NCBI GenBank assembly: GCA_004764695.1 | Contig: SMSO01000014.1 | Location: forward strand, 181,648-245,647 | Source: Schizochytrium sp. TIO01 | Taxonomy: Eukaryota > Protista > Bigyra: Labyrinthulomycetes | Length of the DNA stretch: 64,000 bases | Reading direction: 5' to 3' | Shown: positions 1 through 64,000 of the stretch, piece by piece | Position numbering within the stretch: the first letter of the stretch is position 1 | Layout of the letters: the number at the start of each line of letters is the position of its first letter | Position numbers and translations under genes: made by a program | Notes under the pieces: generated by a model | Seen by the model: the letters and a program-made list of their open reading frames with translations, nothing else | Told to the model about the DNA's origin: nothing | The model's database searches: none

Positions 1-2
1 CC

Positions 3-2385
3 GCGGCTCTCATGATTCAAAGCTGTTTTCGCGCCAAACAAAGCCGCAACAAAATTCAGAATATCATCAAGACACATCTTCGTAAGATAACTGATCAGAC
101 AACCGGCCAAACATATTATTTCAACAAACTTACACAGGAAACTACTTGGGTTAAACCTAAGCTTATGCAAGACCTTTCAGTCAAAAGCTTCGCTTCTGAG
201 GATACTAAATCACCTCGCAAAAAGAGAAAACCGCGCGTTTTTGCCACACAAGACGAAGCTGCAGCAACACTTCCAGGCCATGTACCGCCGTAAAAAGGCT
301 CGAGATCGTATTAGGCACTTGCTTCAAGCTCGTTTTGAAAAATACATCGATCCAGAGTCTGGGCTCACATACTACCTTAACACTGTCACGCAGGAAACCA
401 CCTGGGAAGCCCCTGCACTCTTGGACGAAGCATCCATTCTCACGCCCAAAAGTCGCGAGCGCAAGGCACTTGTGGAGGCCAAAAAGGCCCGAGGAGAGTT
501 CCGCATGGCCATTGATCTTACTGAGGAAGATGCTGCGCGCATGGTACAGCGTAACTATCGTGCTAACCGGGCACGTGCGCGTGTCCGAGATATTTTACTT
601 AAAGTCATTGCAAAAGCATCCGATGAAAATGGCAATGTATACTATGTCAATGTGCAAACAATGGAGGCAACTTATGAAAAACCAGCACTGTTAAGGCGAC
701 TCACAGATTCAAAGCTAGGTTCATATAACACACTACTCCTTCATAATCAAGATCGCAAAAAGAGAACACCGCGCGTTTTTGCCTCACAAGACGAAGCTGC
801 AGCAACACTCCAGGCTATGTACCGCCGTAAAAAGGCTCGAGATCGTATTAGGCACTTGCTTCAAGCTCGTTTTGAAAAATACATCGATCCAGAGTCTGGG
901 CTCACATACTACCTTAACACTGTCACGCAGGAAACCACCTGGGAAGCCCCTGCACTCTTGGACGAAGCATCCATTCTCACGCCCAAAAGTCGCGAGCGCA
1001 AGGCACTTGTGGAGGCCAAAAAGGCCCGAGGAGAGTTCCGCATGGCCATTGATCTTACTGAGGAAGATGCTGCGCGCATGGTACAGCGTAACTATCGTGC
1101 TAACCGGGCACGTGCGCGTGTCCGAGATATTTTACTTAAAGTCATTGCAAAAGCATCCGATGAAAATGGCAATGTATACTATGTCAATGTGCAAACAATG
1201 GAGGCAACTTATGAAAAACCAGCACTGTTAAGGCGACTCACAGATTCAAAACTGGGTTCTTATAGAACTCTCGTGCAACAATCTATTAAGGCACAGGATG
1301 AAAACCCAAGTAGAGGTAAACCTTCTCGAAAATATGGTTCACAAGATGAAGCTGCATCAGCTTTACAAGGAATGTATCGACGTAAGAAAGCTCGTGATCG
1401 CATTCGTGCGCTTCTGCAGGCCCGCTTTGAAAAACACTATGACCCTTCGTCAGGGGCTGCATATTTCCTGAACACGGCAACCGGAGAGACTTCTTGGGAT
1501 GCGCCAACTTTATTAAATGAAGATAGCGTTCTTACACCTAAAAGTCGAGAACGCAAAGCTAAGTTGGAGGCTAAAAAGGATAGAGGAGAGTTTCGGACAG
1601 CCAAAGACCTTTCAGACGAGGACGCTGCACGCATGGTTCAAAGGGTGTTCCGTGCTAACCGCGCTCGCGAACGCGTGCGCACTCTTTTAACGCAGCTTAT
1701 TGTCCGTGCACGGGATGCTGACGGTTATCTTTACTACATAAATATGCAAACAATGGAGGCTTCTTATCAGAAACCGATCTTGCTGCGTAAACTCTCAGAC
1801 TCCAAACTTGGATCCTATCGAACGATCATGCAACAACAAGATACTCAACAGACTCCTCAGCATGCGCGAAAATACCAGAGTGAAGAGGAAGCTGCTTCTG
1901 CTTTGCAAGCCATGTATCGCCGTAAACAAGCCCGGGATCGAGTGCGAGCACTGCTTCTTCTTTATCTCGAAAAGGCTGTTGACCAAGATGGACATGAGTA
2001 TTACTTTAATACTCTTACAAATACTAGCTCCTGGTACAAGCCTCAGGTACTGAAAGGTTTCGAGGTCCTTACGCCTCGGCAGCGCCATCAGCGGCTTTTA
2101 GCTCAGCAGAAACGTGATGCTGGTTTGTTCAAGGACGCCAGCACCATGACACGAGATGAGGCTGCTATTTTCATCCAAAAATGGTTTCGTGGTGTATCAG
2201 CGAAATCAAAGCTGCGAAACATTCTTATCAATACCATTATTAAAGCGCGGGACGAGCATGGTAATCTATACTTTATCAATCAAGCCACAGGAGAGGCTTC
2301 ATGGGAAAAACCAACACTCTTGCGTGATCTCAGTGACTCCAAACTTGCCTCCTTCAAGGAGAATGATGAACACTACTATGAATAA
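3..2385 (+). CDS. IQ-motif/WW-domain tandem repeat protein; 5'-partial, with a +1 frameshift at about 271-274 joining ORFs 12..293 and 241..2385
   Basis: Nine IQ-like motifs (IQSCFRAKQSR, LQAMYRRKKAR, VQRNYRANRAR, IQKWFRGVSAK and others) alternate with nine WW-like motifs (YYFNKLTQETTWVKP, YYLNTVTQETTWEAP, YFINQATGEASWEKP and others). The frame is open to the left edge. The first repeat copy reads acacttccaggcc where the second copy reads acactccaggct, i.e. one extra base. Confidence 0.85.
215..1250 (+). repeat. Near-identical intragenic tandem duplication, 537-bp period (179 aa); copies about 215-713 and 753-1250
   Basis: The copies match nearly base for base, e.g. cgagatcgtattaggcac at 301 and 838. 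More diverged third and fourth units follow. Confidence 0.95.
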
Positions 2386-2945
2386 TAAAACAAATGATGT
2401 CTTCTTTTCTCCTCCCAACATTCTTCAAGTAAAAGATCCTTGATTTAAAAGTTTGATACATAGCTACAGAGTGAATTATTGATGCATTAGCACCTTTGGA
2501 TATAATCAAAGACTCGCAATACATATGTTCTTAAAGACCGTTCTTCACTGGCAAGATCTCTTGTTCCTGTACATATGAATTGACGAAATTTACAAGCCCA
2601 ATTTGATTCTTGTGCTAGAGTGTAGAACTCATAACCCTGATGAAAATTTGGAATGAGCTAAAAATGGCACACTGCTTCCCGTATCTCACATAAAACATTT
2701 GTCCCTCTTCCACGAAAAATTAAACAAATACAGACACTTAGTTATTTCTTAGCCAAATCTGATTGTTTATTTCTGATAAAAACAAAAGGAAAATTCTGGC
2801 TCAGAGATTCGCGTGATGGACACGTATGTGCTTAACTTCAAATAAACTAAAACAATGAGACTCGTTCTTCACGTCTACATGGGACATGCTCCTAAAAACA
2901 AGCAAAATGTAGCTATTCGTAGGGTTCATTAAGCTCGAATGAAAT

Positions 2946-4496
2946 TCACAGGCTTTTCAGATGCTTTTGTACTATATCTGTGAGATCACGCCACCGATCA
3001 TTCAAAACATTACTAGTGTCATAGAGGACATAGCGATGACCAGCTACGTGGGATAACACTGTATACTCCGTTTGTTGCTCATCCCAGCCAAGTTCTACGA
3101 CTAGTCCTCCTGGTTGCATAAACAGGGCATTTGAAAGGCCCGCTCCGTGGATGCCAATGACAGCATCGGCGCGACGGAAAAGACGCACCTGGCAAGCAAT
3201 ACATTGCATGAGAGCTTCGTCATCATCACTTACCCGAATGACTTTTTGTGGGTAATCTGCAGGAACAGCTTGTTGAACAGCTTTAAAAACATCATCATAT
3301 CGAGAAGGCTTATCCAGCCATGTCCGTAGGCCCTGCCGACGCTCGATAACAATAATGACGGGATCTGTAGCGCCAGGACTATCATCTTCAGTACTCTCTG
3401 CATCGTTCGTTACAAGACTACTAGTCTCTTCTGAGACATCCCACATCACCTCACGAGTTGCCCATAATGGCTTATATTGCAAAGAAGACATCCCGCAGGC
3501 GGTCCACAACGGTGCCCATACAGTTTTAGCTAGAATATCACCACGCACTAAGCGTGTTGGAGAGATGCCAAGGAGCCGAAAATACTCCTCTATAAATGGC
3601 GCAGGTGGGGCATCATGAAGCGTTTTAATATGAATCTTGATGCTAGGCGTGTTTACCAATTTATCCAAAAATGGAACTATGCGTGGCAAAATTTCCTTGA
3701 CAAAGTGTGCATAACCGTAACCGAATACCTGCGCTATTGAAAACACTTCGTCAGCTGATTCCACAAAACCTGAACAATCCTCACTCTTCGTCACACATGC
3801 ACATGCCTTTTCTAAATTTCGAAAATTGAGTTGTGCCTCACAGTAGCAACAATCTTTACCTTGCAATAAGGCCCCGGAGCTTAAAAGAATGGCACCTTCG
3901 TGTTGAATCACGGCACCATCGGCGATGTGCAGAACTAACCAATCATAGTCATGCGAGGGTTTGGCAAGGGAAAAACTCGCGCGCGAACTCTCTTTTTTCC
4001 AAGCATCTTGTTGTTTTTGTGCTTTCGACTCGCCAGGCATTGTTACAAGCTCTGACACAGTAGCTTTGCAAAGACAGTCAAAATCGGTCACATTTCCATA
4101 TCGCTTGTGCCAGTCTCGGGCCTCACCGTTGCGACAGAGAAACTCTGCAAGTTGTGGCTGGAAAAATGTCTCTACGTCCCTGTGTTTCCTTGATGAATAT
4201 GGCGGCGAATATACACTAACGCCAAGCCTTGCAAGGTCGTCAGCCATATCAAGTGGATTGGTTGTGATGCGTAAAATATTTGCCGGACATGACATTTTGA
4301 CTCCCCAACTCTGATTCAAAGACAGTGCTTCACGGAGCACCAACCAATCCTCTAATTCGTAGTTATCATCCTCAGTATCTACGATGGATTCTACTCTAGA
4401 GATACTAAGCAACATCTCTAAAGCTATACGCAAGAGTCCAATCAAGCCCAAGACCATCATGAGCCAACGCACAGCCGATGTGAGACATCTTGCCAT
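2946..4496 (-). CDS. Glycosyltransferase family 61 (DUF563; EOGT/xylan arabinosyltransferase-like), type II membrane protein
   Basis: N-terminal hydrophobic anchor, GYAHFVKEILPRI motif, and the C-terminal GT61 signature QVRLFRRADAVIGIHGAGLSNALFMQPGGLVVEL. Confidence 0.88.
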   Translation of the reverse strand: MARCLTSAVRWLMMVLGLIGLLRIALEMLLSISRVESIVDTEDDNYELEDWLVLREALSLNQSWGVKMSCPANILRITTNPLDMADDLARLGVSVYSPPYSSRKHRDVETFFQPQLAEFLCRNGEARDWHKRYGNVTDFDCLCKATVSELVTMPGESKAQKQQDAWKKESSRASFSLAKPSHDYDWLVLHIADGAVIQHEGAILLSSGALLQGKDCCYCEAQLNFRNLEKACACVTKSEDCSGFVESADEVFSIAQVFGYGYAHFVKEILPRIVPFLDKLVNTPSIKIHIKTLHDAPPAPFIEEYFRLLGISPTRLVRGDILAKTVWAPLWTACGMSSLQYKPLWATREVMWDVSEETSSLVTNDAESTEDDSPGATDPVIIVIERRQGLRTWLDKPSRYDDVFKAVQQAVPADYPQKVIRVSDDDEALMQCIACQVRLFRRADAVIGIHGAGLSNALFMQPGGLVVELGWDEQQTEYTVLSHVAGHRYVLYDTSNVLNDRWRDLTDIVQKHLKSL

Positions 4497-6378
4497 GTTC
4501 TAACAATACAAATAACCCCTGCGAGACAGCACCAGCTCCGAAAGTTCGTGTTATAAATACGTTTAAACCTTTTGAATATTCTGCTGACCTCACCTCGTCT
4601 TTTAAGAAACCGACAACAACGCAGCTCGCCGTGCGTCACGAGAGTCCGTTGCAGTGAAGACTACTTAATCTACTCTGATGTCTTCCTAGAAAGCTTTGTG
4701 AGGAAGCGACTTCACAGCCTTTCACAGCCTGAAGCCTCCACCAGAGTAAAAAGCCCGAATGCCATCCCTTTCACAACTATCAGCTCCGCCAAGTGAACGC
4801 CGAACGGGTTTCTGCAAACATGAGCGATGCGGACTCGGATATCGCACGCCAACTATGCATATTATTATTCAGGTTTGGAAAAGACCTTTGCAAGGGTCTG
4901 ATCCAAAAGTTCCATGTTGTCACAGGTCCTCCTCTCCACTTGTGTTTTTGTCTCTTGGTCTTAGAGGTCATTCACTTCACAGAGAAAATGAGTTTAAATC
5001 TTGTAACTCGGGTAAGAACACCAGTCCTGCATCCCCTCAAACTGGAGGCTCTTCTTCAAATCCTTTTACTTGGGGTAAAAACCTAATATGAAAAAGAGAG
5101 TTTTAGGGCATCTGAATAGAGATAATAGTTGATTATTGTCAGAACATCAGTAAAAGTACATCCTCCGTCATACAAATTCCGATGAGGACGAGGGCGGGGT
5201 TCTTGGGATCCAGGCATACTATCTGCCTTTATTCAAAACTACACTTTGTAAACACACATTTGTCTTGACAGTGAACTTTGGATACGAATTTTAAAACAGA
5301 ATATCTAGAACTTTACTTTACCAAAAGTACTGTCGATGTGTGAAAGAGGGATTTAAGAGAGCCTGTGTTATCCCGCCAGGTCTCCTCGGACTCTTGCCTC
5401 CTAAACTTGCCAAACAACTTAGTATTACATGCTCAAAAACATCCGCTCAGAGGTTAGCCATTCAATCGTGGTTACGTGAATCCCACCTCGATCTCAATCA
5501 TCAGTCAAGCAAGTTGGCTTGCGACTAGAATCAATCAATTTCGAGCACGAGCTTGCTGAAGAGAGCTAAACAGTATTGAATGCTTAGGTATACCCAATTT
5601 AATCCCAAATTGTTGTACTTCCTACGAAAGTTCACGCTAGTCAAGCACACAAAGTAAACCTATGACCGCAGAGTTAGGCATATGCTCATCGTCCATGAGT
5701 TTCACCAAATTTACTGAAGTTCTCGTATAGGAACTCCGCAGGCTCGGACGGATTGATTCCTACGGGTTCTAAGTTTCTTTTAGCACGTGCCGCTGGAGCA
5801 CGTGAATACTATGGTTGCATTTGACAACAGAAAAAATATAAAAATGCCGATGACTACTGTTATGCTACAGACACAGAAAGGCATCTCACTTCCCCCGTTC
5901 AAGTCGGCCTAAATATTTGTACAGCTCCTCTTATGGGGCAAGCACCACTGCGGCCGCACAGTTTATTAGTAGTTATCGATTCTGTGGCGTGCGTTCGCGT
6001 CAAAAGTTTAATTAACCCTCGCAGAGAGCACTTAAGCCGCCTGGTAGAGTAAACATTAGGTAGTCCCTATTCATCTCTTTTCTTAAAACCTAATGTTTCC
6101 TGTTTCCTATAATAAAATACGGGCACTAGTCCTGGTGCATAGTTAGAATGGTAGGAAGTGGCAATTCTTTCCGCTGGGTGTCGCAGTAGCAGTACAGAAA
6201 TCATCGTTACCCACGCACGTAGTAGTCGAGCGAGCATTCCCTAATTGGGCGCTGGTCCCGTTCATGGCCTGCTCGAGCTTTGCGTGAACTCTGTCTCTGA
6301 TTCGTAATTCACACACTCGAGACTGTAGTGATTGCTAAGGCGTAGGAGAGGGGAGGCGATCCTCTCAGTCGGTCTTTG

Positions 6379-7755
6379 ATGACGCTCGTGGTGGATGAAG
6401 ATGCCCAGGCGGCAACGACAACTACGCCGATAGTAAGGTCGCGGTCAAGATCACGCTCCAGATCAAAATCTGGAGATATTGCTCGCGATGCAGGAGCATC
6501 GGTATCCGAAAGGTGCAGAAGTGACTCGAAGTCATCCAGGAGCCGTGCACGTGCCAGCACTACAACATTAATGCGGTACGAGGAAGCGCACATGAATTTC
6601 ATTTTGGGCTCGGCAGGACTTTCTATGCTGGCATTGCTAGCGCATGATGCTCAGGAAGTACTTCTTAACTTGGCTGGTCTTTTGGGACCCGTGGCGGTGT
6701 TTGCGCTGAGTGACTTTATATTTTCGAGCCGCCATCTGAGGCATCGTCAGGAATACCTTAACCAACTGCATGTTGCCATCTTTGCCACCACAGCTGCTGG
6801 AGTCTCAGGTACCCGCTTTGGAGGCAACACCTGGCAAGAGATTCTTTTCCTCAATGCCTCGGGTGCCTTTGTCTTTGCCTTTCTGGACATCATTATCAAA
6901 CACTACAAGGCCTTTCATCAAGATGTTGATCGTGACGATTCTGTGCAAGTTCTTGAGATTTTTCGAACCGTATTTACCGGTGTCTGGACCACCTTCGCCG
7001 GCATGATTATTATAGCAGCTCAGGATCTTCCGGATCTCGGTTTGGGGCTATGCTACTTTCTTGGTAGTATGGTTGCTGGAGTGATGGCCTACGAAGCCGG
7101 CCTTCGTGCTGGTGGTCGCTTGAACGAGACCGTGCTTGATGACGAAAAAGGTGCGAAATATATCATTCTCCTTGCTCATTGGCTGCCTTACTTATGTGCT
7201 TACCTGGGTGCTGTAGCGCTCTTCAAGCACTTTACCCCTGCGTTGGGGTTTTCATATTTTTACTCGTATCTCGCATGCGTAACGGGGGATCTCACAGCTC
7301 CATTCCCCATAGACTTCCAACCAAAAGATTATGCGAGCTACCTTTTATTTGTTAGCAATGAGATGGTCGCGAACATCCTGGCAGTCTCGCTTGTGGTGGG
7401 TTCTCGAGCTTATTGTGCAGTTGCGGCCTCGCGAAAGTCCATCGCGCTTACAGCGTGCAGAAGTCCGGCACTTCACGAATTGCAAGATACATATGCAGGT
7501 GCTGTCTCTGTCTACTGCGGTTCGGTCCATGTTGCCCACAGTTTTGTTCTATCAATCTTGCCTGAGGATGTGAAGGATGACCTCTATTATGATCCTCGCA
7601 CACCGGGTTCCAATTCGATGCGTGAACTCGGGGTGGAGATTGTTCAAGATATCACTGGTGACTCGGTTCCTTACTCGGGTGCCCTTGCGACAAGACTTCT
7701 CGTTGAATTTTCTCTCATCATAATTGCCTTTTCTGTGAAGCTTATCGTACGCTGA
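6379..7755 (+). CDS. Multi-pass membrane protein, divergent FEX-like (two CrcB/Fluc-like repeats), with an RS-rich N-terminal tail
   Basis: ATG at 6379. Repeat 1 has ILFLNASGAFVFAFL, FRTVFTGVWTTFAGM and LCYFLGSMVAGVMAYEAG, resembling Fluc TM2 (NxxG), TM3 (GFxGxxTTFS) and TM4 (YxxxSxxxG). Repeat 2 is weaker: EMVANILAVSL and LQDTYAGAVSVY. Confidence 0.6.
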   Translation: MTLVVDEDAQAATTTTPIVRSRSRSRSRSKSGDIARDAGASVSERCRSDSKSSRSRARASTTTLMRYEEAHMNFILGSAGLSMLALLAHDAQEVLLNLAGLLGPVAVFALSDFIFSSRHLRHRQEYLNQLHVAIFATTAAGVSGTRFGGNTWQEILFLNASGAFVFAFLDIIIKHYKAFHQDVDRDDSVQVLEIFRTVFTGVWTTFAGMIIIAAQDLPDLGLGLCYFLGSMVAGVMAYEAGLRAGGRLNETVLDDEKGAKYIILLAHWLPYLCAYLGAVALFKHFTPALGFSYFYSYLACVTGDLTAPFPIDFQPKDYASYLLFVSNEMVANILAVSLVVGSRAYCAVAASRKSIALTACRSPALHELQDTYAGAVSVYCGSVHVAHSFVLSILPEDVKDDLYYDPRTPGSNSMRELGVEIVQDITGDSVPYSGALATRLLVEFSLIIIAFSVKLIVR

Positions 7756-7784
7756 GCATCCCTCCCTTTCTCTTTGTTCACACC

Positions 7785-8080
7785 TTTCCCTGTACAATGT
7801 ATGACCTTTCTGTGCTGCCATCTGATTACGATAAATTCGTGCACTCTTCCTTTTTTGTTTATTACGTTCATAAATATTTTCATGACATTTTTGTTTTGAT
7901 TAAAACACCATCTCCTTGTGCTGTATAACAAATGTGTTATTGTTCATTACTTTCCCTGTACAATATACGGTCTTCCTGCTTACAACACATTCCATTTTGC
8001 ACTCTTCCTTTTATATTTTTAATTTATTACATTATTGTCATTTTATTTTTGACTAACATTCTCTCGTGATGTGTGTCAAG
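7785..8080 (+). repeat. Diverged tandem duplication (about 160-bp period) in the 3' flank of the FEX-like gene
   Basis: tttccctgtacaat occurs at 7785 and 7951 and gcactcttcctttt at 7841 and 7999, each followed by similar T-rich tails. Confidence 0.7.
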
Positions 8081-8758
8081 AAGGTTTTCCTCGGCATGAG
8101 AAATCAGCAACGTGGAATTGTTTTTGGTACTATTAACAATGTAACGCCGCCACCCTGCTCTAATGCTATGGTCTTATTTTTGTTTTTAAAGCTGCGGACC
8201 ATGCACCCACCCATTCCCAAGTTTTCGCCTGTACTTCCCCCACTTGATCGATTGACTGCAGAATCACCTCTAACAGTCTTGGGATTTACCCCATTGTTCC
8301 GCTCGTATCATCCACTCAGCGAACCCTGCAACTGAACTCAAAGCAAAGACGAAGATTCATAAGCAAATGTTTTAGACTCCTAATATATACCATGATATGA
8401 TGATCTGCGAAATCTCGTTCCGCACACACCTTTGGAGGCTGCTTTGCATGTGTCTTCCTTTTTTACACCCTAGTACTACTCTACCTAGGACTAGACAAAA
8501 AAGACTTGGACCTGCCTCAGCTTTATAGCTAAAACAATAAGACCCCATTAAGATGCTAGGTTTCACCAAAACCTCGAAGCGATTGCGAGGAAACAATTCC
8601 ACAACTCCAGCGCGCGCGTCGGGACCCTCTTGGGTCATTCTCTCAGGAACTTTTTGCCTAACCACGTTAGACTGTCTTCTGAGATAGTGTCACGTGTTGG
8701 CTCGTATAGTGTAGATTAGCTTTGATAGAGCCACCAAGTCCTGGGGACCTAGATCGCC

Positions 8759-10105
8759 ATGGACTCCCCTCCTCTTGACGAGGATGACGTGAGCACTGCT
8801 GCTGCCAATGCGCACATTCGACGGCTTTCTGAAAAAGAGCAGCGGCGTATGAGTCGAAGACTCTCAACTACTCGTCGCAGGCGTCGGTCTCATATTGAAA
8901 TTGATGGCGTGAATCCGTTCCAAACCGACGAGGCTATGGATGCACAAGAATGGGCTGCTTTCATTGCAGGCCTTATCTTCATTGCTCCTATAAGAGTTAT
9001 CGTGTTTGTCCTCACAATTATTACGGCAACGACTTTCATAGTTCTTTCGGTTGCAGGTTGTGACCTTTCAAAGCCACTTCCAGAGTACCGTGCTAAGATG
9101 CAGATTTTCGTTGTTCATTGGTGCTCCAGAGCTCTTTTGGCCTGCTTTGGAATCTACTCTGTTGAGGTGCGGGGTCAGCTTTCACCAGTTTCCAAAGCTC
9201 GTCTTGCTGTACTTGCACCACACTCAACGCCATTTGATGCCTTAATCAGCGCAGCATACTTGGAGGCGCCGAGTCACGTAGCTAAAAGCGATTTGACTGA
9301 AACCTTTGTTGGACCAGTGCTTCAGGCCATGCAAACTATCCTGGTGGATCGGGCAAGCAAAAAGAGCCGCAAAGCAACAGGTGCAGCGATTCTTGCTCGT
9401 GCCAACCGTGCCGCAGCATGGCGACGCCGCCTTGCGATTTACCCGGAAGGTACCTGCACAAACCGCAGTAGTTTGATTAAATTTCGCCTCGGTGCTTTCG
9501 AACCACTCGCGCCGATTCAGCCAGTGGTTCTTAGATGGGATGTTGGTGCATTCGACCCTGCTTGGACAGCAGGATCCCCATACCGGAATCGCATTGTATT
9601 CCGGTGCCTTGCCCGATTAGAGCTCAAGGTTGCGATGGAGTTTTTACCGGTTATGGAACCTCTTCCTGAGGATGATGCAAGCACCTTTGCAGACCGCGTG
9701 CGAGCTACCATGGCTGACGCACTCGGTGTGCCAATGTCAGCATACTCTTACCCGGATATGTTTCTGGCTACGATAGCTGCCAAGCGAAAAGTTAAACCTG
9801 CCCTTATTTTGCCCATGGCTTTTGAAGATATTGAACGAGACTACAGCGACATTGACGACGTTTTCGAAGTTACCCGCTCGCTTTTGGTTCGCTATACTGC
9901 TGCGCCTGACATGGATGAAGATGGGCGCATGGCAGAGGCTCAATTTGATGCTGTGAAACGCAAAGCTGCAAAGGACGTTGGCCTTGACGCACCCCTGCAG
10001 TGGGACGTTCTTAAGCCTATGGCTCACCATGATGACACCATCTCTTTTGGTGATTTTGCCGCCGCTCACTATGAGCAAATCCGTCATGCAAAGCTTTCCT
10101 CTTGA
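8759..10105 (+). CDS. Lysophospholipid acyltransferase, LPCAT1/2-like (PlsC domain), with degenerate C-terminal EF-hand-like loops
   Basis: N-terminal TM segment, HX4D motif (APHSTPFD), ILVDR, IYPEGTCTN, FRLGAF and PIQPVVLRW blocks. The C-terminal DMDEDGRMAEAQF and DDTISFGDF resemble EF-hand loops. Confidence 0.9.
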   Translation: MDSPPLDEDDVSTAAANAHIRRLSEKEQRRMSRRLSTTRRRRRSHIEIDGVNPFQTDEAMDAQEWAAFIAGLIFIAPIRVIVFVLTIITATTFIVLSVAGCDLSKPLPEYRAKMQIFVVHWCSRALLACFGIYSVEVRGQLSPVSKARLAVLAPHSTPFDALISAAYLEAPSHVAKSDLTETFVGPVLQAMQTILVDRASKKSRKATGAAILARANRAAAWRRRLAIYPEGTCTNRSSLIKFRLGAFEPLAPIQPVVLRWDVGAFDPAWTAGSPYRNRIVFRCLARLELKVAMEFLPVMEPLPEDDASTFADRVRATMADALGVPMSAYSYPDMFLATIAAKRKVKPALILPMAFEDIERDYSDIDDVFEVTRSLLVRYTAAPDMDEDGRMAEAQFDAVKRKAAKDVGLDAPLQWDVLKPMAHHDDTISFGDFAAAHYEQIRHAKLSS

Positions 10106-10432
10106 CTTTGTCTTTTGAAAACTAATTCTCTTCTCCCGCTAAAATCTCGTAACCATGATCTTTTCTGTTTTGCTTGTCTCAGCTCTTTGGAAGGTTGCTG
10201 AGATATAAATTAAATGAAAATGAACACATCATTGAATAGACTGAGCTTCGAATAAATTTCGCTAGCTAGGGTGTAACAGATATTATAAAATAATGGCAGG
10301 TGTTCTTGCCCTTAATAGATTAAGTACTTAAAAAAGTTTCTTGGCATATTGAAAGATTTGTGTAGTGTGGTGTGGTGCGAATAAAAGAATGCATCTCTAG
10401 ATTGATTGAATAGAAAATTGGTCTGTGTTACG

Positions 10433-11587
10433 TCAAGTCCCTTCTTTGACGGAATTAGAAAAAGAATCAGCTGAATCATGATGATGATGATGATGATGAT
10501 GTGGAATGTGAATAATCTCTGCACTGATCCCGTCATTGTGTTGGGACTTCGTAACAGAAAAATGTGGTAACGCCGTTGGATTGACTTCAGTGGTATCTTG
10601 CACAACCCTTCTTTTAGCTGAGATTTTAGATCGACGTCCCTTAGCAGTAAATCTAGACGTTGCATAAAAAATCTGTACGAAACAGATATGCACCGCAAAA
10701 AAGTACTTGAGTAATGCAATGCCTGCAGGGAAGCAGGTTAAGATAAGAGCAATAAAATCAAAGATGCCCATGGAAATTGAAAGACGCACCAAGCGCGCGA
10801 GTCTCCTTCTCGCCTTCTTGGCAGCTTCTTGCATCTTAGGATCACGCAAAAATGTTGTATCGACCTCCGTCACAGCCCTCAAATCAGAAAGCACAATGAA
10901 TGTAATAGTGCCTCCAAGAAGAGACAAACCTAAATTGCTGATTATGAAGCAAACCATACCAACGAGAAATAAATCCAAACTACTCTTTGTCATTTGAACC
11001 AATGGACTCGCGACAAAGAAAGGTATAGCTAACCATGAGGTAATTTGTATTATTTTTATTCCCCAATTGTACCACACCAGCTTGAGACGTGACGCTTTTG
11101 TAATCGTCATGGCTGTTTCACTTTGTAAGGACAAATAGCGTAGGTATCTGCGCTGGGTTGACGATGTGACCATGATGCAAACAGCTTGGGTTACACCAAA
11201 TAACCCAAGAAATAATGCTCGTTTTGCTCCTGAGTATTTTGGTAATAAAACATGGACTGAACTCAGTACCGCACAGAGGAAACATATTATAACTACAGGC
11301 AGCTGCCTCCGTGCTAATCTTGCATTACGTAGCCCTGTAAGCAGCAAAATAGCCACGAGAATATAGCCGATGAGCGCGCTGTACTTGTAAATGGTTATTG
11401 TTGGCAGCCATGATACCTCATTACACAGCCCCTTGCTCTTTTGCATTTCATCAAGACGATCTGCCTGCCAAAAGTCGAATTCTAGACTTTGGGACCAACC
11501 CTCATTGCATACACATGTGTTGTTTACGCAAGAACCATGCCAGCACTGTGCTACCGGTGCTGCTTCTGCACAGGTCGCCGACCCCAT
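10433..11587 (-). CDS. EGF-like domain plus seven-TM receptor-like (GPCR-like) protein, paralog A
   Basis: N-terminal CWHGSCVNNTCVCNEGW followed by about seven hydrophobic segments. A basic loop lies between TM5 and TM6 (KKARRRLAR), and the C-tail is basic and His-rich. Confidence 0.75.
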   Translation of the reverse strand: MGSATCAEAAPVAQCWHGSCVNNTCVCNEGWSQSLEFDFWQADRLDEMQKSKGLCNEVSWLPTITIYKYSALIGYILVAILLLTGLRNARLARRQLPVVIICFLCAVLSSVHVLLPKYSGAKRALFLGLFGVTQAVCIMVTSSTQRRYLRYLSLQSETAMTITKASRLKLVWYNWGIKIIQITSWLAIPFFVASPLVQMTKSSLDLFLVGMVCFIISNLGLSLLGGTITFIVLSDLRAVTEVDTTFLRDPKMQEAAKKARRRLARLVRLSISMGIFDFIALILTCFPAGIALLKYFFAVHICFVQIFYATSRFTAKGRRSKISAKRRVVQDTTEVNPTALPHFSVTKSQHNDGISAEIIHIPHHHHHHHHDSADSFSNSVKEGT

Positions 11588-13151
11588 ATTTTAGTTTGGA
11601 CTCCTCATAGATCCTTATAGGTCACTGCTGTGGATTGATTCTGTTGCAAGCTAGCTATTAGTTATAGTATATATGTTCCCGTTGCACGCACACTATTGTA
11701 TACCAGTGCAAGGGAGTCTTTATGTCTCTTTGAATCTAAAAGAAACAGTAACTAGGAAGTGCTGAAATAAATAATACTCTTCTCAGCCTACATCGTACCT
11801 CGCGACCCGGCCAACACCCGATCAAACTGCAAAGGTGGAACTGAGTGATCAACTGTTAGTACTGTAATAGTAAATAACACTAGTACTCAGGTACGGTTGT
11901 TACTAAATTGAGCTTTGAGATTTATTCCGTTACAAGAAAGGAATTTCCTGTGAAAAGGCTATAGTGTAACAACTTCGGAGCTGTTTTTTTAAATTTTAAA
12001 TTTAACTCGGAAGTCCTTCTTTAAAAAAAAATGTTGACATATAGTATTATTATTAACTTCTACACGAATGCAACGATATCTATTCATGGTTGTTCCCCGT
12101 GATCGGATCAATACTTGAAGATATTATGCCACTTTTGTCCGAGGCATTGTAGCCGCGTTTCCTGTTTCATATAAATTTAACCTCTTGAGCTTCGCTCTTT
12201 CCAAAATAAACAGCTCCCAGGCTTCTTCTTGTTGCAGAATTGTGCAGTTGCAAACGATCTGTAGGCTGCACTCTTTTTTGATTTCATACTTCGGGCAATC
12301 GTTAAGGTTCCTTTTTTATTTATTTAAATATATATATGTTTTTCAAATTCACGCGTAGCGAGGCTCATCAGGTACCTAATAGTACTAAGCCTCGTTCATT
12401 GCGAAGCTCTTTATATAATTTGTGATAAATCATCATTGATTAACTTTAACCTACCATTGCACTTTTCCTACAACCTTCACTTCTTTTTGGAAGGTTTGCT
12501 TAAAATTACATTTATTCAAAGGAAAACGCCAGAAGAGGCTCCTCCTAAATGAATGTTTGCTGCCGATTGGCATTTTGAAGGTGTTCCCTGTAACCAGCCC
12601 CATTGGCTGGGGCATTATAATCTCAAGGCAGTGTGTAGACTAGTGGTCGAGACAAGGAGTCGGAGGAACCTCCTCCGGGTCCGAGGTGCCCTGGCAAAGT
12701 CATCATTTCATTCTTGTGAACCCAGGTTGGTGATGAGCAAAGATCGGACCAGATAAACATGGACCAAAATCACCAATATTCTGCATGGCTCATGCTGTCG
12801 AGCTAATTAATGCCAATTGGTGAGTTCCCTTCTTCATTATTCAGAGAGTCTAGGTATGAAAGCATAGTGCCCACGGCAAAAACCTACCTAGCTTTGGCAG
12901 TATCTACTTTTGGCAATGCCATGACTAGTACATAGGAGTAGAAGTAGTATCATAAATTAGGTACACAAAAGAAACATGACTTTAAATGCAACGGATAGAA
13001 ATACTAGAAGAGTGTGCATATTTGCCAAGAGTCAAGGTGTGTCATGTCTTCGGATAAACAAACATATACATGTTGACGATGAAGTGATCACTAATACGGC
13101 ACCGGTGCCATAAAACCTTGAGAGCGGAGCGAGCTCTACATATGTATTCCT

Positions 13152-14459
13152 ATGGTGGATGATAGCTGCGGTCGCTTAGCTCCGCTGAATGATTGCGGCC
13201 GTGGAGTTTGCATCAACTACACTTGTGTATGTAGACCTGGATGGACACAAGTTGCCGATTTCGATTTTTGGCAAACTGAAATATTTAGCGATGTAACCCA
13301 AGCTCGTGCTCGATGCAACAATCCACATCATTTAGTTGAAGCGTTGCATGCGTTGACAATTGGAATTGCAGTTATCACGGTTTTGTCGATCGTTTGGCGT
13401 TATTCAGTGCTGTCAATATGGAAGCACAGCATGCTTCGCATGAAGATGACTTATGTTATTCTACTCTTTATCTCTGAGGCTTTATGGTTTCGAACAAACC
13501 CAGCGCCTACGTTTGGTTCTTCAGTCCCGTATACAATGATACAGCCCGTGCTTGTTGGGTTGTTCATTCGGGTTCTTCATCTGTTTACTCTAAGGTTGCT
13601 TCACTATATGACTGTCAGGTCAAGCTATGCAGAACATGTATCTCATATTTCGCGTCGCCGAATTGAACTTTACAAAAAAGTTTCCAACATAGCTACAGTT
13701 TTATTTACGTTGGGACTACTTACACTGTATATTTTTATCGTACTTACAAAGGAGTCGCATACTCTATTCATCCTTGTAAATGTAGCCAGCGCAGTGTTTA
13801 TAGTCACCATTGTCTTCATTTCTACAATAGCCAGTTCCTCCTACAAGATGGTTCATCGCGATCTTGAAAGTATTTTGCAAAAACACTCTTCCATAGTTAA
13901 ATCATCTCCATTGAATGATCGAACTTTTGATGCCCGAGTTGTGAGGGCCTACAAGCGAATTACGAAAATAAAGAAGCAAAGCAGGCTTCTCCATCTTCAA
14001 TTTTTCCTTACATGCATAGTCACCTTCACGCCTATTGGGTATTATCTCATCATTTTCACTTTACCCCTCATTCAGTCAATGGGCTTAGTTTTCTTTCTGC
14101 TTGGGCACCGCCGGAGATCACACAAGCAAACAAGATCTAAGAAACGCACTTTCGTTACAGTAGGTACAACAGGTACATCAGGGTCTTCCAAAATGGGACC
14201 TAGTGAATTATCAGATGTTTCTCCAGCAAGACTCGAGCGAATCAGAAATTTATTGAAGATTTCATGGCTAAGAGACAAGAATTTAAAGGTGCTTCCTTTT
14301 GGAGAACCTCTCAACAGCCAACCTTCTACTAATCCCCACACTGAGGATGAAATAAAAGTTACACACCGACTTGATGCTCCTTCTGAGATGAGTGAATCGA
14401 ATACACTCCGAGCTGAGCAACCTTTAACTTCTTCCGTAAATGTGCTCGAGACGTCTTGA
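13152..14459 (+). CDS. EGF-like domain plus seven-TM receptor-like (GPCR-like) protein, paralog B
   Basis: N-terminal CGRGVCINYTCVCRPGW and FDFWQ, shared with paralog A, then about seven hydrophobic segments, a basic TM5-TM6 loop and a Ser/Thr-rich C-tail. Confidence 0.75.
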   Translation: MVDDSCGRLAPLNDCGRGVCINYTCVCRPGWTQVADFDFWQTEIFSDVTQARARCNNPHHLVEALHALTIGIAVITVLSIVWRYSVLSIWKHSMLRMKMTYVILLFISEALWFRTNPAPTFGSSVPYTMIQPVLVGLFIRVLHLFTLRLLHYMTVRSSYAEHVSHISRRRIELYKKVSNIATVLFTLGLLTLYIFIVLTKESHTLFILVNVASAVFIVTIVFISTIASSSYKMVHRDLESILQKHSSIVKSSPLNDRTFDARVVRAYKRITKIKKQSRLLHLQFFLTCIVTFTPIGYYLIIFTLPLIQSMGLVFFLLGHRRRSHKQTRSKKRTFVTVGTTGTSGSSKMGPSELSDVSPARLERIRNLLKISWLRDKNLKVLPFGEPLNSQPSTNPHTEDEIKVTHRLDAPSEMSESNTLRAEQPLTSSVNVLETS

Positions 14460-14914
14460 TTTCTGGTTGCATATTAGGCTACTAAAATGCAAAAATGGAC
14501 TAACTTCCAGTAGGAGCGCGTTAAAAAGCTTGACAAGTCCAAATTGGAAAATATTAACTTCTGTATTGTAATGGGAACATATGCCAATATATAGGGAAGG
14601 GGTGTCCGTCTATGAAATCTAAAATGTCTACCTGGTCCTGCCTGGCATAAATGTGTCAGGAACCCTTCATTACACTCTCCCTATATTTAGAAAAATCTTC
14701 TTCTAAAGTTCACTCACAAAACTTAAATTTGTAGCACATATTACTCATAAAATAGCACTCGTATCTTAAATCACAGCTCTCTTCATTGTATCTCAATCAG
14801 AAGGAGGCAATTTTTCAATTAAGTAGTAGTAAGTACGGGACCTAGTTCTGTTAGAGAAAGAAATATCACGGTCTCCTCCTTTGTTTCGGACCCGCATTTT
14901 CTGAAGTACCTACG

Positions 14915-14947
14915 TATAAACAACGAGAGAGAGAGAGAGAGAGAGAG
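14915..14947 (+). promoter_or_regulatory. TATA-like hexamer followed by a (GA)11 tract upstream of the F-box gene
   Basis: tataaa at 14915-14920, GA repeat at 14925-14947, ATG at 14974. Promoter function is inferred from position only. Confidence 0.3.
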
Positions 14948-14973
14948 TCGAGCAGTCTGCGAATACGGCCGTC

Positions 14974-17043
14974 ATGTTTCCCCCGCTTTGCAGAGGTCCT
15001 CAGCAGACAGGAGCTATGGAACCCCCAGGACTTGCCTCGGAACCCGCGTATGGACTAAAGCGACATGAGCATATCACAAAGGGTCTAATGCATCGTGAAG
15101 TAGTAAGCAAACGAGGCCTCTTCACAGGCGACTGCTTGGATGGCTTAGGGGATGTTTTCTTTGAGATTGCTACTTTTTGTGACGGCCCATCGCTCACGGC
15201 GTTGAGTATCACTTGCCACGACCTCTACTCCGCGCTTAATCAAAGAGACGAGATTTGGGCTGCTCTATACAATAGACTGTCTTTTACCCACGACCTCCCA
15301 GTTCCAGTTTTGTCCGCGGGGAGCTCGTGGAGAGCAGTCGTTCTGAGGAGTGTGAAAAGTCTCGTGCGTGTTGTAGTAAGGCCCATTAGTCTAGGAGATG
15401 TGTGCTTTGAGCTAATCTTGCCCAGATCTACAACACTCTTTGGACTGAAAAAGCTCATTCGAAAGCGTCAGTTGCGAGAGCAAAGAGTTAGCTTACAGAA
15501 CTTTGAACTGATCAATGTTAGCTCGCAACTTGCTCTTGGCGTGCAGGGATATGATATTTTACCTCCTTCAGACCTGAGCATTCTCTTCCTATCTTCTGAC
15601 AGTCTCTTACGTTCTATGAACTCAAATGAATCGTTGCGGCGAATGATGTTTCGTCACCAACGTCCTGCTTGGCGGCGCACACTAGCTCTTGCACCAGATG
15701 GAATTGAGTTGTTGCAGGTATTTGTGACACCCCAAGGTATGCTGGAGAGCCCGACATGGCTTTCTCCGGGTAGTAATGAGGGAAACCAAAATGCTATGAT
15801 CGAATCTTCCACACAACGTCCATCTTCGGCAAATGCTTATCCTAATTCTATTCATGCTGGTATTCCTCACACAGAGCTTACTGCTGTGTATTCATTGACT
15901 CGTTCACAAGCGAGGCCGGTTGACGAGGACACATCTCACATTGGAAGGGTGGACAACCAGGGTATCGGCTGTCATGCTTTGCGTAGTCTTAGAACTGGAG
16001 AGCTCAATAAGCTGGCGTACACCATTGTTGACTCCGGGTCGACCAATCTCCAACGCAAGGAAGCACTAGAACAAATGTGCGACTTGCTTGAAGAATCCCG
16101 GCGAATGCTGGGGTATAATGCACATAAGCCGTTCTGGGAGATGAGTAAGCTCCACCCTCTTATTTATGTTCTAGTTTCTAAATCGGGCGTTTCTTTGCCA
16201 ATACGCTATAATGCGCTCACGCAACTGGTTCGACTATACCTGTTTCATTTACTTAGCAAAGACTTTATGGTTGCTGCCTTAGCGCGAGGGGTGCTTCAAA
16301 CTGGATTCCCAGCAGCATTTATTCGACTAGTCACATCACTTGGACCATTGATTATTAGAACACAGGTGAAGCAAATCATGGAAGCTGAAATCGATTGGGT
16401 TCCTCTTTTCTTTGCTGTGAAATTTATTGCAAGAACAATTCTTCTTTTGTCTCGTGCAATGCTCCCAGTTATGGGCCTTGCGTTTGCGCACGAGAGCCTT
16501 CTAGTTCTCATTCGTACCGTCTTTCATGAAGAATCAGTCTATGACGACTGGCTTGTATATATGGGCATTCTGGTTGCTTTTCGTCGAAAGTCTCCATTGC
16601 CACTTCCTTTGTCATTTGAATCTCTGACAACGCCTAGTCGTCTAGAGCATTTTGCGATGCAGACTGCAGGTCAGCTTTCAATTTTGCGTAGAATCTGGCG
16701 CTTCATTGTTCTTATTTTTATTCGAACATTTACTCTCGATGACCTGGTGCCATACACGCGCATGACACGACGCGCAGGCCTTCGTGTATGGGGTATTCTG
16801 GCAAAACGACTTCCACGAATTGCTACCTATTTTGACTTTGCTCAGCGGACACTGCGGCATCAAGTTGCTTTGCAGTATGTCTTTTCGGGCATTTTATGGG
16901 GGCACATTGATGCCTTCTGTTCCGATACAACCAGCATGTCAATGCCAGTCTACGCTTATTCAGTACCTTTTGTAGTTTCAATCATGCTCGTTCGTTTGCG
17001 TATGGCCTTGTCTGACTCGTACTACTACATGATGTATTTCTAG
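14974..17043 (+). CDS. F-box protein with a ubiquitin-like segment and hydrophobic C-terminal region
   Basis: F-box-like LDGLGDVFFEIATFCDGPSLTALSITCHDLY...DEIWAALY. Ubl-like VRVVVRPISLGDVCFELILPRSTTLFGLKKLI...QNFELI. Several hydrophobic helices in the last ~250 aa. Confidence 0.7.
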   Translation: MFPPLCRGPQQTGAMEPPGLASEPAYGLKRHEHITKGLMHREVVSKRGLFTGDCLDGLGDVFFEIATFCDGPSLTALSITCHDLYSALNQRDEIWAALYNRLSFTHDLPVPVLSAGSSWRAVVLRSVKSLVRVVVRPISLGDVCFELILPRSTTLFGLKKLIRKRQLREQRVSLQNFELINVSSQLALGVQGYDILPPSDLSILFLSSDSLLRSMNSNESLRRMMFRHQRPAWRRTLALAPDGIELLQVFVTPQGMLESPTWLSPGSNEGNQNAMIESSTQRPSSANAYPNSIHAGIPHTELTAVYSLTRSQARPVDEDTSHIGRVDNQGIGCHALRSLRTGELNKLAYTIVDSGSTNLQRKEALEQMCDLLEESRRMLGYNAHKPFWEMSKLHPLIYVLVSKSGVSLPIRYNALTQLVRLYLFHLLSKDFMVAALARGVLQTGFPAAFIRLVTSLGPLIIRTQVKQIMEAEIDWVPLFFAVKFIARTILLLSRAMLPVMGLAFAHESLLVLIRTVFHEESVYDDWLVYMGILVAFRRKSPLPLPLSFESLTTPSRLEHFAMQTAGQLSILRRIWRFIVLIFIRTFTLDDLVPYTRMTRRAGLRVWGILAKRLPRIATYFDFAQRTLRHQVALQYVFSGILWGHIDAFCSDTTSMSMPVYAYSVPFVVSIMLVRLRMALSDSYYYMMYF

Positions 17044-17288
17044 TAATTCTCCATTCTATTTATTTAAAGCCATATCGTGTTTTTTCATTTTCTCCTCCAT
17101 CTTTGTGTGCCGAGAAATTCTCCCTTCATGTCTCCGTCCGATACACACACACTTTCAGATACTACTCTTTCGCGTTACATGCGCTCGCTGCATATATTAA
17201 TAAAGAAGACGACACTTGCGATTTGTGTTAGTCTCCGCTTATGAAAATGACAAGCAAACTGAGAATAATGCAGTTAACCTAATGCACG

Positions 17289-17408
17289 CGTTCCAAACAC
17301 TTCGAACATAACCTATAAAATCTGCTAAACTTGCATTGCCTAAGATGTCGTGGGGCTAATAAGGTCCAATCGCGGGTTAAAAACTAACCCACTCATCAAA
17401 GACAATTT
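17289..17408 (-). ncRNA. Putative (decayed) omega-RNA scaffold / element right end
   Basis: Lies immediately 3' of the Fanzor stop. Minus-strand hairpins are gtgggtta-gtttt-taacccgc (17392-17372) and gttcgaa-gtgt-ttggaac (17307-17290). TnpB/Fanzor omega-RNAs are known to derive from the element right end. Confidence 0.45.
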
Positions 17409-17740
17409 TTAAATCGTGTCCTTGGATAGACAACGCAAGTAGACGCCTCTGGCGGCGTGGATATCACAAACGGCTACGTGCTTGTGTATTTTTGAAAACC
17501 TTGGATTGTCTTGGATGGTATCACATTCATTGCATGGTTTGAAAGTGCAATCCTCTTATCAAATGGTCAGTTTACACCACTGGCAGGGAAAAAGCTCGGT
17601 TTTGTGAATGAGCGCTTACTAGAAACCAACGAGCAACACATTATTCGAGCTGTCTTGATTTTGATTTGTCTTGCTAGCTTGTTGAGGCTTCAAATTTAGG
17701 CAAAATCGTCGTTTTCACAAAACCAAAGTGCAAAATCTCG
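17409..17740 (-). pseudogene. tnpB: Fanzor2/TnpB RNA-guided nuclease pseudogene, C-terminal fragment
   Basis: Manual translation gives FALWFCEN (17734-17711), ILPKFEAS (17706-17683), RQIKIKTARIM (17671-17639) and ALIHKTELFPCQWCKLTI**EDCTFKPCNECDTIQDNPRFSKIHKHVAVCDIHAARGVYLRCLSKDTI* (17615-17409). These match the Fanzor2 pattern WLCENY..ILLPxFE..RKIxSKTARxM..RLxHK..PWCxVxIxxExYTSKTCxxC..RDxNAARNIxLR. Confidence 0.88.
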
Positions 17741-18089
17741 GTAGTCTAGTAGAGCGTCCAAGCCCGGCCTGTTGAAGTTGACCCCTCTATCGATGTCTTT
17801 GTAGGCGGCGGAGGCGTCTGGATGTCACCAATATGGCATTCGGAACTCTTTTTTTTTTGCTTGGTGGAGGGTACTCTGATGTAGATAATGGAAAGGTCCG
17901 TACTGCATTGCTTGTAGCTGTCGAACCGTAACCATGGATGAACTCAAGATCGTCACTTGCGTATATGCGCTTGCCTCCGGAGAAGCGCCCGAAAGCACTT
18001 GCTGAGATGCCAAACTTCTGGTTAAAGTGCTTTGATGATTTGAATTGAAGGTTTGTGTTTAGAGCTTGGTAGATCCTTGGCCATGCCAT
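17741..18089 (-). pseudogene. tnpA: IS607 TnpA serine recombinase pseudogene fragment
   Basis: FKSSKHFNQKFGISASA...GGKRIYASDDL (18044-17946) matches the HTH/wing. IIYIRVPSTKQK (17889-17854) corresponds to IIYARVSSxKQK, with the catalytic Ser position now Pro. HPDASAAYKDIDRGVNFNRPGLDALLDY (17824-17741) corresponds to DIGSGLNFxRxGLxxLLD. The motifs are separated by frameshifts. Confidence 0.88.
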
Positions 18090-18325
18090 TTTCTTACCTA
18101 GCCTCATTTCTGTTCTTTTAGAAAAACAAACAGAGACCTAAATAATTATACATCATTTATATGAATAGTCACTATCATTTGGAGGTTATATAAGTTCTAA
18201 TATTTTCATCGATTTTGTTCTTTATGTTCTTTTTCAAGTTTGGATCAAGAAGTCAAAGCAAAGCAACGCAAGCAAACTCTTACGTTCACAGCCTGCGGAT
18301 CTGTCAAGGTCTCCAGCGCCAAGCG

Positions 18326-19537
18326 ATGTCTTCTTCATACTCCGCTCCTGCGTTCTTCACTGAGGGCCTGGACCTTTCAGGTGCACTTCGGCATCTCCTG
18401 AATGATCCTTTTCGGCCGCTTCTGCTCGTCATGGACGCCTCGAACCGAGACATCGGCGAGAGCCCTTACGAGGCCCTGAAAGAGCTACCCGATCAGCCTG
18501 ATGGGTCCCTGGGTCTCTTGCGTCGCGTGCTTGTTCCATCGGGTCGAGGTGTGGCGTGGTTTCGCGCGCATTTCAAAATTAGGTCTTTGCGCGGCACTGC
18601 CATCATGACCTGCGACGGTTGGAGTGATGTTCAAGAGGGCGCTGCGGACATCTTAGATCTCGAGGCCCGTGCCAACAAGGCTCTTCGCCTACTCGGCGAG
18701 CGAGCCGTTGTAGGTCTTGCCCTAGCAAAGCTGCTCGAGGCCCACAGTGTGCCCAACGGGCGTAGGGTTAGCGCAGCCGCTTGGCTCAGAGAGCCGCGAT
18801 ATGCTGACCTTCCCAACGGACCCACGGTTATCCGTGGAGGCCGAGCCCCGCTCTTACGCCTGAGAAGCGTAGCATCAAATCTTAGGAGCTCTACAAACAG
18901 CGAGATAGAAAGTGACACCAAAAATGAAGTCGAAAGTAATTCTGAGAATGCTGCCCAAAATAATATTGACACCAGGGATACATATCGCTTTGCGGTGAGC
19001 AGCGTCGAGGTGACTGTGAGGCTTCCCGGAGGGGATCGTGTAAGCGGCGAATTTGGGCCACGATCTCGGCTTGGCGAAGTGAAGGACCTTGTGACGAGAG
19101 AGGGAAACATGAAGCAAGGATTTAGGCTGGCGACGGCGTTCCCGAGGAGGGTCTTTACGCAGGCTGAAATGCGGAGCAGTTTGAGGGAACTAGACCTTGC
19201 TCAAAACTGCCTCCTAGTGGCGGAAGTGGTACAAAATGACCAGATTACCACGCAACACAATATTTTGGTTGCGTGGATCTTGGCCCTATGGGCGTTCTTG
19301 GTTAGTCTCTTTGCCGGCAAGCAAGCAGGGAGCAACCTTGATCAGGAAGAGCAGCCCCAGCAGCAGCAGCGGCAGCCCCAAGCTGAGGGAGCTAAGTCCA
19401 ATGTGAGAACAATGCAGAGCCTTAGGGAAAATTCATCCATAGACACTTCCACATCAAAAGATCAGAAGGGCCCTAATGAGTACTTTGGAGGTGACAGCAC
19501 AGTCTTTCAGGGAGGTGGTCCCAGTGATCAACAGTAG
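18326..19537 (+). CDS. UBX-domain p97/Cdc48 adaptor, UBXN4(erasin)/Ubx7-like
   Basis: UBX domain VEVTVRLPGGDRVSGEF...FRLATAFPRRVF...SLRELDLAQNCLLV with the R...FPR motif, then a hydrophobic hairpin ILVAWILALWAFLVSLF and C-terminal NEYFGGDSTVF. ATG at 18326 is preferred over the TTG at 18215. Confidence 0.85.
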   Translation: MSSSYSAPAFFTEGLDLSGALRHLLNDPFRPLLLVMDASNRDIGESPYEALKELPDQPDGSLGLLRRVLVPSGRGVAWFRAHFKIRSLRGTAIMTCDGWSDVQEGAADILDLEARANKALRLLGERAVVGLALAKLLEAHSVPNGRRVSAAAWLREPRYADLPNGPTVIRGGRAPLLRLRSVASNLRSSTNSEIESDTKNEVESNSENAAQNNIDTRDTYRFAVSSVEVTVRLPGGDRVSGEFGPRSRLGEVKDLVTREGNMKQGFRLATAFPRRVFTQAEMRSSLRELDLAQNCLLVAEVVQNDQITTQHNILVAWILALWAFLVSLFAGKQAGSNLDQEEQPQQQQRQPQAEGAKSNVRTMQSLRENSSIDTSTSKDQKGPNEYFGGDSTVFQGGGPSDQQ

Positions 19538-20139
19538 ATAGGGGGTATCGCGATGACAAAGGTCGGTCGTTTTGACATTGACGGTGGCCTAAAGATGCAG
19601 AAAAAAAAGAGAAGAAGAGAAACGTCGTAAAATTATGAAGGGAACTCTCAAGCTTAAAAAAAAAACACTACTCTGTGGCTTAATATACACCTAATCGGCG
19701 AGCGAGGCTACATTTGTCCATAACGCTGAATTATTGTAATCTGCGTTGTATTCTAAAGACAACCATTAATATAGATTTTGTTCTTTTACATTTGAGGAGT
19801 TATAAATTAGTATACTGTGTTTAAGAGGTCCAATGTTGTGAAGACGGATGATATTCAATTATAAAGAACAAAAGACGAGACAAAGATGGAATTGTTCAAG
19901 CACGATACGTGTCAATATGATTGTTGTTTTGATTTCAAATATAGTAATTTGGAGATTGGTCATAAAGAAGAATAAAATGAGACTGATTTGTGTTTGGCTG
20001 CGTAGTGTTCACGTTTGGTTTTCAATTTTGTTCAGGGGTTGGGAAAACATATCAGAGAAGAAAAGATGCGTTGCATGGAGCAGCAGATATCAAATAGAGA
20101 ACATGAGGTCTATTGTCGGTTGTTCTTCAATAGTTGATT

Positions 20140-22649
20140 TCATTCTGCTGATGCATTATTGTTTTGCTTTTGAGATTGTTGCGGCTGCTGTGTCATGTTG
20201 CGAAGTAAGGGTGATTGTAAGAACATGGCAATTGACTCTGGAGAAATCTGCTGATCACCTCCTTGCTGCTGTCTAGAAAAGGCAGAATGCTGCTGTTGTA
20301 GTGGTAATTGGTTGGCAAAGCTACTGCTTCGGGAGTGCTGTTGCTGCTGCATCATGGCGGCAAGCAAAGCCTCACGGTCAGAGTTTCCACCTTGCCGTTG
20401 CCACATATTCGGTGTCTGTCCAAGGCGTGCGGCCAGTGCTGCTGCATGAAGGGCAGCGGCTTGCTGGTCGCCACCTGAGGCCAGGAATGAGTTTGACCTT
20501 CCGCCCTGTGCAGAAGAGGCAGCGGCAAGCTCCGATAAAAAGTCCATACGCTGAGGTGCAATGGAAGAACTACTGTTATTACTCGGCTCACTGCTTGCCC
20601 TGTAAGACGAAAGGTTTGACGAACGCATTCCGGCATATGTTTGTGGGAAGTTCATACCAGAATTCATTCCTGATGCGGCCGCAGCGGCTGATGCCATTGC
20701 TGCTGTTTCACGGGGCATTCCTTGGAGACTAGCCATCTCTTGCTGAAAGTTGCGCAACCAACTAGACGGGTTATTATTGAGGTTGCCAACTCCAAGAGAA
20801 GAACCGTCACGACCAGAACTGCTGTTTCCCACAGATGAAAATGCTGATCCTAATCCTACAGATTGTTGTTGTTGTTGCTGCTGCTGTTGCTGTTGAAGAG
20901 AAGGCAAGAATGGCATCCCACTTGAGCCTCCCATGGCAGCTTTTGCATTAAGAGCCTGAAGGTACGGTGATGCAGACGGGGCCGATGAGGATGAGGCCAC
21001 TGAAGAAGTATTAGCTTCCATTTGGCGCTGCATCTCAAGCAAGAGGTTAGGTAGGTTGCCATTTTGAGCAAAAGCAGAAAGTGCTGCAGGATTGTTGCAG
21101 AGAGAAGCAGCAAGGCGTGCTTCGAGGCTCTGCGTGGACAAGTTCGGCGATGAGTGAAGGTGCGACATGTCATGTGCACTGGTTGTAGCGCCTGGAGAAG
21201 ATGCACCGGAAAGGCTCGGAGAACCGCTGGCAGCAGCAGCTGCTGCAGCAGCTGCAGGTGTGGGAGCTCCGGGTTGTTTCCATGCAGAAGTAAGACGGAA
21301 GCTAGGTGAGTTTGCATGCGCGACGCACATCATAGATTTGCGGGAGATAATATATATCGTAAAGACGTGCTCCTGTCGCATGGTGTGCTTGGCGAGCTTA
21401 CAGAGGTAACGCCAACGACGCTCTGCAATAAATTCAACTAGCCAGCGGCCTGTAGTACTATCGTAGGACTTCCATTCTCCGCGAAACATTTTGTTTTGGC
21501 TCGTGGGGTCATCCTTGTATATTGTCGAGACCGGCCGACCTGCTTCGTAAACTAGAGGGGCGCTCACCTTACGAATACCAGCATGAAGTTCAAGCCCGAG
21601 TTCATCAACAAGGGACTTGGGATTCATGAAGATATGTGCACAAACTGATTGACCACAAAAGCCGTTCTCCATATGACGAGCGAGACATGCTGGAAAGCAT
21701 CGTAGGTTCTTGTGACGCGTACGAACGTAGGAAGGTTTCCATGCGTCGGCGTTACAGAAGTGGATCTGGAACGAAGATCCTGGTGCGGTGCCAGGGGCAG
21801 CGTTGTTATGGTGATTGAGAGAGGACGCGGACGTGATGGCGAGGTCGCTATCATCTTCTTCATCATCGTTTTCTTCGCTGCTTTTGCTGGACGTTCTACT
21901 TGCACGAGAGTTGAGATTTGCGGAGGAAGAAGCTTGGGACGACTCGGCACGGAGTTTCTTGAGGGTGCGCGAGGCATCTTCAGGACCAAGACCAGGCGAC
22001 TCACGCTTGATGCTTGGGTTGCCGGATCCTGCGGCACTTCCCATTCCTTGAAGCCCTTCTAACGGGTTTCGGGATTGCAGTAGGAGCGGGTTTTGCTGAA
22101 AGTTCATCATGTCCAAAGCAAACTTGTTGGTCCCGCTTGAAAGGGATTGCAAACGTTATTGTTGATGTTGTTGCTTGCTGTAGAACTGAACGGCGGCGGC
22201 GGTGGCGGCTGGCCCATGGCGTTATAAAGGTCGCCAGAGTTGGTACCAGGATTATTGCCGCTGTTTGGCAAGTTTGTAAGACCACTACTTTTAATACTGG
22301 CTGCTTTGGACTCGTTGTTGGTTGATGAAGAGGACGCGGTGGAGGGCGTAGGCAATGCGACTCCCTTCGCCATGTTTACTACCCCTTCCCTCCCACTGGC
22401 GACGGCAAGAAGTTGATCAATGACGTTGTTTTCGAACCCTTGCTGGCGCAAAAGTCGGCGGTAATAGTCTCGACTGATTTCCTGGTTATTCCTTGGCAGC
22501 TCTTCGTCGTTATTTCTGTTGTTGTTATTGTTATTGTTGCCCAAGCTGCTGCTACTATTTCTGCTGCCCCCCTGATTCAATTCCTCCTTTATAGAACAGC
22601 GTTGAGCATGCTTGGTGTCATTGTCAGGGTCCCGACCTTCACTCGGCAT
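20140..22649 (-). CDS. Putative transcription factor: a central ~165-aa Cys/His-containing beta-rich domain flanked by N/Q/S/A-rich low-complexity regions; split at about 22154 by a 1-nt indel or short intron
   Basis: ORFs 22107..22649 and 20140..22152 overlap in different frames and share the same composition. There is a bipartite NLS-like KR-x12-KKLR, SUMO-like IKEE and IKRE, a globular domain at 21771-21277, and polyQ/polyA/polyN tracts. Confidence 0.7.
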
Positions 22650-22980
22650 TAGTGTAAGGAGCGTCGTTGTGGCAAGTAGTGTAGGAAAACGGGTTTTCGT
22701 CTCCCGACTGTCGGGATGACAGCTGTCTTGGCAAATTTTGCTTGTCGTTAAAGGTCCGTGCAGCTAAAAGCACGGACAAGTTTATCTACCACACAAGAGG
22801 TAGATTTGTGCTTTGATTGTGTTTAAAAGGCTAAGAAGAGTGCCGGGGTTGTATCCCTCTCAGGTTCGTTGTTGCTACTGCTGACGCCTTCGTCCTGAAG
22901 GCCTCGCAATTAATGTAATTTGAGCTTCCGTTCTTGGATGATTTGTATCCCTCCTGTGCAAAATTTAGTACAAGGCTGAC
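22650..22980 (-). promoter_or_regulatory. Putative 5' UTR exon of the TF gene, ATG-free and hairpin-rich
   Basis: No ATG on the minus strand for about 330 nt. Bounded upstream by the acceptor-like ttgattgcatttacag ending at 22981. Multiple perfect inverted repeats at 22685-22902. Confidence 0.45.
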
Positions 22981-25513
22981 CTGTAAATGCAATCAATGAA
23001 TCAACAAATGCTGTGCGTCGTAGTCACTCCTAAAATGTGAGAGGTTTGTGAAAGGTTTGCGAGAGGTTTGCACGGGTTTCGCGAAAGCAAACCACAACGC
23101 TCGCTAGGAAATAAGCCTAGGTGATGATAATGTATGAAATATATATCTATATTCACTAAAGCTAACCAAGGGGAAGGAAAAACTTAGTAATTGCCTGCCT
23201 CTTCAAACAGAACAAGTGATGTGCCTGTGAGTCAAAGAAGAAGAATGAAGTCCACTGCCACTGCCACTGGCAAGTCAGTACCGCTGCTGCTGCCCTGCGA
23301 GCTCGCTGCCAGGCCCCGCCCAGGCTGCGTGCTTCACGAAGGGTAGGATCACCGATTCCACCGTGGCGTCCTTGCTAGATCGCCGGCACGCCGTCACTTT
23401 GATCGAGTGCACTACTATGGTGCAATGCAATTCGTGGTTTGTTTCTCTTTTGGTCGCTGCCGCTGCTGCTGTTCTTTCCGCAGCTTGACATACGACCATG
23501 GGCATCCGTCCCCACTGCCGGATCCTGCTGCCATAAGGATGTTGGTGTTTATTTGCCTGAAATGTTTATGTTTTGCTATTTTCTTCCTTTTTCCCTTCTC
23601 AAAAGTTCTTTGGTGTATATACTTATATAATAATTAGAAATGTATATAATTATTTATGCATTTAAAAAATGGAAACATTTTGTTAATTCTGTTAATTTTT
23701 ATTTTTTTTTGGTAGGTAGACTAAAGTGGAAATATTCTTTGCTGTGCATGATTGATTTAGCTATTTAGAACTTATAAAAAAAGAAAAGAAGAACCGGTAT
23801 ATTGCAAAAGGATGGTCGTCGCTTTCTACGTTTAGAAGAAATGCATCTCCATTACTCATTTCTTTCTCCTTCTTCTCTTGTTGTTGGATGTCGTACTCAC
23901 TCGGCCGCTTGCTTGTCAGTCCATCGCTCCCCCACTGGCTAAAAGAGGAAAAATATTTTCAAAAGAAATCTGTAAAAAGAAAAGAAAAAGCTATTTGTTG
24001 ACAATTTGCCCCTTTCTGTAAGTTTCGATAGAGTTGAAAAAAAAAAAGGGGAGGGGGGCGATACTTTTAAACTTTAATCACTTTTACATCGTTGGTCTGT
24101 CTGTCTACTTTCTAGGTAAAACAATGATTTTTTAAGTTGAGAACGACTTTTTGCCATTTACTCTCAAAGGATTTATTTTTTAAAACTACCCACCCACGTT
24201 TTTTTTTTTGCCACACTTTGATCAAATGGCCGGGAGCTTCCTTCCTTTTACATTGATGATCAAATATAATTGATATGATCAAATAAAATTGATCAGCATA
24301 TTTCATCCTTCCTGAGGGTGTTTTTGGCCTTCATCTAAAGCACACCTAAAAGCCTGGCTGATTTTGCTCGCGTGCGGTCTTTTGTGCGGCGCCAGGCAGC
24401 ATGGACCGTGACGTAATAGATGCTACCAGTCACAATTTTGACTTTACTCTTCAACATTTTTTTCTTCTGAAAAGCTTTATAACCAAGTTCTTGTTAGCAT
24501 TAGAAGAACCGATTGTTAAATTTATTTTCAAAAATGAATGGAAAGGGAGAGGTTTACTTTGAAGAAAGTAGTGTTTATTTGCTGGCGAAAAAAAAGGAAA
24601 AAAAGAACCCTATCAGTAGGATAATATTCTTTATATCAAATTTCAGAAGCACTTCTTTCAGAGAATAACATAATAGCGTGCATACTTCAAAATAAATGAA
24701 TAAAATGAAATGCGTAACATGCTGCTTTTTGGTCAAAAGTAAGTAAGTAAAAAGCTGTTGCAGGAGCAAGCGATGAGTAAATATGTAGACAGGCAGAAAA
24801 ACTGCTGCTGTGTAAACTGATAAACAAGCCAGCTTGGACGTGCTCGCGTACGACCTCCAATCACAGCAAAAGTTTCGAAAGCCGTCACACATCATTTTTA
24901 TATTGTTGTTATTTTTATTAAAGAGAAGGTAAGAAAGAACATTTTTATTATTTCTTAAAGGAATAAAAAAGAAAACAGGAAGCTACCCGAGTTCTAATTT
25001 ACTTTCTTCGTAACGATTAAAACTCTTTCATTCTTCAAAACGTTTTTTTTTTTTTTAATATTATATATATTAAACATGAACAATAGTTTTTTTTTTTTTT
25101 TTTTAAAGTAAGGATTTTATTATTCTAATTGAAAATAATCATAATAATATTTATTCATTGCTATCGGTGCGTTGTTCGAGTGATCGAGCGAGGGAGGCGC
25201 GTTCCTCTGCTCAAAGGTCACTGTCTGACCTAGCGTAATTCACTGCTAAAGGGTTTACATGCGAAGAGAACGTTTCCGACAACAGCGTTGCGGAGCCTTC
25301 AGATACTTCTTCGTTCCCCACCTCATTCTCTTTCCTGCAGGAAGCGCATCCTGTCGCTTTTTGTTTCATACATACACATACATAATTATATATATATATA
25401 TTTTTTTTCTTCTTAAATTAGCTTCGAAGTTCTCAAATTGGCCAAGTTAAAAAGAAAAATGAATTTGCAGCATATCAAAAATATTGGAATTTCCCCCAAA
25501 CTCAGAGAAGCAT

Positions 25514-25600
25514 CAAAGCAAAGGAAAGCAAAGCAAAGCAAAGGAAAGCAAAGCAAAGCAAAGCCAAGCGAAGCCAAGCAAAGTCAAGCGAGGCGAAGCA
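25514..25600 (+). repeat. Degenerate (AAAGC)n pentanucleotide microsatellite
   Basis: caaagcaaaggaaagcaaagcaaagc... seen directly. Confidence 0.9.
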
Positions 25601-26304
25601 AAGAAGCTGGTTGTCAGAAGCTCAGAAGAAGTATCTGCTCGCCTACCTACCCATACCTTCCTTGCAATGATGCCCGGACACATGCAGCGAAAGCAGTAGG
25701 TATGGATGGCACAACGACATCTCGTTTGTTTGCATGACCAGAGGACATTCTGTTTTAGATTAAGTAAAGTGCTGTTTCTACTATTCTCATAGTAGGTACT
25801 TAAATACCCACCCCAACTGATGATGTGCTCACCCATCCAAACGTGTACTCATATCAGGCCGGTCATCCGTGCGTCTAGACTTGAGAGGAAGCAAATCAGA
25901 GACTGCCCATTAGGACTCTCAGAGGGGCAGACAGTCGGTCAGGCGAGCAATGGAAAATGGCCCTCGCTCACTTTTCAGATGGACTCGGACCAGATCGCCG
26001 CTGGCGGCCTGCTTTCAGAATAACATCATCCACCTCACACATACATGGTAAGAGTAACAGTTCTGACGACCTGAGTAGGTATCCAGGTAGGTTGATAGCT
26101 GCAGTGTATTTAATTCAATCATCTGTTCGAATCAGGAACAACATGGTGATCAATGGGAGATCAATATGTAGTGCCGAGTAGAAGCATATTTAATATATTA
26201 CCCTCTCGAGGTGGCTTGTACTGCCGTTTCATCCGTGGTCTAAGTGCAAGTATGAATAAATTATGACGGAAGTGATCTCTATTCATAATAATGTCTATTA
26301 TGCT

Positions 26305-26361
26305 TTGTAAAATATGTTTTGAGGCTGGGAAAGTTGTAAATATGTCTTGAGGCTAGGAAAA
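26305..26361 (+). repeat. Two-copy ~29-bp imperfect tandem duplication
   Basis: ttgtaaaatatgttttgaggctgggaaag followed by ttgtaaatatgtcttgaggctaggaaaa. Confidence 0.85.
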
Positions 26362-29300
26362 TGTCCATCAGAAAAAGTTGAGAACGTACCGACGATTACA
26401 AAAAATAGAAAAAAAAAGGGAAACAGAAACAGATCAAGATATAGGCCTAGTGACCTAATACTCTATATCAGAAGAACCAAAACAGGAGCTGTAGCTCAGC
26501 TGATCGGTGGTGAAAGTAAGACTCTCCGCTTCTTCGTCAAGCTTTGGAACATTCCACATTGTTCTACTATGTCAAAGCGCTGAAGATCAAATCACATTAG
26601 TTCCCCACATTCCCTTCGTTCTTTCACGAGGGAGTACCTGAGTCTTAGGCGCCAGCGGTAGGGAGGTGTTATCTGGTGCTACGTTTATTTAAAAAAATAT
26701 ATATTGAAATAACAACAGTAATGATAGGTACAGTTTAAAGTTTACATTTTCTCTCTTGGCTCTCTTCGTTCGTTCTCTTCTTTCGCGCGTGCCCGTGTAC
26801 GCGCGGACAATCTCGCGATCGCACAGCAGCACCGAGGGGTCATCGCCGCGACGTGGCCCTCGTCAAAAGCTCAACCTGGCCTCTTGTGACAGGTGCCTGT
26901 GCTTGCTTCTCTCACAGTTCTATTCCGGGCCAGGCACAAGCTCGGGCGCGACGAGTGGTCCTGACTGTGATTTTTTCCTTTCCAATCTGGTCAGTGTACG
27001 GACAATCAGTCGTCCTGCCGGCGCAGGCAGCCCCTTCCTTGTCCCAGCAGCGTTGCGAATTGGCTACGCGGCCTCGCTCCCTGCTGGCAGGCGGGAAGGA
27101 TCGCACATGCAAGACCAACTTGCCTGGCCTTGGCTTGGCTTGCCTCGCCGCCGCGAGGGAGCGGGAGCAAGAACAAGAACGAGTGTGCGTTCTTTTGCCA
27201 CGCCGGTCTCTTCATGTGACCACCATTGGTGAATTTGTAAATTACAAGGGAAGGAGCTATGCCAAGAAACCCAATTTTCGTGATACATTGAAGGCTGTCT
27301 GTAAATTTACATTGCTGGCTAATGGAGCTTGGGGGTTTGAACAAGCGGTCATCGAGAGAGCCTGCAGATGCCAATACATGGGATCCCCGAGTGTTGGTAT
27401 GATATACAATAAATGAAAGAAAATGCTAGACGATCAACTATCTATCTTGTGAAATGATTGCATCCATTTCTAAACAAGGTAGTTTCAAGCTAATCCAAGA
27501 CGATCACAATCTGCACTTACCATTGCAAATGAAACACGAGTTAAGAGAAAGATATTACAATATACTATGTTGGACTTATAGGCAAGCGTTTCTCAACTCG
27601 GTGGAAGGTATGGCCTGCCCCACTGGCGATACCTAGAAGGACCCCAGAAATGAGGGCAAACCAACCCAGTGAAGAAAGTGCGGAAAAGAATGACCAAACG
27701 ACGTACAAAGTCTTTATAAAATAAAAGTCTATATTGCAGCTGACGCGAGCTGCGTTGGTTGATATACTAATAGGCTCTGTTGAAAAGCACACTGGCCTAT
27801 GAACGATCAAAAGGGTATTCTGGCGTTAGCTGGGAAGGTTTCGTTTTCGCAATATGAGTGCAGCACGATTACGACAGGTGGGTGCTTGCCTGCTTGCCCA
27901 TCTCTTTTGCCACACGATCTTGCCTTTTTAAAAGTTCGATGCAGCTTGGCCAGCCTGTCACGAAAAGGATCGTAAAATGGCGTGGCTCAATGCTGCGAAT
28001 AAATAAAGAAATGAACTATCGGCAATTGTTTCAGAAAAGTGGGAAGTGGCTAGTGAATCCTATATTTTAGCCGAGCCAAGTCAATGAAATCTAGCAGAAA
28101 ACAGCTACGTCAGCGATTAGCAGCGTTTGCAGAGTCAGACAAAGTCACAATTGATGATTATACAATAAACTTCAATCTGAACCGCTTGAGAATCCGAGCC
28201 ATCCATTTACAATATTTCGGGGTGCGTAAATAACATGCTATTCTGTATTTTGTTTTTCATAAGTTCAACATTTTGATCGCTAGCTAGCATGTATTGAGAT
28301 AAAGTAACAAGATGACAACTACTGAGGATTCCTATGAATGGTTGCGTCTTTGGAAACCGAAATGAACGAGGGCTCGATTGCCTCTTTTGTTAGCCTGATG
28401 CTGGCCAGACAGTAAGTTTGAAAAGGAAAATATTAGAAAAGGCATTTACAAAAAACAAGTCAGCTCACAAAAGTAGCTCTCGATCATTCTTGGTGAATTA
28501 AGCTTGATTTGACAGCACGCTGGGCGTCCGTTCAAGAGAAGCAGGCTGGCAATTTGGGCGAGCTTATTGATAGTCTATTACAAGAGTAGAAATTAAATTA
28601 AAATCTATTTGTTTTTGCATCTTAATTTAAAAAGAAAAGAAAAGTGTTTTTTTTTTTTTTTTTAGTGGGTTACATTCAATTACGATGGATTCTTTTGACA
28701 AAAATTAAATGTACTAAATCAGCGTAAACTTCGGCTTTAGTGCTTTGGACTGATCTACAACTTGCGATCGCCAAGCCGTAGCACAAATGAGGTCATATCA
28801 TTGGGTCCACAATCGTGCCGGTTGCAAGGAGCTGTTCACAGTGCCTGATTTGAACGCTCCTTTGCAGAGCATCAAGTCAAGCAGTGAAGATCCTCCTGCT
28901 TCGTTTCTCATGTGCACCTCTGGGAACTCTTTGCGCACCACCACTTCTGTGGAGCTTCAACTGTGCTTTCTGTGGCGTTCTTTTCGTCACTCCCTTTCAT
29001 TGTTAGTTCTGTGGTCGTGAGGATAGCACGTACCTATAATAACATCATCGATGAGCCACTGAGTGAGTTATAAAACGTGCGGTTCTCGCGTGAGCCTTTT
29101 CTTCTCTTTGCGACACCACTATTTTAATTCTGCAACAGCGGGTTTCCAAAGAAGGTTGTTGATGGGTGCTTGCGTATTTTTAGTTAATTGACTGACTGAC
29201 TAAATAAATTATATTGGCTCGCCCACGGGGTTGCTGTTCCAGATTGGGCGTCCGACGGCAGTAGTAGTGCTGCTGCACATCGATGACGGCCTTCTTGGTT

Positions 29301-29500
29301 TTGTCACACCGGTGCAAATTCATTCGATCGTTGGGCTATGACCGTTCGCTTCTTTGTAAGTAAGTGGATGTTCGTTGTCTTCATGGCTCTTTCTCGTTAT
29401 CATAGATCGAAGTCACTTGATTGCGGTTGAGGAGTTCAAATCGATCCAGTACTGCTATAGCTTCATTATAGACAAATGCCAACGTGGTTCTCAATCCAAT

Positions 29501-29593
29501 TGACTGACTGACTGATTCACTAATTCACTGATCGACTGACTGACTGGCTGACTGACTGACTGACTGAATAAATGAATAAATGAATGACTGACT
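29501..29593 (+). repeat. Compound (TGAC)n/(TGAA)n microsatellite
   Basis: Seen directly. Confidence 0.85.
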
Positions 29594-32500
29594 GGCGTTT
29601 GCTCTTTCCTGCAAATCAAGCGTGAACATGCTCGAATTGCTATTCTGACTGCTTCCTGAACTCTTCCCGACTGGACTCGATCGCGCAGGGACCAAGTGCG
29701 GAAAAATTCCGCAGCTGCTAACTTTGCTTGCCTGAATTCAGTCTTTGGCTCGTTCATGGGAAGAACAATTAGAGCGATGCGAACCATCAGAGGAACGAAT
29801 CGTCATCACCTGCAGCCAAAACTTAGGAGAGCCTACTTCTCTAGAGATAACAAACGATCCACTCAATTAAAACGCGCCGCATTCGGCAGTTTCTCCACTC
29901 TACTACACTCACGAACCTTCATTCGTTTTTTATACTCTGGAGGTATACTGATCTCTTATAGCAGTAGTATGTACTGCATTGTCTGCTATATTCATTTTTA
30001 ATAAATGTTTACAATTTGATTTTAAAGTACTATATTCACCATAAAGTGAGGAACAAACCACAACAAGTAGCAGGAAATTAGCCAGCGAGAGAGTCTCTGC
30101 GGCGAACGAATGAATAATTGACTAACTGAGTATCAATTGATTCTCAAGTTGCATATTCTCACTGCCAGCTAGGTAGGTAGGTATCCGCTACTGCGTCGAG
30201 AAGTTAAAAGTGTCTTTATTCTTTTTTGCCGCTGTTCATGCCGCGAGATCGTCCGCCACAGGCAAGTGTTGCGCCTCCTTTTGGCAATTGAGTTTAAAAG
30301 AAAACTGATGGCACGTAATAAATTCTCGTCTTTTCTTTAGAATTCAAAGCAGTCATTCATTCGCTCCCGGCCGGCCGGAACTATGATGGAAACTAGCAGG
30401 GCCGAGTAATCTTGAATCATTCGCTCCAGCTACAACAACGATGCATTTCTCCGCAACGCACGAGCCTGTTTTCTGATCGACGAGTTGTTCTGATTCTAGA
30501 AGTAGCCAGAGCTCTATCTTTCCATGTTTATTTTATTTTAAAATTAAATCTATGAATATCAACAAGCCGTATAGAATTTCAATTAATGTATTTCCTTCTT
30601 CATTCACCTCTACAAATCATTTGATCGATCGATATTAAAAAAAAACTTACTCTCTCTGCAATACTGCGACTGATCAGTACCGGCGAGAACAGGGGCAAAC
30701 GTCCGCTGCGTTTCTCTGCACACGAGAGGGGGAGGTGCAATGGGCGGCAACTGGTGGAGGCCAAAGCGAGGGCGAAGAGCCCATGCATGTAGCGGCTTCT
30801 GGACGAGCAAACGCCGCGGCTCTCAGGTGCGACACGCATTTTTTCATTCCTCCTGTGCTCGTGTAAAGATGTGTGAAACGCGCTCCGCTTCATCGTCTTT
30901 GCCTCGTTCAAGTTAGTTTATTTCCTCCTTTCTGCACGAATGAAAAGCTCTTAGTCAGTTGATAATAGAAGAAGAAGAACTTTTTTATTGTTATTCCTTT
31001 TTTCTGTTATGTAGCAAGGGAGTGTGGAGATAAAAAAAGAGTTAAAGTTTATTTTTTCTTTTCCTAAAAAACCAGCAGCAATATTTAAAACAAGTTTAAA
31101 AAGAAAGGAGCGTGCAAAGCAAAACAAAGCAAAACTTTCTTTCTTCTTTTCAAAATTAGAAGAGTGTCTTTTTGTAATCAAAGCCTTCTTTTTCTTTTTC
31201 TTTTTTCAGGATTAGGGATCGAATCAAACGAAAAAAGGAAAGAGCACTTATTGCTCATCCATTCCATTCTAACTTGGAGTGCTCCTCTTCGTCTCCAGGT
31301 AGAGAGAGTCCTTCGGCTGGTTTGCGCAGCCGGTGTCGCCTCTCGCCTGGCTGGCTGGCCGCCTGCCCTCCCAAGCTCCGCAAGCCTCTCTAGAGTTAGA
31401 TTGGTCCTCTGCGCGGGTCTTCTCTGTCTGAGATGACGCAAGCAGGCCTTGCTGACGTCACTTTTGCTGCTCAAGCTCTGCCACATCGGTGGCGGGAGAC
31501 GACGATGGAAAAAATAGACAAATAGATGGATAGATAACTCGAGGACTCAGGAGAGAACAAACTTGGTCCAGACAAGACAAGGGCCGCTTCTGCGAAGAAG
31601 AAGCTAGCACGGACCGGATGCCGGCGACGAAGACGCGATGGCGATTGAACTGGAGTCGAGTTTGCCGCTATCCAAGAAGACTGTGCGTGCGTGTGCTGGC
31701 TGGAAGTGGAGTTTATGGCGATCATTCATTTATGATCGTCATAAATGATGCCATAAAGAAAGACGGAGGAAGAGCGTTGTTGGGTTGATAATACAAAGTT
31801 GGCGAAACCACCAGAAAATCCAAGACGAGAACAGAGGGAGGAGGGTGAATGAAGAGGAGACCGGGAAGGCAGGAAACGGCCGATTTCAGGGCGCCTTCTC
31901 TGCCGTCGCCCTCGTCCTGCTTTGTGTTCAATCAACTCTTGGTCTAGGCATTATCTAGTTTTCAAGTTCAATTTCTTCAGGTCGACTAGCTAAATGTACC
32001 ATTCTTAGTTTTTTCTTTGCCAGCTTTTGCAAGGCTTTGCTTTATGGTAGTCTCTCCTCTCTTAGAAAGGATGGAAGGTTTTCGAAGTAAAATAATATCA
32101 TTCGATCATCTTAAAGAAACACCGACATCTATTATGTTTAACTTTAAACGACAAAGTTTACTACTATTCTTTGGTAAAAGCCTCGCTAATGTTCTCTTGT
32201 TCTGCTTTGTTTTTCTTGCAAGTCTGCTTATGTGTGTAGTAGGGCTTCTTCTTTCGTTTCTTGAAGCGGGCCGACACGGGCGTGGCGGACCTGGCCTAAA
32301 AAGACGACAACAATCGCCAACACCAACAATCGCCAACTGGTGCATACGAATAAGGCTCAGCTGGGCGTACGAAGAGAGTGATCTTTCACTTCATCTCCAC
32401 TCCATGATTTAGCTCTAATAATACTCCATGCCTTTCGACGAATGATTCAAGTTGCGTCTTCCCGGCGAAGAACTGAGTCATTTCTGCTTGTTGCTATTGC

Positions 32501-35500
32501 TTGTTTTGCTGTTGCTATTGCTTCTTTGCTTTCGTTCACGGATGGAAGAATGTCCATTCGACGAGGCGGTGAGGAGGAGGGTGGTCTCCGGCCTGGCTGG
32601 TGCCTGCTCGGGCACGCACAATGAACTGCCAGGAAGTTGCGCTTGTGAACCGCTCAGGGCGCAACTCTGTTTGAAGAGTTGCGGCACGCTCTCTCGTTTC
32701 TTGTCCAATGTATCAAAAACGGATTTCGAAGGATGGTTTCTTTATTTATTGTTTTCATAAATAGATGTTTTCAGGAGCAACAACTCGACGAAAGAAAAGA
32801 AAAGCAAACAGGAACTTTAGCAAAACTATAATTACTAGAAATCATTGCTAAAGTGCAGCAGGTTTACAAAAATATATATATATAAAAAATGGAAACACCA
32901 GCAGTGCAGTGCTACTACTATCACTACCACTTTGCCATTACAACAAAGTGAGGCTCTTTGTTCAAACACTGACGGCTAAAATGAGGCTGATCACAGTTTT
33001 AAAGTTCCTCGTTTCGGAGCGAAAGTTGATTACTAGGAGAGGTAGTTATTGTGATTGAAGCCGGATCTCCGCCAATCATTGGGTCTTTTAGGACACGATT
33101 GAGGCTACCTTAAATGTCCTCTTGTCTTCTTTTCACTTGCAAGGTCATTAGAGAACCATAGGTTGTTAAATTTTCAATACAGTATTTCTCACCAAACAAA
33201 CAAGCAAGCAAACAAGCAGGGAAGCAAACAAAGAACCGATCGACAAGAAGAGCTAAAGCTCAGTGAGACAGGCGTAGGAACTGGCCAAGAGCTTTATACA
33301 AAAAAAAATAGAAAATGATCCACTGTAATATTAAAGTACCAAAGAACAACGCTCGGAAGATTGCAGCTTGATAGCTGAGGCGATTGACTAATACTGCTTT
33401 GCAAAAACCAACCAACTTACAATTGAGAACTCCGCTCTGGCTGGCAATCTGGCTGGCGGCCTGCGTTCCTCTGTTAATCATTAAACTGCTTGTTCATTTT
33501 CTTTCTTGCTTATCTGGCTGGTTGGTTGGCTGGCTGGCTGGCTAGCTGGCTAGCTGGGTGACTTTCCATCAGTAAACTCAAAAGGCGAGGAGATCATTAT
33601 CTGGAATTCGCTCCGCTTGTGGGACAAGTACAACTCTACTGAGAAAGCGATAGATAAAAATGATTATTCAAAACCATTGAATATACAACGAAGAGGATCA
33701 GTAGAACCAGTAGCAGACTAAAGTTTATCCAAATGTAGGCATCCATTGGAAGAGCGAACTACACATAATAAGTAAGCGTGGTGTGATGTTTATTTTATAA
33801 AATTAAAATATAGCGAGGTGAAAATAACGTAAAACACAAGAACAATAACGTCCTTAAACTGCGGCTCACAATTGTTTTCATAGCTGAGGTGATATAAGCC
33901 AGTTACTTCAGTGGGCTCAGGCTGGTTGCAGCAAAAACTAACTAGTAGAATATCGTGCGCGTGGACGAGCGATGGACGCCCACTGGAATGTGTGCGATAG
34001 GCACTCTTAAAAACAAATCATGGACAACAAGTAAGTTGGCCAGTCAACCTCTTTCTGTTGGCAAGTTGAATTCGGTATGAGCCATGAGCCATGAGCTGTA
34101 GCTAAAACTAACTACAGCTTGAGATGCTGGCAAGCAATATGATACGGCGTGGATGCGCAGGCAGTTTTAGCTGCCAGGCTGAGCAGGAGGACATTTCATT
34201 CTTGGATTTTTTCGTGGGTGGCAAGTTCATGACTGCCAAAACCATTTTCAGCAAGTCGGAATGGAATTATCTCACGCTCTGCAAATGGATAAAATACGCA
34301 AGGTAAAGAAAGTTACTGGAAATTCGCGTGGCAATGGCCCCAAGGAACAAGTGACAGAAGAGATGGATCAGGGGTAGCAGTGAACAGCGACAGAAGTTAG
34401 CGGAAAACAAATGCCCCTGAATAGAGAACCCACTGGCCATAGCGCAGCAAGTTGGCCCAGCTTTTCAACCATTATTCATAAAATTACCCTCAAAAGATGA
34501 GATACGTTTTATACTCGAACGTTTCCAGGCTAGATCATTTATCAAGCGGTACAGAGCATAATGTTTTTATGTACTATATGCAAGCAAGCCCCAACGCCCC
34601 TTCCATAGGGCGAACCCCAAGGTTTCTGGTCTTGAGTTCTTCTGAGTTTATTAATGATGCCGTTGACTTTATGTAAGTAATTGCCAAGTGTCCGACAGCG
34701 AGTGAATGCCTGGTTCTTCTAGTTCTTCATGAGTATCAACGGAAAGCCTTGTTTGTATTTGTCAATAATTCTGCTGTGACTACTTTTCAGGTATGAAAAG
34801 AGGATCAGGCCAGCTGCGCCACGACTCTGTGGTACGAAACTGCTGTTCCATGGGAGGGATAATCAATCTTGCAGAAAGGTCCAAAAACCTTGGCCTAAGA
34901 TTATACCTCTCCTCGTCGACCATAAGATACTGTTCACCTTGTCTGTTATAAGGAGTTTCCGTCCAGGCAGAACCCGCGGTTTTACGTACGCACCATGGGC
35001 CTTTCGCCATATACAACGGTTCAACAAACTTAGTGCTACCACCGAATTATAACCAAAACCTTCTGCCCGTTTCAACCCACCGCGACGGGTTTGTGCAAGC
35101 ATAATCAGCTGCAACAAACATATTGGCAACCTCACACAGACAGACAGCCAGACAGACAGATAATCCTGTAGCTTAGGGTTAAACATGCTGGTCGACTATG
35201 GCCGCGGGAGGACCTGATTGCTTGGAATGTAGCATATTACTTTGCACCCAACTTTTTTTTCTTTTTTTAAAACAGGTGAGTGGGTTCCCCTTTGGTTCCC
35301 TGAAAAGGGCATATACGACGTAAAGCTCATTCATTCGTTCTTTCAGCTCATCAGCATCTATTTTCAATTCGTCACTTTGCATCAAACAGAGTTTTGATTT
35401 ATCAAATATTAATTTTTATAATTTTATTGAGACTTTTCATGAACATTTTAATTTTTTTAATTACTTTAAGATGCAAAACTAAACATTTATATATAATATT

Positions 35501-38500
35501 TTTAAGTTGATTTTAAAAAAAAGGCAAATTAATAAATTAATAAAAACCATAAAGAAACAGAATTTTCACTTTGGGGTTGCTCTTTGAAAAAAGCAAAAAA
35601 AAAACTACAATGAAAACAAAAAAACGTGGTGGCAATTGATAAATTATAAATAAAACAATAAAACTTTGTTTAATAAAAAAAATACTAAAACTAATAAATA
35701 AGAATAAATGCTTACCGATATCAGGAATGCATGCACCCAGTCGGGCGTCTTTGACATAAACTGGGAGGGACCCACAGATCTTGCGTACCTTCAGCCAGCG
35801 AGAGCAAACTTGAGTGAGTTTGCTTCTGATACCGTACTTCTCATTCAATTTTCCGATACCTCATCACCCAACGATTTCCTTTCGTTCAATTTGATTTGGC
35901 TACCCTTTTGCAAGAGCTTCGCTTGCTTGGCATGCGTGCATGGTCTCGGAACTCGCAAGTGTAGACCGCAAAAAGGGGTGAATTACAACAAGCAAGTCTT
36001 CAACTTGCAAGCCTTGGTCCGAAGAGATCGAAAGCTGTTTCCTGGAACCTAAGGTTTCAGTTTTATAAAAAGGAGACTCACCTTGCTCCTCGAGAACCAG
36101 TAAGCACAAAATCCTCTATCAGACATGCATTACCTCCCAAACACATTCATTCATTCATTCATTCACTCTTGATTATTTATCATTAACAGGTAAATAAATG
36201 AACAGCCCTAGTCTCACCTCTGGCCTGGCTGAGCGGAAGAAGACCAAGTCAAAAAAGCAACGAGATCCTTCCCTCCGCAACTAAATGCAACCTTGGCGGC
36301 CGGGAACCTGGAGGCCAAGGATGCCAGACCCGAGGCCGCCGTCTCCACTAACTGACCGACCGACCGACCGACCGACCGAGCAAGTGCTCCATATTCCACG
36401 TAGCATAGATGTCCGCATGTTATCAATTGAACGGTGATCTGTCGCTCTGCACTAGTTTTCCAATACTAGGAAAAAGGGCACTTTGAGAAGAGTTGAGCGT
36501 ATAGATGCATGAATGGATGCATAAATGAAAGAATAAATGAATGAATGTATAAACGAATGAATGTACGCGAATATACCGACGCTGGTCTTTTCAAGGTTAG
36601 CTAATCAAAGTTCCTGTTTGCCTCAGCGGTGGCTGTGGTGATATTTGTAGCTAGCCAAGTTCTAACCTACTGCACTCACTGGTCAGTTAGATTGTTTGAA
36701 GATGTAGAATACCTTTGTTTTCTTGTTTTCTAAATCAAAAATCAAAGAAGATGGAGTTAGTGTTGGAGGGGCTCAGTGTCGCTTCAGAGAAGATATACTT
36801 ATTCCGCCTCTGTGACTGTGACTGGTTCGACCGCTAGCCAGCAAGGGAGCAGCGAGTATGCGCGCGCCTCTTTCTGGCCTGCCATGTTCTAAGAGATGAG
36901 GAGGATTGTGATCGCAAATAAAATAAATAAGTTAGGAACTGCACTAACTCCAGAGCGAGACGCCATTCTCTTTTTCTTTGCTTTTGCTCGGACTGACTGG
37001 AAATTCCTCCTCTCCTCAGTTTAAAAAAAAAAAAAAAAAACACGAAAAAGAGCTAGAAGAGCAAATGAAGAAGTGAGTTGCAGCTATTCACTCATGACGA
37101 GAACGTTCCTGCTTGCGGCCGATCTTATAAATAAACAAAGGCAGCATTCTCTCGTTTTTGTGCTTCACATTTGGGATCACCACTCGGAATTGTGGCACAT
37201 CTGAAAGCTCGCCTCTTTGCCATGTAAGTGCATATACTTAATCTAAAACAATTTTATTAAAACACTTAAAACAATAAAATATAAAAATTATATTTTAAAA
37301 TAAAAATATTTTGCCTACTAGAACAAGGCAGGCATGCAGTACCTAGGTAGGTAGGTACCTCTTCTGCTGTAATTGCTCCCTCCTTCGTGCTCTCGGCAGC
37401 GACATTGCTGTCAACCTCCCTCCCTCGCCGCATTGTTATCAATCAGGGCCAAGCAGTAAGCAAAAACCCGCGAGTGAGCAAGATAGTAAGCAAGATAGCA
37501 AGCAAGCAAGTGTGCGCAAGTGCGACAGTGAGCAGGCTTTAGGCAGCCGCAAAGCAGAAAGAAAAAAGAAAAGAAAAAAAGTGCGCGACTTGTGACTTCT
37601 CTCTGTTCGATTGTTGAAACCCAAGCAAGGGAACGAACGGGAATGGAAAGACCACCTAAGTTTAACTCACTCGCGACAAATCGATTAGACTGATTGGAAC
37701 GCACACTTATTAGCCTAGCCAGCCATCGGCTTCTTTCTTTATTTGTTTATTTCTATAAGCACATGTTGAGCTGCTTGCTACCAAAGAGGGCCGTGAACCC
37801 TGAAAAACCTTCCTTTGCCTTTAATTTACTTACTGTTTGCCTCAGGTAGGTACTTACTTACTTACTTACTTACTTAGTACACACTGATGGCGGTACAGTC
37901 AGTCAGAGTCAGAGTGCCTGAGCCCGTCAGGAGCGAGGTTCCCTTTTGCACGCTCTCTCGGCCCAAGACGATCTTGCGCTCCAAGTCACTTGATCGGCTG
38001 ATCGCTTTAGATTGCTTTGCTTTGGATCGTCCTTGCATCCATCCAGCCATCCATCCAATCGCACTTCATTCGTCCATGAATGAGTTCGAAGCCCTACTAC
38101 ATACACTAAAGAAGAAAGCTTTGCTTATAAAGTTCAAGAAGCAGTCGAGGGTCGGGTCCATGCAGCACCTTTGCTGGACGCTCCTCCTGCTGCAGCCGGG
38201 CCTTGGTGAGCAAGACCAGCTCATGGTGGCGAGGAGAACGCTCACTTGAATGCGCACTGATTGATTCCGGCTGTGGCTGAAGATGGATGGCACAACCTAT
38301 GTTTCGATGCGAAGGACTTGGAGTTGGAGATTCTCGATCTTCAGATGGTGTGTACCGCCTCTTTCTACCATCGCTATCGCCACTAACTATAAACAACTAA
38401 AAAGTCAAAACAGTGGAGTAGAATCGCATGAACCGAGCCGTCTGCGTGAAGACCCGCCCCTTGAGGCATGTAGGTACTTAGAGCTTCAAGCTGCTCAGAC

Positions 38501-39372
38501 TTGTGCTCATTTCGAGGAGTGGAGAAAGTTTTCCACGAAACCAAAAGTGCCTTTCTCGAAACAGTGGTGCGTGAAAAGTGAGGCTTTTGCTGTTGTTTGT
38601 TGAGAAGTGCTCATCAATGGATCACCACCAAGCTGGCCAGCGGGGAAAGTCCCAGTCTTTCCGCGCCGCAACCAGGGCTCAGCCTAGTGTGCAGCGGTGA
38701 GTGACGAAGCCTGAGCAGAAAGCGGCGTTGGACCGTAAAAGCAAACGCAAGCAAGCAACTAACCAGCGTCCACCTGCAGCATTCGCTGAGGGTGTCTGGA
38801 TCCTTGCCGGGGGCGCCAAGGTCGACCTCTGGGAGCATGAATTGCATTTCCTCAAAGAGCAACCAACGAGAAACAAGAGAGGGTGTGTACCACAGTGTGC
38901 CCCCCTGGGAGACTGTCGAGATTCACGTGATGATAAAGAAGTTTTCTTCTGTGGCTATTCAGCCGCTATTACCTCTAATCGTATTGAGGAAGAGCAAAAG
39001 AGAATAAACAAAGAAACAAAGAAACAAGTAATCAAACTCGCCCGCCAAAGCCTCGTCCTGTAAACGTGCGTTGTTGAAACCTGCGCAAACTGGCAAACCA
39101 TTGGTGCTTCTTCTTTACAGCTTGCGGCGTTGCTGGGGATGTCTTTGCTGCATACAAGTGTGCCAGTAGGTAGGTCGTATCCCAGCAGAGGGAGGAGAAA
39201 CTCCGCCATTCATTGAGAGTGCGAAACTGTGCTGCGACGATAATTAGGCGTGCGCTCCATCCAGAATAAGCTTTGCGTGGTGGTCACCAAACTGTGCGTG
39301 GCAACCCAAAGTCTTTGCGTAAATGACAACGCAGAGGGGGCTTACGGCCCAGAGTGCGTGCGAATGATTGAA

Positions 39373-39406
39373 CGATCAAGCGATCAAGCGATCAAGCGAT
39401 CAAGCG
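39373..39406 (+). repeat. (CGATCAAG)4 octamer repeat
   Basis: Seen directly. Confidence 0.9.
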
Positions 39407-41590
39407 AGCGAGTGAAACTGTGCTTCGGTTCAACGTCGTCATTCACCATCTCACTTGCAGCGGCGAAGTTTCTTCGGCTCGGCAACACCATGCGTTTATT
39501 CCTGCTTGCTTGGAACATCATCTTCGGGAATGCTCAAGTTCGCGCTCAATTCGTAAGCAAAAGCAAGCTTGGCGAAACAACGAGCGTAGCAAAACATGTC
39601 TCTGTGACACGGAGTTTGTAATGAAGGGAAGGTTTTAGAGTCATGTCGCACGAAGAAGAAGAAGAAGAAGAAGAAGACCAACCTGTGCTCGACCCACTTG
39701 TCGAAACCAGCGTTCGCTTCCTTGCAAAGGTGCAAAAGAAACTATAGCAGAATGAAGTACAGCCAACTCTTCAACGTCGTTGGCTCATAATGATTGGCGC
39801 CAAACGAGAAACCACACACGAGAAACAGGAACTACTTGCTGCCTGTCTCACAGGGGTACACACCCCTCGCTCATTCATCCACTCTGTCTCCTTGTTATTT
39901 TCCTCCTCTCTTTTTCGTAGAATGTAATGCACTGAAAAAAGGTGGTACTTGCTAGCCGTATTGGTTGGCCGCCACCTCGATTTCGATTCCATCTTTCTCG
40001 CTGGTTCCCTCCTCAGATGAACAACGCGTAGGAAGTACGCCTCAGTGAACCCTTCCAAGCAAGCAAGCGAGCGAGCGAGCGAGCTATATATAGCTCTGAC
40101 CACGCTAAAGTGACATTATTGCCTTCAACTTAGAGAGGGATCAACTTTGAAAGGTTCCTGAGATATCCGAATCAGCGAAAGTAGCGGCGCAAACATGTCC
40201 GATTGAAGTAGGAACCGACACATTGTATCACGGATAGCTTTTAATTATTATTATTTCTAATTTGAAGATGCATGTATTGCTTTCCAACGACGAAGAAGAG
40301 AAACCTTGTTTTTGAAGTTATTCGAACGCAGCCTCAATAGCCGATATCTTGCGTCTCGTGATAACGATTCCATCAGTTCTTCTTTGCTTGTTTGTTCCTT
40401 TGTTTGGTGAGGCCGTATTTTTTCACTAGCAAAATAATAATAATAATAGGTAATAATGATATGGAGAAGTTATATATAGCCCCACATGTTTGTTTGTTTT
40501 ATTTTGTTTTGTTTTGTTTTTTTATTAATTAATTAATTAAAATGTTTTATAAAAAATGTATATAAAACGATACCTTAGTAATACCTTGTGCGTTTTAAAT
40601 CAAATTAAACAGAATATTATTTTATAAGTAAACAAGTGAAACAAAGTATTTCCCTCTAAAAACTAGAGCTTTGAAACATGTAAAAGAAACCAACATTGGA
40701 GACTCCGACTTGTCTCTCAGTGGTAGCATCTTTTAGAGCCTTCACCAGTATCGGAAAGGTGAAATCGAACGATCCAACACCTGGCTCTCTTTCTTTGAGT
40801 TGCAAAAAGAGGACTTGCGCGGAAACATGTGGGATTGAGTGCTCCAGAGGAACGTTTCCACTTTCAACGCACGCTTGCGTAGCTTCATCAAGGAGGTTTA
40901 TTATCTTGTTTATGAAATTTGGTTGTTCGCGATTTAGAAAAACCAAAGAATAGAATTCAATTGTTAATTTTAGTTTTTAAGTTTTTTTTTTAATTATTTA
41001 AAAAGTGAGGGACAAACTGAGATCGTTACAAAAAGGCTCTGGGTATTTCCAATTTTATGTATGTAATTATTGTTTTTATTTATCCTCTTTTGGTTTTCTT
41101 AATTTATTTTTAAAAAAACAGCAACCGCCTGAGGGATGAGCAAATACAAAAAGATAAAACCAACTCGAAAAAAGATAATGAGGTTTATGACTGCTGTTTG
41201 AAATAATAAGGAAGAATCAGCGAAACCACAACTGCGGCCTCACCAATTCGTAGGTGAACATGGCCGCAGCACAACGAGCGGGCTTCCTCCCGCGGGTCTA
41301 CAAAGCTTTCGTGCTCTGCTAGCTCCCTTCCGCGACCACCTTCAAATCTGAGCCCGATTTCTTCAATCTCCGCCCTTGAAAATAAATAATGAAGAAGCCT
41401 TTTTCCATAGAGGCAAGCTTTGTTTGTTCCTTTGTTTCAAGTTTGTTTCTTTCTTTTATTGTGAATGCAGAATTCGAAGCGGGGGGGGAAGAATTGAAAG
41501 AAACAAAGAAAAGAAACAAAGAATCATAGATAAAGAAACTTGAAACGAGAGGAATTATTTTGAAGAAACAGGCTCAACCCGATCCTTTTG

Positions 41591-41826
41591 CAGTCAGTCA
41601 GTCAGTCAGTCAGTCAGTTAGTTAGTTCGTTTGTATAAGATGTATGTTTGTTCGTTATTTAATTAGTTATTTAGTCAGTTAGTTAGATTGTTAGTTCCAT
41701 AGTTTGTTACTTATCGTCGGTTAGTTGGTTTGTCAGTGAGTTAGCTATACTTACTGAGTTACCTACTTCGCTAGTTAGTTACCCTCTTACTTGATTAGTC
41801 AGTCAATTACTTACTTACTTACTTAC
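41591..41826 (+). repeat. Compound degenerate tetranucleotide tract (CAGT to TAGT to TACT)
   Basis: About 235 bp with largely 4-bp periodicity and a drifting unit. Confidence 0.85.
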
Positions 41827-42444
41827 CTCTTACACAGTCACTTTTTCAGATAGTTGGTTGTATGATGGCCAGAAGAATCATGTGCGGACCGCTCTTCACA
41901 ATTTCTCCGGAGATGAGATCGTGGCGACGTGCGAGCCACCGAAGAGGGCCGCCAGGGCCTGGCTTTGTACACCGCGGTATCGTCCTAAGCAGAGACCCCT
42001 TCATTCTGCCGGGTCAGGGCCCCGTGGACAGGGCTGGTGGCCGCAGATGTCTAAGGTGAGACTAGAACTGCATCTAATGGGCTGCTGGCGCCTCCTTACT
42101 TAACTTACTTATTTACTTACTCACTTACTTATTTACTTATTTACTTACTTACTTACTTCTTCATATTACGATTCGATCGATCTATTCATGAGGCAATCAA
42201 TATTTATATATATTATATCTTCGGGTATCTTTGAGCTTGCTTGGTCTCCAAGTCGTGCGGAATCCCCATGCGTGTTTCAAAGCTTCCTTCGCTGCGGAGG
42301 CGAATGGGTCTTCAACTATGCGAGCACCGTGCATCGATGCATAAATGTCTGAAAGACGACCAACTTGAACGTGTCGAGGTGTCATCAGGCGCTCTGGGAG
42401 AGATAGATAATAAAAAGCGAACAAGCCGTCGGTGGAGGTGAGTT

Positions 42445-42447
<3 letters not shown>

Positions 42448-42477
<30 letters not shown>

Positions 42478-42496
42478 CTTCTTCTTCTTCTTCTTC
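42448..42496 (+). repeat. (CTT)16 microsatellite
   Basis: Seen directly. Confidence 0.95.
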
Positions 42497-45400
42497 AATT
42501 GATTGAGCGATCATGGGCGACCGATTCTCTGCAGATCCTTTGAACATGCTACTGGTCGCTAGTCGCTCTGGCGGCCTGTGGTCTGGCTGATTGAATTACA
42601 TACCGAGCAGGAGCTGGAAAGATGGCATCATCATCTACGCCTTCAATCAAGCTCCTCCCTGCACGATCTTTGCAGCTGATTTTTGCAGTTGGTTTCATTC
42701 ATTTCAGACGTGAAGGAATGTATGTATAACCAAACTAATCCATCCATCTCCACATTTCTTTCTCCACTTTCATGAATAAGCGCCGCTTTCAGAGGGAGGG
42801 AGATCCAACTGCCTTCGAAATGGGTGGACGCGAGCTCGCCCTCCTCCTCCTACCAGCACCTAAGGGTGCGCTACTCCGCTGCCTTTGTTCAAGTCCGCAA
42901 TAAAGTCGCCTCATTCAATTCACTTACTTTACTTACTTGTAAACAAGCGAGGCCTTCTGAAGGACTTTCTGAATGGCTTTCTGAATCAATGAAATAAATG
43001 GCTTTATGAATGCATCATTCAACGATTGATTGCTCCCGACTTTCAACAGCTGCAGCGCCTCCAGCCTGCCTCAGAGAGCCCACCCAGCTGGATGACCTAC
43101 CTTCGTGCCTCATATCACGACCGCCGCTACTTCTGTGGAGATTGGACATCGTGAACAGCGAGTACAGCTGTAGAAAAATCTAGACAGAGAGTCCGCTGGC
43201 TGCGATGTCCACAAGAAGGTAGAGCTAGCAGCTCCAGCTAGGCAGGCCGAACAGCCGCGCCAGAGTTCTACCGAGTACTACCTCGCGAACACAAAAGGCC
43301 GCAGAAAGCCGGGCGCCTTCGGCCTCGTGCTTGTTCGCTTCTCGCCCATATATCGTCAGCGCAGCGCACGTGGCCGTTTCCAACGGAGAGCCATCGACAA
43401 GGCCTCCTCTGCGGCTCCAGCCAGCGAGAGAGATTGACGATAGATAATTAGAATACCGTCGGAGCAATCGCAGAGGAGTGCGAATCCAAACAATACGATC
43501 ACGGTGAGTGAGTGAGTGAGTGAGTGAGTGAATGAATGAAACTCGTGGGAATTGCTTGGCTCTAAAATTATGATGGCGCCATTCACTGCGTTTGCGCATC
43601 GAGTGAGATCCAGCGAGCATCATCAGAGCAGACATAACGAGCGAATCTTCGGCTGCTTGATTGATTGCTTGATTGCTTGCTTGCTTGCTTAGCCTCTGCT
43701 ACCTCAGGAAACAAGTGCTGCTGCGAGCAGCATCATCATCGTGGTGCGGGCCCCAAAGGTGGTTCGGAAAACGCAAGACGAGCGCCACCATGGATGGCTT
43801 CAACTACTCCAAAGATAAGACTCGTGGCATCTCTTAGTAACAGTGCCACTACGTACGTGGTACCTTTTTCTAAATGTATGATTATCCCTTATTTGGAGCT
43901 GAGTTTGTATTTTTCTTTAAATTTTTTTTATGTAATTAAAAGTTTTATTTCAATTCAATAACGTTCTAATCATAGTGTCGGTAGCAGCAGCAATCTCAAG
44001 CAGCGGTTTATAGTGAATCCTTGAACCAAAATTACCCAGGTAGCTGGCGCTGTTCAGACATCAAACAAAGTGATATAGATTACCTACCTACCTACCACGA
44101 AACCACGAAAAGCACTTGCTGCTTTAAGAAGCCAACGAATACCTTGCATTGCGAGAAAATGCTTGTTGGGACCTATATCCACATATTTAGTATCAATAAG
44201 TTTATAAGAAAGCGCATTTCGTCTCGAAGGTACCTATGAGGGCCTGCTCTGTTTGCTTGCGTTAGTAATGGGCTGTCAAGATCATATTTAGCTGGGGGGG
44301 CTTTCTCGCTGTCAGGAAGGACAGACCTACGTGGTGCTTTGTTTACTTAGACACGCACTGACCGTGGCTTCGAGCCATCTTTTACAAAGAGTAGCGTTAA
44401 TTGACGCTGATCGATCGATGTTCAAGTTGATCGCCAAGAGATGAACAACCCTTTTTTAAAAGGTCGCTTTCTGGACTTTTTTACTTCAGGTTCCCTTTTT
44501 GTTTCTAGCTAGCTGCTAGTATTTTTCCATTCGTAAGGTAAAGTAAGCAAAGCAGGCGAGAATTACATTTAGGGTCCTCAATTTCTTACAACTAGTTTTG
44601 TTTTGCCAGGGCCACGACTTGCCCAGTGCTATCTATACCTAAGAAAGTGCCTACCTGATATACAAAAGGGTTAAAAAACGAATGATCTAATCAAATGGTT
44701 GAGTGAATGAGTGGCCGATGTGCGAGGCGTGTGCTCAAATCAGCAACGCAGTAGTATTTTTATAAAGCGATTTACAGCCATACTGGATAACTTATTCTGG
44801 CATTGAGCTTTGGTTCAAGATAGGCTTAGTTACTTGTAAATGTCTTATATGATTCAAGGCTCTCTGAGCATGTAAATGACGCCAACACATCGAAGCAAGT
44901 GTGTTTTACTTTACTTCTAATTGCGAGGAAAGTAAGTCTGCTCCCTTCGGCCAATTCAATAGTTCGAACTACAGCGGTTGCTACTTCTGCTTCTTTACTG
45001 AAGGTTCAGGTAAACTTGCCGAGACGTACATGCCAGTTTTCTGATTTGGGTGCAATCGAGCGAAACTTATTCTTCTGGCTCTAGAATTTTCGAAGCAACC
45101 TTATGCGTGTAGAATTATAGGTTTCTTGCAACGGCAATTCAGAAAACCGCGTTCATTGTGATTTGTTAACAGCATAAATCATTTAGAACTCGTATTATTT
45201 CTGAAATCACGCAACCAAAATCACTCATGAAGCAAATGAGATTACTACAGACAATTTCTTGAAAACATGAATGCTTTGTTGTTCAATAGTCAGTTACATG
45301 GCTGGTACTGCCCTGTGAAGTGAAAAGCCAGTTAGAGGCAGATGCTTTAGCTACGATTAGTTGAAGCATGAAGAAGCTTCAACAAACTTTCTTCTCTGAT

Positions 45401-48400
45401 GAGGCGTTTACTTGTTGTTATTTCTGCGTTGGTACTGCATATAACAGTGCAGAGTGGTGTTCCTTAATCTTATATTTTTTATGTTTTAAAATTGAAATCA
45501 TTTTGCCCTATTTGAGCTAGTAGTTCTCTCACTGTGGCACTTTCAAAGACACGCTTTGCCTTTTTCGCTTCCTTTCCATCCTTTTGATTTAAATAAAAAT
45601 TAAAAGTACCTTTTTAGAAGAAAAGCTAACGTAACCAAAATAGGAATGCGCGCACGCCCAGTTTTGGTAAAGTATTTAATGTCTATTCTTACCAATGTTT
45701 TTTCTTTTCTTTTCTTTTTTCTTTCAAAGTTGACATCCTTTATTCTACTCCACCGCCTCCGGTAAGGTGACTTTTTATCTAAGATAGTCTTATCTTCTTC
45801 ATCGTTTAAAAAACTAAAAAAACTTATTTTTAAAAAAACTTTAGAAGTCCTCAAGACAAAACAAATATTTCTACTGCTTTTTTTTTTTTACATTGAAAAG
45901 GTAGTAGCACTTGAATCAATAAAACACCGAAAAGGCTCAAATCTCGCTAGGACCTCTTACTGCATCGAAGGTAATCGAGAGAGCGCTTCTCCACCTAAGA
46001 AATCATGGAAGCTCTTTGTTCATCAGAATCTTCCAACGAGAAATTGTTTTCCTTCTTTTCTCTTTACGCCTGTTCCAAAGAAGCAAAAGAGTTTACTACA
46101 GGCAGGCAAGAAGGCAGACACTACTGCTGCCCAGGCGAAATGGAAGTAGCCTTCAATAACACTCGCGAGAGCATTAATCGTTGAAGGAATAGGAAAGAAT
46201 CACAAGAACCAAAAGAAGAACAAATTAGAAGAAGATTATATCTTTATAAAGTCCATGGGTGAAATTAAGACTACCTGGCTCCTAGATATCTGCATTTGAA
46301 GCGAATCTCCAAGTTGATACATTTCCAGAAGGTTTTTCCGAGTCCTCTCATGAATTCTCAAATGATGATCAGAATTGATATCGGCGCTTCAGAGGGAGAG
46401 GGTTAGTTTTACAGATCATATAAGATAAGTATATAAATAGATAAAGAGATCTACAGTAGTTTCTTCTCTGAGGCGTACATCTGCAGAGTTGACGGCGATA
46501 CTTGGAGATTTACCAACGCTAAACTTACCACTTCCACTTGCTTGCTTGCTTGCTTCCTTGCTTCCTTTCAGGGTCTTGCTCTTGCTTTGCAGCTGCTTCG
46601 CTGCGCTGCGCTTCAATCAGAGAATCTCGCTCGTTCATCCATGCAAGCGTGCATCATATTTCCAATGAATTAACTCCTCGAGGTTCTGCGAGCCAGAGCG
46701 CCTTCCGCGCTTTCATAAGTGCTACAAGGCCATTCGTGACCAAGAAGAGCACGCGTAGAAGCGTGGAAATCCTAGATCATCGGCGACTTTCTTTTTTATT
46801 CATTTGTTTACATACTTACTTACTCACTTCCTTAACCATCCATGGCCCTTGATTCCTTGTGTTACGTAATCTTCCTAACTCTTTTTAAAACTTTGGTTTT
46901 AAAAAAAATTAAAAATTTGAAGGAAAAGTGAAAGAACATTTTAAGATCATCAAAACATGGCACAGATAATTATAATAGTCACATTCAATCGCAGTTGTCA
47001 CAGCCGAGTCGTAAGACCGTCATTTTGCTGCTGCTTCTGAGATTGTAGATTGATTAGAGGCCACGAAAGTCGGTTACTAAGAAGCACAAACGCCGAATTT
47101 CCGAAGAAAGATATGAAACTACGGTCTGACCTACTAATAGTGCGAGTATTCTAGCTCCTTCCTGCGTATCTTGAATGGTGCGAGGAGCTCGGTACTTCTT
47201 TTTAGAGAGGGACAGTTCTCCATTTTTTTTTACGGGCGTTTACATTTTCATTCTCAGATTTGGAAATAAACTTCTATAGGCTCTTGAACAGCCATGTTGA
47301 TCTAGCTAGGACATCCACGTGCTAAAGTTGACTCATGCCTGGTACAAAGGAGAGTTGATCAGGGATGCTTTCTTTACAAAAATAACATCTGCAAAGCGTC
47401 ATCAGGTTGGCAATACTTTTTTTCCTTGCGTAGCATGTCAAGTGATCACCAGGCCCCGCGTTCTTTCCTTGAAGCTCCTAAGTTTCCATTTTTGCTCTTG
47501 TTTCTCTTGTTTTTTTCGTAAATAATCTTGAGAAATGAATTCTTATCTTCTTTTATTCAGAACTTTAAGCTCGTAAAGGGGAAGCCCACAGTGGGGAAAT
47601 CCCCAAGAATCACAAAGAAAGAGTATTCTCTAACACTGTTTTACCTTTTGAAGTATTTACTTTCTCTTTCTGTTTGTTTTCTTTTCTTTCTTCTTGTCCT
47701 CAACAGAGGAAGAAGATCTCAATAGATAGAATGCATTGCGAACCCTCGCTAGCTACTTCGGAATAGAGCAGGCTAAAGCTATCTTTTCCCGACCATGAGT
47801 TTCCTGAAGCTGAGATCATCCAAGAGGGGGGAAGTTCTCACGGCTCTTCGTTTCGTCTCCCGTTCCCTAACAATACCTTCGTGTTCACTACACATGTCTG
47901 GCTATCCAAGGCGTTTCGACCAACCCGTTTCCCTCGCTCAGCCGCCTAGTACCGGTCACCGCAAATTCCCCTTTTCGAATTCGAAGTTTATTCTATTTTT
48001 AATTCTTTTGGAATTTGTAATAAAAATTAAAAACCTTCTCAAGATGGGAAGGAAAGCTCGAGCTTAAACTTCCCACTCACTCCTACGCAGTACTTATATA
48101 ATAATCATGATCATAATCAGAAGAATAAAGTGCCATCAGTGAGTATCTATCGTACACCACCGCAAAACTAAAATCTTTCTTATGATGTATGTATCTATCA
48201 GACACCTTATTCTGAAGCGCCAGCGTTGTCAATTCATGTAGAAACTTATCTCTATAAATTGATGTATCTATTCATCTATTTGTAATTGCGATTTCATGAA
48301 TGAATCGACACGTCTGAGGAGGAGTAGAAGCAGGCAATCGATGGGGATGACTTCTCCCAGGAACGCCAGTGTGCACAAGAAAGGAACGTCTCCGCAAACA

Positions 48401-48822
48401 AACAAACAAACAAACAAACAACTTGGCAGCATGCGACATGCGCGAGGCTTTTGTCCCAGCCTCCCAGCTCACTGACCGCTTCGCTATTACCACGTCTTTA
48501 TTGAGTGCCGCTTTCCGCTTTCCTCCTTCTCTTTTCTTTCCTTTTGTGACTTGCGCTAATCTGCACCTACTAATTCTCTCCTCCTTTTTCTATTTTGACA
48601 GAGTTGAGTTGCAAGCTCTTTTTAATCATGTATCTTTTAATTAAAATTTACAGAATTTAAAGTTTAAAATACAAAAATAAAGAGCAGAGCTTTTCTTTTT
48701 CTTTTTCTTTTTCGTTTGCTTTTTTTGGGGGGGGTGTAAATTTAGTTGTTGTTTTAGCAAAATGTTCATGAGGAGTTCTACTGTCAATAAGAAATGAGCT
48801 CTTCTCTACGGCTGCTCGTAGG

Positions 48823-48912
48823 CGAGGCTAGTTAGTATCTAGTGCCCGCTGCAGTGTCGTCAGACGAGCAGCCGAGGCTAGTTAGTATCTAGTGCCCGCT
48901 GCAGTGTCGTCA
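48823..48912 (+). repeat. Perfect 40-bp direct duplication with a 10-bp spacer
   Basis: cgaggctagttagtatctagtgcccgctgcagtgtcgtca at 48823-48862 and 48873-48912. Confidence 0.95.
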
Positions 48913-50987
48913 TTCACCATTCCTTCACTGAGATCCTGTGTCGTGAGATCCTTCGTTCGTCGGCTATTCTTTCTTATTATGTGGTGGGGCATTGCACAAG
49001 GCTGCTCTCGCTCGCTTGTGCTCCTTTGTTTCATATTTGGCATGTGGTTTCTGTCAACTTTCGAGGACGAAAAACCGAACGACTCGCAAACCTCGTACTT
49101 ACGTTTCAAGAAGGCGGGGACCGTGCTTTCATTGTCTCGTGCTGTCGAGAGAAGAGTCAACTGCGCTAACAAAGTTCACTCATTCATTTCGGTTGAGCCT
49201 TTATGGGCTCACTGATGCCCTGGCCAAAACACCGCTTCTTTCCAACGACCGTTGCGACAATTTCCCATCACTGCACAGTCTCTTCTTCCCCTCAAGCGCA
49301 GCAGAGATAAATCAAGCAAACAAACAACCCAATGAACTTCGCATCCACCTCGAAATTCGCAAAAAAGCAACCTGAGCCCTCTCGAGTTGTGTATGATCGA
49401 CATTGCAAATGAACTTCCTCACTTCAATCGATAGAATAACTAAATCGTGCTTCAAGATCAGAACACCTTCAACGACACTCCTCATTACACAAGGTCGCCG
49501 CAGGGATCCAACTCAGCTACCATAAGACCGGACCTCCAACCAGAGATACATTCATAGATAGATAGATGGATAGCCAAGCGACCGAATCAATGCTACACTG
49601 CCGACAGGGCTGTCGCCGTCTTCCACTCTTGCTCACACGCTCAGTGACTGACTGGAGCTTTCACTGATCCACTCACTCACTCCTTGGAGCCTTCACACTG
49701 CTGCTGCCTGCGATTGTTGATCAATCCATCAATCAATCGATCGATTCTTTCATCCTTCGAACTAACTCAATGCTCCCCAAAACACTGACTTTCTTCAAGT
49801 TCTTGCGTATGCATCAAAGGGATAGAAGTGCACTCAATGAATCAATGAATGAATAAACCAACAAAGTAATTAACAAAGCAATTCGTAAAAAACAATTCAT
49901 AAAACAATGAATGAATAAAACAATGAATGATCTATGAATGAGAATCATCCTGCGAATGAAAATGACGGCAAACTTATTTAACCCAACAACAAGTACAATC
50001 GAGCATGATACTTTCACGCAAAGGCCGGCAAGGAAGCCAGCACCCACCGGAGCACCGTCCTCCGCGCTGCTGTAAGCTCCTCAAGCCGCCTACCTTTCCA
50101 GCCAGCCACGCAGAGTTTCCATCGGCGCCACGGCAGAGGACCAAGCGAGCTATTAAAACCCATCCTGTAGAGTAAATAGTACTCAGACAGAAAAACTTCT
50201 TAGCATGGCCATCCGTCGACTTTGCTACTAGCTGGTTCTGCTGTTTCATCCTTCTCATTTCTTCCTCCTGTTGTCTTCCCCTTTTTAATTAAATTATTTA
50301 AATCAGAATGACTATAACACGAATCGTAAAGATAAGTAAGTAAGGAAACAAAAATCAATTTGTATTTTTGAATGGTTCTTTAAAATGCATGCTTTCTTGT
50401 TCACGCCTGCTGCTGCCCGCTTGCCAACATAACAATGGTATTAATTCAAAAAACAACACACATCTCAAACATCATGATTTCAATTAAATCTATTTTCTAA
50501 ATTAAATATTAAAATAATAATAATAATAATAATAAAACTATGGCTATTGATTCATTCAACTCAAGCCACTTTCTCAATCACACTGGCCGGGAGCATGATC
50601 ACCGTGGTGCAAAGCGATCGGGAACGGAGGAGGAGGAGAAACCACCCTCCCTGCACGGCTTGAGCCGGGACTGCGGACAGCCGGCGAGGACGGAGCTATC
50701 TAGATGTCCTGGCGGGCGGAGTGAGTGAGTAAGTAAGTAACTAAGTAACCTGGCTGGCTGGCTGGCTGGCCCGAGCGCCGCTGGAATTGACCTGCGGCTG
50801 GACAGAAAATGAAAAGCTCACCGCTCACTCCCATCGTCCACGGATTGTACAGCCAACCAGTGGCTGGAGCGAGCGGTTGAGGGAGAGAGCGAGCGAGCCC
50901 GCAGGAGATTTGCGTTACCAGTTCCATGACAGACACTCAGGCCCGAGCATCGCAGCAGCTCTTTCGGGGCGGTCTGAAAGCCTCTAA

Positions 50988-51180
<193 letters not shown>

Positions 51181-54100
51181 TAGTCCTACAGCACAAGAAA
51201 CGGCGCTTGGCACTTGGATCGACAGATCGAGGAATGAATACATACAGAAACCAAGAAATATGAAGGCAAGCTCACGTGCCCTGAGTGCGATTTGTCTGTC
51301 TGTCAGTCTGTCTCTCTGGCACCACCCCCACAGAAGAGCACCTGCACAGATTTAGCCAGCTCTCTCAGCCAGCTCCTATCTATCTATCTATCTATCCCTG
51401 CTCACGAATGAATGAACCAAGGAACGAATGGAATCGGCGGCAATCCTGCGAAGAGGTCCAAGAAGCAAGTCATCCTCGCCGACAATCCGCTCCTTCAAAT
51501 GTATTTATTGATTCAACACGCAAGCAAGCAAACAAGCAAGCAGGTCCATCGCGGCGATGAAAGCGGCACGCCCGCCCGCCTGCCCGTCGGACACCGGGAT
51601 CAATCGAGGAGAATCTGGGCCATCTGCGAAACGCCTTCAACCATCGGTGCGGGCCTTCCGCGGCAGCACTTAGGCGGTCAGGTAGGCTTCTTGGCGGATG
51701 CGCCGGTTCGACTCCAGCACGGTTCCAGCTTCTTCATGTTTCAATGAGCAGGGATCCAAGTGGCAAAACGCCGCACTGCTTGCCAGGTACCACCATCACG
51801 GTACACACCCGGGTACTCGCTCGACGTCTCCGCCAGCAGCAATCAAGCTAGGCTCGACCGAAACAAGACGAGAGACTCAACTCGCGGCGAGGAGGCTCGA
51901 GCTGCGTGTGCTTGCTTGCTCGCTGGCAAAGGACGACTCCTGGCAGCAAGCAGTAGCAATAGCTAGTTTAGGGGACCTGGCTTCTGCTGATGGCTATAGT
52001 GCCCGTGAAAGAGTACTGTTTTTCAGGCTTGAAAGCACCCTCTGCTGGCTGGCAGCTTAGCCTGTAGTGTTTATTTGTTTATCTGTAGTATTGTTCTCTT
52101 CTGCTTTCATGTGGCAGATACCCATCTGAGGTTAATCACTTGCTGCCCAGATCGGTAGATATGCATGGCTTCAATCCATGCCGTGCCTGCTTGCTTGCTG
52201 GCTGGCTGGCTGGCTGGCTTCGTGGGTCCCTCCTGCCTCAAGGCATGGCGTGACTTGCTTGCTTCAGAGACATATTACAATTCTGGCTGCTCTGCACATT
52301 TCCAAGTCGCTCTTGTGTGTCTCCAAAACACACTGCTGAAGTAAAGGCGCCATTTCCTCCACTGTCGTCACTAAACGCAGAGCTATCATCCTACAAATAA
52401 AGGAAAGTTTGCGGCTCTGCCCTTCTTCACCCAATATCTTACTTTCAGCAGCCGTAGCTTACCTGGCGCGCAGACGCCACACGCACGCGGAAGGATCGCA
52501 AACGCCACTTCAGCCTGCAAATACCCGCAAACGGGGACAACTAAGCGGCATTCTTCTTCTTCTATACTTCCTCTTCTTCGATGATCTCGATTTTCGAAGA
52601 CTGTCTCCTTTTCCCTCCTCCTTCGAAAGTTTTGCAATAAGCAAGAAAAGAAGAACTTGACTGACAGACAGACCTCTTAGACCTTCCTATGGACTCCGCT
52701 AGGCAGATGAAAACAGCTCTATGAAACACCGGATTTTCCAATCCTTTCTTTTTATAAATTTAAAAGTTTTTATAAAAAGATGTATATGTAAGAAAAACAT
52801 GTTTATTATTTAATAAGATTACCTCAAGCAGTGCTAAGCAAAAGTGCCTCTATCTGCTGGAGATCCGGTAGTCTGGCAGGCCAGCCATCTTTTTTTCGAC
52901 GACACATCTCCGACTCCGACGGCAAAGGCAAAAGCGGCCTCCTCCAGCCTGCCTGGGCTCAACCTTGTGAATATCACTGTACAATCTTAGTCCAACTCTG
53001 CTTTTAAAATGAAAAACAAGTCTTTTAGTGAAGAGCCTGATTTTTTTTGATTTTTTTCCTAAAGGAGCTCCTAACAGATAGGGACAAACTATGATGAACC
53101 AACAAAGTCAGATTCGAATTTGCGCTCACTCATCTGCGCACTGGATGCAGTTGTTGGTTTTGCACGACTTACACTCTAACTTCTTTCTGGGCGTTAACTT
53201 CGAGAAAATGGCATTAGAACAAAGTCAAGTCATGTCTATGTAGAGACTTTGCCAACAGAATTAACTTTTTAGGATTAATGAACCAACCTCCTCCACAACT
53301 GATTTCGATTTCTAGACTCCGACATAGGGGCACAGGTTTAATTAGCCCTGTGTGACCTGGAGTGTTCATTCGAAAAAATTTTACTACTGCTCTTCTTTTA
53401 ATTGTTTTAAAACAATTCCTAAGATAATTTTATTTTAAACCACTGGATGCAAGTTATTTATTCTTTAAAAGAGCTTTTTTTTCTTTCAATTTTCCAAGTA
53501 CTTACTATATTATATTTCTATTGATTTAAAAAAACGTTCTATCGTTCTTTCTACAATTATGCTGTGCTTTATAAATGATCTCAATTTTATGCACAAACGC
53601 TTGTTTTCCCATATTATAAAAGAATATGTAAAAGGGGTTATTACATTTACAAAGAGGATTCTGCGCTATAGACTACTAATATATAGGGTGAAAAATCAAA
53701 TTCATCTAAATACCATATGAACTACCGGTTTCGAGACTAAATCTTCGGGAACCTTCCTTCTCTACATTTCTTTACAATTTTTTTCCCCAAGTACATAACG
53801 TTGCCAAATGGGTTATGAAAATTTGCTTATCCTGTGAAGCAAAAGAGATCTTTGTACTGAATTGAACGAGGAAGGAACATTCCCCTTTATTTAAATATTC
53901 GAACAAATACTCTTTTCTACTTTCGCTTCTGTTAAATTCTCTTCTTTCTTTTTTTTTTTGAAAATAAACTTTCAGGACTTGTTATGTTAACATTTGAAAG
54001 AAATAATGAATTGCTAGGAAGTTGGTGCATGACAAGGAACGCGTGCATTGACCATATCTCACCACCTGCAAATTGGATTGTCCAGTATACTCTGAAAAGT

Positions 54101-57100
54101 TATGTTTGCATAGTTCCACGCAGCTTTTTAATAATTGAGGCTGCAAACATGAGCTTTTTTCACAACAAAAAAAAGCGAGCCGATTGATGGAGAAGAAATG
54201 ACCCTCTCAAGTCAATGGTGATTTATTTCCCCACTTCGATCCTCTTTTAATTATTCTTAGGATGCTCCTATCATGGCCGGAGATTCGAAAATTGGCCACG
54301 CGTACACTTCTCTCCCACGATCATGATGAAGCAGAAACCGCCCCCCCTCGATAGTTCGACGAACTCGTCGAGAGCAAGCAGGACATCGTATAAATTATTT
54401 GACAGGTTACATGATCTGGACGGTTCAAGTTAGTTGACTAGTTTTCTGGCGTGCGCATGAGCAGCAGGGTTCCCGCGCGCGCTATAAATGACCATCATGC
54501 TCTGAACAATACTACAGTCTTTTTGTTTTTTAATTAATATGCAGAAATCACTGGATGCCAGGACTCTATGCAATGTTTTTCCAATTGAGGAGAAGTCTTC
54601 AACTGATGTTTTCTCATTTGTAGAAACCTTCGCGCAGCTTCTAGGATTTGTATTAATTTTAAAGTTAGAGTTATCATACGAATGAAGGGATTCATAATCC
54701 AGTATTTGTATGATTTGCTTGATTTCTAACTTTGGCACAGAAAGCGAGTATAATCTTCGGCATTGAAGAAGAACACGTAATCAGGATTCCCTCAGGGAGA
54801 CCTGCCCGATGTGAGTAATACATATAAACTTTCGGCGTGTTGGCTCAACCAAAAGCAGGAAAAACTCTATGGTAATACAATAACTTTCTTCTTTTGTACC
54901 TAGCAGAGATTATTTCATTTCTGTGGCTATTGAAAACTTAATAAAACTTGGTCAAGTACGTACAAAGGATGACAAGCAGAACAACCCCTTTTGATACTGG
55001 ATTTTTTTTTTGTCTTGACTCGCGCTGCTTAGATTTTCCTGAATCTCCCTCACGAGATTAATCATGTAATACATTTTAGTTTCCAGCTCCCTCACGTTTT
55101 GTCCTTTTGCTGGATAAATCCATACGCTGGCTCGCAATTTGCTAACATCCACCAATTTATAGCCATAAGGGAAACCTCACAAGGGCTTATGCGACTCCAG
55201 CCTCGCGGTTCAATTTTCCAAGATCAATGACACTTATTTTTTAAACTTATTAAGACAAACAAAGAAAACAGAGAAACTAAAAGTAAGAGTAGATTATCTC
55301 ACAAAGTAGCAAACGCTCGAACAAAAATTCCATCTACGGTCGCTCTCGCGCACAACTCTCAAAACTGGTTTCCCGATTATAACGTAATAAAAACTGCATA
55401 TTAGATATAGTCCTTAAGGCGACAAACATCGTTTCAATGCTTTGAGTAAAGTTGTTCCCTGGTAACACACTTCATCAATGCACTACTAGGTACATAGCTG
55501 ACCGCCCATATAATAGAAATTCATGACTCCCAGTACTAGGTAGGTAGGTACTACAATCGTCCTTTAAACGAAAGTAGCAACCAAACTGAGCAATGCCTGT
55601 ATTCCATACTTTTTAAATTCTAGAATGGTTCTGTGGAGCCTGTAGAGCTGCACCAAATGCAACGCCAGCTTCCCCTGCAAGACCAGCATTCCACAAATTC
55701 CTGGGTATATTTGCTGGACTTCCTGCGAATGCAAAGAACAAAAAGAGACACGCAGCATCGTAAACTTCGTTTTACGCTTGGCCTTCTTATTTGACTGTGT
55801 CGATGGAGCCGCACCAGGCATCACGAGAGGAAAACACTGAATCAAGGCACACCTCATTTCTGTGGTTGCGGCTACTTCGCAACATGATTTTCCGATAAAA
55901 ATCTCAGTTATCCAGAGCTTTATATTTGGTGCGTCGCCGGATGTTTTGTTATGGGCAAAGTCTAATCCAGGGCTGCTGAAGATTATTATTCTTACCCGAA
56001 CCTTACAAAGTCAAAGGCAAAGAAATATGTATTAATAAAATATTTTGTTTCTTTCGCTCGACTCATTTGCTTTATTAACAGGTACTACCTGAATAGTAAC
56101 GATAGACTCTTTGAACTAAGCGATTCTCTGAGTCGGAGCTGCCCTAATAATGTTGGCAGTATCAGATGGAAGAACTAACCCGTCCCAGTTATTCATGCTA
56201 TGGAGGAGTTGTAAGTTTAGGCAACGGATGGAAGCTAGCACCACGAAATCCCTCGCTCGCGTTTCCTTTCTGTCACTTGGCTGCCTTGCGGAAGCTTCGC
56301 CCTGGCGGTCAGTTTACTCTACAACAGAACGGAGTTGTACATAGTAGGTATTGTACTACTCGGCATAACAGAAACTTAGGGCTTCACCAATCAGCAAACA
56401 GCAGTTAGACAGCATGTAAACAAGAGAATGATAAACCGTAGTTTAGCATAGTGCAAATGTCCTACTAATTAATTGGAATTTTATATTTGTTATTTGAATA
56501 ATCATGGATTACATAGGCAGTGCCTCGGCTAATGCGATATATCTCAGTTTTAATTTACGTCACCTACACGAGCGATACAGTTGTTCCCGTTATTGAAAAA
56601 AAAACAAAACAAAAAACTTTGTGACTTACACTGCTGTAACTAAGCGTGAAACGTTCTTGTCTCCAAAGATATATACATGGGGCCGGTGCTGAAGTAATTT
56701 GGCCTTGCCATTTTTGTTAACTTACTACATTTAAAGATGCAACAGACCTACTTGAAAAACAACCGACGAAACACCTATTGCAATATTATTAATCGAGGCT
56801 CAAGTTGTTCAAAATTCTACTCTCCAATGCCCAGATTTTCATGAATTTCAGGGTGGTCATATCCCGGAGCATACAGGATCTGAGCTCAAGATTTCAACTG
56901 TTGTTAGCTCTAATTTACGACAACTCGCTCCTGTATCAGTTGCAATGTAGCATCCACCCTTGGAAACTCGCTATTAAATTTTATACTCAACGGAGGGAGG
57001 AGGAGAAATGCGCACGCCAACCATTTTGGTCCCTCCCTCACTTTGTCGGGCCAACCATTCAGACGGGTAACCTCTACGCTTTAGAGGAATATTCTCTTGA

Positions 57101-58221
57101 ATCTAGCACGAGCGATGACCACGGCCCCGACGTCAGAAAGAAATCGCTATATATCCTGTGCGAGCGAGCGTTGAGGCCCTTTCATGATATATAATAAGTT
57201 TCCAGGCAGAGAAAGAGACCACACTCAGATTTTGGTGTCAACAACGAGAACTCGAACCACCAGTTGGCGACTCCAACTTCCTTTTCCTGTCACGGCAATG
57301 GAGATACTGCAGGTTGCAATGTTGCACCAGAATGCAGTCACAATAATGCGAGGCATGCATGCTGTGCTGGAGTGTGAGTAGCTGAGCAGTTGACAATCTT
57401 CAGCACGCCATGAATGACGCTTTAAAGACTTGAAAGTTGCGCTTGTGCAACGTTTGACAGCAGACCGACCAGTCATTTTAAGATTCTCTTAACAACAAAT
57501 GCTGAATTTCAAGTCGAGAGAGATTAGAAGAGAAAACGTGCCTGAAGAAGATGCACAAATGAAATTAAACGGCTCGTACGAAATCTTGGCTTTCTTATAT
57601 TCTGCCAGTCAAGCACCTGCTCAATATAGATCTTCTCTTTTGGTCTCTTTTAATAACAATTACAATCTCCAATTCCCGCTTCTTCTTCGTCCAGGTGGTG
57701 GTGGTACCAAGTAGCTTGATTGCACTGCATGCCAAAGCACGAAAGTGCAAACACAAGGATAAGTCTAAAGTTCTTGCTACTGTGTTCTGCCACTCCGACG
57801 AAGAAGCTCGTTTTTTTGCGCATTCACGACACCATCGATCTCTCTTGCCGACCTCGGCCTATGCGATTTCAGGCTCTAGCGTAGTGCTTTCTTTTGCTGG
57901 TAAAACTATTCATTTGAATCGAGATTGACGAGGGTTTTCAAGCCACTTTATACGCGGTACCTACCTACCTACCTACTTACCTCTTAATATTATTAAATAA
58001 AGACAAGCACAGATTAAACTCTTCGACTGATGTCGTACCTTCTCCTTCCTCTTCCATACTTCCTTTTATAATAAACCACCCAAGGCCGCACTTCGTTTAA
58101 ACGTGAAACAAATCATGAAAAGCACATTGAAAACCAAAACAAACAAACAAACAAACAAATCCTTCTTTTCTCAAGACTAATAAGAACCAACTTGAACAAA
58201 AACAAAGAAGCATATTAATAA

Positions 58222-58222
<1 letters not shown>

Positions 58223-58252
<30 letters not shown>

Positions 58253-58255
58253 AAG
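58223..58255 (+). repeat. (AAG)11 microsatellite
   Basis: Seen directly. Confidence 0.95.
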
Positions 58256-59753
58256 CGAGGACAGAGCTCTACGAAAAGAAAGGAAAGACGCCCTCCACTT
58301 CGCCTTTTCCCGTGCGGGCTCAAGCCGGTCCCTCGCTTCCTCAAAAGTCGCTCCAAGGGTCGTCCTTCAAACCGTCCACGGCCTCCCTCCGTGCGATCTT
58401 CTTCCGCCGCACCTCCAGGCCATTTTCTGCAAGCAAGTGCTCTATTCTATTCTGCCGGATTGACTCCAAACCAATTCTTCATTTAGTCTGCCTTTTATCT
58501 TCTTCGCCTTCAACTGCTTTTGCTCTAATAATAAGAGCTCCTCGAGGATCCTCGGGACAACTGACTTACAGACTTACAGACTTGCAGACTTGGCACAGCT
58601 TTGAGATCTGCCGGGAGGGAGGAGACGACGTCGCAGCCTCACGCAGCCCTCAGCTCTGCCAATTGGACCGAAGGGCGTGACAAAGGAATGGATGCAATGA
58701 ATGGACCAACACATCCTTACATCATTCATCAGTGAGGAGTCAAAGACATCGTTCCCGTTTTTTCTTTCTTTCTTTCTTTCTTTCTTTCTCTCTTTCTCTC
58801 TCATAAGAACTGACTGACAAGACCGGGCCGTGATGGCCTTTTATGCACTGTTTACTTTTATTTAGCCCTACCTTTTTTCTTTTTGCATTCATCTCTGGTA
58901 TACCTTTTTTCTTTTTCATTAAACGCTAATTTTCTTGTCTAAGTCTTGTCTCTCTTTTTCTAATTAAATAAGTAATGGCACCTCCCCTGTTAAAAGATTA
59001 ATCTAAAAGGTGTTTTTTTTATTTTAAGAGAGAGCTGGAATGATTGGCCCTTTTTTTAAATTAAGGAACACCCCCTTCGGTTCTATTTATTGACTTACTT
59101 CCTATTTCTTTCTGCCGTGTCTAGTCTCGTCTGATTTGTTTCAAAACAAAAATAGTTTGCTGTATACACCACACCCATGCGGCTTCCTCTCTTTTGTGTT
59201 TTAAGTGCACTTAAATAACTTTTATAACTTTAAAAAGGCAACATTTTACAAATGGATAGAACAGGTAGTTTCATCTGAAACAAATTGTTCAATAATCATG
59301 TATTTATTTTTATATGAAAACCTTTTGTGTTTTATTTTCAAAATCTCCAACTCTTTGATTGAAACAGAATAAGAAAAAGGAAATAAAAAGAGAGGAATGG
59401 GAAGAAGGAAGAAAGAATGAATGAAAGAATGAATGAAAGAAAAGGGGAAAACAGGCAAAAGTAATAAAGTTGGTAGTCCCTCCTTTTGTTTCTGCTTCAA
59501 GACCGAGATCGAGGACGGTTCAGACATTGGGCATGTATCTACTATTTAACTTTTCTATTCTCTCTTTTCGTCTCTTTTTTTTTTTTCTTTCCCTCTCCAG
59601 AAAGATTTTATTTATTTTCGCTGTTGAGCCAATGAGATGATAACCCTGACTCAGCCTCCCTCTCTTAGTAAGTACAGCAAAGCCGCCCCAATCTTAAAGA
59701 TTCCAGGATATTGCCCAAACGCCATTCCGAAACTTTCTGTTTTCAACGAGAGG

Positions 59754-59821
<68 letters not shown>
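59754..59821 (+). repeat. (GATT)17 microsatellite
   Basis: Seen directly. Confidence 0.97.
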
Positions 59822-62800
59822 CTACACAACCAGAATCTAGCACTCAGCCAGGTACTCCTTCTCATATCAACTCCGTGTATTAGAGTTCGCATGAGACAAT
59901 TTCTAGTGCCAACACTACTAAGAACTCTAACACGTACCCGCTGCTGAAAACTTGTGCACGAGGCCAACAGTGGGGGCTCTGAGCTTTTGCAAACTAAAGG
60001 GGAGTGTCGTTATGGTGACAGGCTAGAGCTATACGAGGAAAAGTAGAATGCGAAAGTTCTTTCGTCGCTTCTCGGATACGCAAAAGGTCTTGAAAGGTGC
60101 TTCCAAGAGGACCGACTGAATTTGCCTCCTACGAGCTGGCATGATGGGTTTAACGGGCCCTCCTTTCAACGTGAGAGTCATTCCATCCTACCATGTTATC
60201 AGCAACCTATTCTCCTGCCTCCCATGAAACATATGCTTCGTGGTAGCCTTTCTGGATTAAACTGCGTAATAGCCTCAGCTAAAACTCGCAATTCGCACTC
60301 GTCTCGAATCAACAGCTCAGCCAGAAACATTCATGGAGCTACACCTTTAAGTCGCAAAAGCGTTTTACGCAGACTGTGTACCTTTTAAAGGCCATCTCAA
60401 AATAGTATGCTGCATGTAACGCCCAATTAATTAGCACGTCCTCCAGATAACAAGAAAGAGTTGGAACCTTGGAGCTCAATGTCTCATCAGCGTATGCTCT
60501 ATTCAGAAGCTCGACGACACAGTTGCTTTGAAACTTAGAATGTACTACCATTGTAGTTTGTTTTTCGAGTACAAAGTAGATTTCGTCTACCCGGGAGTCA
60601 CACTTAAATAACTCATTCCTCGCAACGGTCAAGCGAATTATGTCTTTTACCTCTCTACTAAGTATAAGTGAGTGCCTCTCTAGTCTTTATATGGACATGG
60701 TATCACTTCCAATATTGTGTGCAACACTAACGCTTGTCCCAAAGAAAGATTCTGACCACGTGGAGACTGATTGTTAATTTGAGAGTCATGAGCGATTCAG
60801 CTTAACCTTCGTGTAGGCTGCTTTACATTGCACAAACAAATCAACATTCTGAGCAGTTATGTAAAGAGGAGTCATTGTCATCATCTTTGAGGAAGTCTAC
60901 AGGGTATGATGGAGAGTGAATCGTCAGCCTTTCAGCAGCACAGAAACACGGTTTACCAAATGGAACAACGCAAGAGACCTTATGTGCAATTGATTGCAAA
61001 AGTTAGCGTTACAAGCGAAAGACAACTTTTTCAGAGAACCACTAAAGCTCAGGCGTCAGCGTTTTCATTTTTTTCATAAATCACATCATGATGCCAATGT
61101 GAACGCGCCAAAGAAAAACCCATAGGTAAACTGTTGCTACAGCTCTACAGCTCTATAGCTCTTTTGCGTGCTCAACCCAGCCCACCAAACTGAAATCGTA
61201 ACTTTACTCTTTAACTCAAACTCCTCTTTTAAAGGTTCGGTTGAATTCTACTCTCCAATAGAAGGAATGAGTTCCTCAATCATGGACACCCTCGCTCAAT
61301 TTTAAGTGTTGATTAAATTCTGATTTGAAATAAAAGACCACCTCCTCCTCCTCGCAGTCCCGCTTCCGATGGCCCATCAAAACTTTACACCTGCGCAGCT
61401 AAGCTCTTTCCGGCCGAAGAGAAATGCATCCACCACAGAGAACAGATTTCATACTTTGAACCCTAACGTTTTACCTTTATGTTCCTACATGCTGCTGCAC
61501 TTACTTGAACGAGCTATAGATGATTCAGACATGGTGTCCCAGCCTCGGCAACGCTTCTTCAAATTGTTTTGATCTGTTCTTCTGCAGGCGAGGGGCTTGA
61601 ACAACCTAGTCTTCATACAACCTACGCTGCTTCGAAACATTGTAACGAGCAGGCCAATCCTCAATGCATATTAACAAAAACATACGGAGCTTTCACCCGC
61701 TCTTCCATGGCCATACATAGTGCCCAAATCAGGCGGAGAGGAGGTAAAGTCCAAGAATCTGAGCGCGTGAGTGTCTGTCTGTCTACAAGTGGGTACCGAG
61801 GTGCATACACTTTTTAACCTTTTGCAGAGATAAGAGTGGCATTTTAAGTCTATTTCCTTTATATTAAAAATATTTTTTTAATTTCAATTTTTAAAGAGCA
61901 CGACTGAGATTCCCAGTTCTTTAATATGGCCAACATCCTGATGAGAACGAACAAGGTCGAAGACGCGAAATTCTCTTTATTGAATGGCCAAAAATCTTAC
62001 TAAATATGGTTCTTAAGTTTACTTTTTTTCTAAGTAGATATTTATACCTTGAGAGTTCTAGGTTTTTATTTTACATGTTCAACCATGTCATCAACAGTAC
62101 CATGCTAAATTTGTAGAACTTTAACACCGCACCTTGCTAAAAATATAACATGAGTGATTTGAGTAAATCTCAGGATTCTGCCTACGAATGGAAAAGAAAA
62201 AAAAAACGATTAACACTATCAATTCAAATCCTCTGCTATGAGAAACAATTTTATTTTTAAAAAATATCATCAATAAGGCAACTCGTTCAAGCAGATGCAT
62301 GATTGGCTTACGTATTCTACTGCAAAGAAAATGTAGTCTTTTCTATGCAACTCGATAGTACTGCACCAGTTCTTTACCTTTTGGAAAGTACCTTTCCCTC
62401 GATCTAATTGACTTTGCTAATTAAATCTTCCGTAATAGGCTTTTGCTTGTACTACACTATAAAGCTTTGCTTCCCACAAGAGCATAAACAATTGATCCCT
62501 TTGCTTTAATATAATTAGGAAATCCAGTCTCATTTGGCATTACCAATCTCGACATTTTCCAAATGTTTTTTCTTTAATAATATAAAAATTAAGTATAAAT
62601 CTTGCTGAAGGCTATGCCATAAATAATATAATTTGTAAAAGTTGTACTTTCACCACTGACAACTGCGTGTACAACAGTAATCATGAAATGGAGTGGAAAC
62701 AAGCCTTGGCATAACACTCCAGCAAAAGGAAATGTCCCTTTAAAACAAAGTACTGAGGTGAATAATAATCTCAGCCTAGTTCACCTTTTTGATGCAAGAA

Positions 62801-64000
62801 AATTCCTGGTGACGCTTGTGGCAACCAGCGTACTGTTTCTTTGTAATACTAAGACTGGATAACTAATAGATAATACATGCTGATCATTTGCTGTAGAATT
62901 GTTGCAACACGAACATGCTTAACAATAAAACTGTTCCGTCAAGTTTGGAAAGAATTTCAATATAATTCAAACCCCCCGATACAATCAATGTGCACCTCTT
63001 CCCTTACTGAGCATCTTTCTATTTTCTTGAATGTGATTTTAGCAGAAGGAAGCACCTACCTAGTACCTCGGTCCAGTAAGGTTTCTCCCTTTGGACATAA
63101 ACCGCGAATTTCTTGGCGTCATCGCAATTAGAAAGGCTGCGCTTCCAACTCTTCATTTGAATTTGAACTAGTAGAACAGAGCTCCAGCGCAAGCTTTGCC
63201 TACTAGAATACTACAAGTTTTTGAGAGATGATTTGCAAGCCTAACCCTCCAGGGACGATGTTTTGCATTGAAGTCATTCCTAGCCTGCCTGTCTTGAATT
63301 TTCAATGGGCCTCTTACACAACCAGATCAGATCCTCAAGCAAGCAAGCAAGCAAGCAAGCAAGAGTCCAGTAGCTCAAGCTATAATTCGCAGCTGCAAGA
63401 CCATTGTAGTTGCGTGAGTAGTTTGATTCAGCGTCAAATCAGTTGAGATGATTTCATCATTTTCCGAGCCCTCGGCAAACGCAAGAAGAGCTTCTGTAGA
63501 GCCTTTTCCTCAGCCACCTCGCCATACTCCAGCCATCGATGGTGATTGATCACGCATGATGCATCGCCATAATCAGTCGCGTCACAACTCCATCAACTTC
63601 ACGCGGCACAGCCTCCTCAGTCCCCCTCTAAGCATTCCAAGGTCTCCGGACCAGTCAGTGGTAATGCTAAGTTACTGCAAAAAGGGTTGTTCTTCCTAAA
63701 GCGTGGACGGACCAATTTGTATTTGGTTTTTTTCCAGCTAGATCCGCCTGTTCTGTCTTCAACCAACAATGGCAATCAGCCATTCCCAGCTTCTCTTTTC
63801 AGGTAAAGTTCCTACTCGCCACTCTTCCCGGCGTCTGACGCGCCACTAGCACCAACAGTGGCAGACAAGAAAGAGGTCAAATAGGCCTAATCATCACACT
63901 TGATGTCAGCACCGGCGGCTCCAAAACCATCATGATAACGCCGACTACGATGGTAGCGAGCTTTTAGTATCTGCCCTATTTGACTATTTCATCCATTGTT

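Follow-up and report, generated by a model that had tools for sequence, protein, structure and literature searches.

Fanzor2 proteins are eukaryotic relatives of TnpB and are RNA-guided in the members that have been characterised. IS607 transposons carrying Fanzor2 are established in eukaryotes and in giant viruses (PMC3627910, PMC3673617, PMC10530073, PMC10711439). Named examples are ISvMimi of Acanthamoeba polyphaga mimivirus, which encodes ApmFz2 (L79), and ACa-1 and ACa-2 of Acanthamoeba castellanii (Bao & Jurka 2013, PMC3627910). The catalytic triad of ApmFz2 consists of D324, E467 and D501, the RuvC-II glutamate being rearranged in Fanzor2 (PMC11832414). In characterised Fanzor2 and TnpB systems, the guide-RNA scaffold is encoded at the 3' region of the element (PMC10530073, PMC11832414). 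An early survey could not formally establish transposition of the eukaryotic IS607 elements (PMC3673617). The literature search found no paper that pairs Fanzor with thraustochytrids, and the Aurantiochytrium limacinum genome preprint is silent on transposons.

The window (the whole 64-kb stretch of DNA analysed here) contains at positions 17298-18218, on the minus strand, a dead element that is very probably one copy of a non-autonomous family, derived by internal deletion from an IS607-type DNA transposon that carried Fanzor2. By itself the copy is nothing remarkable: elements of this kind have been described since 2013, and this one is long dead, has no function and is useful mainly for what it points to. 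Following it up revealed a genome where transposition of an IS607-Fanzor2 lineage has clearly gone on for a long time, as seen from an old burst of derivatives and from young, near-identical intact copies. The likely host is a thraustochytrid that can be cultured, probably Aurantiochytrium judging from the layout of its rDNA and from a 91%-identical MMETSP transcript, and could serve to ask what use Fanzor2 is to its transposon in a native cell.

The intact copies were located by genome scans with PF00239 (Resolvase) and PF07282 (Cas12f1-like TNB): at about 20 loci, a resolvase frame of about 240 codons was followed, about 1.1 kb downstream on the same strand, by a TNB match within an open frame of 661-665 codons. 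The full-length unit measures 2,204 bp (L043:2256-4459). About 23 full-length copies of 2.2 kb, 81-100% identical, end at the same bases, and many of the roughly 20 young ones have both reading frames open. The original prediction had held that intact copies may exist elsewhere in the genome, and this is confirmed: the intact ones encode TnpA and Fanzor2. The intact TnpA (L043:2370-3068) is a 232-aa serine recombinase (PF00239 at 5e-20), and TnpA homologues elsewhere combine MerR or HTH_17 domains (PF00376, PF13411 or PF12728) with Resolvase PF00239. The Fanzor frame (L043:2410-4350) lies downstream of the TnpA start on the same strand and contains PF12323 (2e-9), PF01385 and PF07282 (2.6e-13). 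The intact unit has the IS607 architecture with Fanzor2, a helix-turn-helix (HTH) serine recombinase TnpA followed by a tnpB-type gene on the same strand; gene order, strand and the three nuclease domains are those of the eukaryotic and giant-virus IS607-Fanzor2 elements. A serine-recombinase TnpA with an N-terminal HTH is also shared with the bacterial IS607 of Helicobacter pylori (Kersulyte et al. 2000, via PMC3627910 and PMC3673617).

The best solved relative of the intact Fanzor was 9b0l, annotated as 'TnpB-like protein L79', which is the mimivirus Fanzor2 ApmFz2 (3.7e-19); Cas12m and TnpB-like chains came next, at 1e-7 or weaker. On these matches the intact nuclease is predicted to be a Fanzor2, nearest to ApmFz2 among the PDB matches, although the kinship between the family's protein and ApmFz2 is distant. 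Outside the genome, the nearest protein was a 601-aa ORF from an MMETSP transcript (91% identical). Long copies that are 95-99% identical occupy unrelated sites, which is consistent with the predicted transposition by TnpA.

The Fanzor2 frame was also seen to stay open, in a second frame, across about 660 nt of the tnpA ORF (L043:2370-3068 and 2410-4350; L068:2344-3144 and 2483-4210; L069:2416-2952 and 2291-4168). This overlap recurs in two giant-virus contigs, and the N-terminal extension of Fanzor (…C.PFW…WS.KLWSCT…SW(F/Y)T…) was conserved in relatives just 35-48% identical. [quoted passage not shown] A subfamily (L049, L050, L052, L054 and L062) carries an extra insertion of about 295 bp in the 5' leader, at element position 196/197.

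The proteins of the intact element were matched to the window by tblastn. TnpA residues 1-134 matched positions 18089 to 17744 in three successive frames (E 8e-21), and Fanzor residues 523-646 matched 17743 to 17412, starting at the base directly after the TnpA part (E 4e-16); in a search of the whole 64-kb window, colinear matches of the two proteins were confined to this site. The likeness goes far beyond what chance would give. Non-self profiles, built solely from homologues 35-61% identical to the intact proteins, were run on 3,138 stop-free segments of the window. Over these segments, the top three TnpA profile matches were the three TnpA pieces of this site, in the profile order 5-33, 60-80 and 97-118 (E 0.054, 0.07 and 3.5e-5), and the top Fanzor profile match was 17412-17555, at positions 504-554 of 563 (E 0.017). 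The window copy keeps the TnpA-then-Fanzor order of the intact L043 unit. The original prediction had read the site as an IS607 fossil with an HTH-serine recombinase TnpA and Fanzor2; this reading held, the intact same-genome proteins and the profiles both matching the reconstructed pieces in colinear order. Seven isolated stop-free pieces gave no usable match to Pfam or NCBIfam (one zinc-finger match was sub-threshold), because the pieces are too short and too decayed, and the whole-genome Pfam scans (PF00239, PF07282) did not pick up the window copy. The predicted assignment of the window copy to IS607-Fanzor2 is supported, and therefore rests on transitive homology together with profile matches that are weak but colinear.

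The extent of the element was set by comparison of 20 fetched copies of a repeat unit of about 0.9 kb, which begin and end alike at the same places with unrelated sequence on either side; in the window, likeness stops at 17298 and 18218 (left end ±5). The interval first proposed, 17289-18107, was in the right place and too small. The ends of this decayed copy are colinear with L043:2256-4459. All of the minus-strand peptides previously listed were recovered, in the same order, by three-frame translation of 17200-18260: KFGISASAFGRFSGGKRIY, IIYIRVPSTKQK, KDIDRGVNFNRPGLDALLD, WFCEN, ILPKFE, RQIKIKTARIM, LIHKTELFPCQWCKLTI, EDCTFKPCNEC and CDIHAARGVYLR.

Read along the minus strand, the copy begins with the left end and a 5' non-coding leader (18108-18218), which align to the family left end ACTGTACCTATGAAAACGTTAGAAC... 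and to the left end of the intact element. The remnant of TnpA residues 1-72, with the MerR-like HTH region, occupies 17919-18089 (50% identity by tblastn; profile positions 5-33), followed in a second frame by residues 75-111 at 17800-17913 (tblastn; profile positions 60-80) and in a third frame by residues 108-134 at 17744-17824, which read YKDIDRGVNFNRPGLDALLD (70% identity; profile positions 97-118). The junction of a 1,194-bp internal deletion lies at 17743-17744 and has an identical sequence in all short copies examined. Beyond it, at 17636-17743, are Fanzor2 residues 523-564 (ALWFCEN, ILPKFE, RQIKIKTARIM), interrupted by stops and locally by a frameshift (tblastn; a weak match to Fanzor profile positions 461-477), and at 17412-17627 are residues 570-646, with four in-frame stops (51% identity by tblastn; profile positions 504-554). 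The 3' non-coding tail and the right end, ...CGAAGTG, fill 17298-17411 and align with the intact right end, ...ATCTAAGAG; the tail includes a hairpin at 17372-17392.

The damage to the window copy amounts to at least four frameshifts and at least six in-frame stops. The catalytic YARVSS reads YIRVPS, with the nucleophile Ser changed to Pro (17869-17871), and the HTH remnant is without 11 residues (WADGGRVRCAR). In the Fanzor part, the second Cys pair of the zinc ribbon is deleted and the first CxxC is kept at 17523-17534. The copy is dead and has no open TnpA or Fanzor2 frame.

The catalytic residues were placed by a HMMER alignment of the intact copy with ApmFz2, in which D324 aligned with the D of ALDPGVRSF, E467 with the E of CQESYTSKTC and D501 with the second D of DRD. 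The catalytic Glu is therefore at the same rearranged position as in ApmFz2 (PMC11832414). The E of LPKFE aligned with N419 and not with E467, so the earlier proposal that the E of ILPKFE is the RuvC-II catalytic residue was wrong; the companion proposal, that the D of CDIHAARG (17463-17465) is the RuvC-III catalytic Asp, agrees with the D501 alignment. The rearranged RuvC-II Glu survives in the window at 17553-17555, before the zinc ribbon and right after two stops, as the first residue of EDCTFKPC. The Glu and the last Asp are the catalytic residues left in the window copy, and the RuvC-I Asp falls within the deleted part.

The 1-kb stretch of the window that holds the element has at least 55 matches in its own 64-Mb genome, at 68-76% identity. 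The copy number of the short family is a lower bound, 40 of 235 first-look candidates having been scored. All 20 short copies examined align to the intact element up to about position 516 and pick up again at about 1711, with positions 517-1710 missing, an interval of 1,194 bp (3 x 398). The junction, ...CTACTGGAC joined to TACCGAGATT..., is repeated across all short copies examined and can also be read, copy after copy, as ...CTACTGGAC joined to TACCGAGATTCACCGC.... It connects TnpA residue ~134 to Fanzor residue ~520 and takes out TnpA residues ~135-232 (the C-terminal half) and Fanzor residues ~121-519 (WED, REC and RuvC-I parts, including the RuvC-I Asp of ALDPGVRSF). What the deletion left in place is the two transposon ends, ~400 bp from the start of tnpA, ~380 bp from the end of the Fanzor gene, and the 3' tail. 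The window copy thus differs from the eukaryotic and giant-virus IS607-Fanzor2 elements in its length of 0.9 kb, in the absence of the TnpA C-terminal half and of Fanzor ~121-519, and in being heavily mutated. Since the same junction and the same missing interval occur in 20 dispersed copies, a single deletion preceded the spread of the family and the insertion at this site; the short family is a non-autonomous derivative and not a set of full-length insertions that decayed locally.

Several sister copies show clearer motifs than the window copy (IIYARVSSAKQK, YKDIGRGANFNRPGLRALLD and CNECGTIHDKLG...KCKHVADRDIHAARGILLRYL). Every short copy among the 20 fetched loci is full of stops; as none has an open frame, no product is claimed. 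A chimeric TnpA::Fanzor fusion protein was considered and rejected: although the length of the deletion is divisible by three, translation in the TnpA frame would halt at a stop ~14 codons beyond the junction, and all copies are broken.

The short copies are 69-82% identical to one another pairwise, with a mean of 75%. A tree was made from the shared end segments of 17 short copies, L021, L022 and 22 long copies. L021 and L022, found as 'left half only' matches and first suspected to be intact long copies, proved to be old, broken full-length copies; with the 17 short copies they make up a single star-like group whose tips measure 0.10-0.18, that of the window copy being 0.13 (about 13% change on its own branch). 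A branch of 0.13 parts this old group from the 22 long copies, the youngest set of which has tips of 0-0.012. In this tree the short copies are not separated from the old long copies into a clade of their own. The old group, L021 and L022 included, has in common the loss of 33 nt from the HTH (WADGGRVRCAR), which has no counterpart in the young lineage or in outside homologues. This 11-residue loss in an old lineage that includes two full-length copies was counted against our best explanation, as it bears on the source of TnpA. Taken together, the copies suggest one long-lived lineage in this genome, in which defective derivatives multiplied in an ancient burst and an autonomous line has survived, with recent activity.

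Two other histories would also leave a shortened copy at this site. A full-length IS607-Fanzor2 element might have inserted here first and had its middle deleted on the spot afterwards. Full-length copies of comparable age do exist (L021, L022), but the identical junction and missing interval in all 20 dispersed copies examined make such a local loss extremely improbable. The short copies might instead have arisen repeatedly and independently from full-length insertions, through a microhomology deletion hotspot, and in favour of this are the 2 nt of microhomology (AC) at the break points and the failure of the tree to separate short copies from old long ones. However, 2 nt is too little to direct at least 20 identical events, the short copies are several-fold more numerous than the old long copies, and the young lineage has no such derivative among the loci seen; we consider recurrent deletion very unlikely, if marginally less so than a local loss. 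The spread of a single, already deleted derivative is the reading retained here.

The surroundings of the element bear on two further proposals. The element sits between a 689-aa ORF and a UBX-domain gene (PF00789, 4.8e-12); of the F-box and UBX neighbours named in the original prediction, the UBX gene was confirmed, whereas the upstream 689-aa ORF had no F-box or other Pfam match. The stretch might be what is left of a large DNA virus, a giant virus or mirusvirus, that had integrated while carrying an IS607 element, given that related TnpA-Fanzor2 pairs occur in giant-virus contigs, one of them beside a capsid-like gene, and that mirusvirus-like elements are reported for the likely host. An alignment-based scan of IMG/VR returned 238 relatives, many in giant-virus bins, and a scan of viral contigs with a single protein as query found none. 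The viral relatives are, however, at most 34% identical (against 48-91% for relatives from non-viral metagenomes and MMETSP), the repeat unit has sharp limits at 17298 and 18218, with a host gene on either side and no viral ones adjoining, and the family is scattered over many contigs as discrete units of 0.9 kb and 2.2 kb. A viral remnant is accordingly highly improbable; the giant-virus relatives are consistent with the known enrichment of Fanzor2 there and say nothing specific about how this lineage arrived. The suggestion in the original prediction that a large DNA virus may have delivered the family is neither supported nor contradicted. It is also conceivable that the remnant was co-opted, either as the 106-aa ORF at 17787-18107, which does start with ATG, or as part of the promoter of the UBX gene, the left end lying ~60-75 bp upstream of the starts of UBX transcript contigs. 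Against this, the 106-aa ORF consists of the decayed HTH region continued by a tail that is out of frame, the sister copies are just as broken, and there is little sign of expression at the locus: RNA-like run X17 had no locus contig over 17107-17400 or 18117-18217, its neighbouring transcripts placing the end of the upstream gene at ~17087 and the beginning of the UBX gene at ~18279, and run X15 gave contigs of trace depth only, short high-depth pieces deriving from other family members. The window copy is silent or nearly so, and co-option has as little to recommend it as a local deletion of a full-length element.

The preferred and very probable explanation, an inherited deletion followed by spread, runs as follows. 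One ancestral deletion of 1,194 bp fused TnpA codon ~134 to Fanzor codon ~520, removing all that either enzyme needs. The short element then spread to dozens of dispersed sites, presumably in trans, with the TnpA of full-length elements acting on the retained ends, as the pattern of copies suggests; afterwards the copies decayed neutrally. Such a derivative resembles MITE-like non-autonomous DNA transposon families in that the ends are kept, the internal coding sequence is lost by one deletion common to all copies, and the derivative is more numerous than its autonomous relatives. It differs from them in having a serine recombinase as transposase, hence no TIRs or TSDs, and in being large (0.9 kb) and retaining the 3' region in which the guide-RNA scaffold is expected. 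We put forward tentatively, as a suggestion with the odds against it, that no MITE-like derivative of a serine-recombinase (IS607) transposon, mobilised in trans, had been described from a eukaryotic nuclear genome before the 0.9-kb family. Because the in-frame deletion spared the two ends as well as all of the presumed omega-RNA region, the short element, while active, may have parasitised the TnpA and Fanzor2 of full-length elements as a guide-only passenger or decoy.

The ends of the element were compared between young and old copies. Young copies end ...ATCTAAGAG (...CTAAGAG), and most have a flanking CA ahead of GTATGAC; with AG closing the right end and CAG often preceding the left end, AG is a candidate crossover core. 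A CAG-like motif 5' of the left end is also a candidate TAM (L043-L066, 24 long copies). The first 5-7 nt of the left end differ among subfamilies (GTATGAC, GTATAAC, TAGGGTC, AAGAAAC ...). Like the eukaryotic and giant-virus IS607-Fanzor2 elements, the family is without TSDs and without long TIRs: no TSD was found beside the 24 long and 20 short copies compared, long copy L048 excepted, and no TIR was found in the young element, the old family having a short imperfect subterminal one only. In L048 (G000:C33:4613500-4616300), the 11 nt that open the left end (AAGAAACAAAT) recur directly after the right end, a TSD-like repeat that is not usual in elements with a serine recombinase. An imperfect inverted repeat of 15/19 spans both ends of the window copy (17304-17322 and 18211-18229), the inner ~10 nt of which are family-wide. 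This 19-nt repeat was rejected as a true TIR, as it reaches into the flank and its inner part alone is shared by the family.

The 3' 260 nt fold better than shuffled sequences in both the window copy (z -2.6) and the intact copy (z -3.0). A hairpin occupies the same place, just past the Fanzor stop codon, in old and young copies (window 17372-17392 and L043:4371-4397). By analogy with characterised systems, the 3' tail of the element is the presumed omega-RNA scaffold region. The stem sequences of the hairpin differ between the window (GUGGGUUA/UAACCCGC) and L043 (CGCGGGCUAGU/ACUAGCUCGUG), and the hairpin may belong to the guide-RNA scaffold or serve as a TnpA site.

Contigs from DNA runs of other organisms or strains span the gene-to-element junctions at ~99.7% identity; the insertion is therefore not private to the assembly. 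Every DNA run compared carries the copy, so that no empty site was seen among them. A 670-aa ORF at 20140-22152 (minus strand), rich in poly-Q, poly-A and Ser runs, adjoins the UBX gene. On a wider scale, SSU rRNA genes, with 125 first-look candidates, are found close to contig ends, on the minus strand at the starts (C5, C7, C35, C4 and C12) and on the plus strand towards the ends (C5, C13 and C24), and an inverted pair lies inside C33:1964464-1993456. This pattern fits subtelomeric rDNA at every chromosome end, some contigs possibly being chromosomes joined end to end, and divergent rDNA near contig ends fits the published chromosome architecture of Aurantiochytrium limacinum.
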